A stretch of 62,610 nucleotides of DNA, the filler included, from Globobulimina sp. (lineage: Eukaryota), in NCBI GenBank assembly GCA_003354225.1. It is 27 parts of 27 records of this genome, joined end to end, with 100 filler letters (N's around TTAATTAATTAA, not from the genome) between each part and the next. Parts side by side here need not be neighbours in the genome. Positions count along the whole stretch, not along the records: positions 48,782 to 51,003 come from PIVH01008092.1; 26 more parts are not named here. One strand, 5' to 3'. Shown here piece after piece: positions 1 to 62,610 of this stretch. A program made the position numbers and the translations under genes. Numbering within the stretch: position 1 is the stretch's first letter; each line of letters starts with the position of its first letter. The notes beneath the pieces are model-generated. The model had not been told where the DNA came from, ran no database searches, and saw only the letters and a list, made by a program, of their open reading frames with translations.

Positions 1-800
1 AACTGTACAGAAGCTAAATTGAACTGAATAAAAAAACTTTCCATATATATATAGTATATATTAGGTAGATCATATGGTGGACCTGTCAAGGGATCATATA
101 TGATTAAACCTAATATATATATGATCTAATCATATGCGTAGTTCTTATCGGGAACATTACTGTACTCAAACTGAACTATTATTTTGTATTTGCACTATTA
201 TTTTGTATCTAACACAATTAGATGGCTCCTCCCTCCACCGTGAATTACAGAATACATAAAATAATCTTTTCGTTTCTATATTATTTGCATAAAAGCAACC
301 AAAAAGAAAACACAAAAACATAAGCACAAAACCAACCAAAAATAAGCACAGACCAACCAAAAAATATGCACAAAACCAAACAAAAATAACGTACAGATCT
401 GACAAATAAGTTAAAAATGTTTTTCTGTACTTTGACTAGTCAATATCGATGATGGTTTATTCAAAAAATTCAGAATGGCTGCATAGCTCCCCTCGATAGT
501 ATACATCTATTAGAATGACATCTATCTGCTTACTTTGACTAAAAAAATAACAGAGAGTCGCAACAAAATCCTTCTGTGCTAAAAAAAAACGAACACAGAA
601 AAAGTACACATCATTCCCGCCCTGCCACATAATTATTGCATAATATTTTCAAGGTATGTTAATGTGATAAGGCAAACGTTTAATTATAAAAATTACAAAT
701 TAAATGAATGAATGAATGAAAATATATAAAGGAATCCATGCGATAACTAACAAAACACAAATTAAAATTGTATTAAAAATAAAAAGATACGAGTCATTAA

Positions 801-1781
801 TTAAGATAATGATTGTTGTAGTTCAATACCAATAACTTTAGATATGTTTGCATTCGGTGTCCTAACTATAATGGAATAAGATTGATTTTGTAAACATTTG
901 CAATGAATCAATATCGGCAACAACATGTTTGAATTTGTAATTGAAGCTAAATTGCCTGCAGCAATCACCTCATTTTTAATGGTTTCAATATGATGGCAAT
1001 GCAATTTCTTGGTCAATTTCTCAACATACACTGATATCGATGCATTTAATAAATTCAAATTAATTTGAAACGAACCAAGTGATAATTTGTTCCAATTTAT
1101 ACCAAAATCCTTGGTTGTGATTATCGATGGTCGCATTAAATCCGATATTTGTAAACTTATTGGTGGCAATATGTCATTACCAATGGACAGGATAATGTTG
1201 CACGGTATCACTATTTGCGACGGATTGGTTAATCCAAACGTGATCATTTGACACGCCGTCTTCCCGCCATCTATCTGTGCGATGATGGCAGTGGTCGCAT
1301 TCTTCAATTTCGGCGATGGACTGCTGTTCGCCACATCGAACCCGAATTGTAACTGACATTTCGAGGCATCCTTTTTGACCGATATTTGAATACCAGACAC
1401 ATTTTGAGCGGATACATTGGATATAAACACGCATAATGTCGACTTCTGTTGTTTATAGATCTTGAAATAACTGACTTGCAATGCTCCATTGTCAAATAAT
1501 ATTTGGTCCGTTTCATGCGATCGAGGGAAGCCCATTACCTTTGCTCCTAACTGTTGTTTAAGAGCAGCAAAGCCGCGGTTTATACCCATTAACGAATTGC
1601 CACTGTTGGCAATATTTGGCGATGAGGGATTGGACGATAACGAGCCAAATATATCAGCACTTCCACCCATGCTGTTATTGGGAGGCTGTGGTATGGAGGG
1701 TCCACCAAACAAATCACCCAATAAATCACCACCACCACCTTAAGCTTGGCTGCCTGGCATTTGTGCGGATCCACCAAATAA
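801..1781 (-). CDS. AP4E1: AP-4 complex subunit epsilon, C-terminal part (hinge plus appendage/platform domain); 5' incomplete, with an in-frame TAA at 1740-1742
   Basis: A DLFGG/DIFG low-complexity hinge is followed by LMRPSIITTKDFGINW...LTKKLHCHHIETIKNEVIAAG...ILIHCK...IIVRT. This matches the AP-4 epsilon platform pattern (FIRPLKIS..FGKLW...KLRLHIIEIIGNE...LLHCR). Confidence 0.8.
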
Positions 1782-2224
1782 TTAATTCTGTTCGTGGTTC
1801 ATAATTTGAGCCACACGCTTCATTACAATTAAATTTTATATCCTGCCATATTTGTAAACTGTTATGGTCACTATCTGAGGTATCATACTATTATATTCGC
1901 ACGATACTATTTAACACATTCTCGATATAACCACCAATAATACACGATGCAGTCATTATTCCTCCTTCGTTTTCTGATGCTGATAGTAAACAAAAAAACA
2001 ATTAAAGATATAATTATACAATTAATGTTTTTGTCAGAAAAAAGTATAAAAAAAAGAAGAACAAACATTTTATTTCTCAATTTTATCCATTGTATGATGC
2101 TCAACACCACGTCCAATGACTATATATATGATTTTATTTTTGGTTTTTTTTTATTTTTATTGCAAAATCGCCTGTTGTTTTTGAGACTGCTTTTAAACCA
2201 AGATAGCATATGCTTATGTTTCAT

Positions 2225-2324
2225 NNNNNNNNNNNNNNNNNNNNNNNNNNNNNNNNNNNNNNNNNNNNTTAATTAATTAANNNNNNNNNNNNNNNNNNNN
2301 NNNNNNNNNNNNNNNNNNNNNNNN
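2225..2324. other. Artificial contig-joining spacer (N44-TTAATTAATTAA-N44); first of 26 copies
   Basis: Identical 100-nt spacers start at 2225, 4549, 6872, 9195, 11518, 13841, 16164, 18487, 20810, 23133, 25456, 27779, 30102, 32425, 34748, 37071, 39394, 41716, 44038, 46360, 48682, 51004, 53326, 55648, 57969 and 60290. TTAATTAATTAA gives stops in all six frames. Contig lengths fall from 2224 to 2221 bp. Confidence 0.99.
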
Positions 2325-2427
2325 TTTTTTTACCTTACTACTCCAACATGGTGTTCACAAGTTCAAGTTTTAGACTTCGAGCCCTTAAGGTAAAAGTGTC
2401 TAATTAGTTGGGATGTAAATATTAAGT

Positions 2428-3305
2428 AATCAATATCAATATCAATATCAATTTACTTCGCCAAATGATATACCATGGGTAGTCAGCACAAATACATATA
2501 AAATACATATCCGGCACATCCGGGAAGTGTTGCAGTGCAATAGTAAAACTACAAAAAAGTGCTAAAAGGCAATTAATTACTAAAAATACTTAGACTAGAA
2601 CTTATTGTCATAATAACTCTTTAACAATAATTTGAACTTTGCATATGACACTGGATTTAATACATCAATGTTAAGTTTTTCACATGCTTCGTTTAATAAA
2701 ACAGCACCACGGTAGCAAAATGCACGTTTGGCTGCATCAGTTTTGAAAGATGGAATATTGAATTTTGGTACCAGATTTGTTCTTGTTGTATGGCGGTTTG
2801 TACTGATATGAAAGTTTCCAATAGCATTTCTTTCTAGGAATAATTTGTAAGCCATTAATTGAGTTCTGAATTTGAGATGAGTCTGGGCATCAAGCCATTT
2901 TAGTTCGTTCCGTGCGGCTGTCGCTCTATCATACTTTCTTAGACCACAGACCATCTTCGCACCAAAGTTGACAATTCTTGTGATGGTTTGATCGACGTAG
3001 GAAGGTGGAGAGGCTTGAATTACGGATGGCGCATAATACACTTTTGACAGCACGGTAGATTCAATAGTTCGAATTAGTGTCTTTCTTGGAATAAATTTCT
3101 TAACTCGGTTTATAGCATACAATTCTCTTTTGCAGCGGCCGGTTACAGAGTTCAAATAGGGTAGAAAGTTCAAGTTTTGATCGAAAATAATTCCCAGATT
3201 TTTTGCCTCAGGAACAGTGTCCAAGGCTTGATCTAATAACAACAAATTTGGTTGGTTGTCTTCCACTAAAAGTCGACGGTTTTGAGCTGTTCCAATTGTA
3301 ATAAC
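2428..3305 (-). mobile_element. 5'-truncated non-LTR retrotransposon (CR1/L2-like): end of the ORF2 RT region, 3'UTR and (ATTGAT)n tail
   Basis: Frame open 3305-2595: VITIGT...AKNLGIIFDQNLNF...IESTVLSKVYYA...ELKWL...KRAFCYRGAVLLN, typical of the CR1/L2 ORF2 C-terminus. A hexamer tandem tail lies at 2428-2453, about 140 nt after the stop. Confidence 0.85.
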
Positions 3306-3395
3306 TCACGTTCTGAAAATTGAATTGAGGTTCCCAAGAAATCATCCATTCTTCTCTGATTTGGAGCAAGGTAAAAAACTGTCACAGTTCAAAGA

Positions 3396-4316
3396 ATGTC
3401 TTCCAAAAATGCCCAAAATGAAGAATTAACTGTGTATGGGTATGTGCGAAATAATTGTTGCACTCCAATACCAATTGAATTGATAGATTTAATGGTGTTA
3501 TTTTATGATTTATACTGTCATTGGTATTTGAATAAGAAAGCACTGCAACAAATCATCGAAACAAAAACTGCGTTTACGAATGGGCCAGTATTTGAGACTG
3601 AAGGTATTTTGTTTGAACATATGATCGAAATCCGCGTAGACGATAAGCATTATTATGGTGTCAAGGTAGCAAAAATGCCACAAGATATTGAATATTGTGG
3701 TATGTATTTAGAACTGCGATGTGATCAAATTGGTTCTTTCGATAAATGTTTCAGAAGATATCAGCCCGACAATGCAGACTGTTGGACATATTTAAACCTA
3801 CCAAATCTGGAACCATTTGATCATTTATATTTGAGCTGTTTTATCGATTTAAAACATATTAAATTCAAACAAAGTGCCAATAAACATAGCTTTGAAAAAT
3901 TAGAAAAATTTCCAAGATGTGCTCAATATAAATGGAGCATTGATGGTGGATTAATGGAAAGGTTTAAAATCCACACAGATATCAGCTCAAATTCCTTTGG
4001 CAATGATAAATTTTCAATTAATTTATTTTTATGGCCAGGTCATGAATTACAAATTACTCCGCAACCCTTAGTGATGCCATTGGATATTGTTAAAATGGAT
4101 ATTTCTGTGGTTATTCGGAATGACTTTAATCATAAACAAATAGAACATACTTGCGAGTATTTGCAGGATGAAGCGGAATGTTTTGATTCAGGAATATATT
4201 TAGAAGATATTTTCAAGGAAACTGCAATAGTTTTTGATGTTGAATTGGAATTAATTGGAATGTATAAGAAAAATGAGCCCATTAAAAACTATCTCACTCA
4301 TTTTATTGAAAAATGA
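3396..4316 (+). CDS. Hypothetical protein: N-terminal VYGYVR...IPIELIDLMVLFY module plus two MATH/TRAF-like beta-sandwich repeats
   Basis: Intact 306-aa ORF. Two repeats begin CHWYLN and YKWSID and continue with GPVF...GILF and SSNSF...FSINLFLWPG, resembling MATH domains (inference). Confidence 0.7.
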   Translation: MSSKNAQNEELTVYGYVRNNCCTPIPIELIDLMVLFYDLYCHWYLNKKALQQIIETKTAFTNGPVFETEGILFEHMIEIRVDDKHYYGVKVAKMPQDIEYCGMYLELRCDQIGSFDKCFRRYQPDNADCWTYLNLPNLEPFDHLYLSCFIDLKHIKFKQSANKHSFEKLEKFPRCAQYKWSIDGGLMERFKIHTDISSNSFGNDKFSINLFLWPGHELQITPQPLVMPLDIVKMDISVVIRNDFNHKQIEHTCEYLQDEAECFDSGIYLEDIFKETAIVFDVELELIGMYKKNEPIKNYLTHFIEK

Positions 4317-4648
4317 TTAGTTCAACCATAAAATTCGCCTATTGTGTTATTTGCGAATGCTTGAATAGAAGTTCTGTTACAGAATTAATTAATATCAATC
4401 TGAGAATTGAGTGTAGTAACTACTCTTCTAATCATGGCGGAAATTGAAGGTTGCATTATCACCTTAGATAATTATATAGTTTATTATCATCAACCTAATA
4501 AGTTTCCAGATGGACTTATGATATCAACGGGCGATGTTGAATTATTAANNNNNNNNNNNNNNNNNNNNNNNNNNNNNNNNNNNNNNNNNNNNTTAATTAA
4601 TTAANNNNNNNNNNNNNNNNNNNNNNNNNNNNNNNNNNNNNNNNNNNN

Positions 4649-5538
4649 ATTCAAAGCTGTTTAAAACAGATTGAACAGATTGTTGATATACTAAATGATG
4701 ACTATGATGATGCAGACGAGCGCAAAATACCGTATTTGACAGATAGGGAGAAATATAATTTATTGGTACCTGCTTTGTGGAGAAGAATAACCGTACAAAC
4801 TTCGATAATAATGGCATAATTAATGGTATTACGCGCCGCGAGATCACCAAGCAAAATCCTGTGAATTTAGCTGGTATTATCAGAGCCATCATGCAATTAC
4901 CAAACAAATTGCAACCACGATGTGAGGCTAACAACCCTCGATATAAATTCGTGGTATATGATGACCGCAACATCAACATCTTCAATTTGACGAATTGGCC
5001 GAACCGATATCAAAATCCTGACCCGAATCCTTTCAATACCTATAACAAATTCTATGGCGCACAAACGAGAGATCGCGGTCGCGGCAGAGGTCGAGGTCGA
5101 GGACGCGGACGAGGCAGTTTCTGCGGACGTGGTGGATATAGAGGTCGTGGACGAAGAGGATCATTCCGTGCACGTGGTAGAGGCCGTAGGTTCTCCGGAA
5201 ATCGCAGACCAAGGCCCAGTTCATGGAATGACGAATCCAATGCCAAACGCGCTAAAATTGAGTGCTTTCGATGTGGAAAGCTTGGCCATTATAATACTGA
5301 GTGCTATTCCACGCTCCATAAAGACGGCCGACCTTTAACGAAACAAACAAATACAAAAACAGATAGAGGCAGAGGCGGACGAACCGGAAACCTCAAATGT
5401 TACCGTTGCGGCCGAGAAGGCCATATGCGGCGCGACTGCATCGCCAATAAAACAGTGTCCGGCGACGACATACATGATATAAAGGGTGTTGCAAAAGTCT
5501 GTGTACCCCATAATGGCTCCATAACTTGTCATATATGA
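4649..5538 (+). mobile_element. Gag-like nucleic-acid-binding ORF with an RG/RGG box and two CCHC zinc knuckles; frameshifted near 4770
   Basis: CFRCGKLGHYNTEC and CYRCGREGHMRRDC (CX2CX4HX4C) plus an (RG)n tract. A protein-like upstream frame from 4649 (IQSCLKQIEQIVDILNDD...KYNLLV) shifts by one base into the 4777 frame. No protease or RT is recognisable downstream. Confidence 0.5.
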
Positions 5539-7078
5539 TATGTACAATATTGATTTTTTGTGTGATTGTTTATCTATGATACATGTTTGTTGTGTGTTAA
5601 TATTAATCCATTCTGATTGATATTGTTAAAACTAGGGCACATTCTTTATTTTGATATTTTTGAAATTACAGGATTTGTAAAAACTTGTACATTTTGTGTT
5701 CAGATGGTTGAATTTGTACATTTGGTGTTCAGATTTGGATTTGTTATATTCAATACTGATTATGAAAGTATTATGCCAGTCATTATTCTATTCAATACGG
5801 GATTATTATGCCAATCACATGTGACTCACAAGCCAGACAAGAACACGATAGAATAAGATGCAGTCAAATGCATAAAGACGGCAAATCTGTTTTTCATATT
5901 GAATTTATGGAATTATTTGGCTCAACAAGTTTTTGTTGATGGTGGATTTCATACAACAAAAGCAATCCAAAGAAAAGTTGAGCACTAATGGAACAAGATT
6001 CCTGTTCAAATCTTGAGAAGAAAAGATGTGAGTTAGTAGCTGAAAAACCTGAAGAAAGATCTTCACATAAATGACACTCGAAGTCTTGAACACTTGTTCT
6101 AAACACCTTATTTGATATCAATTACATGATATTTCAATCAAATACAATATACTATGCAACATTACATCGTATTTTGTATCACAACAGATATGTATTTTTG
6201 ATCATATGTATAAATAAAAATTGTTCGTTTTTTCCGATAAATAAATAGGATCAATACAAATGTCCGGATCAATATAAATAGATAGAATGGCAGTCGAATA
6301 AATCAATCACACCCATTTTGTACATCCAATGTTTATGTTTATTGTGATATGTTTTATTTTGATGGAGCTCAAATATTCATTAAGTTACAGTGCATTTACC
6401 GTTGGGGTACACAGACTTTATATATACACAATTGACTTTAATTGTATGTGCATAATTTATCGCTATAAAAGATTACGCGGCGAACCGTATAAAGCCATTC
6501 AAAAAACTACTTCAATCTGTCATTTGCCATAAATATTCTTAATTACACGCATATTGTCGCATAATCGGTTGCTGGAGTGGTTGAGGTCTGAAATGATAAT
6601 AAATCTAAATTATTTACAATCTAACACTGCATTATTATTGTTATTACCAATTTACCATCAAATAATTGATTCTTTGCTGCCTTATTCGTTCTAATGAACT
6701 GTGCCAGTAATTAAATTGCATAAGGTCGATAATGATTCATTTTCTTTCTTATCACATTCTTGATTGAAGATAAAATTATAAACTGTTCCAGTTGTAAATT
6801 ATTCATTAAATTGTTCATTAGTTGAAACTATTATTGTGTATATATATATATATATGGTCAAATACAAAAACNNNNNNNNNNNNNNNNNNNNNNNNNNNNN
6901 NNNNNNNNNNNNNNNTTAATTAATTAANNNNNNNNNNNNNNNNNNNNNNNNNNNNNNNNNNNNNNNNNNNNGATAATTATCGTGAAATTAAAAATAGTGA
7001 TGTCGGGTTTAAAAATGCAACTTTTCATACCATCATCTCCTAATTCATCAAGTTTACGTTTTCTATTATTTTTATTTT

Positions 7079-7918
7079 TTATGTCTCCGATTGCAATTTG
7101 AATGACTTTATGTCCACAAACATCAGCAATACAGTATCCTTTGGAACATCACCAAATTTCAACCCATCAAAATAGTACATTTCCTTCAATCCTTCACTTG
7201 CTTTTTTCATCTCATTATATAATACTTTTTTACTCCTTTTGTCCAACATAATTCCATCACAAAAATACTCGCGAATTAAATCATTGATTACTGTCCCTTT
7301 CATAATATTTAAATCAAACTCATTTTCTGCTTCCCTCAAATATTGAATGGACACTGTATTTGCTATGGATTCATCAAATCGTTGGTATGGTTTGCCTTTG
7401 GGTTTGTTTTTTATTTTTACAATGGATGAACCCATCACTTTTGACCATAATTTACCAAATTTATCCAAAATTCGGTGTGCTTCGTCATGATTATCACAAT
7501 CATAAAAGCCATCTGGCCAATATTTGAATGTTAATAATATGGCAATTAATGAATCACCACATGTTTTATAATCTTTTTGCTTTAATAATTGTCGACATTC
7601 ATTTAATTCCTGTTTAAACACAGATTGATAATCCGGCGCTGATGAAGTGTTTGAAAAACCTCCTCCGACGTTGGCGGAATAAGCATCTAAACGCTGACTG
7701 ATATCATCGGCATTATGAGATATAAATGCATATGGAATGGATTGTATATATTCCAATGCTGAAATACCTTCATCTTCCATTGCGTTTTCGATATATTCTT
7801 CTTCCAAATATTCAAAAATCACAACCGCTTTTCCTGTTCGTTCCGCTTGGACTATTAATGCTTTTTCATATCTTGCAATAAGTTGTCCGATGTTGTTCGT
7901 CTCCTGCGGTGTTGTCAT
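7079..7918 (-). CDS. Hypothetical protein (279 aa, predicted mostly helical)
   Basis: Intact ATG-to-stop ORF with protein-like composition; no family recognised. Confidence 0.7.
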   Translation of the reverse strand: MTTPQETNNIGQLIARYEKALIVQAERTGKAVVIFEYLEEEYIENAMEDEGISALEYIQSIPYAFISHNADDISQRLDAYSANVGGGFSNTSSAPDYQSVFKQELNECRQLLKQKDYKTCGDSLIAILLTFKYWPDGFYDCDNHDEAHRILDKFGKLWSKVMGSSIVKIKNKPKGKPYQRFDESIANTVSIQYLREAENEFDLNIMKGTVINDLIREYFCDGIMLDKRSKKVLYNEMKKASEGLKEMYYFDGLKFGDVPKDTVLLMFVDIKSFKLQSET

Positions 7919-8244
7919 CGTTTACGTTCCTCAAAACCTTCTTGTTTTACCATGTCGTCTGACAAGTATTCAAGATCTAGACCAAGGCAACAACGACAAC
8001 ATTTAAGTGGACCACACCATTCGTATCATCCATCCATCCATTCAGAAACATTTGGTATACTCCATACAGATATATTTAAATACAGACATACAGCACTCTT
8101 ATTTTCCACATATTAAAATAAAATAATCCTTAAAAAAAAGAACTTGATAAATTTGCGCTTGGATCATTACAAAAAGAATGTGATGGCTACACCTCGCAAT
8201 GTGAGAGTTTAAAACGCCTTGGAATCATACTCAATAAATACAGA

Positions 8245-9048
8245 TTGTTGGTGATCAAACAAAAGAATGGCCACATCAACATAAACAACAATCGTTTGGG
8301 ACTGGTAGGTCTTGGCAGTAATCACCACAAACCATTCCATTCCATGTCCATCCCCGAACCAATAAATAATCACAACACACATAACCAGCACAGCAGCAGC
8401 GATGTAATGAGCATTGACTTCTTAGCCATTTATCAGCAGCAAGTATACGATAACCATCAGCCAATGATGAACCTCAATAAAACGAACAGTATGTACGATT
8501 TCATCAACTTTAAGCTCGGCGAAAACTACAATAACAAGGAATTATTGAATGATTTCCACCATTTATTGTATCAGCATTGCAGTGATAAGCAATATGAAGA
8601 GATCTATAATTATTTAGTACAGCAAATTGGCACAAAATGCATCGCCTCCACTTGTAACATATTGCAACGTAATAACAACGAATTTAACCTATTCAATCAA
8701 CGCGATTCCATCGAAGAAATATCGGCGCGGCAGACCATTAACCAAATTCATTGTTATTTCCTGCATTCTTACGACATCGGATACAAATTCAACGAGAAAC
8801 AGTACAAAACTATCAATCAATACAATGTTCTCGATAATAAATCCGATGTCTCTGAGAATGAGATAAATTCGCAATGCGTCGACGAGAGATTGTCCATTTT
8901 GTGCAAAATGATCAATAAAAAACATCAATACATCTCGAGACATGCGGGGAAAGACAAAGGCAAACAAATTGTGCACAAATTCTGTGTTCGAGCAGATCTC
9001 GCAATGATAAATCATTATGTTGTGGGTTACATGGGTGGGTGGGATTGA
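8245..9048 (+). CDS. Hypothetical protein with a His/Cys-patterned domain; start uncertain (first ATG 8344)
   Basis: LLNDFHHLLYQH...CIASTCNILQR...INQIHCYFLHSYDIG follows an N/H-rich low-complexity N-terminus. Confidence 0.6.
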   Translation: MLVIKQKNGHININNNRLGLVGLGSNHHKPFHSMSIPEPINNHNTHNQHSSSDVMSIDFLAIYQQQVYDNHQPMMNLNKTNSMYDFINFKLGENYNNKELLNDFHHLLYQHCSDKQYEEIYNYLVQQIGTKCIASTCNILQRNNNEFNLFNQRDSIEEISARQTINQIHCYFLHSYDIGYKFNEKQYKTINQYNVLDNKSDVSENEINSQCVDERLSILCKMINKKHQYISRHAGKDKGKQIVHKFCVRADLAMINHYVVGYMGGWD

Positions 9049-9097
9049 ATCAAAGTGGTGCACCATCGTTTGATTTCTCGCTCAGTGCGAATGTTAG

Positions 9098-9127
9098 ACC
9101 TTAAACCTTAAACCCTAAACCCTAAAC
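9098..9127 (-). repeat. Short telomere-like heptamer array: two TTTAGGG-type and two TTTAAGG-type units
   Basis: Plus strand reads accttaa accttaa accctaa accctaa ac. Confidence 0.5.
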
Positions 9128-9446
9128 TTAATATCAAATGATAATTTAAACCTTAATCTCATTTTATTCATTTTATTACTTTTATTCCTTTTGCNNNNNN
9201 NNNNNNNNNNNNNNNNNNNNNNNNNNNNNNNNNNNNNNTTAATTAATTAANNNNNNNNNNNNNNNNNNNNNNNNNNNNNNNNNNNNNNNNNNNNTACAAA
9301 ATTTATAAGTTATTACAATGAAACTTATCTTGTCAGTACCCGACGGTCATTGACATGATAAACATTCAACAAAAAGTTTTTTTAATTGTTTGTGAAGTAG
9401 CTGCTTGAAAACAATACTTTTTCATATCCTTTCTCGTTTACAGTGT

Positions 9447-9892
9447 ATGGCTTGGAGGAATAAAGGAATGACTACTAATAATTCACGGTATAAACCAAGT
9501 GTATATTGCACATAAAATAAAACGTCATATTATATTTTACATAAAATAAATGATATAATATCAGAAGCAGACGTAATCATTACAGAGATGAAGAAGCAGC
9601 GTCACTATTACTGGAAGAAAAGAATAACGAATTGATATCAGAATTAAACAGTAAAGTTGGATTGTTAAAATCGGGAGCATTGGATATAAATCGAATGATC
9701 AAAACAGACGCAAAACAACTAAACGATATCGAAATGTCCATGGGCAGTGCATCTGGTTTGTTGGAGCAAACCATGGGTAAATTTGGGACAATGATGAAAA
9801 CCGGCGGTACAAAAGTGACGTGCTATCTTGCATGCTTCATATTTCTCGTTTTTATAATATTTTATTGGATTCTCTCATCAAAATGGTCATAG
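9447..9892 (+). CDS. BET1: Bet1-like Qc-SNARE (122 aa), join(9447..9487,9565..9892)
   Basis: A 77-nt GT-AG intron (9488-9564) restores MAWRNKG...LLEEKNNELISELNSKVGLLKSGALDI...LLEQTMGKFGTMMKTGG followed by a C-terminal TM anchor. Size and pattern fit the Bet1/Bet1L family. Confidence 0.85.
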
Positions 9893-10211
9893 AATAGAAA
9901 TAAATTCAACCCTTTCTGTCAGTGTACGCGTGTGTGCGATTTATTTAATACAGCTTAGACTGTGTCGTTTTGCTTGTTCGAACAATGTTAAACCACCGTC
10001 GCAGCGTCGCTATGGTAGATATTATGTCACAACGCGAACGTAAAAAAACCATCCGCATAGCAGTAATACTTTTCAATTTATGTGGCGTCACAATATTGCG
10101 CGGAAAAATATAGTCAGTGTTAAGTGATCTTACCCAAAAATAATGCGTGTGCAAGGATAATGAAAATTACGTATCATTTTACAATGTAAACAAGTTAAAT
10201 TAATTATTTAT

Positions 10212-11517
10212 TTATTGTTGCGTGTTGTTCATGTCACCGCCAACAGGCACCACATTTTCACTTTGATTCACCATACTGACATCCACTTGATTTGCCACCT
10301 CTTCATTCTTGGCTTTCCTTCGTTTCTTATGCCTGTGTTTGTGTTTATGTCTTCTCGTACCGTCACCATGATGATGTCGTCTGTGATGCCGATGTTTGTG
10401 TTTTCTTTTCTTTTTGCGTTTGCGTTTCTTAACACCATCCACCTGTTCACCACCGCCCATCACATTATCCATAGCCCCATTCATCGGTAAATCCGGTTGA
10501 ATTGGAATGGCACTCATTTGCTGAGACGGCGGTTGCGGCGGCGGTGCTTGTACTGGCATTTGCATCTGACTTTGACTTTGTTGCTGCGCAGAAACGTTAC
10601 TCATAGACAAGTCCGTAACTGTAGCACTAACATTCGTTTTCCGTTTATCACTGCCAACCGACGACGATCGCGACCGAGACCGTGAACTCATCGAACCGGA
10701 TGAATAGGACCGGGATCGCGACCGTGAGCTCTCATACGATGAGCGAGAGTATGATCTGTGCCTTCTGCCTCTGTCCCTTCTGTTTGATTTATTCGCTGGT
10801 TGTCCCAATACGGCTGCGTTTGTGTTTGCATTTGCGTTTGCATTCAGCTTTGCTTTTTTCTCAGAATAACTGCTCGAATATGATGAACTGGAGAGCGATC
10901 GACTGCGTCTATTATAATTGATATTTATTTGTTTATTAAATGTTATCTGGCTTTGCAATTACGCGTACTTTATTTTTTATCTTTGGTACACTTTGTCTTT
11001 ACACATGAACACTGTACAGACTTTTTACTGTGCATTGCATGCATTGCATGCGGGACTTTTGCCTCTTTACATTGTCTTTGGACAAACTGAGAACAGAAAG
11101 AAAAAGATTTGGCGACTCCATAATCAAAAATGAGTGCAAAAACGTTTGTGTTTTAGGTGGATTGTAGGGGTCATACCTTCTGCGACGAGTTGGTCGCCCA
11201 CGATCTCGTGATGGCGAACGCGAGTACGAGGCATAGCGGCCACGCCCACCCATACCACGGCTGTCGCCGCCGTAATTTGCAGATGGTCCGCCATGGCCGT
11301 GGCCGTGGCCGTAATCGTTTCTGGCGCCGTAGCCACCGCCGCCACCACCGCCCATTCGGTGATAATTGTCGTAGCCGCCGCCACCGCCACCTCCACGGCC
11401 GGGACCACTGGTTCTGCGATCATAGGGACCTCGGCGTGAGGCAGAGGCTTCGGCGGGGGTTTGCTTGCGCATTTCTTTTGGCGTTTTGCGATCAGATTTG
11501 GCCCACTCGATATGAAT
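10212..11517 (-). CDS. SR splicing factor, SRSF10/12 (SCL)-like; 5' incomplete; intron 11176-10909
   Basis: The contig edge translates IHIEWAKSDRKTPKEMRK, matching the post-RRM motif of SRSF10 (IEIQFAQGDRKTPNQMK). G/Y-rich and RS domains follow, then a K/H/R-rich tail. A 268-nt GT-AG intron joins ORFs 10999..11472 and 10212..10958 in frame. Confidence 0.8.
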
Positions 11518-11617
11518 NNNNNNNNNNNNNNNNNNNNNNNNNNNNNNNNNNNNNNNNNNNNTTAATTAATTAANNNNNNNNNNNNNNNNNNNNNNNNNNN
11601 NNNNNNNNNNNNNNNNN

Positions 11618-12839
11618 TTTTCTTTGCGTAATTTGCCTATCAATACCTTCAATTCATTGTTATTTAATATCTTATTCACTTTCACATTGTTCGTAATCAA
11701 TTTACAGCGCGAACCAAACCGCAAAGATATTATGGTTTCGTCCCTATTGAACATATGTTTGGATGCATTGACAACCAATGTCGTCTTACAATTGCCGCCC
11801 AATGAATCTCTCAATACATGCGTCAGTTTGCTGTCTCTGAAGGGGACATGCTTCCTATTCTCAGCCAATGAGGAGATTACTTGACCTAAAACGGTCAATG
11901 ATAAGTTTATTTTTTGTGCTTCTTTCAAGCGATTTCCTGTAGCATTGGTTTTGCGTACTTTCTCACTGCCGGCAAGATCCACCATATTCAACTTGCCAAC
12001 CCGTATGCTGCCGTCATGTATCTTTATTGCCACCGTCAACACCATCAACATGTGACTGCGGGACGACGAGCGATTCATTGATGTTTCTGCTTTGGTACGA
12101 TACTTATTCGCACAGCCAATCAATTTGAGTACGTCTATTAATGTCATTACATGCGTTTCTGTCACATTCGTGATCTGGGTTTCGTGGTTTTTGTTTAATC
12201 GGATCTTTAATTGTTTTTTGGAGGAAGGATTGAGCAGATCTCGCAATTTTTCCTTGTAGATTTCAATAAATGATACGTTGACACGTGCTTCGATGATGTC
12301 GGGGGCATCTTCTATTTCGCTGAATATGTAGGATACTGAACGGGGGATAATACCCATTAACCGGGGGTCTCCGACACTGTCCTCGGGACCAAACATTGTA
12401 TAAGTTTTGCCTATGTAGTATATATTGTATGTCACTCTGATATTATATGAAATATATGCATGTTTTATACCAGATCCTGTCTGTCCTATATATTTATTAC
12501 ACAATGTATTGTATATATATTATGTTTTGCACAAGATATAGGCGTACCATATGCGAATATGCAGCCATTATAACCGGCTAAAACATCATTACAAACATGT
12601 TCTGCGACATGATTAAATGTGGATGACTGTGATAAGTTGTCATCGAGAATACGGTCAAATGTAAATCGGAGTGGCTCACTTGCTTTGATTGCACATATTT
12701 CGATTGCACCAATTTTTTTATCGTCATTATTTTGAAATATTATTGGTTTATCTTGGATTTTTAATTTTTTGGCCTCTTTTTTTTCACGTTTGTTTGTTGG
12801 GCGAAAACGAATTATGACATGGATAGTTTCTTGCGTCAT
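11618..12839 (-). CDS. Kinesin motor domain (kinesin-1-like), 3' incomplete; exons 12839-12548, 12485-12471, 12410-11618
   Basis: IFAYGQTGSGKT after splicing, NRSSSRSH switch I, DLAGSE switch II, HVPFRDSKLT. Confidence 0.95.
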
Positions 12840-12926
12840 GATGCTAACTGTGAATATACAGTTTTTGTTTTCAGTAGAAACACTTAGGCCGTATCCTTAT
12901 TTGTTGATGCTTGTTGATGTGGTGGA

Positions 12927-13026
12927 ATAGGCATTTTTGCTTTATCGTAAAAATCTATTTTCTAAGGAAAAAAACTGATTTTTTCTGTTTAAAAACAGAT
13001 TTTTAAGATAAAGCAAAAATGCCTAT
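12927..13026. mobile_element. 100-bp foldback hairpin, MITE-like, TA-flanked
   Basis: Left arm ataggcatttttgctttatcgtaaaaatctattttctaa; reverse complement of the right arm ataggcatttttgctttatcttaaaaatctgtttttaa. The first 20 nt are identical. Confidence 0.7.
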
Positions 13027-13118
13027 AGAATATCGTTATATCCATGATTTATTAAACTGTACGTTTCTGTATTGTTTGTAAACATTTTTTTAAGTTACTT
13101 GAGTGTCGGTGAAGAGTA

Positions 13119-13840
13119 ATGACAGCGTCCCGTGGTTCCTATGAAGTATCATTAATCACCGAAAAGGATAGACAATGGAAGCTAGACAAGTCCCAAAAAC
13201 ATTGTTATGTTTGTACAAAGGTGAAATTAACCAGAGGCAAAAGACATCATTGCAGGTAAAACATTGAATGCATAATGTTTTTAATTCTCACAAATTAATT
13301 ATATGATACATGTCATTATAGATTATGTGGAAATATATCATGTCCTGACTGTTGTCCCCGTATTTGTAAGAAATGTTTAGCAGAGAATATAAGCTCCAGC
13401 TCCTCCTCCATTAGCGATGGGACAGTTGGACAAATCCAAAGATTATGCAAATTAAAATCGCAACAAATTGCATGGAAAAAGGTAGAAATGATAGATAAAA
13501 TATATTATGAGCCAGTCTTCATTATCAATCAGGACGCCACCAAGATTTGCATTGTACGCAATGTAGATGGCGATTATTACGCAGTGCATAAAGACATATT
13601 ATTCGCAGCGCCAGAAAAGCAAAACATTTTAGATTCATTGCAATGTCTATTACATGCATTTATAAACCGGTCGAGTGAGTCATCCATCTCTTTAAAAAAA
13701 GCATTATATGCATTACAGGCTGACAATAGCAATATAAATACATCGCAGATATTGAAAAGGTGCCACATATTTTCATTTTATCCAATGTTGCAGGCGGAAT
13801 CATACAAATTGCAAGGTTTTATATTCAAGTCTTCCTTAAA
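13119..13840 (+). CDS. FYVE zinc-finger protein, 3' incomplete; join(13119..13255,13322..13840)
   Basis: WKLD...CYVC...GKRHHCR|LCGNISCPDCCPRICKKC after removing a 66-nt GT-AG intron (13256-13321). The frame continues into ORF 13488. Confidence 0.85.
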
Positions 13841-14127
13841 NNNNNNNNNNNNNNNNNNNNNNNNNNNNNNNNNNNNNNNNNNNNTTAATTAATTAANNNN
13901 NNNNNNNNNNNNNNNNNNNNNNNNNNNNNNNNNNNNNNNNAATTCACATGATATGATTGAATGACTAAAATGAATAAATACCGACAGTAGAAATCCAATG
14001 TGGCTGGACTTGGTTTGTGCATAAACTTTGTAAATCAAACATTGTACATTTCAGTTCAGCTAGACATTAAACGACATGGTAGCAACTTGAGTTTCAAGTG
14101 ATTTTCATCAAATTAAACTTTCCACGC

Positions 14128-15840
14128 ATGGCAACTTTACACGCATTGAAGTCTTGGTATGGCGGACTACCGCGAAACACAAAATTAATGGCGTATGGTG
14201 TTGGTAGTGTTATAGCATTTGGTGGCTTAATATTGCGTCGCCATCGTAGGAATAAAGCAGCAAAAACATTAGTGGACGATGAAAATACTCCATTGACAAA
14301 TCCAGTAAATGCTAGAAGCAGAAGAATAATGATACCATTAAGCACACATAAAACATTTTGGGGCTCATATTTATTATCAGCATGCACGTTATCATTAACA
14401 TTTTCATCCAGATTCAATGCACTTTGCCATAAATATATACCTCGAATCATGTCACATCGGTTTGCAAAAACATTCGAAGAATTATTACCACCGATTCCCA
14501 AAACATTATCTCAATCATTTAAATTAGGTCAATTGGAGAAGGAATTAACGCGTTTAGAAAATTCCAATGGCGATCAAGCAAAAGCAATCAACGATTTATT
14601 ATCTGCAGCAGCAAAGTTATTGCAGTTTGATGCGAAATCCATCATAAATGCTAAACAATTGCATGGCATTTTAAATCGAATAATTTCCATTGAAAATCAA
14701 AAAACACTCATACAGAGAATTGGTGGGGTCTTTAAATTCGTGGTATGTAAACGACATATATTCTATGTAATAATTCATAATATTTTGATTTCATTTATTG
14801 CATAGAACATAATGTGGACATTGAGTATCTTAGGAATATCAGTTACAGTGATACCGGTTCTTTATTTGATTGCGAAACCAATTTGGGATGAAATCTATAA
14901 CTTTTTGAAGAAATTCTTAACAAAAATGGCTGATATATTATACAAAATACTGTTCAATGACACAGCATACACAGTTTATGAGATGATGGGCTATGCCACG
15001 TCGTGGTATTTTATGTATTTAGGTTTGGAGAGTGAGGGTAATTCCACTATTGGTTTTTTTACAAGTTTGACTGGTTTAGGTTAGGTATATAATCTTAACT
15101 GTTTGCTGTTTGTGTGTGTAATATATAATAATAATAATATAAAATAAAAAGGTGTTTGGTCAGCAGTGTATGTGGCAGCCGCACGGCCGATTAGTAGGGA
15201 TGTCTGGCGTCCAATGACTGCATTAATTGTCAGTTTATTAACCACTCCGTTGGCATATAAATTTGAGTCAAGCAGATTAGGGATGGCAGCTGTTTGTGGA
15301 GCATATGCTTATTTATGTTCAGTTATATATGGTATGGGTAGGGATTACATCGAGCATTTATTTGATGGCGATTTGTCAGGAGTTGGTGTTGCTGCATCGC
15401 TGATATTTAATGCCGGATTAATTGCATTGAAATTAAAGAATATTGACATAAAACCAGTTGCAATGTTCATTCAACCGACCTGTGTCATTGGTTGCATTGG
15501 CATATATTCTGCATTGTTGTCGTATGCTTACGAACATGGATTATTTTGGTATAATAGAAGGAAAATATCAATTGATTATTGGCAAAGGCAGTATACGATG
15601 GTTATATCATTGATTGTTGGCGTTGGATTTGGGACTGTTCTGAATTTGCCAGCAATGAGTAATACAGCTTATGTTTACATGGCTTTCTATGTAATTCAAA
15701 AAATGATTGAATTTGATACATTATGGAAGGGAACAAATGCTTATTTTTCAATATTTAGCTCAAGTATTATTACGTGGAGACTTGCATTGTATTTGCATAA
15801 AAATCCACAAATTTTTACAAATATGGTTAAATTTGAATGA
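14128..15840 (+). CDS. Multi-pass membrane protein of unknown function; introns 14743-14805 and 15080-15151
   Basis: Two GT-AG introns (63 and 72 nt) join three ORF-track pieces in frame. There are many hydrophobic segments. Confidence 0.75.
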
Positions 15841-16102
15841 TTTAATTTAAATTCCCATAAAATCAGTAATTTTAATATATTGCTGTCAGTGCTTGGATTT
15901 GTAATTAAGTCCGCTTTCAATTTCATTATTTCAAACATGGACAAATTAAATCGTTTTTGTAAACATGCTGATGTGTCCTATCACTCGCTATTGTATTATG
16001 ATAATATGATTTAGTAATTAGTATTTAAACAATTTGTCACATTGCGAGTGATTCAAATGTTCTCGTCATTTGTGTATACTGTTGTATACTGTGAATGTGT
16101 GC

Positions 16103-16163
16103 TTTTTTTTTAACAAAATGACCGTCATTTCTGTTTTTTTTTAACAAAATGACCGTCATTTCG
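16103..16163. repeat. 31-bp tandem repeat, two copies to the contig end, each with an AAATGAC-C-GTCATTT palindrome
   Basis: tttttttttaacaaaatgaccgtcatttc occurs twice in tandem. Confidence 0.75.
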
Positions 16164-16263
16164 NNNNNNNNNNNNNNNNNNNNNNNNNNNNNNNNNNNNN
16201 NNNNNNNTTAATTAATTAANNNNNNNNNNNNNNNNNNNNNNNNNNNNNNNNNNNNNNNNNNNN

Positions 16264-18486
16264 AGCCTTATTATTCAAGCGTTTGCAGCCCATTTTGCAC
16301 AATAAATCGCGATTTAACAACTGCTTCTTATCCACAAAGCGATTCTTTTCATCCTTGCATTTCCAGACTTGGCCAAGGGCAGCTTTCCACAGATCCGAAC
16401 GTATCAAATCATTGGCAAAGATCTGCTGCGCCAATGTACGCACCGCGTCACATCGAAATTGTTTCTGATAAAACAACGTCTGCAGCCGACTGAAATTTAC
16501 ACCTAATTTCTCATTGCGGATATTGGGCCGCATCAAGTTTGCCATCTTACAGATCGTCTCGACACTGGCTTGTCGCAATATATCCACCTGCCAATCATGC
16601 AATTTCTTCACCGGCTCTGCTGCTTTCTTCTCCTCCTTCTCCTCACCAGTCTTCATCTCCTCTTCTTTCTTATCCTCAGCCTCATCCTCCTCATCCTCCT
16701 CCTCTTCGGCAACCAATTTCAACGCAATTTTCTCAGCCTGCGTCAAATCGTCAAATAGCTCGCGCCAATTCCCATAAATGATATAACTCAACGCGCCCAG
16801 CAACGTAGTCCCATCGTCCACCGGTCCAAACTCGTTGCCGTCCATCGAATAACCGTCGCTGTCATAGGCCAATGTGTTGCTGATACTGTCATACGCCCGG
16901 TTTCTCGTCCTCCGACGTCGCATAAAGGGGCTGGTATAAATATCCTCCTCTTCCTCCTCATTGCCTACACCCAACACCTCCCAGAAATTCTCATCATCCA
17001 CGTTCACATTGGCGTCGTCCGCATGCGCCACAAACACTGCCTCACTGAACATGGCTGCGTCCGGATCGTTGGTCAACGCGTCGTGTTTGACGGTCTCTGT
17101 CCGCGTGTTTAATATGTCATCGATACTGGCATTGGCAAACTTTTTTATATCATCGTCGGTCTGCACGTCCTTTAAAAACATGCAAATGGCGCCTTTCCGT
17201 AACATATCATTGATATCGCTCTTACCCATATCCTTCATATCGCCCATAACCACCTTATTCAATGCTAATTTCTGATCGGCGCGTTTAAACATACTCTCTT
17301 CGTAGCAATTACGCGTAATCAGTCGATAGACCTTCACCTGCTTCTTTTGCCCAATACGATGGCAACGCGCAATGGCTTGGACATCATTCATCGGATTCCA
17401 GTCACTGTCGTATATAATCACCGTATCCGCGGCCATCAAATTGATCCCTACGCCGCCGGCTCGCGTAGTTAACAAAAATACAAAGATGCTGTCATCGCGC
17501 TGATAGCGGTCAATTGCTTCCTGCCGCTCAATGCCAGTCACACTGCCATCCAATCGCTCATATAAATGCTGCCGATAATTGAGATAATCCTCCAAAATAT
17601 CCAACAAATGCGACATTTGACTGAAGATCAAGACCCGATGGCCTTCGCGTTTCAATTTCGGCAATAATTTGTCCAACAACACCAATTTCCCGCTCGATTT
17701 GATCAAATTCTCGTTCATAGTCACCAGGTCCGTGCCGGGCGGCGACATAGTTTTCTCCACATCCGTCATTAAAAAGGGATGGTTGCAACATTTACGCAGT
17801 TGCATGGCCACGTTCATCAGCGACGCCTTGGCGGCGCCGCACGCCTTCAACTTCTCATACGACCGTTGGTACAGTGCCTTGTACCATTTCTTCTGAAATA
17901 GGGTCAGTTCCACCCATATGATCTTCTCCTCGCGTTGACCCAAGCTTTTCTCCACCAAATACTTCAACCGCTGCAACAATCGCACGTCCAGCAACGCTTT
18001 CAGCTCATTCTTGCTCTCCGCCAAATTGCTAAATCTCTGCACAAACCCGGCCTGATCCTCGAAATTCGCCGGGTCCATAAAATGCAGCAAACACCACAGC
18101 TCGTCCATGTTGTTCTGGATCGGCGTACCCGTCAACAACACAGTGTGCGTATAGGCGTTCTTAAAGGTCCTCAACGTGCGGTAGAACAACGAATGGTCGT
18201 TTTTCAACGAATGGGCCTCGTCCACGACGATGGTATTCCATAATATCTGCGACGAGTTCAATAATTTCACGTCCTGGTTGACAATCTGCGGCGTGGTGAC
18301 CATGACATGGAACTTGAAGTTGTTCACGTTCAATTTGCGCAAATCTTTGCCATTTTTCGCGCGGGGATGGCGAGTGTCGGTCCACAGCCAATCGAATTCT
18401 TCGTGGACGATGCGTTCGCGCGCCGAGGCGTTGCCGTGGTACACAATCACATTCATATCGGACCAGGCCCGGAATTCGCGCTGCCA
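16264..18486 (-). CDS. CHD6-9/Kismet-type SNF2 chromatin remodeller, internal fragment
   Basis: VDEAH, LLTGTPIQNN, MQLRKCCNHPFL, LLTTRAGGVGINL, DSDWNP..D.QA.ARCHRIGQ. The post-helicase KF...IDDIL..RT...FSEAVF...VDDENFW segment is characteristic of subfamily III CHDs. Confidence 0.92.
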
Positions 18487-18586
18487 NNNNNNNNNNNNNN
18501 NNNNNNNNNNNNNNNNNNNNNNNNNNNNNNTTAATTAATTAANNNNNNNNNNNNNNNNNNNNNNNNNNNNNNNNNNNNNNNNNNNN

Positions 18587-20116
18587 AAGTGTGTTTTTCA
18601 TATTCTGAAAAATTGAGGGCCTGTTAAGTCCTTCACCATACAGGAACTTGAGAACATTATTCCGGTTCAAATCATAAATAGCGGCAAAACGGCTCAAGGT
18701 CTCTATCTTGTCCCAGTCATACTCACCTTCGGCATTGTTGGAAACAATTTCAGTGGAGATTTCTCCGGAGTCGTCGATATCATCCTGTACCGTAACCTGT
18801 GTTCTGGCAAGATTATAAGACAGCATCTGGTCAAATCGTATACCTGCCGTAAATTTCAGATTAGACAGCAGCCGATAATCAACCTGGGTAAACAGCGCCC
18901 TTGTTCGGACATCACCCCTAACATGTTCAAATCCGTTCTCAAGGCCCGGATCACCAAAAGAGGGAAGGTCATATAAGCTGTGGGCATCCAATACAGTCCT
19001 GATATTGATTCCGGATGTTATCTTCAGGTCTTCATACGGTGTGACAAACGCATCAATCTCTCCTTCAAATGCATTTGAATCTATCTGTTGAGTTCCAAAA
19101 AAATCGTTTGATAGCAAATTAAATTTATAATAATCATTGTTTCTGAAATATCCCAGTTTAGTATTAAAAGAGAATAAACTGGAACATATTTTTTGATAAT
19201 TACCTGATATATTTATGGATGTATAGCGACCAAGAGTCCCTTCACCCCCGGACGGTGCTGGAAAAAATGAATAACTCTCTTTCTCATTTTCATTATATGT
19301 CACATTCAATGTCAGATTCTGGAAAAGGCCTGAAAAATTCATGTACTTTTGATTTTCTTCCAGAGTATTTTTTGTTCGATCATCAAGAGCAGCTCCCCAG
19401 CCATCAGGAAATTCATCATTCCGGAGTTCGGAATAGGATACATCGATTCCTTTTGAATCATAAATCGCTGCATCAATACTGTATTTTATCCGGTCATTTT
19501 GTGAAAATCCGGATGTACTGATAACCGTATTATATGTCCCTTCACTATCTATTGATCCGGATATTTGGCTTTGCGGGGCCTCTTCCGGCTTTTCACTGGT
19601 GATAATATTGATGACGCCATAAAATGCCCCGCTTCCGTATATGACAGACATAGGCCCCCGAATAACTTCAATTCTTTCAATGGTCTCCACAGGAACAGCA
19701 ATTTTTGTCAACGGATAGCTGGAATAAAGATCAGCAATCTGATTAACCCCCTTTACCAGGATGATTAAATTCCTGTTTGCCACACCCGTCCAGAAACCCC
19801 TTACACCGAACTTGGCACTATCCTCTCCATAATCGTCAATCAAGAACAGGCCGGGAATATTTTCCAAAATATCCTGCAGCCTTGTATATCCATAGGATTC
19901 AATTTCTCTACGGGAAATTACGACAACACTCGCAGGTATGTCCCTTACTTTTTCGAGCTGCTTGCCGGCAGTAACGACTTTCATGGTCATCAACTGCTCG
20001 ATAGACATATTGAATACATCTTCAGGTTTTAAATCATTTGCGGAAGATGGCATGCCATGGATAATAAAAAAGAAAAAAAATACGGCCAATGAAATGTTCA
20101 TTAAGTATTTCATCAT
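18587..20116 (-). CDS. Bacterial TonB-dependent outer-membrane receptor, 3' incomplete
   Basis: Signal peptide; MSIEQLMTMKVVTAGK...PASVVVISR...ILENIPG; plug motif IERIEVIRGPMSVIYGSGAFYGVINIIT; beta-barrel strands; no introns. Confidence 0.93.
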
Positions 20117-20440
20117 GGACCCCCGGGAATCATGATAGATTCCTTAAGTAGTTTTCAATATTTCAGGTTCTGGTAAATCAAACAGGTAGCTGGGTGACGC
20201 TTGTTGGCATCCGGTTGACGGCTTGGGCCAAATTGATCGAATATTATTTAACGTTTGTTCGAAAACAGATATTGCAGGAAATAGCCTTTTGGGGCCAGAC
20301 ACAATTTAATAGTATAAATTGAAGTGGAGATTAGCGTCTATTCGAATCAACTATTTTAGTAAAATGGATAAATATCCGGGAAATAATGAATTCGTTTTAA
20401 TTTAACCAATATATAAACGAAATGGTATGATATGTCAATT

Positions 20441-20809
20441 TTATTGTACAGGAAACCATTCCCGCATTCTATCTATAACCATCCGTCTTTGTTCAACCAG
20501 TGAATCCGGGTCGTCCTTCCCCGGCTCTTCCCATGGTTTGCCGAGGTCCATATCCGAAGCAATGATCTTATAGCAGTTGTAGGACTGGACGCAACTGGCT
20601 TCACCACCAATGTGCCAGAAACCGCCGGTGCAGTATAGATTTGTAATGGGCGTCCGATGGTTGGCCAGCTCCGGTGTGGGACGGTTCGCGCCACTCTGTT
20701 CCGGTGTCTGGTCTATTCCGGCAAAGTTGCCGTGGGGGGACAGGTTTTTCATGCGGCAGACATCAAAGGGACTGTTGGTATCTATACCGATGATATTGTT
20801 CCAGTTCAT
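20441..20809 (-). CDS. Bacterial FAD-dependent oxidoreductase (phytoene dehydrogenase-like), C-terminal part
   Basis: SPFD...GNFAGID...RPTPELANHRTPITNLYCTGGFWHIGG...SYNCYKII fits the family C-terminal motif RTP+.+LY..G...HPGGG+.G..G.N.A. Confidence 0.8.
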   Translation of the reverse strand: MNWNNIIGIDTNSPFDVCRMKNLSPHGNFAGIDQTPEQSGANRPTPELANHRTPITNLYCTGGFWHIGGEASCVQSYNCYKIIASDMDLGKPWEEPGKDDPDSLVEQRRMVIDRMREWFPVQ

Positions 20810-20909
20810 NNNNNNNNNNNNNNNNNNNNNNNNNNNNNNNNNNNNNNNNNNNNTTAATTAATTAANNNNNNNNNNNNNNNNNNNNNNNNNNNNNNNNNNN
20901 NNNNNNNNN

Positions 20910-21765
20910 TTATGATCTATGAGTTCCTGGACGTATCATTATAGAATGTACAGATCCATTCCACAATTCTCTACCATCAGCATATCCGGCTCCAATGGTA
21001 ACAACATTACTGTGGCATGAAGACCTTTTACATTCAGATGTTGTAATATATTTACCATTGATATAAAATTCCCATAAATTACCAACTTTAATTAGCATTA
21101 TATATATTTTCTGATTTAATTCAATATATCCTTTTTCTCCAAAACTACAAAATTCATTTGACGGAGCCCATTGCTGTCCAACCATCCATTTCGCCGCAGT
21201 ATTTACTACACTTCCTCTATACACCCGATCTCTACGTAACCCCATCCAAAAAGCACCTGCAGTAATCAATATAAAATAGCATACACTGCAGACACAACTA
21301 TTGAGCTAATTTATTGTGGTGAGCTATTAACTCCAAAAGTTGAAGTCCGATCACCATTCACCACAATGAAAATTAACTCAATAGCCGTGTCTGCAGTGAT
21401 TAAATACCTATTGTACCACCAATAAACCCTTCCCATTCCACTGTTATTTTTGATGGTGTCGCTAATTCTGCAGTTAATGTAAAATCATTATTTATGATGT
21501 CATGAAAAAATACTAAATCATCGGCAGAATGTTTAAAAGTTTTATAATTTTTGATTAAAATTTCATGTGATATATTTGGATTCCATGCCCACCAATTTTG
21601 GAGATATGAAGCGATGATTGCACCGATGTCTCATGTTATTGGTTGTGTGGAGTATATAATATCAGACATTTCATCAAGTATTTCCTTTCCATGCTTCATT
21701 GTACACCGTAAGTTCGTTGGTTCATGCTTGCTACGTGTACTTGATGCAGTGTTTAGATTTCCCAT
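20910..21765 (-). pseudogene. LamG/concanavalin A-like domain gene with one in-frame TGA (codon 45, 21633-21631); intron 21407-21257
   Basis: MGNLNTAS...QPIT*DIGAIIASYL...FTLTAEL...FIGGTIG|AFWMG...WEFYINGK...VTIGAG...WNGSVHSIMI, ending in TAA at 20912-20910. The frame is otherwise intact. Confidence 0.65.
21284..21398. mobile_element. 115-bp MITE-like inverted-repeat element inside an intron
   Basis: Left arm cactgcagacacaactattgagctaatttattgtggtga; reverse complement of the right arm cactgcagacacggctattgagttaattttcattgtggtga. Confidence 0.75.
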
Positions 21766-21967
21766 TGTTCCCAAAATACTAAAGACGCATAGGTTTTTGA
21801 AAGCAAGCTTTATTGTATAAATAAATTAATAAAACACCATTAAACGTCTGCATGTCGTATTAAATGAAAACGGAAAATGTATTTGCTGTTCACACATTTG
21901 CTTGATTATGTTATAAATATACAATCTGAAATTTATATGGCAACACAAAACAAAATAATAATAATAA

Positions 21968-23131
21968 CTATTTATTTAATGTTGACTTTTTCTTCTTTTT
22001 TTTCTTTTTAATGATGTCGTTGAATTGTTGTACTATTTCAGATACTTTTGAATTTGTTCCTTGTTGGGATTGGGAACTCTTTTGTTTTCTTGCACGGTTT
22101 CTGTTTCTTGTAATTCTTTTTTTATTTTTATTCTTGGCGGGATTATGTTTCTTCATCTTTGATTTCCATCTTTTAATAGCTAGTCTTGTTCTCTTTTTAC
22201 TCCTTTTTGTTGGTGTAATACTTGAGGTGGTTGACTGACTTGACTCTGTTGATGAATCTAATATATTTTTATATTTCTTGGTATTCAATAATGTAAATGA
22301 ATTAATTTCATCCAGTCCACTCTCGTCACCTTTGTGTTGAACAATTCTCTTCATGTCATTTGTCAATTTATTTATTTCCACTTCTTTTTGTTTTAATTCC
22401 CTTTCGCACATAAAAAGCACTTGTTTTGTTGTTTCAAGTTCATAATGTATTGGCGCAGTTGTCTCCAACTTATAATTATTCAAAGCCTGTTTCAAATCCA
22501 TTACGTCACATTCTGTGTTGTGTTTCATTTGTGTCATATCATTTATACATTTATCAAATTCCTTTTTTAATATTCCCATTTCTTCTTTAAAATCTTCATA
22601 TTTATTTTTATATTCCTTTGCATTCATTTTATTAATTTGCTGTTTCATTTCACTCTCAGCACCGACTTGTTGTTGAACAATGTTTTGTTGTATTTCAAGT
22701 TTATCCAACAAATGACTTATTATATCATCTATTGTACGTAACGCCAAATTATTTTCATTTTTTTGTTGAATAATTTTCTTTATCTTTTGACTTATTTCTT
22801 CATTTAACTTTTTGTCGCTAACTGGTTGTTGGAGTATGTGCAATAATTCATTTGTCTTAATTTCTGATAATACCTTTTCTCTTTCCATCATATTCTGCAT
22901 TCGTAGTTTTATTTGTTGATTGGTGGCAATCCCATCACTCATACACTCATTGATTATTACATAAAATGTAGCTTTAATATCATTATCTATCATCTTTGCA
23001 CTTTTATGATACATTTGCCGTTGGAGTGTATCCAACAATTCATTTATATCATTATTATCACCGCTTTGTACAGTTTCCGTGTTGTTTTCAAATGATTCAA
23101 AATTGAAAAATTCAGATCTAGAAATTGTCAG
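21968..23131 (-). CDS. Coiled-coil protein with a Lys-rich tail, 5' incomplete
   Basis: The frame is open to the contig edge and is E/K/Q-rich with heptad character. Confidence 0.65.
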   Translation of the reverse strand: MTISRSEFFNFESFENNTETVQSGDNNDINELLDTLQRQMYHKSAKMIDNDIKATFYVIINECMSDGIATNQQIKLRMQNMMEREKVLSEIKTNELLHILQQPVSDKKLNEEISQKIKKIIQQKNENNLALRTIDDIISHLLDKLEIQQNIVQQQVGAESEMKQQINKMNAKEYKNKYEDFKEEMGILKKEFDKCINDMTQMKHNTECDVMDLKQALNNYKLETTAPIHYELETTKQVLFMCERELKQKEVEINKLTNDMKRIVQHKGDESGLDEINSFTLLNTKKYKNILDSSTESSQSTTSSITPTKRSKKRTRLAIKRWKSKMKKHNPAKNKNKKRITRNRNRARKQKSSQSQQGTNSKVSEIVQQFNDIIKKKKKKKKSTLNK

Positions 23132-23233
23132 ANNNNNNNNNNNNNNNNNNNNNNNNNNNNNNNNNNNNNNNNNNNNTTAATTAATTAANNNNNNNNNNNN
23201 NNNNNNNNNNNNNNNNNNNNNNNNNNNNNNNNT

Positions 23234-23700
23234 TGTGGTTATTCACATAATATATTATTATCATTAAATAACAAAGTTTTGACCTTTTTGTGTTGTGTTT
23301 ATTTTTATACAAATAGATTTTAATAAATAAGATATATTGTTTTGGAGAGAATAGTGCTTATCAATGTGGAAATGGTGCAAATGAAGATGTGTATTTACCA
23401 CAACCAAATGAAACATTAAAAAAAAAAACAATTATTGATATTAAATGTGGAGCACATCATAATATTATTAAAACATGGGACAATACATATTATTTATGGG
23501 GATATAATGGCTATAATCAATGTTTACATGTAACTGATGCCAATATTAATCCTGCAATATATATTAAGAAACCATTATTATTTAATTCAGATTATTTTGA
23601 TAAAGATGAAGAAATAATTGATATTTATGCTGGATATAATGAAACCCGAATAATAATTGGTAAAGAAAACAATGACGATGAAAAAGCGAATTTTGTGTAA
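23234..23700 (+). CDS. RCC1-repeat protein, C-terminal part; intron 23276-23331
   Basis: CGYSHNILLSLNNK|IYCFGENSAYQCG...IIDIKCGAHHNII...YLWGYNGYNQC. Confidence 0.85.
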
Positions 23701-23742
23701 TAAACATCAACAAGGAACAAAAAACATTGCTTTGCAAAAACG

Positions 23743-25173
23743 TCAGTTCGCACTTTGAAGTTTAACACTCGGATTTTGTTCATCAACATCGATATCAGCA
23801 ATCAATATATCATTATTGGCTTCTTCTTGAATTAACGCAGCTCTCTCCATTTCAATTTCCATTTCTAGCTCTTCCATCAAATGTGACCTATATTGATTCC
23901 TTAAAAAAACCCTTTCATTCAATAACAATATCCTCCAAATTGACGCAAACATAAACAAAAAGCCAATAATAATGCCAGCAATATTGATAATGGTCGCAGT
24001 CGGCAATTTCCGTGTAAAATGTTGCTGTATATTAACAATAACAGTATACGCAATGGAACCAACCGAGGGTATAATTAGCAAGACCCACAAATTAGATTTT
24101 TCATATTGAAAATCCGTCAAATCAGATATCATATCTCTCCGAGCCAAATTAAACTGCGTTAATGGTATTTCCCCATTCAAATTCACATTTACTTGACCCA
24201 CTGCTTCATTTACGTCCGGTTTTACAGCCTGTAATTCCTCGCCACTCTTCTCGTCCTTCTTATTATTTGACACATTTGTGTCAATATCGTTGCCCACCGC
24301 CTTTTCTTCCTCGTTATCATTCATATTTTGCTGCAGTTGATTTGGCAAAGCCAGTGCATGCCAGACCTGCGCAGAGGACCTGACTTTGATGGATATTTTC
24401 CTGTATCTATAAATTAACAAATATGAGCTCATCAGCATTGTAGGACACCATGAGATGAGCATCATATACAAATATCCAGACGCCACGATCTTATATAATA
24501 ATGTGAATATAATGGACAGATACACTAAAATGCGCTCGATTTTGGTAGGCATAAAGTCCTCGACATCATACATTTTATCCAGCATAAAGTATGAGATAAT
24601 TAGTATTCCCGTGGAGGTAAATAATAAGATGGTGACAGAGGTGATGTCGGGTATAGTGGACAGCGAAGGCGGCTCTCCAATGCCATGCATCCACCATACA
24701 CTCCACGATGCGATCATTAAGCCGCTGATGCAGCAAATCAACACAAATAACCATATTTTATGCGCAGAATGCAATAACGTGCGAATTAGCCATAAGCCAA
24801 TGAATACGCTGATGAGTGAATACCAACATAGGCCGCGCCAGGAAACTGAGACTGGCAAAGTGTCATAAAATGTGGTCTGGAAACAACCCGTCAATATCCA
24901 TCCGGACATTGAGGCGGCTAAAAATAAACCATATATGTCACGTACGTAACAAGTTGAACATAAGTCTAACAATGTAAATGCACAGATAACATGAGCCAAA
25001 TATAAACATAAGATCTCGAACCAGTCACCGTAACTGTGTCGATCCAACTCTTCGAATGAGGTATAATACCATAAATCACACCATACCATTGTTATAAAGG
25101 CTGTCGCACAGACTCCGATCCATCTGTTCTTAAATGATGATGCTTCAGACGAGTTGCGAAGTTGAGGGAACAT
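23743..25173 (-). CDS. Intronless multi-pass membrane protein (476 aa)
   Basis: About 10 hydrophobic segments, an acidic loop and an acidic tail. Confidence 0.8.
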   Translation of the reverse strand: MFPQLRNSSEASSFKNRWIGVCATAFITMVWCDLWYYTSFEELDRHSYGDWFEILCLYLAHVICAFTLLDLCSTCYVRDIYGLFLAASMSGWILTGCFQTTFYDTLPVSVSWRGLCWYSLISVFIGLWLIRTLLHSAHKIWLFVLICCISGLMIASWSVWWMHGIGEPPSLSTIPDITSVTILLFTSTGILIISYFMLDKMYDVEDFMPTKIERILVYLSIIFTLLYKIVASGYLYMMLISWCPTMLMSSYLLIYRYRKISIKVRSSAQVWHALALPNQLQQNMNDNEEEKAVGNDIDTNVSNNKKDEKSGEELQAVKPDVNEAVGQVNVNLNGEIPLTQFNLARRDMISDLTDFQYEKSNLWVLLIIPSVGSIAYTVIVNIQQHFTRKLPTATIINIAGIIIGFLFMFASIWRILLLNERVFLRNQYRSHLMEELEMEIEMERAALIQEEANNDILIADIDVDEQNPSVKLQSAN

Positions 25174-26726
25174 TACAACGAGTTAAGGCCGAAGCAGCAA
25201 GTTTTTCACACAATAATTGTTTTGTAACCATGGACAGTGGCCAGCCTGTAATAAGTGCGACTGCGAGCCATCTGACACTAAAAGAGGAACAACACGCAGC
25301 AATAAGCAATGATATTTTGGACCTGTCATTCGAAATACTGGATGAAATATTTTTATTTTCAAATCAACGATATGATAACAAATAAATCACATTTGATACA
25401 ACAATTAATATATAATTCATGCGCGTGCCCGTGCACAGAAAATTATAAGTTATGTNNNNNNNNNNNNNNNNNNNNNNNNNNNNNNNNNNNNNNNNNNNNT
25501 TAATTAATTAANNNNNNNNNNNNNNNNNNNNNNNNNNNNNNNNNNNNNNNNNNNNGTTTGTAAAGACCATATTAATTGACTTTTACAAAATTATTTCTAG
25601 TAGATAAAGAATATTACAAAATAATGAAAGGTTCTACCTAACTGAATAGGTTTCGGCCCAAAGTCTAGACCTATTCAGAATACTGGCAGCTGGGCCTCGT
25701 CAGTAGACGACTGTCAGCATGGAAGCTCATAATTTGACAAAAATAGGGGTTAAAAAAAATATTTTTGACAAAATGCATCTATTCTACCCTTAGTAAAAAA
25801 TATATTAAATTATAACATTTTATAAAGCTTTTTATAAAAAACAAGCTTTATGTTAAAAAACTCTTATTTATAATTGGCTAAATATAGCCTGGAAACGCGA
25901 CATTTATTATGAAAATTGTAAATAAATATACAAAATGAGCAATTTATTTTTACTTGTATTGTTGATGTGTTCAGATCGTTTGGTTCTCCTTCAGTTCGGT
26001 TTCGTTTGTTGCCTCCCGTCTGTCCTGTCGGTCCTGGAGCCATCCTGACAGCCGTAAACTAGAACAATTTATAAAATAAAATAATAATAATAATTCTTAA
26101 ACCGCATACTAAGGCGTTGCGGCGTTGCGCCTTTACATATCTACCGTAGTTTAAATTGGAATACCATAATTCAAATGATGTTCATGAACAATATTTTAAT
26201 TTCTTTTTGAGACCCATTTAGTTGATTAGGTAAGTGAAAATGCATTTTTTTGTTTATTACTATAACAATTTAGTCTTGTCTATTTCATTTTATTCGAAAA
26301 ACGACAAATTGGTAAATATATAAAATAACTTAAAAATATAGAAACAACGTACTAAATAATAATTTAAATGTGAAAAGGAAATAAGAAATAGAAATTAGAA
26401 GTGTCGCGTTTAATTAAGTCTGAGAGTGGTCAAAAGTCATGAGTAATTCTGGCTCACTTCCCTTTGTAAAAAAGTTGATGTTAAAGGGTTACACACTGCC
26501 ACTGTAATATGAAAACCTGTACACTCACACCGGGGCTTCTGTTAACATAAATACTGTAATCTGATACCATACAGGTGGTATAACAGTCAGTCCGGATGTT
26601 AGACATTTTTATTTACCATATTCAAGGTAAACTGTAGAACAAAACATACCAGGTAGAGGGGAACGTGTTGTTGCAGGCAATTTGATTCCACACTAAACAA
26701 ACAATAAACTTATTGTAAAATTATTT

Positions 26727-27225
26727 TCAAATTCCGTTATTACTTACATCGACATCTGGGAAACATACACGGCTCATCTCTATGAATTTCTCTGCATTCC
26801 CAGGTTGGTCCATACAGTTGATCGTGTATTTACTACCAGAACCATCATGTATGTTATTTCCGTGCCTTCTTGCATCATAACCATCACGAAAACTACTGCC
26901 ACATTTGGAGCACGCGAAGCTATTTAAATTTACGTCAATATGTTTCCATATGTGACGTTTACTTTTTCTCCAACCATCTGGACCATCTCCAATAAACGAA
27001 CAATTTGGGAACTGGCATCGATAATCCTGGAAAAAAATAAACATAAGCATCTGCCCACTTTTATCATACTGATGAATTAGTGCTGTGTGGTGCATTTCTA
27101 TAGTACTAGTAGGTCCAGTATTTCTATAAAGCAGTAGTAAGCGAGAATTCGTGACATACATTCCCATCATTCTTCTTTGTTTTCTTTGAGCGTTTCCTTT
27201 CAAGTTCCGCTCCTTTTGTTTCAAG
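26727..27225 (-). CDS. C2H2 zinc-finger protein, last two exons (27225-27160, 27026-26727); probably from a different eukaryote
   Basis: CQFPNC...HIWKH and CSKC...HGNNIH. Acceptors are tttcag and ttccag, the donor is gtatgt, and the intron is 133 nt. Confidence 0.7.
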
Positions 27226-27878
27226 CTGAAATGAAACAAACATAAATGCAATTAATTAAGGTTATATAATTTATAATAATTTTGGCCAAATTCAGCTTCC
27301 CGAATCACCGATTCCCCGCCAAAAAATTCAAAAATGGACAATTTTTCCTACCTTAGCATCAAGGGGGGTTCCAGTGGTGCTCGGGGGGCCTCTACCCCCC
27401 ATACCCCCTACCACACCTATGTCCTGGCTGGAGTGATATGGTAATTGCTATAAAAAGTTCAGTATTGATCAGATTTTGCTGAAATTTGTTTTGGGGCACT
27501 CGACACATTGCCGAACACAACGCACATGCCTTTTTTTGGTGCGGCAATTCCGGAACCGTCAGTCGATTCGCATAGCACCACAATGAGGGACTACGGACGG
27601 GAGTCGTTATAAAACATTCAATATACAGGGTGGGGCATTTATCTTTTTTATTACAAATTACAAAATTCCATAACTTGTGCTTCAAGCTTTTTGTCGGAAA
27701 ATTTTAGCCCAGTCGGACTTCGATCGCGTCTCAGAGGGGGAAGGTTCGGTTCACCCCCCCCCCCCCCCCTTTTTTCGANNNNNNNNNNNNNNNNNNNNNN
27801 NNNNNNNNNNNNNNNNNNNNNNTTAATTAATTAANNNNNNNNNNNNNNNNNNNNNNNNNNNNNNNNNNNNNNNNNNNN

Positions 27879-30101
27879 AATTGGAAATCAAATTTTGAAT
27901 ATATTTTATAATCAAAAGTCAATGAATGTCATTCCAAGTGATGAATTTTATAAAATATTTCAACAATTATATGGTTATCAACTTCCATTAACAGCAAAAC
28001 AATTTTATTTTTATTTATATCACAAGTTTTATGCATTTATTACATTGAAACCATTTGATATTCAAACTGAACGTTTCATGATTATAAATAATAGAAATAA
28101 TTATGAAAATATTGAGATATTAAATACAAAACAAGTTAAACATGATTTGATTGATGAAATTGATAATATATTGAATTCAAATGAAAACATTGATGGGATT
28201 GAATTCCATTCATTTTGGAAACAGTTGCAAGAAAATACAAAGAAATTGATATATATTGATTTAAATTATGATAATCAATCAACTGAAGAGATATCAGTGT
28301 CGCAGAGTATTTTTGATGAAATGAAACAATTTACATATTATTCGAGGCAATTAATGGAAATATGGAAAGATTCGTCATTATGGAACGCCTTTGTCAGTGA
28401 TAACAATGACGATATCCAAGTATTTGTAAAAAAAAGAGAAAACATAGCATTGATTCCGATGGTTCCTATGGTTACACCTTCCAATAATGCTGACACGTTT
28501 TATGAAAGAGATGATTGGAAAGAGTTACAGACAGATTATGGTGCGATTATCTTTGGTATCAACGAGAATATAAATGAGAATAAATTACGAAGCCATTTAC
28601 ATTCTCACTTAAGCAAAAAAGTAAAAGAAAAAACTTCACATTTTCCAGCTGGCCATGGCATGCGTGCTAAAAAGGTATTAATTAAATATATTGATATAAA
28701 CCATAATAAACACTTTGCATTTGTGTATTTTGGAAATGAAATGTCATTGAAACTGGCACTGAAAAATCCGTTTTTTTTGATTGAAAATAATAAACTTGAG
28801 TTAAAACAAAAAACACCCAAAAAAACGAGAATATCATATAATGATAATTATGGGGTACAAATTTTTGGTATAACGGATAGAATTAATAATAATGTATTAA
28901 AATCACACTTAAATTACCACCTAAATCAACAAAAACAAACGCATTGTGATTTTCGAGAGAATAAAATAGATTCGATATCAGTTGAATATATCCATATAAA
29001 TTCTGTTAAACAATTCGGATTTATATATTTTGGCAATGAAATGTCATTTAAATTGGCTTTATCTGTGCCTCAGTTTTCAATTGGAAATGACACCTTATAT
29101 TTAAAACAAATACAAAAAGAAACAAATGAAATTATTGCAAACCAATCACAATTATTGTTACAAGAATATTTATTAAATAAAACAGCAGACAATATTTCAA
29201 TGAATCAATTATATGAAAGTATTAAATATATAAAAGAAAGAATGTCAATTGACACATTTCGCATGTTTCTAATGGATAAATGTCATTCTTTTTTGCGATT
29301 AAAACCGCCGACCAAACAATCAAAACAAGACAAAATGAATAAATGGAGAGTTGTCAATAATTTCTCGATTCCCATCCATCCGCATTTAAGTGACAATGAA
29401 CTGAGAATCCTTTCATTTAACGAGAAATTGCTGCATACCATATCTTTATATCCCGTGCATGGCCTCCGATTGCATGAAATTATTACTTTTGTTGAGAATG
29501 AAACAGGTAAAAAATATCCAGCAGATTTAAACTTGAGTCAACATTTAGAAAATGTGATAAAATTAAAATTATTAAATATAATAAAAACACCGAAATCAAA
29601 TATTGGCAATAATGTATTCACGGTTCCTTCCCCAGTTCGCGACGGATTATTTTTAAAACGATTATTGTCATTTTATCCGCAAGGTTTACCATTCGTGGAA
29701 TTAGAAAATAAATGGATCGAATTTGAATATAATGAACGAATAAAAAGAAAGAAAGAATTAAAAGCAAAAAATCTACTAAAACCGCCACGAATTGTATGCA
29801 ATTTGGATGAGTTAGTTACATTTTATTATAATTATGCCCGTTTTAGATATATTGGCGATGAACATGCGGATGATTTCGATGTAAATAAAGTCATTTTATT
29901 CCCTAAATTTGAGCCCGATCGCGTGAATGCAATAAAACATTTAAATCGCAAGGGACAACTCTATGGGTTTAATATTATGCAATTTGAGGATAAATTAGAT
30001 TTTGTATTAGATAAATTTTCCTCTGCGGATGGAATAAATATTTGTGAATTTTTAGATGAGTATGAATTAATTATTGGTAGCCAGCCAGGAAGAAATACAC
30101 C
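27879..30101 (+). CDS. Large RNA-binding protein fragment: two divergent RRMs plus several LOTUS/OST-HTH-like units
   Basis: Internal duplication YG..IFGI...IN.N.L+SHL..HL...YI.IN..K.F.F+YFGNEMS.KLAL (RNP2 and RNP1). Repeated G(I/L)x(L/F)xx(F/L/I)...G helical units, e.g. LLSFYPQGLPFVELENKW and DGINICEFLDEYELIIG. Confidence 0.65.
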
Positions 30102-30201
30102 NNNNNNNNNNNNNNNNNNNNNNNNNNNNNNNNNNNNNNNNNNNNTTAATTAATTAANNNNNNNNNNNNNNNNNNNNNNNNNNNNNNNNNNNNNNNNNNN
30201 N

Positions 30202-30933
30202 TCTTTTCTTTCTTTTGCCAACATAATATTTAACATCCCAATATGAATCAGGGTTTCCTCCAAAATTCGCAGCATCAAAAGCAATCCGATCATATCCTTC
30301 ATCGCCTTCTGTTGCTCCCCACGAATTTTTATAAACCCAATACTTGCAGGTTTTGTTTAATACATTATCAAATGCTTCATCATGAGCTACGAGAAGCACA
30401 GCATGTCCAGTTTTTTTATTATCACCTTTTTTATTATCACCACTTCCTCCCTCTAAACTCCATTTTGTCATTACATATTCTTTGAAAACAATATTTTTAT
30501 TTCACACAACACTCACACAACAAAGTACAGTGTTTACTGAACTTCGTGGATATTTTGAGTAAAAATTGAAATATTGGTTCCATTGACGCGATGTTAAATA
30601 AAATCCAGCAATGACCGCACGTCCTTCGTCAATTGCTGCCATTGCTCCATATCTACCAACCTTTACAACGTCTAAATCATAATCATCGGCTAACCATTTT
30701 AATGCATTTTTTGCCAATCGTCCATTATTACAGCCAAATTTGTTTGTTATTCTCCTAACAACATCGCAATGCTTAGGTACATCTGCTACATATTTCTCAG
30801 CTCTTCGTTTGCATGCTTCCACGACTATATTTGCAGCTGCATGAGCATAGCATGTCCCACCGTTTTGTATTGATATAGCTTTGCAACGATTTATTGCTGG
30901 CTTTTCATATTTATGCGCTTCAATTGGTGGCAT
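30202..30933 (-). CDS. Papain-like (C1) cysteine peptidase, 3' incomplete; intron 30542-30480
   Basis: QNGGTCYAHA (oxyanion Gln and catalytic Cys), GHAVLLV (His), YWVYKNSWG (Asn). Confidence 0.9.
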
Positions 30934-31013
30934 TGTTAAAGCAATTTAGTTTGAATTAAGGTTTTCAACTTCTGGAAAACATTAACCGTTAAATATATCA
31001 AAGAAAGAGCATC

Positions 31014-32411
31014 ATGTCGCTGGCCTCAGAGATAGATCGACAATGTTTAACGTTTGGATACATCCGGCAATGTACAAAACAATCCAACATTACTTTGCCA
31101 TGTGCCCTACCAACAGAACTGTATCAATTAATATACACTTTTTATGGCAAATCATATATTATTTACGGTGTTGGTAGAAACCAGTGTGGCGAATTTGGTC
31201 TCGGTAATTGCCTCAAAGCAAGAAAGTATGAGCAATTGCCACAATTTTCATTATTATGTGAGTCTCCACAATGTATATACCCACAATTCAAAAAATTCTA
31301 CATTCAAACTGAAGCAAATAAAATATACTATGCTGGCCTTGATACCATTGGCAATGAGTTTATTTCTCAATTTAAGCAATTAAAATTGTTCAAAAAGCAA
31401 ACAAATGCACACAAAAACAAGATATTATTGATAAGTGATGGATTGCAGGCAAATCACACATTTTTTGTGATACAAAACACTGAAAACCGGGAAAATAATA
31501 TGTTTGTGTTTGGTAATAACTATTCAGGACAGTTTGGCATTGGTCATAGAACCAGAAAATATGAGAATATATACATTCATAATTGCACACAATTTATGAA
31601 TACGGTTATTTTCGGATCAATTATTAATATAAAACAAATAAAATGTGGTTCAAATCATTCATTGATTCTGACACGAAATGGATTTCTTTATGGCTTTGGA
31701 AATAATACATTCAGTCAATGTGGATATGAATCGATTGATAATGACAATATTTATTATCCCAAACTAATTCAAATAGAAAATAATATTATAATTACGGATA
31801 TTTGTTGCGGATCCAATCATAATTTGTGCCTTTCCAGCGATTATAAATTATTTGTGTTTGGGAGCAATGAATATGGACAAATTGGACCTAAATGGAATGA
31901 GAATGATTGTGATTCAAATACAATGTTATTGCCGTCAAGAAATCAAATAATTGGAGTAAAACAACACAAATATTTCCAAGATATTAAAATCAAACAAATT
32001 GAATGTGGCTCAGATTATTCGTTGATAGTTGATTTCGATGGACATTGCTGGTTATTTGGGGATAATAGATGTGGACAAATTGGCTGTGGAGGGGATAGGA
32101 TTGATATTGGTGATGGTGTGGATGAACCGTTTTTAATTCAATCCCATGGATGTTTGAAAGATATAAAAATCAAATATGCTTCGTCTGGATATACGCATTC
32201 GGTGCTAATGTCAACAAAGGAGCCACAACAAAATATTTATGTGTTTGGATGTAATTTGCATTGTGAATGTTCTGCTGTGATGAAAAAAAGACGATTTATT
32301 TATAGTCCCTATTTGTTGACGAAAAAGGAAATATTTGGCAATAAGGTGCAATATAAAATAACTCATGTTATCGCAGCAAGGTGTTCGACTTTGATAATTT
32401 GTGAAAAGTAA
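31014..32411 (+). CDS. RCC1/BLIP-II repeat protein with an N-terminal TFGYIR...LPTELYQLIYTFY module
   Basis: Multiple I..I.CG..H.L.L....L+.FG.N..GQ.G repeats in an intact 465-aa ORF. Confidence 0.92.
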   Translation: MSLASEIDRQCLTFGYIRQCTKQSNITLPCALPTELYQLIYTFYGKSYIIYGVGRNQCGEFGLGNCLKARKYEQLPQFSLLCESPQCIYPQFKKFYIQTEANKIYYAGLDTIGNEFISQFKQLKLFKKQTNAHKNKILLISDGLQANHTFFVIQNTENRENNMFVFGNNYSGQFGIGHRTRKYENIYIHNCTQFMNTVIFGSIINIKQIKCGSNHSLILTRNGFLYGFGNNTFSQCGYESIDNDNIYYPKLIQIENNIIITDICCGSNHNLCLSSDYKLFVFGSNEYGQIGPKWNENDCDSNTMLLPSRNQIIGVKQHKYFQDIKIKQIECGSDYSLIVDFDGHCWLFGDNRCGQIGCGGDRIDIGDGVDEPFLIQSHGCLKDIKIKYASSGYTHSVLMSTKEPQQNIYVFGCNLHCECSAVMKKRRFIYSPYLLTKKEIFGNKVQYKITHVIAARCSTLIICEK

Positions 32412-32745
32412 TTTATTCACGACANNNNNNNNNNNNNNNNNNNNNNNNNNNNNNNNNNNNNNNNNNNNTTAATTAATTAANNNNNNNNNNNNNNNNNNNN
32501 NNNNNNNNNNNNNNNNNNNNNNNNTTGTTTTGCTCATGATTCAAGTCAAAAAACAGTTTCTGAAATGAAACTCTGTTTATTGCTTTTTTTTTCGATGTAC
32601 CAAGCCTATGAGGGACTATTATTGAAAGACTTTGTCATTAACTACCGTCTCCAGAAACTGCTTAATTTCCTGGAAACAGTTTTTGAGTAAAATTTTATAC
32701 AGATTTTCTTGTTTTTAATTACTGCACAGTGTTTGTGGTGGAGTT

Positions 32746-34747
32746 ATGAATAATCAACAGATTATGGACAATGAAATCTATAATGCATCGACGCCACCAC
32801 ACCATGCACTTGATGGCAACATTCACCATTCATATTATGCATTTTCTTCTTCAATGTCATCATGTCATCATCAATTACAACAAGGTGCCAACTCCTATCA
32901 TTTTTCCTATTCACACCCGCGTCCACTTCGTCATTCATTTTCATTGCCAAACCATACGTATCCACATTCAATGCCAGTTCCAAAGAAAATGCAAAGTATG
33001 TTGCTTCTTCTTTTCTCAGTTTGCAAATTGACAGTATCAGTTTGCAAAGATCGCCAAACATGAAAAACAAATTATATCTATAAAACAAATTATCATAAAA
33101 AGAAAATGCAAAATTACCACCGCGACAACGCCATAACAGTGCCACAACAAATACAAATACAACAACTAATACGAAAACAAAAACACATGCAACTACAAAC
33201 ACAGACAACCATTCCGCAACACATACAACCACAAATCGCCACTATGAGCCTGACAAAACAGAAAAAAATAAGACACCGCCACCGCCGCCACCACCACGGT
33301 CCACCTCCTCGCAATTACCACATTGCATGAAACAAACACGGAAATCAAACAATACGCGAACTAGTGTGCATTCCCACAAATCGCATGTACGAAAATCAAA
33401 AGCAAAACGTAAAAGCGAAGCGGATAAATTGCATCCAATTGAAATCGAATATGAATATGACACTGACGAGAACAACGAAGGTGGTCTTACCCACGACAGT
33501 CAGCATTATCACGTTATACACAAAAATAAGAAAAAGAAGCCAGAAACGCATAATTATAGCACACAGAGAGAGCAACGGAAACGGAAACAGAAACAAATGG
33601 TGATTGTGATTGACAATCCTGAGCAGTGCAACAGTGATAATCCAATAAATCAATATAAAAATAGCGATACGGATACTTTGCCGCAGGACTTATTGCTTGA
33701 AAATATGATTCAAATCCAGCAAGAAATGTTTTCTCATTTTGAAAAAATACACGACGGCAATGCGACCAATCCGTACCATACAATGGAGAGTGTAAAGAAC
33801 GCAAAGGATGCAAATAAAGAGCAGAAACACGAGAGCATGGATATGATGAGCAAGATGCACAGTCTAATCAGTCCGCGCTCGGACGACACCTGCAGCGTTT
33901 CCATGTGCTTAAACACTCCAAATCATACTCTCTATAATAAATCCATCATATCCAGTGTCCACGCATTGAGTGCGTGCGATGTGAGCGAACATGACCGGAT
34001 GGCGTCATTCGCATCGTCTATGAACCACCATTTAGAGCACTATCATGAAGAGGAACAGTTAGAGTTAGAGCTGGAATTAGATTTAGATCCTATTGTCGAA
34101 GAGAAGCATAATTATAATAAAAGCATTGCGATATCGGAGATGTCGCGTTATACGCACGAGAACAGTGAGAGTGAGGTCAATTTGCATGTAGATAATATAG
34201 ATTTTACTATGATCAGTCCGCGAGTGGTGATGCGCAAGAAACAGATTGAACGCAATCGAATGCAGTATAAACATATCAAAAGTCGATCAAAGTCGTTGTC
34301 AGATATTGGGGATGAGATCGGTGTGTCGGTGGCGGTGCCGGTTCGCAATGACAGTGTCATATTTCACCGTGCAAATACTTATAGCAATCATGGACCGTCG
34401 GGTTCGAGGCGAGAGAGGAGACATAAACGGAAACATAAGTATGAAAATACAGAAATACGGAGGATAAAATCGGCAGATTATCATAAGAAACGGAGGCGGA
34501 AAAGCAGCAAACATAAGGAAAGGGAGCAGGGAAAGCATAAGAAACATAGACGAACATCGGTGAAAATATCGGAATTGAAATATAGCCAAACTTCTCCCAT
34601 AAATACATTCGCTTTTGATGTTGAATTTAATTTGAAAGAATTATATAAAAAGAAGAAAAAAGAAAAGAGAGAGAAAAAGAAAAAGGAGAAGAAAAGCAGA
34701 AAAAAAGAAAAATCCGCACGAAGAAAGGAAAAAAAACACAAGAGACA
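32746..34747 (+). CDS. Low-complexity H/T/K-rich hypothetical protein, 3' incomplete; probable intron near 32996-33040
   Basis: Long open frame (the 33327 frame extends upstream through a T-rich and poly-P tract). No domain recognised. Confidence 0.55.
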
Positions 34748-34847
34748 NNNNNNNNNNNNNNNNNNNNNNNNNNNNNNNNNNNNNNNNNNNNTTAATTAAT
34801 TAANNNNNNNNNNNNNNNNNNNNNNNNNNNNNNNNNNNNNNNNNNNN

Positions 34848-34955
34848 TGTAACATGCCATTTAAATAAATCATCACCAACAAGACCTACATGAATTCCAT
34901 CAGGTGGGTTTTGTTGTATATATTTGAATTCGTGTGCTAGTCTACGTGCTGCCAT
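34848..34955 (-). CDS. Ubiquitin-conjugating enzyme E2, N-terminus only
   Basis: MAARRLAHEFKYIQQNPPDGIHVGLVGDDLFKWHVT matches UBC helix 1 and the first strands. Confidence 0.88.
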
Positions 34956-35182
34956 TGCCAGTAAATGTTGTTTTAATTTTAGGTAACATATTCCATGCAA
35001 AAGAGCATCCTATTTCCAGCGTCGGAAGCAAACAGTTCTGATGATTGACAAAGGTAAACATTATATAGGTTTGCTTTCGTTTCTGAGAAACAATAATAAT
35101 CTGTAAAATATATGAATTTCATTTTAGATATTGAAGTTTTCACGGAGTAAGTTCATATCATTCGCTACTCTTTCGGTTACGA

Positions 35183-37070
35183 ATGAATTTTCGAACATTA
35201 TTCTCGTCAAATACACCATTAAGAAACAGCAGCAGTGACACAACCAATTACCAATCAACACAAATAAGCAACGCATATAACAACAGCACCAACAATCAAT
35301 CAAATCGACCAAAAACGTCTATAAATTCATCAACATTCAGCACCCCAAACCTGCTCCAACTCCATTCACCATCACATCACAACACTGACCAACAGCTAAA
35401 CACCACCCACAATAATCCATACGCATCACATACAATACACCATCAACCACACAACCAACAACTATTAAACACAGCAGACCCACTCAAAAATCCCACCAAC
35501 CGCATGAATAAAAATGCATTCATGCCACCAAACATGTCCTTACCTGAAACATTGCACTATTCATCTTCTGCTCCACCCATCAAACTATTCAAACGCAGAA
35601 ACTCTTCTGACAACAGAAGCGAATACAACACCTCCTTTGCTATTATAAACGGCGTGGTCGGCGCAGTCAGTCCAGCTGCGGGCTTTGAGGAAGAGGAGGA
35701 AGAGGAAGAGCTGTCGTTTTTGGACAATGATATCATACAACAAACAAACAGAGAGCCTTCATCATCTGCTTCAAAATCAATCTATACCAACACGCCGAGC
35801 ATTATTCCATTGATGGCTGCCTTTCGAGGCATATCTTCTTTGAGCAATATCATTGTCAAGCCATGCTCTCAAAGTTTTGTATTTGTACAATCTGTTTTGC
35901 ACATTTTCTGGCATATATTTGTGTGTGTTGATGAGCAGAATTTGATATTGGAGTTCTTACATTGACGCTGTCGCATGTTTTGAACTATTTAATATTGAAA
36001 TTATTTTATCCATTTGCTGGCTTTATTTACCCCATTCTGGGCGTTACATATTTTGAATATGTTTTGTTTATCTCCTTATCAAATGTATTGACTTTGGCGC
36101 TGTTTATAATACAACCGATGTTTGAATATTTCCCCACAAATTATGTGCTGTTTTTGTTACAGTTCGTGATAATTCTGTCGCAAATATTGTTTGTAGTATT
36201 TTCAAATTATTCTATTATTGTTTTGACGATTTGTAGAATGGTGTTTATATTTTGCTTGAATAGCATTTGGATACAAACAAATGGAGCAATTCGATCATTT
36301 ACAATCAATAATATTGTTGTCAATTCACGAAGGAATTTGTTATTGCATTCTTCGTGGACGTTCAGTACATTTTTGCTGTGTTTGTTGGGATATATTTGGT
36401 CGGAATTAGATTTTATGAATATATCATTGCAATATTTTAATGGTATGGCAAGTAACGCGTTGATGTCATTTGATATTCTGTTATTTTTCCTGGTAGCACC
36501 GACATTTATTTTCAGTTTGTTGTATTTGATATTAATTCCTTCCAAAACATTAAGGTATAACACAGTGAAAATGTTGCTAAATATTGCTTTTTTTGGCTAC
36601 AAACATAATATTTCAACGACAGCTCATATAAAAACGATATTTTTCTATGAGCAAAAATGAGCAATTCATTTGGCAATGATTTTTATGTTATACATAGAAT
36701 AAAATATTATGATGAAAGTACAGTAGCTGTCATAAAGAGGACATGGTCGTTTATAATGAATGATATTAACCATATTCTAAAAATAAAATATGTCAATTTA
36801 CTGATTTTTGTCAATATTTTAGGTGCAATTAATTCAATGATGATACTCTTTATTTTTGGTATTTGGATACAAAAATTGTTGAATTTGGATATTTTAAATG
36901 TGGCAAAGTACACATTGATCCAAGCCATTTCGGAATTATTTGTAATGATTGTAAATTTGAATAAGTTTAAAGTTTTAAACAGAAAAACATTGAGCATCAT
37001 ATCAGTGGTTATATCCATAGTTTTTGTAGTATTGATGTTTGGATCGACATATTTAGCATTGAATGTTTGT
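35183..37070 (+). CDS. Divergent MFS-like transporter with a long disordered N-terminus, 3' incomplete; introns 35874-35938 and 36555-36697
   Basis: GT-AG introns join three ORFs in frame. A block of about six TM segments, a loop, then further TM segments. Confidence 0.6.
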
Positions 37071-37312
37071 NNNNNNNNNNNNNNNNNNNNNNNNNNNNNN
37101 NNNNNNNNNNNNNNTTAATTAATTAANNNNNNNNNNNNNNNNNNNNNNNNNNNNNNNNNNNNNNNNNNNNAGGAGTAAAGGCTGGTTTAGGACTTTAGTA
37201 AAGGTTTTTAAGTGAATAATAACTCAAGGTTTAAATAGGAAACAATAAGAAGAAGGAGTCAATAAGGTAAAGTATAACATCTCTACAATTTCCTGTTACC
37301 ATATTAACACAT

Positions 37313-39393
37313 TTGCTGTTCAACCTATACTGCACTTGGATGTTTGCGCATATTTTGGTGGTGCAATACAAGCACATCATCAGCACCGACAGCTTCCTCA
37401 CTGACGTCCACGACGAGATGTTGAGCAGCGTCTATTTGATGAGGAAATTCTCAATGTTCTCCAGTATATTGTCGTCCATTTATCTCTCCATATTCCTGAT
37501 ATCCTCAAACATCGCCATCGTGATCTATCTGCCCATATTATGGAGCATCTGCTGCGTCTCATTCACTTTGAATTTTGTACGTAATCGACAGTATATTTTC
37601 AACCAATTTTATAAAATAAAACACTGTCTCATCATCAATAACTTCTCGCTCTCGTCAACCACCAAGGACTTAAAAGATAAAATAGTGTATGCCTCCAAAC
37701 AAATGGTTGCAAACGATAGCAACCACTTAAATAATATCGAAAATGGCAAATGTTTGCAATCGCCGACAGAGAATGGCAGCATCGCTGATCTTAAGCGCCA
37801 ACACACCAAAAACAACATGTTTGTCAACGACCTCATGCATAATGACAAAGGCGGCCATCATCTCAAACTACGCAATGACTGCACACTGTCGACGACCACA
37901 GCCACCACACCGACTCCACAAAAGAAGCATAACTCCTTATTCGAGGCCACTGCAACGGACACATTGCCCACTTTGAAAAAGAAGCAAATCTCAATGATAT
38001 CCGAGATATCCAATGATATGGACATCGATGAGGATGAGGAGGCGGAGGGTACCGATGTCGACGACGACGATGAGGAAAATGGCTGTTTTGCCACAGGCAC
38101 GCCGAGCAGCGATATATTAGTAAGCAGCGAGTCGCCGTTAAGTAAGTCGATGGTTATGAACGATGAGCATTGCCATTATATCAAGAAAGGTTTGCATCAA
38201 ATCTCGATCACCGCGCCAGAGACCATCTCATATTTGTCGACCTCCAGCAATGTGAATATGAAAAGGAACATCTTGCTGCCAAATTTAATCCGCACCAGGA
38301 GTGCCACCTTGGATGCTCCAAACAAAACAACTGAGCATAACGCCCAGCAGACGTTGGGTATTATCAATATTTTAAGCGACGAGCAGGAATGTGATGAGAT
38401 TATCTTGCATCCCATGATAAAGACACGTAGCGATAATCGCGTGGTGGTAAAGCCGAATAAAAGTGTTGCTGTCAACAGTACGGCACATCGTTTTGCACCG
38501 TATCAGAATATTTATAGTCAACCAACTCATATAAATTATAAGTTTGACCTCGCAAATGGTGTATTTAAAGGGAACGATACGGAGAGTAATCACAAGAAAG
38601 TAAAGCATAATATCAATATATCCGGAATGGTGATAAGATCCTGTGGCCATACACCGCAGTCCACGGGTATTAATATATGGAATGTGAATAAATTTAATAA
38701 TCACATAACAATTACTGATACGAATGCAGCTGCGGAGGATAAATATGATGCAGATGAAGATGATGCGGATTCATTGGGCAGTGTAGCTATGTTTGTTAAT
38801 GATATTGCTCTGGATCTTGATATTGAACATACGCCGCAGGCACCGTACACACCGCATGCACCGCAGACGCCACATACACCGCAGCATAGATGCAAAGCAT
38901 TGGAGTTATTGGGCATAAACAGCAACGAAAACAGTGCTACATTGCAACGGCATGTACTAAAGAATAATCCATCGCTTTCTGGCAAAAGTAATGTGGGCAA
39001 TAAACGACGTAGACATACCCCGAAGTTGTCATTCATTCATAAAATAAGTAAAAGTAAAAGCAAACACGAGACGAAAATTAAGAGTGTGTCTGATCGCCAT
39101 CCATTTTTCGGCGTTACCACCAGCTCAAAACAACCCGTTTTGACACAATCGACCTCGCAACATTTGGAATTGAATGTGAATGCAAAGAAGAAATGCAAGG
39201 ATACTCCGAAGAGTTTAAATAATTTAAATATCAATAGTTTCGAACGAAATTATAGCGACAATTCAAACAAATCGTTTTCTAAAACATTGACGCAGTCCGA
39301 ACTGAGGAATATTGTGTACGATGAAAATGATGTGATATTAATGGAAGCGATCAATAACAAGAAAGAAAATGAATGCATGACACCAAATATGAA
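37313..39393 (+). CDS. Membrane protein fragment: last TM helices and a very long disordered tail
   Basis: Open for about 690 codons, with hydrophobic segments at the start and an HTPQAPYTPHAPQTPHTPQ repeat. Confidence 0.65.
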
Positions 39394-39735
39394 NNNNNNN
39401 NNNNNNNNNNNNNNNNNNNNNNNNNNNNNNNNNNNNNTTAATTAATTAANNNNNNNNNNNNNNNNNNNNNNNNNNNNNNNNNNNNNNNNNNNNTACTTTT
39501 TACTATTACTGTATATGCATACCGCTCTATATAACTTAGATTGCATTTTTACTCTGTGTATAGTTCTGAATTAATAATTATTAATATAATATGAATGTTT
39601 TAGAATATAAATAACATTTTTACCCAGCCTCGACCAGTCATCTATCCAATGCTTTTTAACCTCCGATTATCAACTTTATTTTTGGCAAACCTTTTCAGTC
39701 AGACTTCTATTTAACACACTACTATTCGGTAACCT

Positions 39736-40066
39736 GTTTTGCTTCTATCTCACATACTAGGTTAACAATACGTCAATTTAACCACATTCGTATGATGCAT
39801 ATGGATCGAACCCTCTATATTTTATAGTGGGGGGTTAGCGTCAAATATGGATTTACGCGCTATATTTTATGGGAAAATAAGTTCTCTATTTTTACTCAAT
39901 TTAATTCAATAACTTGAGTAATCATAAAATATAGCGCGTCAACCTATATTTGACGGCAAACCCCGCTATAAAATATATTGGGGCCGATCGGTACGTACCT
40001 CTCGATCGTGGTTAATAACCAATATTTTTACTTTAATTTATCTAGCCTGCGAGACAGAAACAAAAC
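39736..40066. mobile_element. Old foldback/MITE-like element with diverged arms of about 135-145 bp (39736-39871 and 39923-40066)
   Basis: Left ...tatattttatagtggggggttagcgtcaaatatggatttacgcgctatattttatg; reverse complement of the right ...tatattttatagcggggtttgccgtcaaatataggttgacgcgctatattttatg. The outer ends also match (gttttgcttctatctc / gttttgtttctgtctc). Confidence 0.75.
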
Positions 40067-40469
40067 TAGCTGCTGACAGCATTTGCTATAACGTGATCGA
40101 TCTCGTTCTGATCGTAGAGACGTCTGCCGCGAAGCGACAGAAGCTGGCGAGTCGTGCATTTAAAAATATCTCTTGTTAAAATGATCAACTCACGTTAATG
40201 AACAGCTCTGTTGTTGTATGTATGATAACGTGATAAATATACGGCTAAATACTCGTAAAATTCATAACGTTTACAAATATGCATTCCGCAACTATTTATT
40301 TAAGTCAAGTAATTTTAGAGTTCGGCATTATTACCGAAATGTTGGCCTGATAGCCAGTTTCTAGTGTTTGACATTTAGAATCTGGTGTATTACTGTACCG
40401 TGGCATTTGTTTTATGGTGTTCGTAATATATAGAGTTTGTTTAGCTTCTTTTTTCGATTTTTGGTTCCG

Positions 40470-41715
40470 AAATCGATATCTATGTTTTTAATTTCAGCTC
40501 CGACCGATTATTATTGCCCGAGTTATGTTTATTTTTATACTTTCGAATTTACGTTGCGGTCGGTCGTGAACTGTAATTTACGGTCCTAAAATTTTTAGTC
40601 CCAAAATAAAAATTTTTGGAAAATTTGTATTTCAATTTCGGGTCGATCAGCCAGCTATTGGTCGAGTTTTGCCTACTTTACGTTTTTGGGTCGATTTATT
40701 CCCGATCCGTCCCTTTGAGGTGTTTAGTGTGGGTTAGACACAGTATTCGTTTTTTCGTGCCGGGACCCCCCGTTTTTACCGTATTATATCGGGTATCAAT
40801 ATCATTTTTTTAATTTCAGCTCCGGTCGTTTATTATTGGCTGAGTTATGCCTATTTTTATACTTTCGAATTTACGGTCCGTCGGACCGTATAAATTGTAA
40901 TTTACAATACTACTTTATAGGCCCAAAATTGTTAATTTGGAACATTTGTATTTCAATTTTCGGTTCGATCGGTCAACTATCAGTCGAGTTATGACTATTT
41001 TTACGTTTTTGGGTCGATTTATTCCCCATTCTGCCGTTTGTTCTATTTGGTTGCTATAGTAACCCCTTTTTAGGTTTTCGTGGCAGGACCTTAGACTGCT
41101 TATAACAATTTGGACTAACTAATATTAACAATGGTCTACCATCGTAATTCGTATTTCAACTCGATCGGTCAATTTTTGACTGAGTTAGAGCTATTTTACG
41201 TTTTTGGGTTGGATTATTTCCCGATCCGGCAATTTAGGATATGGGTTGGGTTTGGGTTATTACCGTATCCCATTCTGGGTCTTGCCACGATTACCGCTTT
41301 GCATGTAATCGCTGTGGCGATCCTAAAATTCTATGGTTGATATATTAATTTACGGGCCTTATCTCTGTGTGTAAATAAATACAGTAACCTCGGGTCCTGG
41401 CACGATTATATGATATAGTCAAAACTCGGGCAATATTAATAGATTGAAGCTGATATTAATAACTCATGAAGTCTAATTTTTGATTTCGGGCCAATACTTT
41501 TGAATTACATGCATCAGACAACCACTATTTCATGCAGCAGGCGACCACTATTTCATTTACCATGCAAAATAACTCCAATTTTTCGAAATATTGTGTTTCA
41601 TTTTTCAGCTCGATCGGTCGATTTATGGCCGAGTTATGACTATTTTACGTTTTTGAGTGGATTTATTCCCGATCCGCCCGTTTGGGGGTGTTTAGTACGG
41701 GTTACTGTAGTTTTC
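40470..41715 (+). repeat. Diverged repeat array: about six copies of a 60-70 bp core, the first four forming two ~322-bp dimeric units
   Basis: Core tttcagctcgatcggtc...gagttatg.ctatttt(t)acgtttttgggtcgatttattcccgatc near 40492, 40636, 40814, 40957, 41153 and 41602. Confidence 0.8.
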
Positions 41716-41848
41716 NNNNNNNNNNNNNNNNNNNNNNNNNNNNNNNNNNNNNNNNNNNNTTAATTAATTAANNNNNNNNNNNNNNNNNNNNNNNNNNNNN
41801 NNNNNNNNNNNNNNNCTACATATACAGTATTGCACTAATTAAAAACAG

Positions 41849-44037
41849 AAATTTATAACGAACGCTTGCGTGATTTACTAAACCCCAAACAAACGCCTTG
41901 CATTCGCGAGGTCCTAATCCACAAAAAATACGTTCCAATCATGCAAAACGTGACCACTGAGCACGTCAACAATTTGGAAGAGTGCATGGCTGCCATCCGC
42001 ATAGCCACCGCCAACCGAACCACTGCGAGAACCAATCTCAACGCCACCTCTTCGCGCTCGCATATGGTGATGAGATTGATCGTGACCATACAGACTAAGG
42101 ATGGTATGAAAAAAACGGGTATTGGGAACTGGGCAGATTTAGCTGGCAGCGAAAAGGTGAAAAAAACCGGTGTCAAAGGTATGCAGTTAAAAGAAGCAGG
42201 CAATATTTTAAAATCATTGTCGGCGTTAAGTAATGTGATTGATGCGTTGGAGAAAGGTCGCAAACATGTTCCCTTTAAGGATTCTAAACTCACGTTTATG
42301 CTGAAAAATAGTTTGGGTGGCAATTGCATGACCACTTTGTTGCTGTGCGCCTCTCCGAGTATGCAGAACAGAGAGGAAACGATCAGAAGTATACAGTTTG
42401 GTATGCGGTGCAGGAATGTGCAGAATGTGGTGTGTATCAATGAGGTTCGCAGCAAACAACAACTGATCGCAGAGAACGAGAAACTGAAACTGGAGATATC
42501 TGCATTGAAATGCAATGTGATCGCAGCGGAGGGCATTGTGAATGAGAAGTTGCATGAGTTTGAAATGGAGAATTTTGATTTGCTGGAACAGAGTGAAAAA
42601 AGCGAACGTAATATCGAGGTGTTACTGCAACAGATACAACAAATGAGTGTGGAGAGAGACGAGCGGAGGGAGAGAGAGAATGAATTGAACAATGAGTTGG
42701 AAGTAAATTTGAATGAATTGCATGAATATCAACGGCAGATTAAAGATTATAAAATAAATGTCGATGACTTAGGAAAGGAGAATGAGGGCATACAGCACGA
42801 AAATAAGGAGTTGGATCTGAAAAATCAAGAGTTGAATGTGGTTGTTACCGCATTGAATGAGGAGAGAAATGGATTGAGGTTAAAATATGAAAAGTTGCAG
42901 AATGAAAACAGTGAGTCTGAGAAACGAATTGTTTCATTGAAATCTGATTTGAAACAAATGGAGACTTTAAAACAAGAATTGGTTGATTTGAATTTGAAGC
43001 AGCAACATTTTGAAAAAGAAGAGTTGAGTTTGAAGCAGGAACAGTTGGTTGATATCGATGTAGGTTTAACAGTGACAAAAGATGTTGAAGAAATTAATGA
43101 GATTTTAAATGAATTAAATGATGAGAAAAATAAAAGTGAATTGAAAGAACAAGAATATAATAAATTGTTGTTCCAATTTGAAAATATAATGATTCAACTC
43201 AAAAACGAAAAAAATAAAAATGAAAATTTGGAAGTCAGTATGAATAGATTTGAGATGCAAACTGAGACATTAACCAAAGAAAAATATGAAATTAAAGATA
43301 AACATCGAGTGTTATATGCGGAATATAATGAGTTAGAAGAGAAATTTAATACATTCCAACAAAATATTAACATAGAAACGGATAAATACACTCAAAATAT
43401 CACGCAATTAAAATATCGAATGCACCAACAAAGCCAAGATAATGTTGCCTTATTATCCAAGTTAAAAAGTATTGAAAAATCTCAAGTAGAGCACGAAAAT
43501 GCATTTGCAAACAAATTGGAAGAGTTAGAAGTTGAAAGCGAAGAATTGAATGCAGAAATTAAAAAACTGCAACAAATAAATCAAGATCTCGAACTTGATA
43601 AAGATTCATTGGAAGATGAAGTAATTGAAGAAAAACAAGAAGAAGAAGAAGAAGATAATAATAATCCAATTAATAGTTACAACACCGAGGAATTTGAAGA
43701 GAAATATAAAGAGGAAAAGGAAAGTGATTGGCATTTTGGACATGCCCGCACCCGAAGCAGTGCCTGCATTCGTATCCCAACGGGGTTTAATGTATCAAAT
43801 ATATCAAATATAGCAATAAACATTACAACGCCTAACAAGAATGACACGTTATATGATGATGATGGTGATGCGGCAGCATTGGATAAATTAGAAGCGGAAT
43901 TAACATCAAATATATCTGGCTTAGCTACCTATCGACGCAAAAAACGCAAAAAATATAAAAAGCGTAATTTGCCAAAATCAATGACAATATTAGAGACTGA
44001 GGAGTTGGACAAGTTCAATAAATTATTATCACCGCGG
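41849..44037 (+). CDS. Kinesin: second half of the motor plus a long coiled-coil stalk; both ends incomplete
   Basis: EIYNERLRDLL after an acag acceptor, NATSSRSH, DLAGSE, HVPFKDSKLT. Confidence 0.93.
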
Positions 44038-44202
44038 NNNNNNNNNNNNNNNNNNNNNNNNNNNNNNNNNNNNNNNNNNNNTTAATTAATTAANNNNNNN
44101 NNNNNNNNNNNNNNNNNNNNNNNNNNNNNNNNNNNNNGTACTGTACGTTTATTTTTTTTAATTTGTTATGTTTGTTATTTGACATTTTTGGACTTTTCAT
44201 AG

Positions 44203-45229
44203 GTGAAATCAATACATGCTCCAAAGATAATTCGTGAAATTACTAAATTGAAAAATAATGGCGGAGCAAAGGTAATGGTGATTTCACAAAATGTGACTGA
44301 TTTTAATGTGGAATCTACAGAAAATAAAATGGTGCTGCAGTTGAAAAATGATTTGAATGCATTGAAACTCGAAATAAATGGACACAAGAACAATAATATG
44401 AGTCTACCATCGGCGTTATCATTATCAATACAATCGTCAACATACAGCGACAAATCCGCTGCAGGAATGTTCTATTTTTTATAATTGCAATACTGTATAG
44501 TTTGTATATTCTAAATATACTGTATACAAATGTTATACTCCAAACTATAACGTATAAACCAAAGAAACATTAGATATTTTATTGCTTTTTCAGATCATAG
44601 TAACCTTTTTCCGCGTACACAAGTTCTGAAAATGTAATAACATACAAACTAACCCAATAGGCGCACTTTGGTTGTCTCACCATGCCCGAAATGAAAGCAA
44701 TCAAAGCATATATTCGGAAGGCGATATTACCAACAAACAGAAATATATAAAATCGCTAGAAGTCAAAACCGCAGAGTTAGAAGCAAAGAATCGTGAGCTG
44801 TCTGCTTTATTTTTTCGCGCCGATAAGAATTTACAGGAATACAGCTCAGCGATTGTGCCGTTTCAAGAAAGAATCAGTTCATTGGAAGCACAGAATGTGA
44901 AACGAAAAGGGACCATCGACAAATTAAACAGAAGAATATATCGCAGGAACCAGACTATTAAGAGCATGGCGCAAAAACAGTTGCAACAAAGTGTGACTGC
45001 GCAGTATGGCCATCCCATACCGACACAACCGGTACCAAAGGCCACTAAATACAGACATAGGAGCAACCAAAGCGGCGGCGTTCGATTGACACAGCAGAAC
45101 CTATTAAATCATCATCGCATTGTCAAGCTGCCGTATGACCATCAATACGCTAAGTCGGTGACTTCAAATGATGACAATTCTATTGTTGGCTCATTAACTT
45201 CTCTGGCTTATGGATTATGGGGCAATTAA
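44203..45229 (+). CDS. Coiled-coil protein, 3' exons (structure uncertain)
   Basis: Protein-like ORFs 44203..44484 and 44672..45229 are separated by AT-rich intron-like sequence. Confidence 0.45.
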
Positions 45230-45683
45230 GTAATATTTATTAATATCTTCAAACTGACAAAATGATTTTTATTTTTTTTGTTTGTTTTCCACTGTTTGCG
45301 TGTTTTTGTGAGCATTTCAATGCGTTTCCTGATGATACATAACACCAAATTAAAAAGGAAAAAAAAAGATATTTTGCTTGTTTGAATGAGACATTATCTA
45401 TTTATTATATATTTTTTTTCTTGGATTATTGTGAGTGTTTTCTTTTTTATATTGTTAATATTTCCGTGTCACTTTTTTTTGTTGCCTTTTTCTATTGTAA
45501 TCCCATTGTACTCCTCGACTGCATGTATAACCATATTCTATTTCTTTGTCATCGTTTTTTGTTTGTTTAATATTGGCTATTTATTAGCTATCCGTTAGCT
45601 ATAGCAGTATAGCTCAATTTTCGTTTTTTATTTTAATTAATATTTTTAGCAGAAACTAACTATTAAACCTGCAGTATAGCACC

Positions 45684-46359
45684 ATGTGCGCCTTGTTTTA
45701 CTTCTTAAGCGTGCTATCAATCGTACTTAGTGATCATGGTTTACATAAATACAGAGTTAGCGATGAAATGCCATCAAGACAAGATTTATTATACGTTACA
45801 AACGATGATTTATCCTCAAAATTCAAAGTAATATCAAAACATTTATCCACTGGCTCAGCAGTATTATTTGAAAAATGCAATCCTCGATCATTACGGCCAA
45901 TATTATCCGATGCTAAATTCCCAGTTTCTCCGGACGAAACCATTCAATTTATGATGCTTCATTGGTATATCAATGAGAAAGGCTATAAAATCTATCATAT
46001 CAAAGAATATGATCATTATAAATTAAGTCAAGGGGCGATGCGAAACAGTGCCGGTGCAGTAAAATTATATAACAATGTTTCAGGCACAGTACATTCAATA
46101 AAACGCAGTGTATTATTTGACCAATATATTGCAGATATTTTAGACTATACCGAACAATGTGTAATTAAACATGAATGCAGTCAACATATCAATATCTGGT
46201 ATAAAAATAACGGGTTCAACGATCAAAACGGAATGCAACCAACCAATGCCTCCGCAGTATGGGGTAAAATCGAGACAACTTTGTATTATGCAGGACATGA
46301 CTCATTTAACTCGTTACTACCATACAATACCTATATGTATGCAAATGCAAACCCGTCCA
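45684..46359 (+). CDS. Secreted hypothetical protein, 3' incomplete
   Basis: Signal-peptide-like MCALFYFLSVLSIVLS; the frame is open to the contig end. Confidence 0.65.
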
Positions 46360-46459
46360 NNNNNNNNNNNNNNNNNNNNNNNNNNNNNNNNNNNNNNNNN
46401 NNNTTAATTAATTAANNNNNNNNNNNNNNNNNNNNNNNNNNNNNNNNNNNNNNNNNNNN

Positions 46460-47517
46460 CATGGATATTGAGAAAGGGCAATACGGCGGTACCTTAGATA
46501 ACCGTTTATTGTTTTCTCTCTGTGCTCTGTGGTCCACTCTTTTCGCACTTCCTGGTATGTGTATATAGTTATAATTGGTTATAAATGTACAAATGAAATA
46601 TATTTCTGCTATATTCCAGCATATATCTCTCTGAAATCACGCAGAAAGCCGCCACTACCAAAATCGGCATCACTTTGCACAGTATCTATTAAAGATTATT
46701 ATAAGGTGTTAAAAACTGCTACAAATTATCCAAATTTATTTTGGTGTTTGATTGCGTGGTTTATATGGAGGTATTTTGTATTTAATTTGTATGTGCATTT
46801 TAATATTTATACAAATACAAATAAAGTGATGCTATTGGTACTACGATGGCGATTGGTATGATATTCATGACAGTTGAGTTGAGGATGTCATCCCTTCAAA
46901 TAGTGGTGCTTTTGCTTGAATGGTGTATTTTATCCGTACCCTGTGCACTTTTTTTTATTTGGGTCAGTAAAAAATGGAACGTATCAAATAAAAGTTTGGT
47001 TGTCTTCCATTTATGTGTCAATGCATTGTTACCGTTATGGGTGGTTTTGAGTTTATTCCCGGGGTCTCCGGTCGGTTTGGTCCATGTCTGGGAAGTGTAT
47101 GTCATCGCCGGTGTACTTCTCGGATCACAGACGGGCTCTTTATTCGCAACTTCATTGTCGTTGTATGCCCATTTGATACCAATCGGACAGGAATCGCAGT
47201 TCTTTGGTTTATACGCAGTGACTGACAAAGGGAGCAGTTGGATTGGCCCTCTTTTGGCGACAGTAGTTTCAAATATCTCTACAATGAGATATGCTATGAT
47301 TTACGTCATATTTTTTTATGTTATTTCAATTCCGATATTGCATTTTGGTGTGGATTATGATCAGGGAATGATTGAAAGTGGAAGGCTCGTGGCGAAGAAA
47401 CCGTTATCAAACCCTGAGGATTCATTTGCTGCAAGTCCGGTTTCGCCAACATCTGCCTCTGAACTAAATACTGCTGCTCCCACCATTGCCGTTCAAATGA
47501 TGAATATGAAAGTGTAA
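46460..47517 (+). CDS. Atg22/UMF1-family MFS transporter, 5' incomplete; introns 46555-46619 and 46771-46826
   Basis: LWSTLFALPA..LKSRRKPPLP, AWFIWSDAIGT, SLYAHLIPIGQESQFFGLYAVTDKGSSWIGP (Atg22 signature). Confidence 0.85.
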
Positions 47518-48085
47518 ACAAAGATATTTTTGTTATATGTATACTTAATAAATACCAAAATATAGACAGGATTATGAATTAATTATTTTCTTATTTTTGT
47601 TGATGTACAGTATACTTAATTATTTTTTATATATTTTCTTGATTTTTTGTTTTTAATTGAAAATATTTCGTTTTTGAAACATCAGCTATGCACATTGGCC
47701 ACGTCCATAAACCCATCATTAAAAAGGAATATATGTCGGGAAATGAAAAATTTGTTAGCAAAACATGGCTCTCTATTCCGCCTGTAATTATTTATTACGT
47801 ATTAATTATAGATCAAAGTACAACATATTATTGAATACATTTTGAAATAATAAGCCGACTCACTATTGTTGATTAGATATCCGGCGTTTATCTGACTCTG
47901 AACTAGTCAGATTCAGCTGGGCTCACAGGATTTCGAGTGCGGTGATTGAGCGTTTTTTCCCTGATCGAGTGACATTTTTGCCCTATCGACTGCAAGTAAT
48001 TATATGAATGGACGACATCAATCCTTTCAACAGTTGACTCAATTACAATGATAAAAATTGTACAAGATTTAATCCATTTATATAA

Positions 48086-48681
48086 TTAATTCATCATTGC
48101 TTCCAATTCAGCCAACTCATCCTCAAGTTCATCAGCTTTTGGCTGTACCAATGGTTTAACCATTATATGTTCCATCTCCTTTGTTTGGTTCAGAGCGTCA
48201 TTGATATCCTCAATCAAAAGGTCTTGAGATTCAGTGCCTATTTCCCGTATATTCCGCGTTGTTGGTCGCCGTCGCAGATAATTTTGATAACATAAATGCG
48301 AATCCTCCAATGCCATTGTTTGTGTTTCCAGATTCAATTTACTGCGTTGTATGGAATGTAACTGATTTTCATATTCTTTTTTCTTTCTTAATTGCAACAA
48401 AGCACTTTTCTTATCATATTGTTTGGATTTCTCTTTTGCTTTTTGTAGACATCTGTCTATTTGCCGCAAAATATGATCTTCTCGTTTTTCTAATTTTTGC
48501 ACAGCGGACCGGATGGTTGATATTGGCGCACTGCATCGGGGCTTACCGTTGTATATATTAAAGTGGTCCATTATATCTTTGTTGTTTTGCATCGCTGCGG
48601 AAATATCATTCATTGCATTTTGAAACATGGCACTTGTTCTATTGGTGGACCATCGCAGTGCCCAATGAGTGCTATCATTAA
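48086..48681 (-). CDS. Divergent Snf7/CHMP4-like ESCRT-III domain with an N-terminal extension and no C-terminal tail; 5' incomplete
   Basis: LEKREDHILRQI...AKEK...DKKSALLQLRKKKEYENQL...NLETQTMALE...DELEDELAELE then stop. The frame is open upstream to the contig edge. Confidence 0.75.
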
Positions 48682-49093
48682 NNNNNNNNNNNNNNNNNNN
48701 NNNNNNNNNNNNNNNNNNNNNNNNNTTAATTAATTAANNNNNNNNNNNNNNNNNNNNNNNNNNNNNNNNNNNNNNNNNNNNATTTGTGATCATGAGTATA
48801 ACTAAAAGTGCAACATCCATTTTAATTAGAAGAATTTATATTAGTATAAAAGGGTTACTAATAAATTCTTATTAGCTTTTATTTAACACAACCAAAAGAA
48901 GTCAAAGGAATAAAAAACACACTATCGGATTCATCATAAACTTCACAAGTATTTCTACCTTTACAGTTCATTAAACTATTCTTTAAATTATTAATCCAAT
49001 TCAAAACTTTTCTCAAATTAGTAGCATCAACATTTTCCTTTTCTTCTATCATTTTAATAGAATCAAGTTTTTTATGTAAATTAGCAACAAACA

Positions 49094-50314
49094 ATGCTTC
49101 ATCATTCGCTCAGAAAGGCACATAAATCTGCACGCGCTCTTAACCTGACCTTACAACAATCAATCGAACAAACTCCATTCCACCCATCATCCATTGGATT
49201 GCCATCGGATTTTTTATTAACATCGATTGCCAGTTTGAAAGGATGATCCTCTAAAATCCCTCAGAATGAATTAATAGCATTGCTGGAGGGAGTCGTAGGT
49301 CCATCGCAAGAGGACTCAATGTTGGACTGTTCAATCATAAAATGTGCAAATAATTTGAATCTCATATCATCCACAGACTATTTCTACCCTTTGGTGGCTG
49401 ACCCATATGTTCAAGGACGCATTGGTGCCACCAATGTAATCTCCGATATTTACAGTTTGGGCATTCCAAATATTGACAATATATTAATGATTCTTGCCGC
49501 ATCCACAGACATTAAAAATAAACAGCACCGCAACATAATAACATCGGAAATGATTTCTGGTTTCATAGATTCGTGCTTTTTAGCCAAGACTCGAGTGACT
49601 GGCGGCCATTCCGTCAACAATCCATGGCCAATAATTGGTGGCTGCGCGCAAACAGTGGTGACTGACGAACAGTTTATATCGCCATTTAATGGGCAATGCG
49701 GTGATTATTTGGTGCTGACAAAGCCTTTGGGCACACAGCTCACTGTAAATATGGATGAATGGAAGTCATTAAATGATGAGAAATATAAACAAGTAATCTC
49801 GGAAAATGTTATTGATGATGGTATAATTGATAAGATTGCAAATATTGGCAAAGGGAGTATGATGAAATTAAATCGCAATGCGGCCGTTTTAATGATTAGT
49901 GATAAATACAAGCAATATGTAAACGGTGCAACTGATGTGACTGGATTTGGCATACTCGGACATGCCCAGAACTTAGCAGTTCATCAGTATGGTAATAGAG
50001 GCAATGATGGCGACGGCCTGCAATTAGTTATTGACAGGTTACCAGTTATAAAATATAGCAATATTATTGATAAGTTTTTTGATGGAATGTTCAATTTAGA
50101 GAAAGGTTTTGCTGCTGAAACAAGTGGAGGTTTGTTGGTGATGATAAGTGACAAATATGCGGCAAATGATTTTATTGAAGAATTGTGGGAATTGGATGGT
50201 TGGCCCTCATGGATCATTGGAAAGGTTCGGAAGTATGACTGCAATGACACAATTACGATGAGTGAGGCGGCCATTATTGATGATAATTTTGAGTTTATTG
50301 AAGTTTATGGATAA
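49094..50314 (+). CDS. SEPHS2: Selenophosphate synthetase 2 (SelD/SPS2), a selenoprotein with TGA=Sec at 49244-49246 (residue 51 of 406 from ATG 49094)
   Basis: PFHPSSIGLPSDFLLTSIASLKG-U-SSKIPQNELIALL lies in frame upstream of ORF 49280. Family motifs STDYFYP, DPYVQGRI...NVISDIY, GGHS..NPW.IIGG, LVLTKPLGT, ATDVTGFGILGH and ETSGGLL follow. Confidence 0.95.
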
Positions 50315-50384
50315 GATAATGAATAATGAATATTAAATGGACTGTTTGCTAGTTGCTACTCTGTGGTTTTTATATTGATAACAA

Positions 50385-50455
50385 TATGCATTAAACGGAA
50401 GGTGATAGCAAATATGTGATATATGTTTGCTTGATATTGAATTAAATAATGCATA
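50385..50455 (+). promoter_or_regulatory. Candidate eukaryotic SECIS element in the SPS2 3'UTR (non-canonical)
   Basis: Helix I tatgcatta (50385-93) / taatgcata (50447-55); internal loop; core GTGAT (50402-06) / TGAT (50432-35); 11-bp helix II agcaaatatgt / atatgtttgct with two G.U pairs; apical loop gat. Confidence 0.75.
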
Positions 50456-50563
50456 GTTTTACTATATTAATTATTTACAGATAGTGTGTAAACAATTGAT
50501 TGAACAATCCGCCTCTTTGACATTAAGCAATATCTTATCTTTCAGTAACTTGACCGTAAAGCA

Positions 50564-51003
50564 ATGGCTCAGGCACAAGCGGTTGAAACAAATGGACAAA
50601 TAGAGGGTGGTGTGGATGCAGAAGATTTCCCAAACGAAGACGAACAAGATTCAGCATTAGTTGCATGGATAAATGAATATAAATTTCATAAAATGGTACG
50701 ATTTCTTACTATCTCAAACAGAAAATGATTTGAAAGAAATCGCCAAAGAACTAAAAATTAGCGTTATGCAACAAAAGAAAATGTTGTAAGCAGTTCAAAG
50801 AAAAAACAAAAATGGAACAAGAACAAAAACAAAACCAGAAATCTGTCCATTGCGACCAATCTGAAAAAAAAAATCTGACAACATTGCACATCCAAAGAAT
50901 AAGTGGGTAGAATCATTTGATACATTTGATTCACAACGAAAAGGACACAAAGTGCATCTCACAGACAATGCAAAAACAGCTTATGTGAAGAAAGATTTTA
51001 TTT
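50564..51003 (+). pseudogene. Disrupted gene with a SAM-domain-like segment
   Basis: MAQAQ...LVAWINEYKFHKM, a frameshift, then FLLSQTENDLKEIAKELKISVMQQKKML*AVQ. Confidence 0.4.
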
Positions 51004-51103
51004 NNNNNNNNNNNNNNNNNNNNNNNNNNNNNNNNNNNNNNNNNNNNTTAATTAATTAANNNNNNNNNNNNNNNNNNNNNNNNNNNNNNNNNNNNNNNNN
51101 NNN

Positions 51104-51952
51104 GGTTTGCCCCAACCTAAACGCAGCCGTTCGCCAAACAGATGATTGTCCTTCAACTCATTCAGCGCCATTTCGGCATCGCAGCGCCGAATATATGACA
51201 CAAAGCCGCATAGACGATCCCTTGCATGTTCCTGTTCGGTGCGAGGCCACATGATCTTGACTGAGCCGATGATGCCGTACCGGCCAAATATTTCAATCAA
51301 CTCCGTTTCGCAGATATTTAATGGTAAATTGCCGACATATAAGTTAGTGGAGGCGTTGTATTCCAAGTTGTTGGCGTGCGCAGTATTGGCGATATTGGGC
51401 AATAGCTCATCCTCATTGTTTTTTGGTGCATCGTAACTGCGATCATCCATTATTTGGTCCCTTTGCTGTCTGGCCTTCATTTCTTCGAATAATAAGTGTA
51501 TCTGTCGCGCACCGCCTTTTTTCTTGCGTAAGGAGGTGGATTTTTGCTGTTCTTTTTTCAATCTCGCCAAGTCTCTGGCGGTTAACTTGCGGGATGCTAA
51601 CTGTTGGAAGTTGGAAACACATAATTTTAGAATTTTCAATCAGTGTAAGGATGAATATTTTCACTAAACGATAGCAGCGGCAGTGGGCGGTTTGAATAAG
51701 TTGGATGTCGGGGTGTAATGTTTAGGCTTTTCGGGGTTTAGCGGGGTTTGTTTATTATTGTTTGGATCCAATGATCCGCCGTGAACAAAACTGTGTAAAT
51801 TTAATATTTCTTATCCTGGCACTGCGGCACATGTGAATTGTGAAAGTGATGCAGTTTAACTTTGTGGTGTTGCAATTGTTGTGGTCTGATGGACCGTCGA
51901 ATGATTTAACAAATGTCGCATACACATCGGCGAGATGTTGTTGTTCATTTTT
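51104..51952 (-). CDS. U2SURP: U2 snRNP-associated SURP motif protein (SR140), N-terminal multi-exon part including the RRM; further 5' exon(s) probably extend to about 52216
   Basis: TNLYVGNL...FGRYG.IGSVKIMWPRTEQEHARDRLCGFVSY...LRLGWGK. Upstream exons encode LADVYATFVKSFDG and FVHGG. Confidence 0.92.
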
Positions 51953-53074
51953 CTGCAGATTTCAAGTGGATGGTTGGTGCAATTTGTTTTATTTAAAAGT
52001 GCATTTTAGTTAATTAATGTATTAAATATTGCCAAACTGATACAGACAACAAAAAAAGGGAAATGAATGGATGAATTAAGTTGTCGTGGTGTTGATTTGT
52101 TTTTTTTTTGGTGTAGGAATAACTGAAGTCGATTTCTTGGTGTTTTGGTGGTTTAGGGATTGACCAAATGGAGTTGGATCGGATTTTGCTTTGTTGGGAT
52201 TGATGGTGAACTTCATTGGTGACCTGACTTCAAGAAAATCTTTAATATCATGTGACAAAGACTGGAAATGTGGAAACGTTCGTCTCGATTAAAGTTCTTT
52301 GTATGGTGGTTAGCACATAATATTCTTCATATACAAGCTGACCTACATGAACCTACAAATCCGTGTAAATTTGTGTATACCTAATATGAACTAGTTGCAT
52401 ATTTGGTATACTCTTCAAAACTTAAGAACTCAATTTGTAGGTTTATTTTTGCATATTTCCATATATATGTACAAGCTATACAGAACATTCTACATTCGTT
52501 AGCATAGAATTTAATAACATTCTACATATCTGTTATTAAATTTCACTCTTTTTTTAATATGTACATGTATTTAATCAATTTGTGATCTGATTTTTTTTTA
52601 TTATCTGTACAAAAATGCAAATTACAAAATATAAAATACAAAACACAAAAAAAAACTCTTTACATTCAACAAGCACAGTGAATAAGGATAGAGTGAAATA
52701 GTTATGTTTTGGATAAAACGTAAAAATATTGAAAAACAATTAAAATTAAACGTAAAACATTCAAATAATTATCATGAAAAACAATATATTTTTATTTAAA
52801 CAAACTATTTTTAAAAAATAACCAAAAAACAACAAACAAACACTTTAATATCAATAACAAATTACAAAATTGTTTCCTTTTTATATATTTTTATTTATAA
52901 GCAAATAATATAAAACAATCTGAAACGAAACATTAAACAAAGGACATTGACCACTTATGCCGGTCGAATAAGTGCTTGGTTTTAAATCGGATTGTTTTTA
53001 TACAAAGATATAAAGAGTAAAAAGGTTAAGTGTGCGGAAGGTGGGTAAAAAAACACACATTCAAACATTCAGAG

Positions 53075-53325
53075 TCAGCGAATTTTTACCTTCATCATCT
53101 TTTCATCATCGAATCGGGCAAATGCTTCAATTGTGTTTGGGGTGAAGTCATACATAAAATATTCATCAACAACAAATAATGGTTCTTTGTCTGTTTTTGC
53201 TGCAAAGAGCGATGAAAAACTGGTTTTATACGATACTAAAGACAGCAAATGTAAATGCACCAATTCACTACACATCGCAACAACATTTTCATCGCTAAAT
53301 CCGTCTTTTAATAAGTCATTGGTTT
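53075..53325 (-). CDS. Coding exon, possibly the end of a DEP-like domain
   Basis: NVVAMCSELVHLHLLSLVS...FVVDEYFMYDF, open from the contig edge, with a gtaaaa donor at the end. Confidence 0.3.
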
Positions 53326-53425
53326 NNNNNNNNNNNNNNNNNNNNNNNNNNNNNNNNNNNNNNNNNNNNTTAATTAATTAANNNNNNNNNNNNNNNNNNN
53401 NNNNNNNNNNNNNNNNNNNNNNNNN

Positions 53426-53986
53426 TTTGATTCCATCCATTCGTTAATATTTGTTCTTGATATATCTCAATATGATGAATTTGATGCAAATGGTAACAAC
53501 AAATTGGTGGACGCATTCAATGCATTTAATTCATTTTATAATGATAAGGAGAACAATAATTATTTGGATGAGCGGTGGTGTCATTACGGTGGACCTGAAT
53601 TAGAATTAAAAGATTTCCCCCGTGCACATACAGCGGGTCTTTATTGTGAGAAAATTGGTAAATGTGTGATATTCAGTAAAATGAATAGATTTAAACACAA
53701 ATTATTGAACGATAAGATAGCAATTAATAAATGTCCTTTATTTAAGGATTATAATTATGATAAATATAAAAATAAAACAGAAGATATATATACGTATACT
53801 GATTATACGCGGGTGACATTAAGATTTATGGAAAACAAATTGAAAACACAAACAAATAGAAAATCAAAAACAGAAATACTTTGGTTTACTATGCCCTTTT
53901 TTATAGATATAAAAAACGTGATTGACATTATATTTCCGGCTCTAAGAAGGAGATATAATGGGTGCTCTATAAACAGCAAATTTTGA
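53426..53986 (+). CDS. Divergent heterotrimeric G-protein alpha-like protein, C-terminal half
   Basis: FDSIHSLIFVLDISQYDE...NKLVDAFNAF...VIFSKMNRFKHKL...CPLFKDY...IDIKNVIDIIF follows the order of the G-alpha C-terminal half. Confidence 0.75.
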   Translation, partial: FDSIHSLIFVLDISQYDEFDANGNNKLVDAFNAFNSFYNDKENNNYLDERWCHYGGPELELKDFPRAHTAGLYCEKIGKCVIFSKMNRFKHKLLNDKIAINKCPLFKDYNYDKYKNKTEDIYTYTDYTRVTLRFMENKLKTQTNRKSKTEILWFTMPFFIDIKNVIDIIFPALRRRYNGCSINSKF

Positions 53987-54100
53987 TGACTGGAATCGGA
54001 TTTAGAGCCGATAAAGTTTTCAACTGCTACTACTGAGAAGTTTTCGTATGAAATCCCCTAAAACCGGAATCACATAATAATTATACAAAATTATTTACTT

Positions 54101-55362
54101 TTATACATGTTGATGTTGAATGCTTCCATTCAAGAAAACTTGTTCAATTGCATAAGCAGCTTGTTTAGGTTGTAAATTTGCATCAAACGGCAAAGGGTGT
54201 TGGCTTTCTCCTAACCACGTATACTTATCCGTATATCCTGTAGCAAATAGAAAATATACAAAATATATACAATACAAATATAATAAAACATAACCCCATG
54301 ATTGGAAATTCTTACACATTTTGACAGCTCGACATGCCCTCAAAACAGTTTGATACACAACAGCTTCCGCATTGGCATCGTTGGATGGATCTTTCACGTC
54401 CATTTCTGTGATATGTATCTCGATCCCTAAATTGGCATAACGCTGCATATTGGCAACAATGCCATTATAATCCACTGCATTTGTATCCAAATGAGCCTGC
54501 ATTCCAATGCCATCCACTTTAATTCCTACATAGTTTATATTTGTATATGTTTATATTTATGTTATTATTATATTGTTATACCGGACTGTGTCATATTTCT
54601 GATCATATTGTAAACTGCGTCGGCTTTCGCTTTCATCCATGATTGACTCATCAAAATATTATAATCGTTATAAAATAATTTAACATTTGGATTTGCAGCT
54701 TTTGCATATCGGAAAGCCAAACTTACATAATCTGCAACTTTTGGATACCACACATTTGCTTTGAATAAGTTGTTATTGGATGGACTGTCATTGACTGCCT
54801 CATTCACCACATCCCAGCCATAGACCCCGGCGCCATAATGTTTAACCACTGTCGTGATGTGATTGTTTAATATTTGCTTTAATTGATCCGCATTAAAATT
54901 ACCATTTTGAAGCCAATTTGGATTATATTGACCCTGTGTTATGCACAAAATGTATTAATGTCTGTGTGTGTTTTAATGCTTTATTGTTTCAATGCATACC
55001 CAGCAAAGATTATGGCCTCTAAATGTCATTGAATTGGATTTGGCAAAATTTTGAATATAATCACATTGCGTGAAACTGAATTGCTGTTTATTGTGTTAAA
55101 TTGTATAATTATATGTGTACATAATCTAAATATTAACATTTTGCTGTGGCTCTGTAGCCCCCCATTTGCACGCATTTTCAGCGGTGACTAAGTCATATTG
55201 CTGTGCACCAACAGTTGCATAATTTTTATCTTGATTTAAATAACCATAATTTAACGCTGCACCAACCATAATGCCCGCTCTTGCTGCTGCTTGGCGTAAT
55301 GGCATCTCGAGGGCTCCATTACATACATTTGCTATCAACACTGACAATAAAAACGAAAGCAT
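54101..55362 (-). CDS. Secreted GH10 endo-1,4-beta-xylanase (342 aa); exons 55362-55138, 55083-55000, 54933-54582, 54525-54295, 54237-54101
   Basis: Signal peptide; TAENACKW, RGHNLCW, WDVVNEA (acid/base Glu), LFYNDYN, DGIGMQAH, ITEMDV (nucleophile Glu), WGYTDKYTW. Four GT-AG introns of 54, 66, 56 and 57 nt. Confidence 0.95.
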
Positions 55363-56230
55363 TATTGAGTTTGACTTGTATCAAAAAAAAACGCCTAAAA
55401 AATGTTTTATCTGCAGCTGTGGCGATATATCGCAGTGTGGAAAACTTAGTCTTTAATATTAAACTATCACAGGACATTATTAAATATGTGAGCAATTAGA
55501 ACAGTAACAACGAATTCATTATATGTGATTACATAAATATTCACAAAGAGTTGTGTTACATTATTTATGTTACACTGCAAATTATAAACAAACACAATCC
55601 TTGTTCATGAATATAAATTGTTTTGTTCATATTTAATTATATACAAANNNNNNNNNNNNNNNNNNNNNNNNNNNNNNNNNNNNNNNNNNNNTTAATTAAT
55701 TAANNNNNNNNNNNNNNNNNNNNNNNNNNNNNNNNNNNNNNNNNNNNCTCTGGTAACCTAGTACGGTATACTACGGTACAACTTGTACGTACAACAAGTA
55801 CTTTAGAATAGGACCTGTTTGAAACACATTGTTTTTAAAATTCGCAAGTGTTTTGTTAGGAGATGGTGATGACGTTTCGCAAATTCGCAAGTCGTTTCGC
55901 AATTTTTGTGCTATAGATAAAATTATTAAATGTGCTATAGATAAAACGTACCATTTGTGATTGATACGAGAAAACATGAAACGATGACATAAATTATAAT
56001 TTGTTGTAGTAAATACGTATACATAGATATAGGTGAGTTTAGTATGTAGTTTGTTGTGCAATCCGTGAGTATGTAAGTAGATTAGTTGCAGACTTAGTTA
56101 CTAAGGTAGAAAAATAGTACATTTCTGTGGTGAAATATGTTTCGAGTTAGGTTTCTTCAAAACACTAAGAAATTGTATGCATAGTTAGCTGTTTTACTAT
56201 GAGACAAAAAGTCAAATTAAACAGAAAAAA

Positions 56231-57223
56231 TTATATTAAAATAGGTTGTTTGGATGTGATAATTGTTGCCGTTTGACGGATATTTTCCGGCGCCTTTAAA
56301 ACAGCATAAAAGAACTTTGAATAAAAATAAAACCAAATTGAATTTAATATAAACTCTATGCATAATAATATTATATATGCAGCTGTTGATCCATAGACTG
56401 ATTCGTGTTGCTCCGCGATACCTAAATAAGTGTCATGTCATTATCGTATATGTTATAATATAGAAATTATATAGAAAAATACCTAAAATAATCAATAAAA
56501 AGATAATAATTAGATCCATTACCATATATAAACCAAAACAAACAATAAAAAATGGTTTTAATTTTCGACATCCTCTCCATGCGACAAGAATAAATATCAT
56601 ATTAATACCATATTGAATCATACTCGTTGTTCCCCAATAAGCCACCAATAATACAAGAGTTATTTCCTATACATATATACACCAATTTAATTATATTATA
56701 TTATATATTTAATATATCACCACTTAACAAAAACAATTATTAATATACGGCATTGAATTTTACTCTGTTTGGTTAGAAGACGAATGATTTCGTCAGTTTG
56801 GGTAGTTCTGGCTTGAACAGGATTTGGTTCATGGTCAACTGTTACGCCATGACCAGGTTTTGTAGCGTTATCATTATCAATTGCGATTTGAATAGCACTC
56901 CAATCCGAATCATCTGATAATTGTAACTCAATGACAGTGCCTTGTCTTATATTATACTCAGAGAGTTTCATATCATCCGATGATAATTCCACCGATAATT
57001 CTTTGCTGTCAGCTGTTTCAGCTAATCGAAGGATTAATGTTTGTTGATGTGTTTGTGGAATAGATAATGATTTCTCAATTTCAAATTTAAGCTCAGCAAC
57101 ATTGAAATCAGGCAAAATCGATAGCATATTAACATCATTTATTGATAATTTATCATTAATTACCTGTATTTTAACTCGAACACGCTCACTCTCATCCAAC
57201 AAAGTCATATCGTATGTTGCCAT
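56231..57223 (-). CDS. Ubiquitin-like domain plus a C-terminal ~4-TM region; introns 56728-56667 and 56482-56422
   Basis: VAELKFEIEKSLSIPQTHQQTLI...DDMKLSEYNIRQGTVIEL is Ubl-like. The spliced downstream exons are hydrophobic and end in TAA at 56233-56231. Confidence 0.75.
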
Positions 57224-58068
57224 GATGCTTTCTATTCTCTCAAAAGTTTTCCTGTTTGAAAATGTTAAACGATAAGTTATGAAATGTTAAACGATATCTT
57301 CTTCTTCTTCTTCAATGAAATGTTTAACCGATAAGTTATGGCCTGGAAATGAGACGAACTGACCAATTGAGGCAGTGATATATTGAGATATAATATGGTT
57401 TAGTATAGAATATACATTACAAAGTAGTTCAATTCATAAGAATAATGTTTAATACAAAATAAAAACAAAACTGGTATTATTATTATTTCCCTGGGGCATA
57501 ATGCGTTATTAGAAATATAAAATATCGATCCCAAAAACAGATAAAGTTCAAATAACAAAAGCTTGTAAAAAGAACAGATAAAAACAAAAATAAAAGGGGA
57601 GATAGAACAATATATAATATATATCGATCCAACAAAAGAAATTAAACACAAGAAAAAAAGAACGCGGCAGTACTAGAATAATATAATAATAGTTCAAAAA
57701 AAAAATATAAGAAAAAAAATATAATATGAGAAAAAAAAGAAACACATTGTTTATACATAATGTATAATTATTATTTATTCTTTGTTTCTTGTGTTCTAAT
57801 TAAACAAAATTTTTTCAAGTTTTCTTGAATAGAATGAAACAGTCAGAAAAACGAAATAAGGAAAAAATATAACACAAAATCCAACAGGTTATAACGATAC
57901 AAATGTGAAGGAAAAAAAAATTGGAAGGAATGGAACGACAGAAATTACAAAAAAATGAGAGAGAAAAANNNNNNNNNNNNNNNNNNNNNNNNNNNNNNNN
58001 NNNNNNNNNNNNTTAATTAATTAANNNNNNNNNNNNNNNNNNNNNNNNNNNNNNNNNNNNNNNNNNNN

Positions 58069-59034
58069 ATGCAATGCCCGAAACATTTCAAACATATAAG
58101 CATGGATTTTCATAATAAATCGCATCTGTTCGCAAGCAATAATCGTGGCGGAGGCAACGGGCAAATTCAAATACCGAATGAGTTGGAATGGAATGTAAAT
58201 TACCGGCGCAATTAAACAGAAATAGAAAGAGCCAAAATTTAATCGATCAACGGACCGTAGTCTGTATTGATGGAACAAGGTAACGAATAAAAAGGAATAC
58301 ATAAACATTGCGCACCAAATTAAAAATACTTTATCCTATTGGCCAAAATTCGAACTTAATAACTCAAAGTTGTACAGCACCCCTTTTTCCAAGGCTTCGT
58401 TTGTTAATATTCCAGTTAAGAAAACAATTAATATCGCAAAGCATATGTGATATAATGATGTTATTTCGGCCATGTTCGCTAATTCGCGAGCTGTGATTGG
58501 ACTGAATCGATTGAAAAACCTTCGGTAGCAAAATTCCTTTTTTTTGGTTCCTTCATTGCTTTTTGTGTTTGATGGTCTGTTTCTTTTTGAAAATGATGGA
58601 AAATTCGCACTGTTGGGAGCATTTTGCGGATGCTGTTTACCATTAATATGAGATAGGAATACTTGCGATTGCATCATTAAGTGATCAGAGATTAAGAATT
58701 GTAATAATTTCCATTTATGTCTGCTTAATAGCGGATAAATGCTTTTGTTGATCGGAATGTTGTTTGTTAATTCTTGCGATTCCTCTTTGAATGCTATTAT
58801 TTCCATGTAATGTGTATCGATATCCATTTTATTATCATTGTCATTATTTTTGTGTTCAGAGTAATGACGAATGAATGTTAATATATGTTGGAGAAGTGGT
58901 GATTTTTGAGATAATGAGGCGATGATATCATAACAGGTAGTGGATGAATCTGCTTTTATTAATATTAATTCGTTTGCGACAGTAAATTGTTGATTGGCAG
59001 AGCTTATTTTGATTATTACTGACAAGTCTGACAT
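58069..59034 (-). CDS. Sterol O-acyltransferase (SOAT/ACAT, MBOAT), N-terminal half, interrupted by one in-frame TAG at 58338-58336
   Basis: EITSLYHICFAILIVF...FELLSSNFGQ*DKVFLIWCAMF...LPVASATIIACEQMRFIMKIHAY is collinear with SOAT1 (IRTIYHMFIALLILF...[22 protein letters not shown]...[23 protein letters not shown]). Confidence 0.85.
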
Positions 59035-59311
59035 AAGGGAAGTTATGATTTCTTAGTATTGCGTTTTTTTAGCTGTTTGTTGTTGACAGAATCAAGAATA
59101 CTATTTTAGTATTCTTGAATTTGGCAACGGAATATTTATAAATGGAAATAATCAAATAACAGCAAAAACAGCCATCAATAGCAAAAACATGTATTAAAAT
59201 AAATAATTATGCAATTCTAACTCAAAATAAATTACGTATACACATTTTTTATAATACATAGTATTTCACAGTTCACACAATTTGTTTCTTTTATTACAAT
59301 TATTAATTATA

Positions 59312-59419
59312 TTAATCCTCTTCATCTTCCTCCTCATCATCAGTATAAACATCATAACCATCATCAACGTCTTCATCCCCTCCACCCGCTTTTATCCCAT
59401 CATCAACACCATCCACAAT

Positions 59420-59476
<57 letters not shown>

Positions 59477-60289
59477 GTCATCATAAAAAATATTATCAAC
59501 GTCCTCATCATACCCATCCTCTTCTGAATGTCCAATGGTGTCATCTCCACCTCCGATGGTCATCATATTATCAATAACATCCTCATCCTCATAATCATTA
59601 TCAATATTATCAACGTCTTCATCGTATACATCCTCTCCTGAATCCCCACTGGTTTTTACCACATTCATATCAGTCATCTCCACCTTCAAAATATTTGTTA
59701 TCATATCGCCCTCAGTGCCGCTCATTGACATTACTTGTTTATGCACCGGATTCGTCCAAAAATCCATCTCATTGTTAGTCTTCTTTCGAAATGTATTCTC
59801 CTCTTCATCCTCATCTTCATTCATCGATGCGATCCTTTTCCTTTTCTTCATCATATTACGTCCGACCACAATCAGTCCAAAACAAAAACAAATCAAACCA
59901 ACCACGCCAACAATATAGATCCACGAACCTAACAATCACAAAATATAATTCAATACAATTTTATACAAACAATATTTTGAAACAGCATGTTTTTAAATTA
60001 TCCTCGCACACAAAGCATATATCGATGGTGCATGGCCAGTTTCGCTAGTTTCAAAATAAAAAGATTCAAATAAAATAACCTGAATTCGTCCAATTCGAAA
60101 TAAAACTTCCCTTTTTTGTATCTTTTGTGTCATTATCATATCCATCCTCAGTTACAATGGTTGTATCCATCACTACCTCCACCTGACCACTATTTATTGG
60201 AAAATTTGTTGGTGCATTGCTTGGATTTGCGGTCTGCCAATCAAACAATGGCGACATCGTAGGCATCTCCACCGGATTCCCAGTGGGTG
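59312..60289 (-). CDS. Single-pass membrane protein C-terminus: PT-rich stalk, TM helix and poly-Asp cytoplasmic tail
   Basis: PT.xPT stalk exon, TM segment WIYIVGVVGLICFCFGLIVV, basic stop-transfer, and a (GAT)n run at about 59420-59483 encoding poly-Asp. Confidence 0.7.
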
Positions 60290-60389
60290 NNNNNNNNNNN
60301 NNNNNNNNNNNNNNNNNNNNNNNNNNNNNNNNNTTAATTAATTAANNNNNNNNNNNNNNNNNNNNNNNNNNNNNNNNNNNNNNNNNNNN

Positions 60390-61679
60390 CATAAAGAAAA
60401 CCAGAATGATAACCAGTGAAATATACAGTAATATCTATTCCTGCGCTTGTAATATTTACATGCTCGCATGAATATGAACCAGTACAATAAACCTGTGACA
60501 TTTTTGTTATTATTGTGTTTTCACATGAGCCTTCCCCAAAACAATATACAGTTCCTCCATTCCCAGCAATAGATGCATAGGAACATGCAGCAGCAGCAGA
60601 ACATTCAACCATTAAATCATTACTATTCGATATTATCTTTGCATTACTATAACATGAACGAACTCCACTGCATACAACTGAGGCTCCATTGCTATCATAT
60701 GATATTAAAGAACCACGGCATGCCTTTGCTCCTCTGCAACATATTGGGCCAACATTTGTTGTGAAAATAAGATCTTTTCCATGATAATGTTCTTGATAAT
60801 TATCAAATCTTTTATCATCGATTTGTTTTGAACATTCCTCTTCATTCCTTGTTGTTATTTGTGTCGAATTCCAAAATAAAATTTCTTTCGCATTCTGTTT
60901 TTGATTTAATTTATAAAATATATATTAGTATACGTACGTTTTTGTGGTCGGATTAAATGTCAACATACCAATTTTAAACCGGTGTTTGGCGACAATGACA
61001 AAATACTCTCATTAATAATATTACATTGTGCATTGTCATCGCATATTAATGAGAGTCCACCACATCCATTATAACCACAATATATATTACAAACACTCCC
61101 TGATTTACAATTAATAGTGGCTTGATAACCTGCATAATATCCATACAAATATGCTTTAAAAGTACCAGATATAATATTTATGGTTGTTGCAAATAATGAC
61201 AATGCTCCATATCCATATAATGTACTTGGAAAATAACTATCCGATGAAATTGTCGAATGTGCACACGATTTATCACCATGACAATGAAGGTATGGATAAC
61301 ATTCAGTTATATTCCAAACTGACAGTAAATGACATTCCCAGCTTGTGATTGATATATTTGTATTCATTAATGAGTGTGCTCCAGTTGCCAAAGTACTGCG
61401 TGCTTTAATGGATTGGGGATATCCACTATTTGAGCATGAAGATGTTCCATGACAGGACAAGTCAAATACTGCAAAAGACGTTTCGTTGCAAGATAATGCA
61501 GCGGAACAATAGAGACAATCAACGTACGTTGATGATTGGAAAAAGCCTTTATAATCATATCCAGGGGAAATATCGTCATATATTTGACATTCACAGTACC
61601 AGCATTCTTCATAATAATCATCGGTTACATACTGAGTATGAGCATAGCCAATAAAATATAATAAAAAAAGAGAGATCAT
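60390..61679 (-). CDS. Secreted Cys-rich repeat protein (CxGxxSC repeats), 3' incomplete; intron 60968-60895
   Basis: Signal peptide from ATG 61679 and repeats CSAALSC, CHGTSSC, CHGDKSC, CRGAKAC, CSGVRSC, CSAAAAC, CFGEGSC, CTGSYSC. A 74-nt phase-0 intron joins both ORFs. Confidence 0.85.
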
Positions 61680-62610
61680 GGCTAGATTTATACTTTGTAA
61701 TAAAGAAAAAATCAATTTCAAACTGAAAATAACCCTCAATTGACACTAATTTTTTGTCGTTGAGCGTTTTTTTTCAGTTTGAATAATTAAATTCCTTTGC
61801 ATTTTCAAATACAATCTCTTATATATATATTGCGCGCATTTCCTTAATTCACAGACACACAACGCCGCACATTCTCTGCCTTTTGTATTGTTAATCATTT
61901 TATCGATTACATCACGGCGTAATGTTGTCATTGAAACAGATTTTCCAAAGTCTTGATGTATTATTTATTGGTTTGTATTCAATGCATTATGACCGGTTAT
62001 TGTGGTGATTGTATGGCAGCGCGTCATTATGATTATGTATCGCAATTTGTACAGTTTAAATTTGGTGGAAGTGACGGATTTTTGTGATATATTTAATGGA
62101 TTACCTAAACGTTGCTTTATTTTGTGTTCGAATTTCGAAATATGAAGTGTTTTGGATTTATGTTGTTTTTTATGTTTTGTATATACGTATTGCCGACTAT
62201 TGCGTGGATGAATTATTTCGTGTCAGTTTATACAACAATGGTTGTTTTATGACTGTTGTTATTGCGCAAAATCAATATAAGAGCTAGATTACAATTTGAA
62301 AATGCAAAAGAGTGGTTTTTTTAAGAGAAAAATTCAAACACTAGCAACACTTTTTTTAATATACAAACAAAAAAATATATGTACAGTCGAGGTGGGATCA
62401 GACATATTTTAATTATATATTCACGACAAACAATTCAATATAGATGCACAAATTAAATTGATTTTTCTAACAAAACAAGTCAACATAGATGTACACACTA
62501 AAATTGGTTTCAAACAGTTAACGATTTATTTGGATTAAAAACGATAATAGTTTCATTCTGCAGAGCCAACACCTTTTCAACAAATGCGTCTTTCCTGAAA
62601 TTGTCAAATG

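Follow-up and report, generated by a model that had tools for sequence, protein, structure and literature searches.

The SPS2 locus and its reading frame

The window, i.e. the whole 62,610-base stretch of DNA that was analysed, is made up of 27 contigs ordered from longest to shortest (2,221-2,224 bases each), separated by spacers (N44, a 12-base six-frame-stop sequence and N44 again) that recur every 2,321-2,324 bases. Since the window is a concatenation, the adjacency of contigs is meaningless and the real neighbourhood of the gene described here is confined to its own contig of 2222 bases (48782-51003), with a spacer on either side. This contig carries a selenophosphate synthetase gene (SPS2/SelD) on the plus strand at 49094-50314, comprising 406 codons and a TAA stop (50312-50314), provided that one UGA is read through. 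An in-frame TAG is located at 49058-49060 and the first ATG thereafter at 49094-49096, while the single internal stop of the frame is the TGA at 49244-49246, for which we predict selenocysteine (Sec51); other stops or frameshifts are absent from all 406 codons. The ORF list divides the gene into an upstream ORF (49094-49246, 50 aa) and a second one with a TTG start (49280-50314, 344 aa), in agreement with the truncation described in the sequence-only reading. Around the TGA, the product reads ...SIASLKG-U-SSKIPQNELIALLEG... (also written ...LTSIASLKG-U-SSKIPQ...), with the codons TGA TCC TCT AAA (49244-49255, plus strand) encoding a U-S-S-K active-site motif.

Support for these letters came from assembled contigs of public runs, not from raw reads. 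One contig (X1 record 1) covers 49063-50151 and another (X3 record 10) covers 49067-49249, both with 0 differences from the window. A third, from another study and under another organism label (X2 record 9), spans 49078-50489 with eight listed substitutions and also has TGA-TCC-TCT, because all eight fall elsewhere. A low-depth divergent piece with 18 differences lies over the site as well (X3 record 11, 49116-49270). The suggestion that TGA and TCC-TCT be confirmed in raw reads was thus followed in part: the same letters are present in runs of two studies, at the level of contigs only and not of raw reads. Differences within the frame amount to 4 synonymous vs 1 non-synonymous in X2 and to 14 vs 8 in a relative that is 90-95% alike (X6), and these sequence comparisons show the frame to be under purifying selection.

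None of the four runs covers the left 280 bases of the contig (48782-49062). The X1 contig differs upstream of 49063, and a 2,907-base X2 contig departs from the window beyond 50489. Both flanks (48782-49062 and 50489 onward) may be strain-variable or misjoined. A 54-codon ORF without family match follows 250 nt past the SPS2 stop (50564-50728, plus strand). The X6 contig spans 50700-51003 with 1-, 2- and 6-nt insertions, and this part therefore looks non-coding.

Family identity and position of the UGA

The read-through product belongs to the SelD/SPS2 family, as had been proposed from the sequence alone. It scored above the cut-offs of both Pfam domains (AIRS PF00586, 34.7 bits vs a cut-off of 24; AIRS_C PF02769, 32.1 bits vs 23.1) and of the NCBIfam selD equivalog TIGR00476 (176.7 bits vs 125), while scores for two PRK models of bacterial and archaeal types were under their cut-offs. 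Single alignments crossing the TGA were obtained to the Leishmania major selenophosphate synthetase (PDB 5l16, 1.8e-88) and to human SPS1 (1.2e-62), and the window protein agrees with an 18-sequence alignment at each of its 68 invariant columns. The alignment to 5l16 connects query residues 26-404 to chain residues 21-398, is gap-free ahead of the site, and places U51 on Cys46 and K54 on Lys49. The expected location of the TGA at the catalytic Sec/Cys position was hence borne out with U51 opposite Cys46 of Leishmania SEPHS2. These two residues of LmSEPHS2 are described in the available text of PMC7595633 as conserved catalytic residues of a glycine-rich N-terminal loop, and a Cys46Ala variant did not complement an E. 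coli selD deletion according to the same text.

The 50 codons ahead of the UGA (49094-49243, plus strand) encode the leader at the N-terminus and the first part of the flexible catalytic loop, and they have database matches of their own. Searched alone, this segment matched N-terminal sequence of Leishmania SPS2 (E 2e-08) and of a Phytophthora SPS (E 2e-07), and both alignments end exactly at LKG. A database search with the 50-aa piece further retrieved two proteins that are 76% (P0123) and 68% (P0124) identical and exactly 50 residues long, with Met start and KG end as in the window; 34 of the 50 columns are invariant. The contig of P0124 has 2,100 bases, equal to the contig of a truncated homologue (P0003), and it would fit that P0124 and P0003 are the two halves of one gene. 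A protein search restricted to residues 22-82 returned nothing at E<=0.001 and was uninformative on other proteins with an xSSK motif.

Relatives and the U-S-S-K motif

Homologues were numerous in protein databases (2,749 at E<=1e-20, the best 120 of which are listed). The nine closest among the best 120 share 66-73% identity, have 324-347 aa, and begin past the site, either with MALLEG or with the Met corresponding to M77. This agrees with the earlier expectation that gene callers would truncate the gene, which applies to all nine close homologues (9/9, among the best 120 of 2,749), and gene models of SPS2 in these organisms thus lose the catalytic loop. Two of the nine are EukProt proteins of Foraminifera, i.e. 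Bolivina argentea (P0004, ~71% identity) and Nonionella stella (P0009, ~69%), compared here as proteins. Their models start at a Met that lies beyond the UGA site, which would be the outcome if the same stop is present. These closest named homologues are in line with the rhizarian affiliation assumed before, and the SPS2 gene is probably that of a foraminifer.

More distant relatives from the environment retain the stop codon. A pattern search of JGI metagenome and metatranscriptome contigs yielded 594 matches and 506 relatives, and the best 80 (identity <=48%) were kept. The site is covered in 79 of these 80 loci (L074 starts downstream), 78 of which have TGA and one TGT (L072). The motifs are U-G-C-K in 43 loci, U-A-C-K in 35, and C-G-C-K in one, and the fetched environmental relatives read LKG-U-(G/A)-C-K. 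UGA is thus conserved at this position, and its presence in 78 of 79 environmental relatives (best 80 of 506) makes Sec at the site the norm in microbial eukaryotes.

The second half of the motif sets the window protein apart. Cys at +2 is found in 79/79 environmental loci (best 80 of 506). Motif matches were obtained in 56 of the 121 listed database homologues (C-S-C-K 37, C-G-C-K 14, C-C-S-K 2, W-C-S-K 1; the remaining two are a non-Cys E-P-V-K in P0068 and one false match), and a second Cys, mostly at +2 and rarely at +1, is kept in 54/54 listed homologues showing (C/W)xxK. Ser at both +1 and +2 occurs in no examined relative, i.e. neither in the 79 environmental loci nor in the listed database homologues with a motif match, and the atypical U-S-S-K without a second Cys noted in the sequence-only reading is indeed peculiar to this gene among them. 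The second loop Cys is near-universal in SelD/SPS but is not known to be essential in E. coli SelD. In the U-S-S-K loop, nature provides a test of the importance of this Cys for a Sec-type enzyme.

Three SPS homologues with 42-43% identity (P0041, P0053, and P0098) have loops of the form LKG-C-C-S-K or LKG-W-C-S-K with the second Cys at +1. The W in the latter suggests a TGA that was translated by a gene caller under another code.

Candidate signals for selenocysteine insertion

Searches with Rfam gave no SECIS match in 49000-50900 at E<=10, where only noise was returned (snoR22 with 24.3 bits, snoR41, and mir-492), and nothing in the whole window at gathering thresholds. The sensitivity of this approach can be gauged from TGA-bearing relatives, in which sub-threshold SECIS were recovered in 3/20 at E<=1. 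A covariance model (R1) was built from 14 hand-selected SPS2 SECIS of relatives, with compensatory changes in 13/13 pairs. It scored 18.5-52.4 bits in 20 of the 80 loci, consisting of the 14 used for training and 6 of the 66 others. Its top scores in the SPS2 contig, over CDS and flanks, were 12.9, 12.6, 11.1, and 10.3 bits, and the best in the whole window was 15.3 bits (E 0.42), all of which are noise. Neither Rfam nor R1 revealed a canonical element, but both detectors are insensitive on protist SECIS, and the miss by R1 means little.

Clear type-2 SECIS-like structures were seen in the SPS2 3' UTRs of four relatives of the U-A-C-K group (L028, L034, L045, and L080). They carry AUU, UAU or ACC as unpaired bases at the usual adenine position, and in L028 the element is present three times in tandem.

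Two candidate structures downstream of the gene were considered and rejected. The first, candidate A, combines AUGA (50319-50322), AAA (50335-50337), and UGAU (50376-50379) and reached 10.3 bits with R1. Seven of the ten pairs in its helix II are weak, giving +1.1 kcal/mol (-3.5 with apical substructure) vs -6 to -19 in relatives. The predicted fold of the region is no more stable than that of shuffled sequences (z +1.19), and the near-identical strain X2 has a 2-nt AT insertion in the 5' strand. Candidate C (50665-50745, 12.6 bits with R1) was discarded for a helix as weak as that of candidate A. A closed kink-turn hairpin was not found in 50560-51003, and a relaxed pattern scanner had no discrimination, as it reported dozens of equal matches within the CDS.

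The best SECIS candidate, and the only robust one, is a non-canonical hairpin on the plus strand at 50385-50455. Its helix I of 9 bp (50385-50393/50447-50455) is followed by an internal loop and a kink-turn-like core with GUGA (50402-50405) opposite UGAU (50432-50435), which fits the UGAN/KGAW core consensus of SECIS given in the available part of PMC3753652. Helix II (50407-50417/50421-50431) has 11 bp, including two G-U pairs that make the structure specific to plus-strand RNA, i.e. the mRNA, and is closed by a 3-nt apical loop. The predicted energy is -18.3 kcal/mol, with z scores of -3.0 to -3.2 and only 1-2 of 200 shuffles as stable. A search of both strands of the whole window for [AG]UGA-N-helix-N-GA with at least 9 uninterrupted pairs found this hairpin only; first-order Markov simulations gave 0.53 such structures per window for at least 9 pairs and 0.28 for at least 10. 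This pattern corresponds to the SECIS core of textbooks, but its thresholds were chosen post hoc. The very short loop, the lack of unpaired apical adenines, and a 6-nt AT insertion in the loop of strain X2 argue against a SECIS. Based on folding models, we regard the hairpin as a candidate SECIS and not as a finding.

A second, smaller stem-loop is predicted 11 nt past the UGA (49257-49291, plus strand, -11.8 kcal/mol). Its position is like that of an SRE, and SPS genes have such an element there according to the accessible text of PMC4561486. Its stability is indistinguishable from shuffles (z -1.1 to -1.7).

Decoding of the UGA

We consider it probable that the locus holds an SPS2/SEPHS2/SelD gene of a foraminifer-like protist that is itself a selenoprotein gene, with UGA encoding Sec51 and a candidate 3'-UTR element at 50385-50455. 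An ordinary Sec-containing SPS2 is the most likely reading of the gene. The ribosome would start at ATG 49094, decode UGA 49244-49246 as selenocysteine, and end at the TAA at 50314. Sec51 and Lys54 would then form the catalytic pair in the flexible N-terminal loop of an enzyme converting selenide and ATP to selenophosphate. Insertion of Sec would be directed by an element in the 3' UTR, with the GUGA/UGAU hairpin as top candidate despite its deviation from the consensus. Sec-type SPS2 are scattered across protists (PMC4561486, in the text available), and a rhizarian alga, Bigelowiella, is credited with 23 selenoprotein genes in the available part of PMC7539508.

The deviating hairpin allows for a bolder version of this scenario, which we put forward as a speculation with rather low odds of being right. 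Foraminiferal SPS2 might achieve Sec insertion or UGA readthrough by a lineage-specific signal, i.e. a SECIS that retains the GUGA/UGAU kink-turn core together with helix I and helix II (11 bp), has lost the apical adenines, and tolerates strain variation in the loop, paired with a U-S-S-K loop without the second thiol. If true, the selenoproteome of this phylum would escape standard SECIS finders.

Readthrough of the UGA with a standard residue instead of Sec is improbable in our view. Such a protein would resemble the SPS1-UGA of Hymenoptera, which is without a SECIS, and would have an SPS1-like role other than making selenophosphate. There is precedent in the accessible text of PMC4561486, and the lack of a canonical SECIS hit by Rfam or R1, the loop without second Cys, and the stem-loop past the UGA would all be compatible with it. 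However, that stem-loop (z -1.1 to -1.7) is not an HRE-type three-stem structure over the UGA, and Sec is the rule in 78 of 79 protist relatives (best 80 of 506). Moreover, a hairpin resembling a SECIS core is present in the 3' UTR, and the detectors that failed are insensitive.

The likelihood is slightly lower still for a gene that is inactive or N-terminally truncated, in which case ribosomes would terminate at the UGA or initiate at Met77 without producing the full-length enzyme. The frame is interrupted under the standard code and database gene models start at Met77, but 406 codons without any other stop or frameshift, and substitutions that are mostly synonymous, speak against it. Two relatives also conserve the start, length and sequence of the ORF preceding the UGA, which matches SPS N-termini. 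Furthermore, N-terminally shortened trypanosomatid enzymes, ΔN-LmSEPHS2 (the crystal form without 69 N-terminal residues) and ΔN(70)-TbSEPHS2, did not complement selD as reported in the available text of PMC7595633. It follows that an enzyme initiated at Met77 would lack activity, and that function would depend on decoding of the UGA.

Reassignment of UGA to Cys or Trp in this organism, resulting in a plain Cys- or Trp-type SPS, is very unlikely. Kinetoplastids and oomycetes do have Cys at the site, and the window holds one more frame with both Pfam support and a TGA. This frame was found by reading TGA as X in 129 TAA/TAG-bounded frames of at least 100 codons: besides SPS2, a single one had a Pfam match spanning the TGA, namely a papain-like Peptidase_C1 on the minus strand (30202-30945). 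However, PDB alignments cover its residues 28-100 and 176-230, and the TGA at residue 148 falls between these Cys and His blocks. It is positioned just past GTGAGT and would be spliced out with a 63-nt in-phase intron that has AG at its end. This frame probably contains such an intron; failing that, it would be a pseudogene. Ten Pfam-supported ORFs with 3,828 internal codons contain 36 TGG and 82 TGT/TGC vs one TGA, that of SPS2, a count with some circularity, as stop codons define the ends of ORFs. Where an ORF ends in TGA, further stops follow within 2-57 codons, once as TGA-TGA. UGA therefore does not serve generally as a sense codon in the window.

That the TGA stands in error for a TGT or TGC, through sequencing or assembly, is scarcely credible: support comes from contigs and not raw reads and a divergent piece with 18 differences covers the site, but two studies have the same TGA in the contigs of their runs (X1/X3 and X2), the ORFs of two relatives stop there, and 78 of 79 distant relatives (best 80 of 506) have TGA.

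Comparison with known systems

The predicted Sec-containing SPS2 of this locus fits what has been described for Sec-type eukaryotic SPS2, the subject of a survey by Mariotti et al. 2015 (PMC4561486), in most respects. As far as the accessible text of PMC4561486 goes, SPS2 is a classic self-referential selenoprotein, and its Sec form is already known to be widespread in protists. The window gene shares the PurM-like AIRS N- and C-terminal domains, a catalytic UGA in the N-terminal loop with Lys at +3, a single-exon-like frame cut short by gene callers, and a scattered protist distribution. It deviates by U-S-S-K vs U-(G/A)-C-K in 78 environmental relatives, and a consensus SECIS (AUGA, apical AA, and GA) was not detected in the contig. 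Among solved structures, trypanosomatid SEPHS2 (PDB 5L16) is the best match, with ~43-45% identity to trypanosomatid homologues. FxPxSxGLPxxFxLT...LKG is common to both, and so is Ser at +1 (C-S-C-K in trypanosomatids), whereas kinetoplastid enzymes have Cys at the catalytic site and at +2, where the window protein has UGA and Ser, respectively. Hymenopteran SPS1-UGA is likewise an SPS gene that has a UGA in frame and lacks a recognisable SECIS, but in the available text of PMC4561486 its UGA is overlain by a large HRE of three stems and it occurs in lineages without selenoproteins, while the window has a modest stem-loop downstream.

SPS2 is an accepted marker of selenocysteine use according to the same text, and hence selenoproteins are very probably in use in this foraminifer-like organism and, judging by homology, in Bolivina and Nonionella as well. 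A literature search on selenoproteins in foraminifera, Rhizaria and Reticulomyxa gave no foraminiferal paper; Figure 2 and the supplements of PMC4561486, beyond its available text, may list rhizarian genomes, and the gene count for Bigelowiella (PMC7539508, in the part available) is the nearest literature. As standard SECIS models fail at this locus, selenoproteome surveys in Rhizaria may need a SECIS model of their own. Within the window, Pfam searches of 189 TGA-containing frames (129 long and 60 short) revealed no other known selenoprotein family, and a tRNA search found none.

Other sequences in the window

The remaining contigs hold genes of diverse origin. The contig at 18587-20809 (ORF 18539-20143, minus strand, GC 41%) encodes a bacterial TonB-dependent receptor with Plug and beta-barrel domains, and the assembly is therefore mixed and contains bacterial sequence. 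An ATG22-like transporter at 46502-47517 (plus strand) is divided between two frames (positions 242-308 and then 298-480 of the Pfam profile), which indicates an intron or frameshift near 46800-46825. A Gag-like protein at 4759-5538 (plus strand) has an RG-rich tract and two zinc knuckles of the CCHC type, ends in TGA with several more TGAs after it, and probably comes from a retroelement. Two fragments of kinesin motor domains were located on separate contigs, at 11618-12519 (minus strand) and at 41839-44037 (plus strand).

Follow-up and report, generated by a model that had tools for sequence, protein, structure and literature searches.

The window, that is, the whole 62,610-base stretch of DNA analysed here, is not a single locus: it consists of 27 size-sorted contigs of 2221–2224 bases each, joined by 100-base N/TTAATTAATTAA linkers (2225–2324, 4549–4648, and so on). 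Most of these contigs are AT-rich eukaryotic sequence. Pfam annotation was run on 128 of the 205 ORFs of at least 90 codons, namely those with no more than two TGA codons (TGA read as U), leaving out the 77 ORFs with three or more; the eukaryotic genes found in this way encode three kinesin motors, RCC1 repeats, SNF2, Snf7, ATG22, GH10 and papain. One contig carries a bacterial TonB-dependent receptor among the eukaryotic ones, and the assembly is therefore mixed. No selenoprotein gene other than SPS2 was recognisable by Pfam among the 128 window ORFs scanned. SPS2 lies, together with a hairpin downstream of its stop codon, on the 2.2-kb contig at 48782–51003 (Table 1).

Table 1 Features of the SPS2 contig, with the parts of the downstream hairpin, and other genes located in the window.
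Feature	Position	Strand	Details
Kinesins	11620–12896 and 41839–44037		Pfam
SNF2	16264–18486		Pfam
TonB-dependent receptor, bacterial	18587–20143		Pfam; one contig
RCC1	30993–32408		Pfam
SPS2 (selenophosphate synthetase, SPS2/SelD) CDS	49094–50314	+	406 codons, single in-frame TGA; AIRS and AIRS_C (Pfam)
Sec codon TGA	49244–49246	+	Codon 51, motif K-G-U-S-S-K-I-P-Q; position matches control SPS2 TGA
SPS2 stop TAA	50312–50314	+	
3′ UTR spacer	50315–50384	+	70 nt, stop to hairpin
Helix I, 5′ strand UAUGCAUUA	50385–50393	+	9 perfect pairs with 50447–50455
5′ internal loop AACGGAAG	50394–50401	+	8 nt
5′ core GUGAU	50402–50406	+	Unpaired G (50402) + UGAU (50403–50406); fits R + UGAN
Helix II, 5′ strand	50407–50417	+	11 contiguous pairs with 50421–50431, two of them G.U
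Apical loop GAU	50418–50420	+	3 nt; adjoins (AU)3 tract
Helix II, 3′ strand	50421–50431	+	
3′ core UGAU	50432–50435	+	Fits KGAW
3′ internal loop AUUGAAUUAAA	50436–50446	+	11 nt
Helix I, 3′ strand UAAUGCAUA	50447–50455	+	

Homologues of the SPS2 protein were abundant (5243 at E ≤ 0.001). The nine best of them (P0001–P0009) are 66–73% identical to it and include sequences from the foraminifera Bolivina argentea and Nonionella stella, the others being ENA/Logan calls. The next named relatives, from trypanosomatids and oomycetes, reach 41–45%; because of this gap, and judging by protein identity, the SPS2 contig most likely comes from a foraminifer or an organism closely related to one. The gene calls of all nine close relatives start directly past the Sec position, from which we infer that the TGA is also kept in these foraminiferal-level genes.

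As a control set, we collected eukaryotic SPS2 loci in a metagenome scan and kept 80 of 337 confirmed loci, with 39–52% identity to the window SPS2 and none at the foraminiferal level. All 80 have a TGA at the same position as the window gene, within the motif G-U-[G/A]-C-K. The active-site motif of the window SPS2 (49241–49258) reads G-U-S-S-K, with Ser in place of the Cys found two residues after Sec in 80/80 controls. Elsewhere in the window, long ORFs of 707–741 codons contain no TGA, which is therefore not a general sense codon. Two related contigs differ from the window in the SPS2 coding sequence chiefly at synonymous sites (4 of 5 substitutions in contig X2, 14 of 22 in contig X6), and this mainly synonymous change extends to the part of the coding sequence upstream of the TGA. 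On this evidence the comparison of contigs indicates that SPS2 is a functional gene under purifying selection; a gene with a Sec UGA under such selection must in turn have a SECIS.

The hairpin at 50385–50455 starts 70 nt past the stop codon of this Sec-containing SPS2, a position reported by the first-pass annotation and read again here directly from the sequence. The architecture claimed for it, comprising helix I, internal loops, a GUGAU/UGAU core, an 11-bp helix II and a small apical loop, was borne out both by inspection of the sequence and by ViennaRNA, which for 50375–50465 returned the same two helices as minimum free energy (MFE) structure and as centroid (−18.3 kcal/mol, z = −2.37, with 2 of 200 shuffles as stable). 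Folding energies were −17.5 kcal/mol for the element alone and −9.4 kcal/mol for its upper stem-loop, as against −10.1 kcal/mol for the opposite strand; the two G.U pairs of helix II are possible on the plus strand only. The hairpin has neither AA nor CC at 10–13 nt after NUGA, offsets 10–16 reading U-G-U-G-A-U-A, and it has no form-2 mini-helix, in agreement with what had been stated of it before. Its apex (50414–50424) is an (AU)n microsatellite, (AU)3 in the window and (AU)6 in contig X2, and the core pentamer GUGAU is repeated at the apex (50416–50420).

We then considered how often such a structure would arise by chance. Both strands of all 27 contigs were scanned for kink-turn hairpins of the form [A/G]UGA...GA, with the apical loop ignored. 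At a helix II of at least 9 bp and a helix I of at least 7 bp, the 62.6-kb window contained one match, the hairpin described above. Forty dinucleotide shuffles gave a mean of 0.1 matches per window at the same 9/7-bp setting and 0.025 at 11/9 bp, the level of the hairpin itself, and the chance expectation for the 249-nt UTR (from the stop codon to the next same-strand ORF at 50564) is approximately 2e−4. Between 49000 and 50990 no other credible SECIS candidate was found; a canonical AA-containing SECIS elsewhere in the UTR was what the first-pass annotation had named as an observation that would speak against its proposal. Three sites were considered and rejected: a UUGA at 50437 (8 bp with one mismatch), which overlaps the hairpin, has no AA and would need a helix I passing 50489, where the match to contig X2 ends; an AUGA at 50673, which scored 11.1 bits (E = 6.1) with our covariance model R3 (see below) and forms no helix II; and the AUGA repeats at 50319/50326 directly past the stop codon, likewise without helix II. 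The small same-strand ORF at 50564–50761, which starts 250 nt past the SPS2 stop, is seemingly split by a short GT...AG intron near 50697–50722, and further downstream of it contig X6 shows indels of 1, 2 and 6 nt.

Published descriptions give the SECIS quartet consensus as UGAN/KGAW, preceded on the 5′ side by an unpaired purine (A or G) and accompanied by an apical run of A, name UGA/GA as the sole invariable part, and place helix II at 11–16 bp in SECISaln (PMC2647825, PMC3753652). The hairpin agrees with most of this. It has a 3′ position, in what would be the transcribed UTR, behind a gene whose in-frame UGA falls on a known Sec site; UGAU at 50403–50406 faces UGAU at 50432–50435, predicted to form tandem sheared, non-Watson–Crick G.A pairs; G50402 is the unpaired purine 5′ of UGA; helix II, with 11 bp, lies within the ranges of both SECISaln (11–16) and SECISearch3 (stem2, 7–15). 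Helix I has 9 bp and is separated from the core by loops of 8 and 11 nt, the 11-nt 3′ loop being at or just above the SECISearch1 limit, and the energies (−17.5/−9.4 kcal/mol) are below the SECISearch thresholds of −12.6 and −3.7 kcal/mol. It departs from the consensus in three respects: no unpaired AA(R) or CC stands 10–13 nt above the quartet; the apical loop has 3 nt as against 8–30, a length test that the 9-nt loop of contig X2 would pass, taken by itself; and covariance scores are low (RF00031 unreported, R3 5.5 bits).

Set against known systems, the hairpin thus resembles the eukaryotic type I SECIS as defined by SECISearch/SECISearch3, SECISaln and RF00031 in its 3′ UTR position, helix I, internal loop, UGAN/KGAW quartet, purine, helix II and energy, and differs from it in having no AA(R) or CC, a 3-nt loop, and an upper part shorter than the 15–39 nt required from AA to GA. 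Non-AA apices have precedents: vertebrate SelM carries a CC-type element. A GGGA-type SECIS element is known from Toxoplasma. In the SelO SECIS, CCC takes the place of AA (PMC2919729). These vertebrate CC-type elements are akin to the hairpin as functional SECIS elements with a non-AA apex; unlike it, they have a defined CC or CCC in a loop of normal size, where the hairpin has G-A at positions 12–13 above its core, within a 3-nt loop. As for the core, the first-pass annotation had called GUGA non-canonical, a claim that did not stand: among the SECIS elements of green algae and sponges the GUGA_AA type predominates according to the published survey (PMC3473315), and five control SPS2 elements (L009, L013, L033, L057 and L059) have the same core. 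The GUGA_AA elements described from Chlamydomonas, Ostreococcus and sponges share with the hairpin the G before UGA, whereas they keep the apical AA, those of Ostreococcus with long mini-stems, and the hairpin has neither (PMC3473315, PMC2375036).

The control SPS2 loci provide a direct view of how consistently the apical motif occurs. A scan of the 3′ regions of the 80 loci, blind to AA, yielded 26 distinct top hairpins, 21 of which have AA or CC at 10–13 nt. Four of the five without the motif are large-loop matches (loops of 40–61 nt): for L039, L062 and L064 either the contig itself or a sister contig holds another, AA-bearing candidate, while for L021 (43-nt loop) no other candidate was found. 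In the fifth, L074, AA stands at offset 15–16. All credible control SPS2 SECIS elements carry AA or CC, and in a MAFFT alignment of 19 of them the A of column 19 is invariant and that of column 18 is present in at least 90%. The closest architectural counterpart of the hairpin is the compact element of metagenome contig L057 (1708–1781, also delimited as 1726–1763), with a GUGAU...UGAU core, a 9-bp helix I, 9-nt internal loops, an 11-bp helix II and a tiny 7-nt apex; it is nearly identical in layout, and differs in that its apex, AAAAUUG, does contain the AA motif and that its SPS2 shares no more than 44% identity with that of the window. Two otherwise canonical control elements (L063:1218–1263 and L080:1180–1221) have U rather than A or G before the quartet (UUGA_AA). 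L069, with 28% GC and one intron, is the closest SPS2 relative for which DNA was available (52% identity in its best segment); a regular SECIS is absent from its 3′ UTR (3259–3400). That region offers two overlapping irregular candidates, one with a 5′ half of AUGAU + 11 nt + AAA and the other a GUGAU...UGAU hairpin in which an AA bulge comes early, and they compete for one and the same 3′ UGAU.

Searches with covariance models did not recover the hairpin. Rfam reported no match to any SECIS family over 49000–51000, in the 249-nt UTR alone (E ≤ 10), or in the whole window at the gathering threshold. The RF00031 score of the hairpin should lie below roughly 10 bits, because the UTR-only search already listed rows of ~10 bits; the gathering score of this family is 35 bits and the Infernal threshold of SECISearch3 is 10. 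Rfam is weak on protist SPS2 elements: of 20 control loci, two gave a SECIS_1 match and none did so at the gathering score. Our own model R3, for which the upper parts of 15 control elements were used, returned 25 plus-strand 3′ UTR matches and one minus-strand match on the 80 control loci at E ≤ 1; L057 was not detected at that threshold, and compact elements are therefore under-detected by it. Run blind on the window with filters off (E ≤ 10), R3 gave 16 noise-level matches (≤13.7 bits) that did not include the hairpin, which none of our models R1 to R3 found blind. When R3 was forced onto 50395–50445, it aligned the hairpin in the correct register (50402–50435) with 5.5 bits, compared with 16–41 bits for controls.

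Pattern-based tools would fare no better. The SECISearch pattern is described as NTGA, 10–13 nt, AA or CC, 15–39 nt and GA, with energies of at most −12.6 kcal/mol for the whole element and −3.7 kcal/mol for its upper stem-loop (PMC2375036); SECISearch1 uses 'RTGAN p2=11...13 AA 5...16' and internal loops of 3–13 nt on the 5′ side and 3–10 nt on the 3′ side, and the SECISearch3 filter accepts apical loops of 8–30 nt (those under 8 are discarded) and a stem2 of 7–15 (PMC3753652, supplementary file 2). The expectation of the first-pass annotation that standard searches could miss the hairpin was thus upheld, with RF00031 silent at both loose and gathering settings, the published SECISearch pattern calling for AA, and the SECISearch3 filter code rejecting loops below 8 nt. 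By the behaviour of these models, a genome-wide search with a consensus model would overlook it.

Related contigs from other runs allowed a comparison of the hairpin with its surroundings. Contig X2 (2907 bases, from a different study) spans 49078–50489 at 99% identity, with 10 substitutions over 1.4 kb and 8 inserted letters. Within the 71-nt hairpin there are none of the 8 listed substitutions, and the sole change is ATATAT inserted behind 50418; the 70-nt spacer before it differs by 3 substitutions and a single insertion of 2 nt, a contrast (0/71 versus 3/70 substitutions) that is not statistically significant. Both helices and the core are unchanged relative to the window, and at 99% identity no compensatory changes are possible to see. 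The insertion turns (AU)3 into (AU)6 and enlarges the loop from 3 to 9 nt (worked out by hand from the reported insertion); no AA arises. Since the length of the (AU)n tract differs between the two contigs, the apex seems to be under little sequence constraint. Such a length polymorphism fits a mechanism independent of AAR, and equally a weakened element. Similarity between X2 and the window ends past 50489, leaving a common 3′ flank of 175 nt (50315–50489) with the hairpin inside. As a comparison of two sequences, X2 lends the hairpin modest support. Run X1 is identical to the window over the hairpin and is probably the source of the window, so it is not independent. Contig X6, a relative at 90–95% identity, covers coding pieces and 50700–51003, with the UTR outside its coverage. 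An exact 40-nt piece of the hairpin had no locus in a collection of genome contigs.

Two further observations concern the contig as a whole. Contigs of other runs cease to match it upstream of 49063 (X1) and downstream of 50489 (X2), which suggests that the surroundings of SPS2 vary structurally, belong to paralogues or include chimeric joins. An A-rich stretch at 50797–50834 is matched by short contigs of all four runs compared, including X7, which otherwise has nothing in common with the contig; by its looks the stretch is of low complexity or a repeat of the dispersed kind.

Taken together, we regard the hairpin, with a probability of roughly 70%, as the functional SECIS that the SPS2 mRNA carries in a foraminifer-like protist. 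We do so because the SPS2 TGA occupies the Sec position of all control genes in a gene apparently under purifying selection; because the hairpin is the sole 9/7-bp kink-turn hairpin of the window and so rarely expected by chance in a UTR of this length, on a contig that holds no other credible candidate; because its core, purine, helices and energies fit the published consensus and thresholds; because it is intact in X2, which has only 175 nt of 3′ flank in common with the window; and because it folds better on the plus than on the minus strand and aligns to R3 in the correct register. Counting against this reading are the missing AA/CC, the R3 score, the silence of Rfam, and the mammalian literature, in which the AAR motif is called essential for Sec incorporation (PMC2919729, PMC2792357). 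The apical variant without AA or CC is not described in the literature searched, in which we found no published SECIS or selenoprotein analysis of foraminifera (including Reticulomyxa), the literature on Rhizaria being algal surveys.

Other eukaryotes suggest how the hairpin would work: tandem G.A/A.G pairs between GUGAU and UGAU, with U.U pairs flanking them, would form a kink-turn bound by SBP2, and the SBP2 complex would bring eEFSec and Sec-tRNA[Ser]Sec to the ribosome, where the UGA at 49244–49246, ~1.15 kb upstream of the hairpin, would be read as selenocysteine. Transcription of the hairpin, its binding of SBP2 and its recoding activity are presumed here on the same grounds. In such a scheme, the machinery of this lineage would either do without a contact to an apical AAR or find a replacement for it in the G-A at that place.

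One alternative is that the hairpin is fortuitous or unrelated and that a canonical SECIS lies off this 2.2-kb contig, for instance in a 3′ UTR that is longer or spliced and runs beyond 51003. In favour of such a location are the absent AA/CC and the low model scores; the contig is also short, the assembly fragmented, and the sequences of X1 and X2 at odds with the window before 49063 and after 50489. Yet only ~2e−4 such hairpins are expected by chance in the UTR, a same-strand ORF already begins at 50564, no alternative candidate is present inside the contig, and the flank common with X2 is restricted to 50315–50489, so that a SECIS common to both should be located there; we therefore consider a distant element unlikely. 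A second alternative is a decaying or weak SECIS, whose apical adenines were lost by (AU)n slippage, in a gene that functions badly, works by low-level readthrough, or is on course to be lost or to turn into a Cys form. The apex being an (AU)n microsatellite of different length in two contigs points in this direction, as does the published finding that AAR mutations abolish activity in mammals. At the same time, change in the coding sequence is mainly synonymous, including upstream of the TGA, both contigs are without AA, hence there is no private lesion, and the gene calls of P0001–P0009 start past the Sec position, as would be expected if the TGA were kept in them; a decaying element thus appears quite unlikely.

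A kink-turn RNA of another kind is very improbable, be it a snoRNA resembling the box C/D type or a site bound by a protein of the L7Ae/L30 family that regulates the mRNA without Sec insertion. The hairpin does share with box C/D snoRNAs a tandem G.A kink-turn built from UGAU-like boxes, here the pair GUGAU...UGAU, and the best Rfam rows are C/D snoRNAs (snoR22 with 24.3 bits and E = 2.3; snoR118 and GlsR14 with ~10 bits). These rows, with E values of 2.3–9.3 and thus all above 1, are not significant and are far below the respective gathering scores (50, 44 and 90 bits). The boxes read GUGAUAG/UUGA rather than RUGAUGA/CUGA, the perfect 11-bp, 25-nt hairpin that they enclose leaves no room for a guide region, and spacing and the 3′ UTR location differ as well, with helix I offset by loops of 8 and 11 nt in the geometry of a SECIS.

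Were the hairpin non-functional, what remains would be an ordinary Sec-containing SPS2 whose SECIS would still have to be located. If it is the SECIS of this gene, the GUGA core is already known and the apical variant is the new part. Whether the variant is of wider occurrence is a more tentative matter: it is possible, though we would not presume it, that a minimal SECIS class without AAR or CC operates in foraminifera or across a broader retarian lineage, with the AAR-dependent step bypassed or taken over by another contact; pattern- and model-based surveys would in that case systematically under-call the selenoproteomes of foraminifera. In the published work seen here, AAR (or CC) is treated as required in every eukaryotic SECIS and its function is stated to be unknown; the motif is hard-wired in the SECISearch patterns and rewarded in SECISearch3 grading. 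A working SECIS without the motif, if confirmed, would offer a natural AAR-less system for asking what AAR does. Foraminifera are important benthic protists and often tolerant of anoxia; given such a SECIS, surveys of their selenoproteins would need a relaxed descriptor, and the truncated foraminiferal SPS2 genes in public protein sets would be explained.
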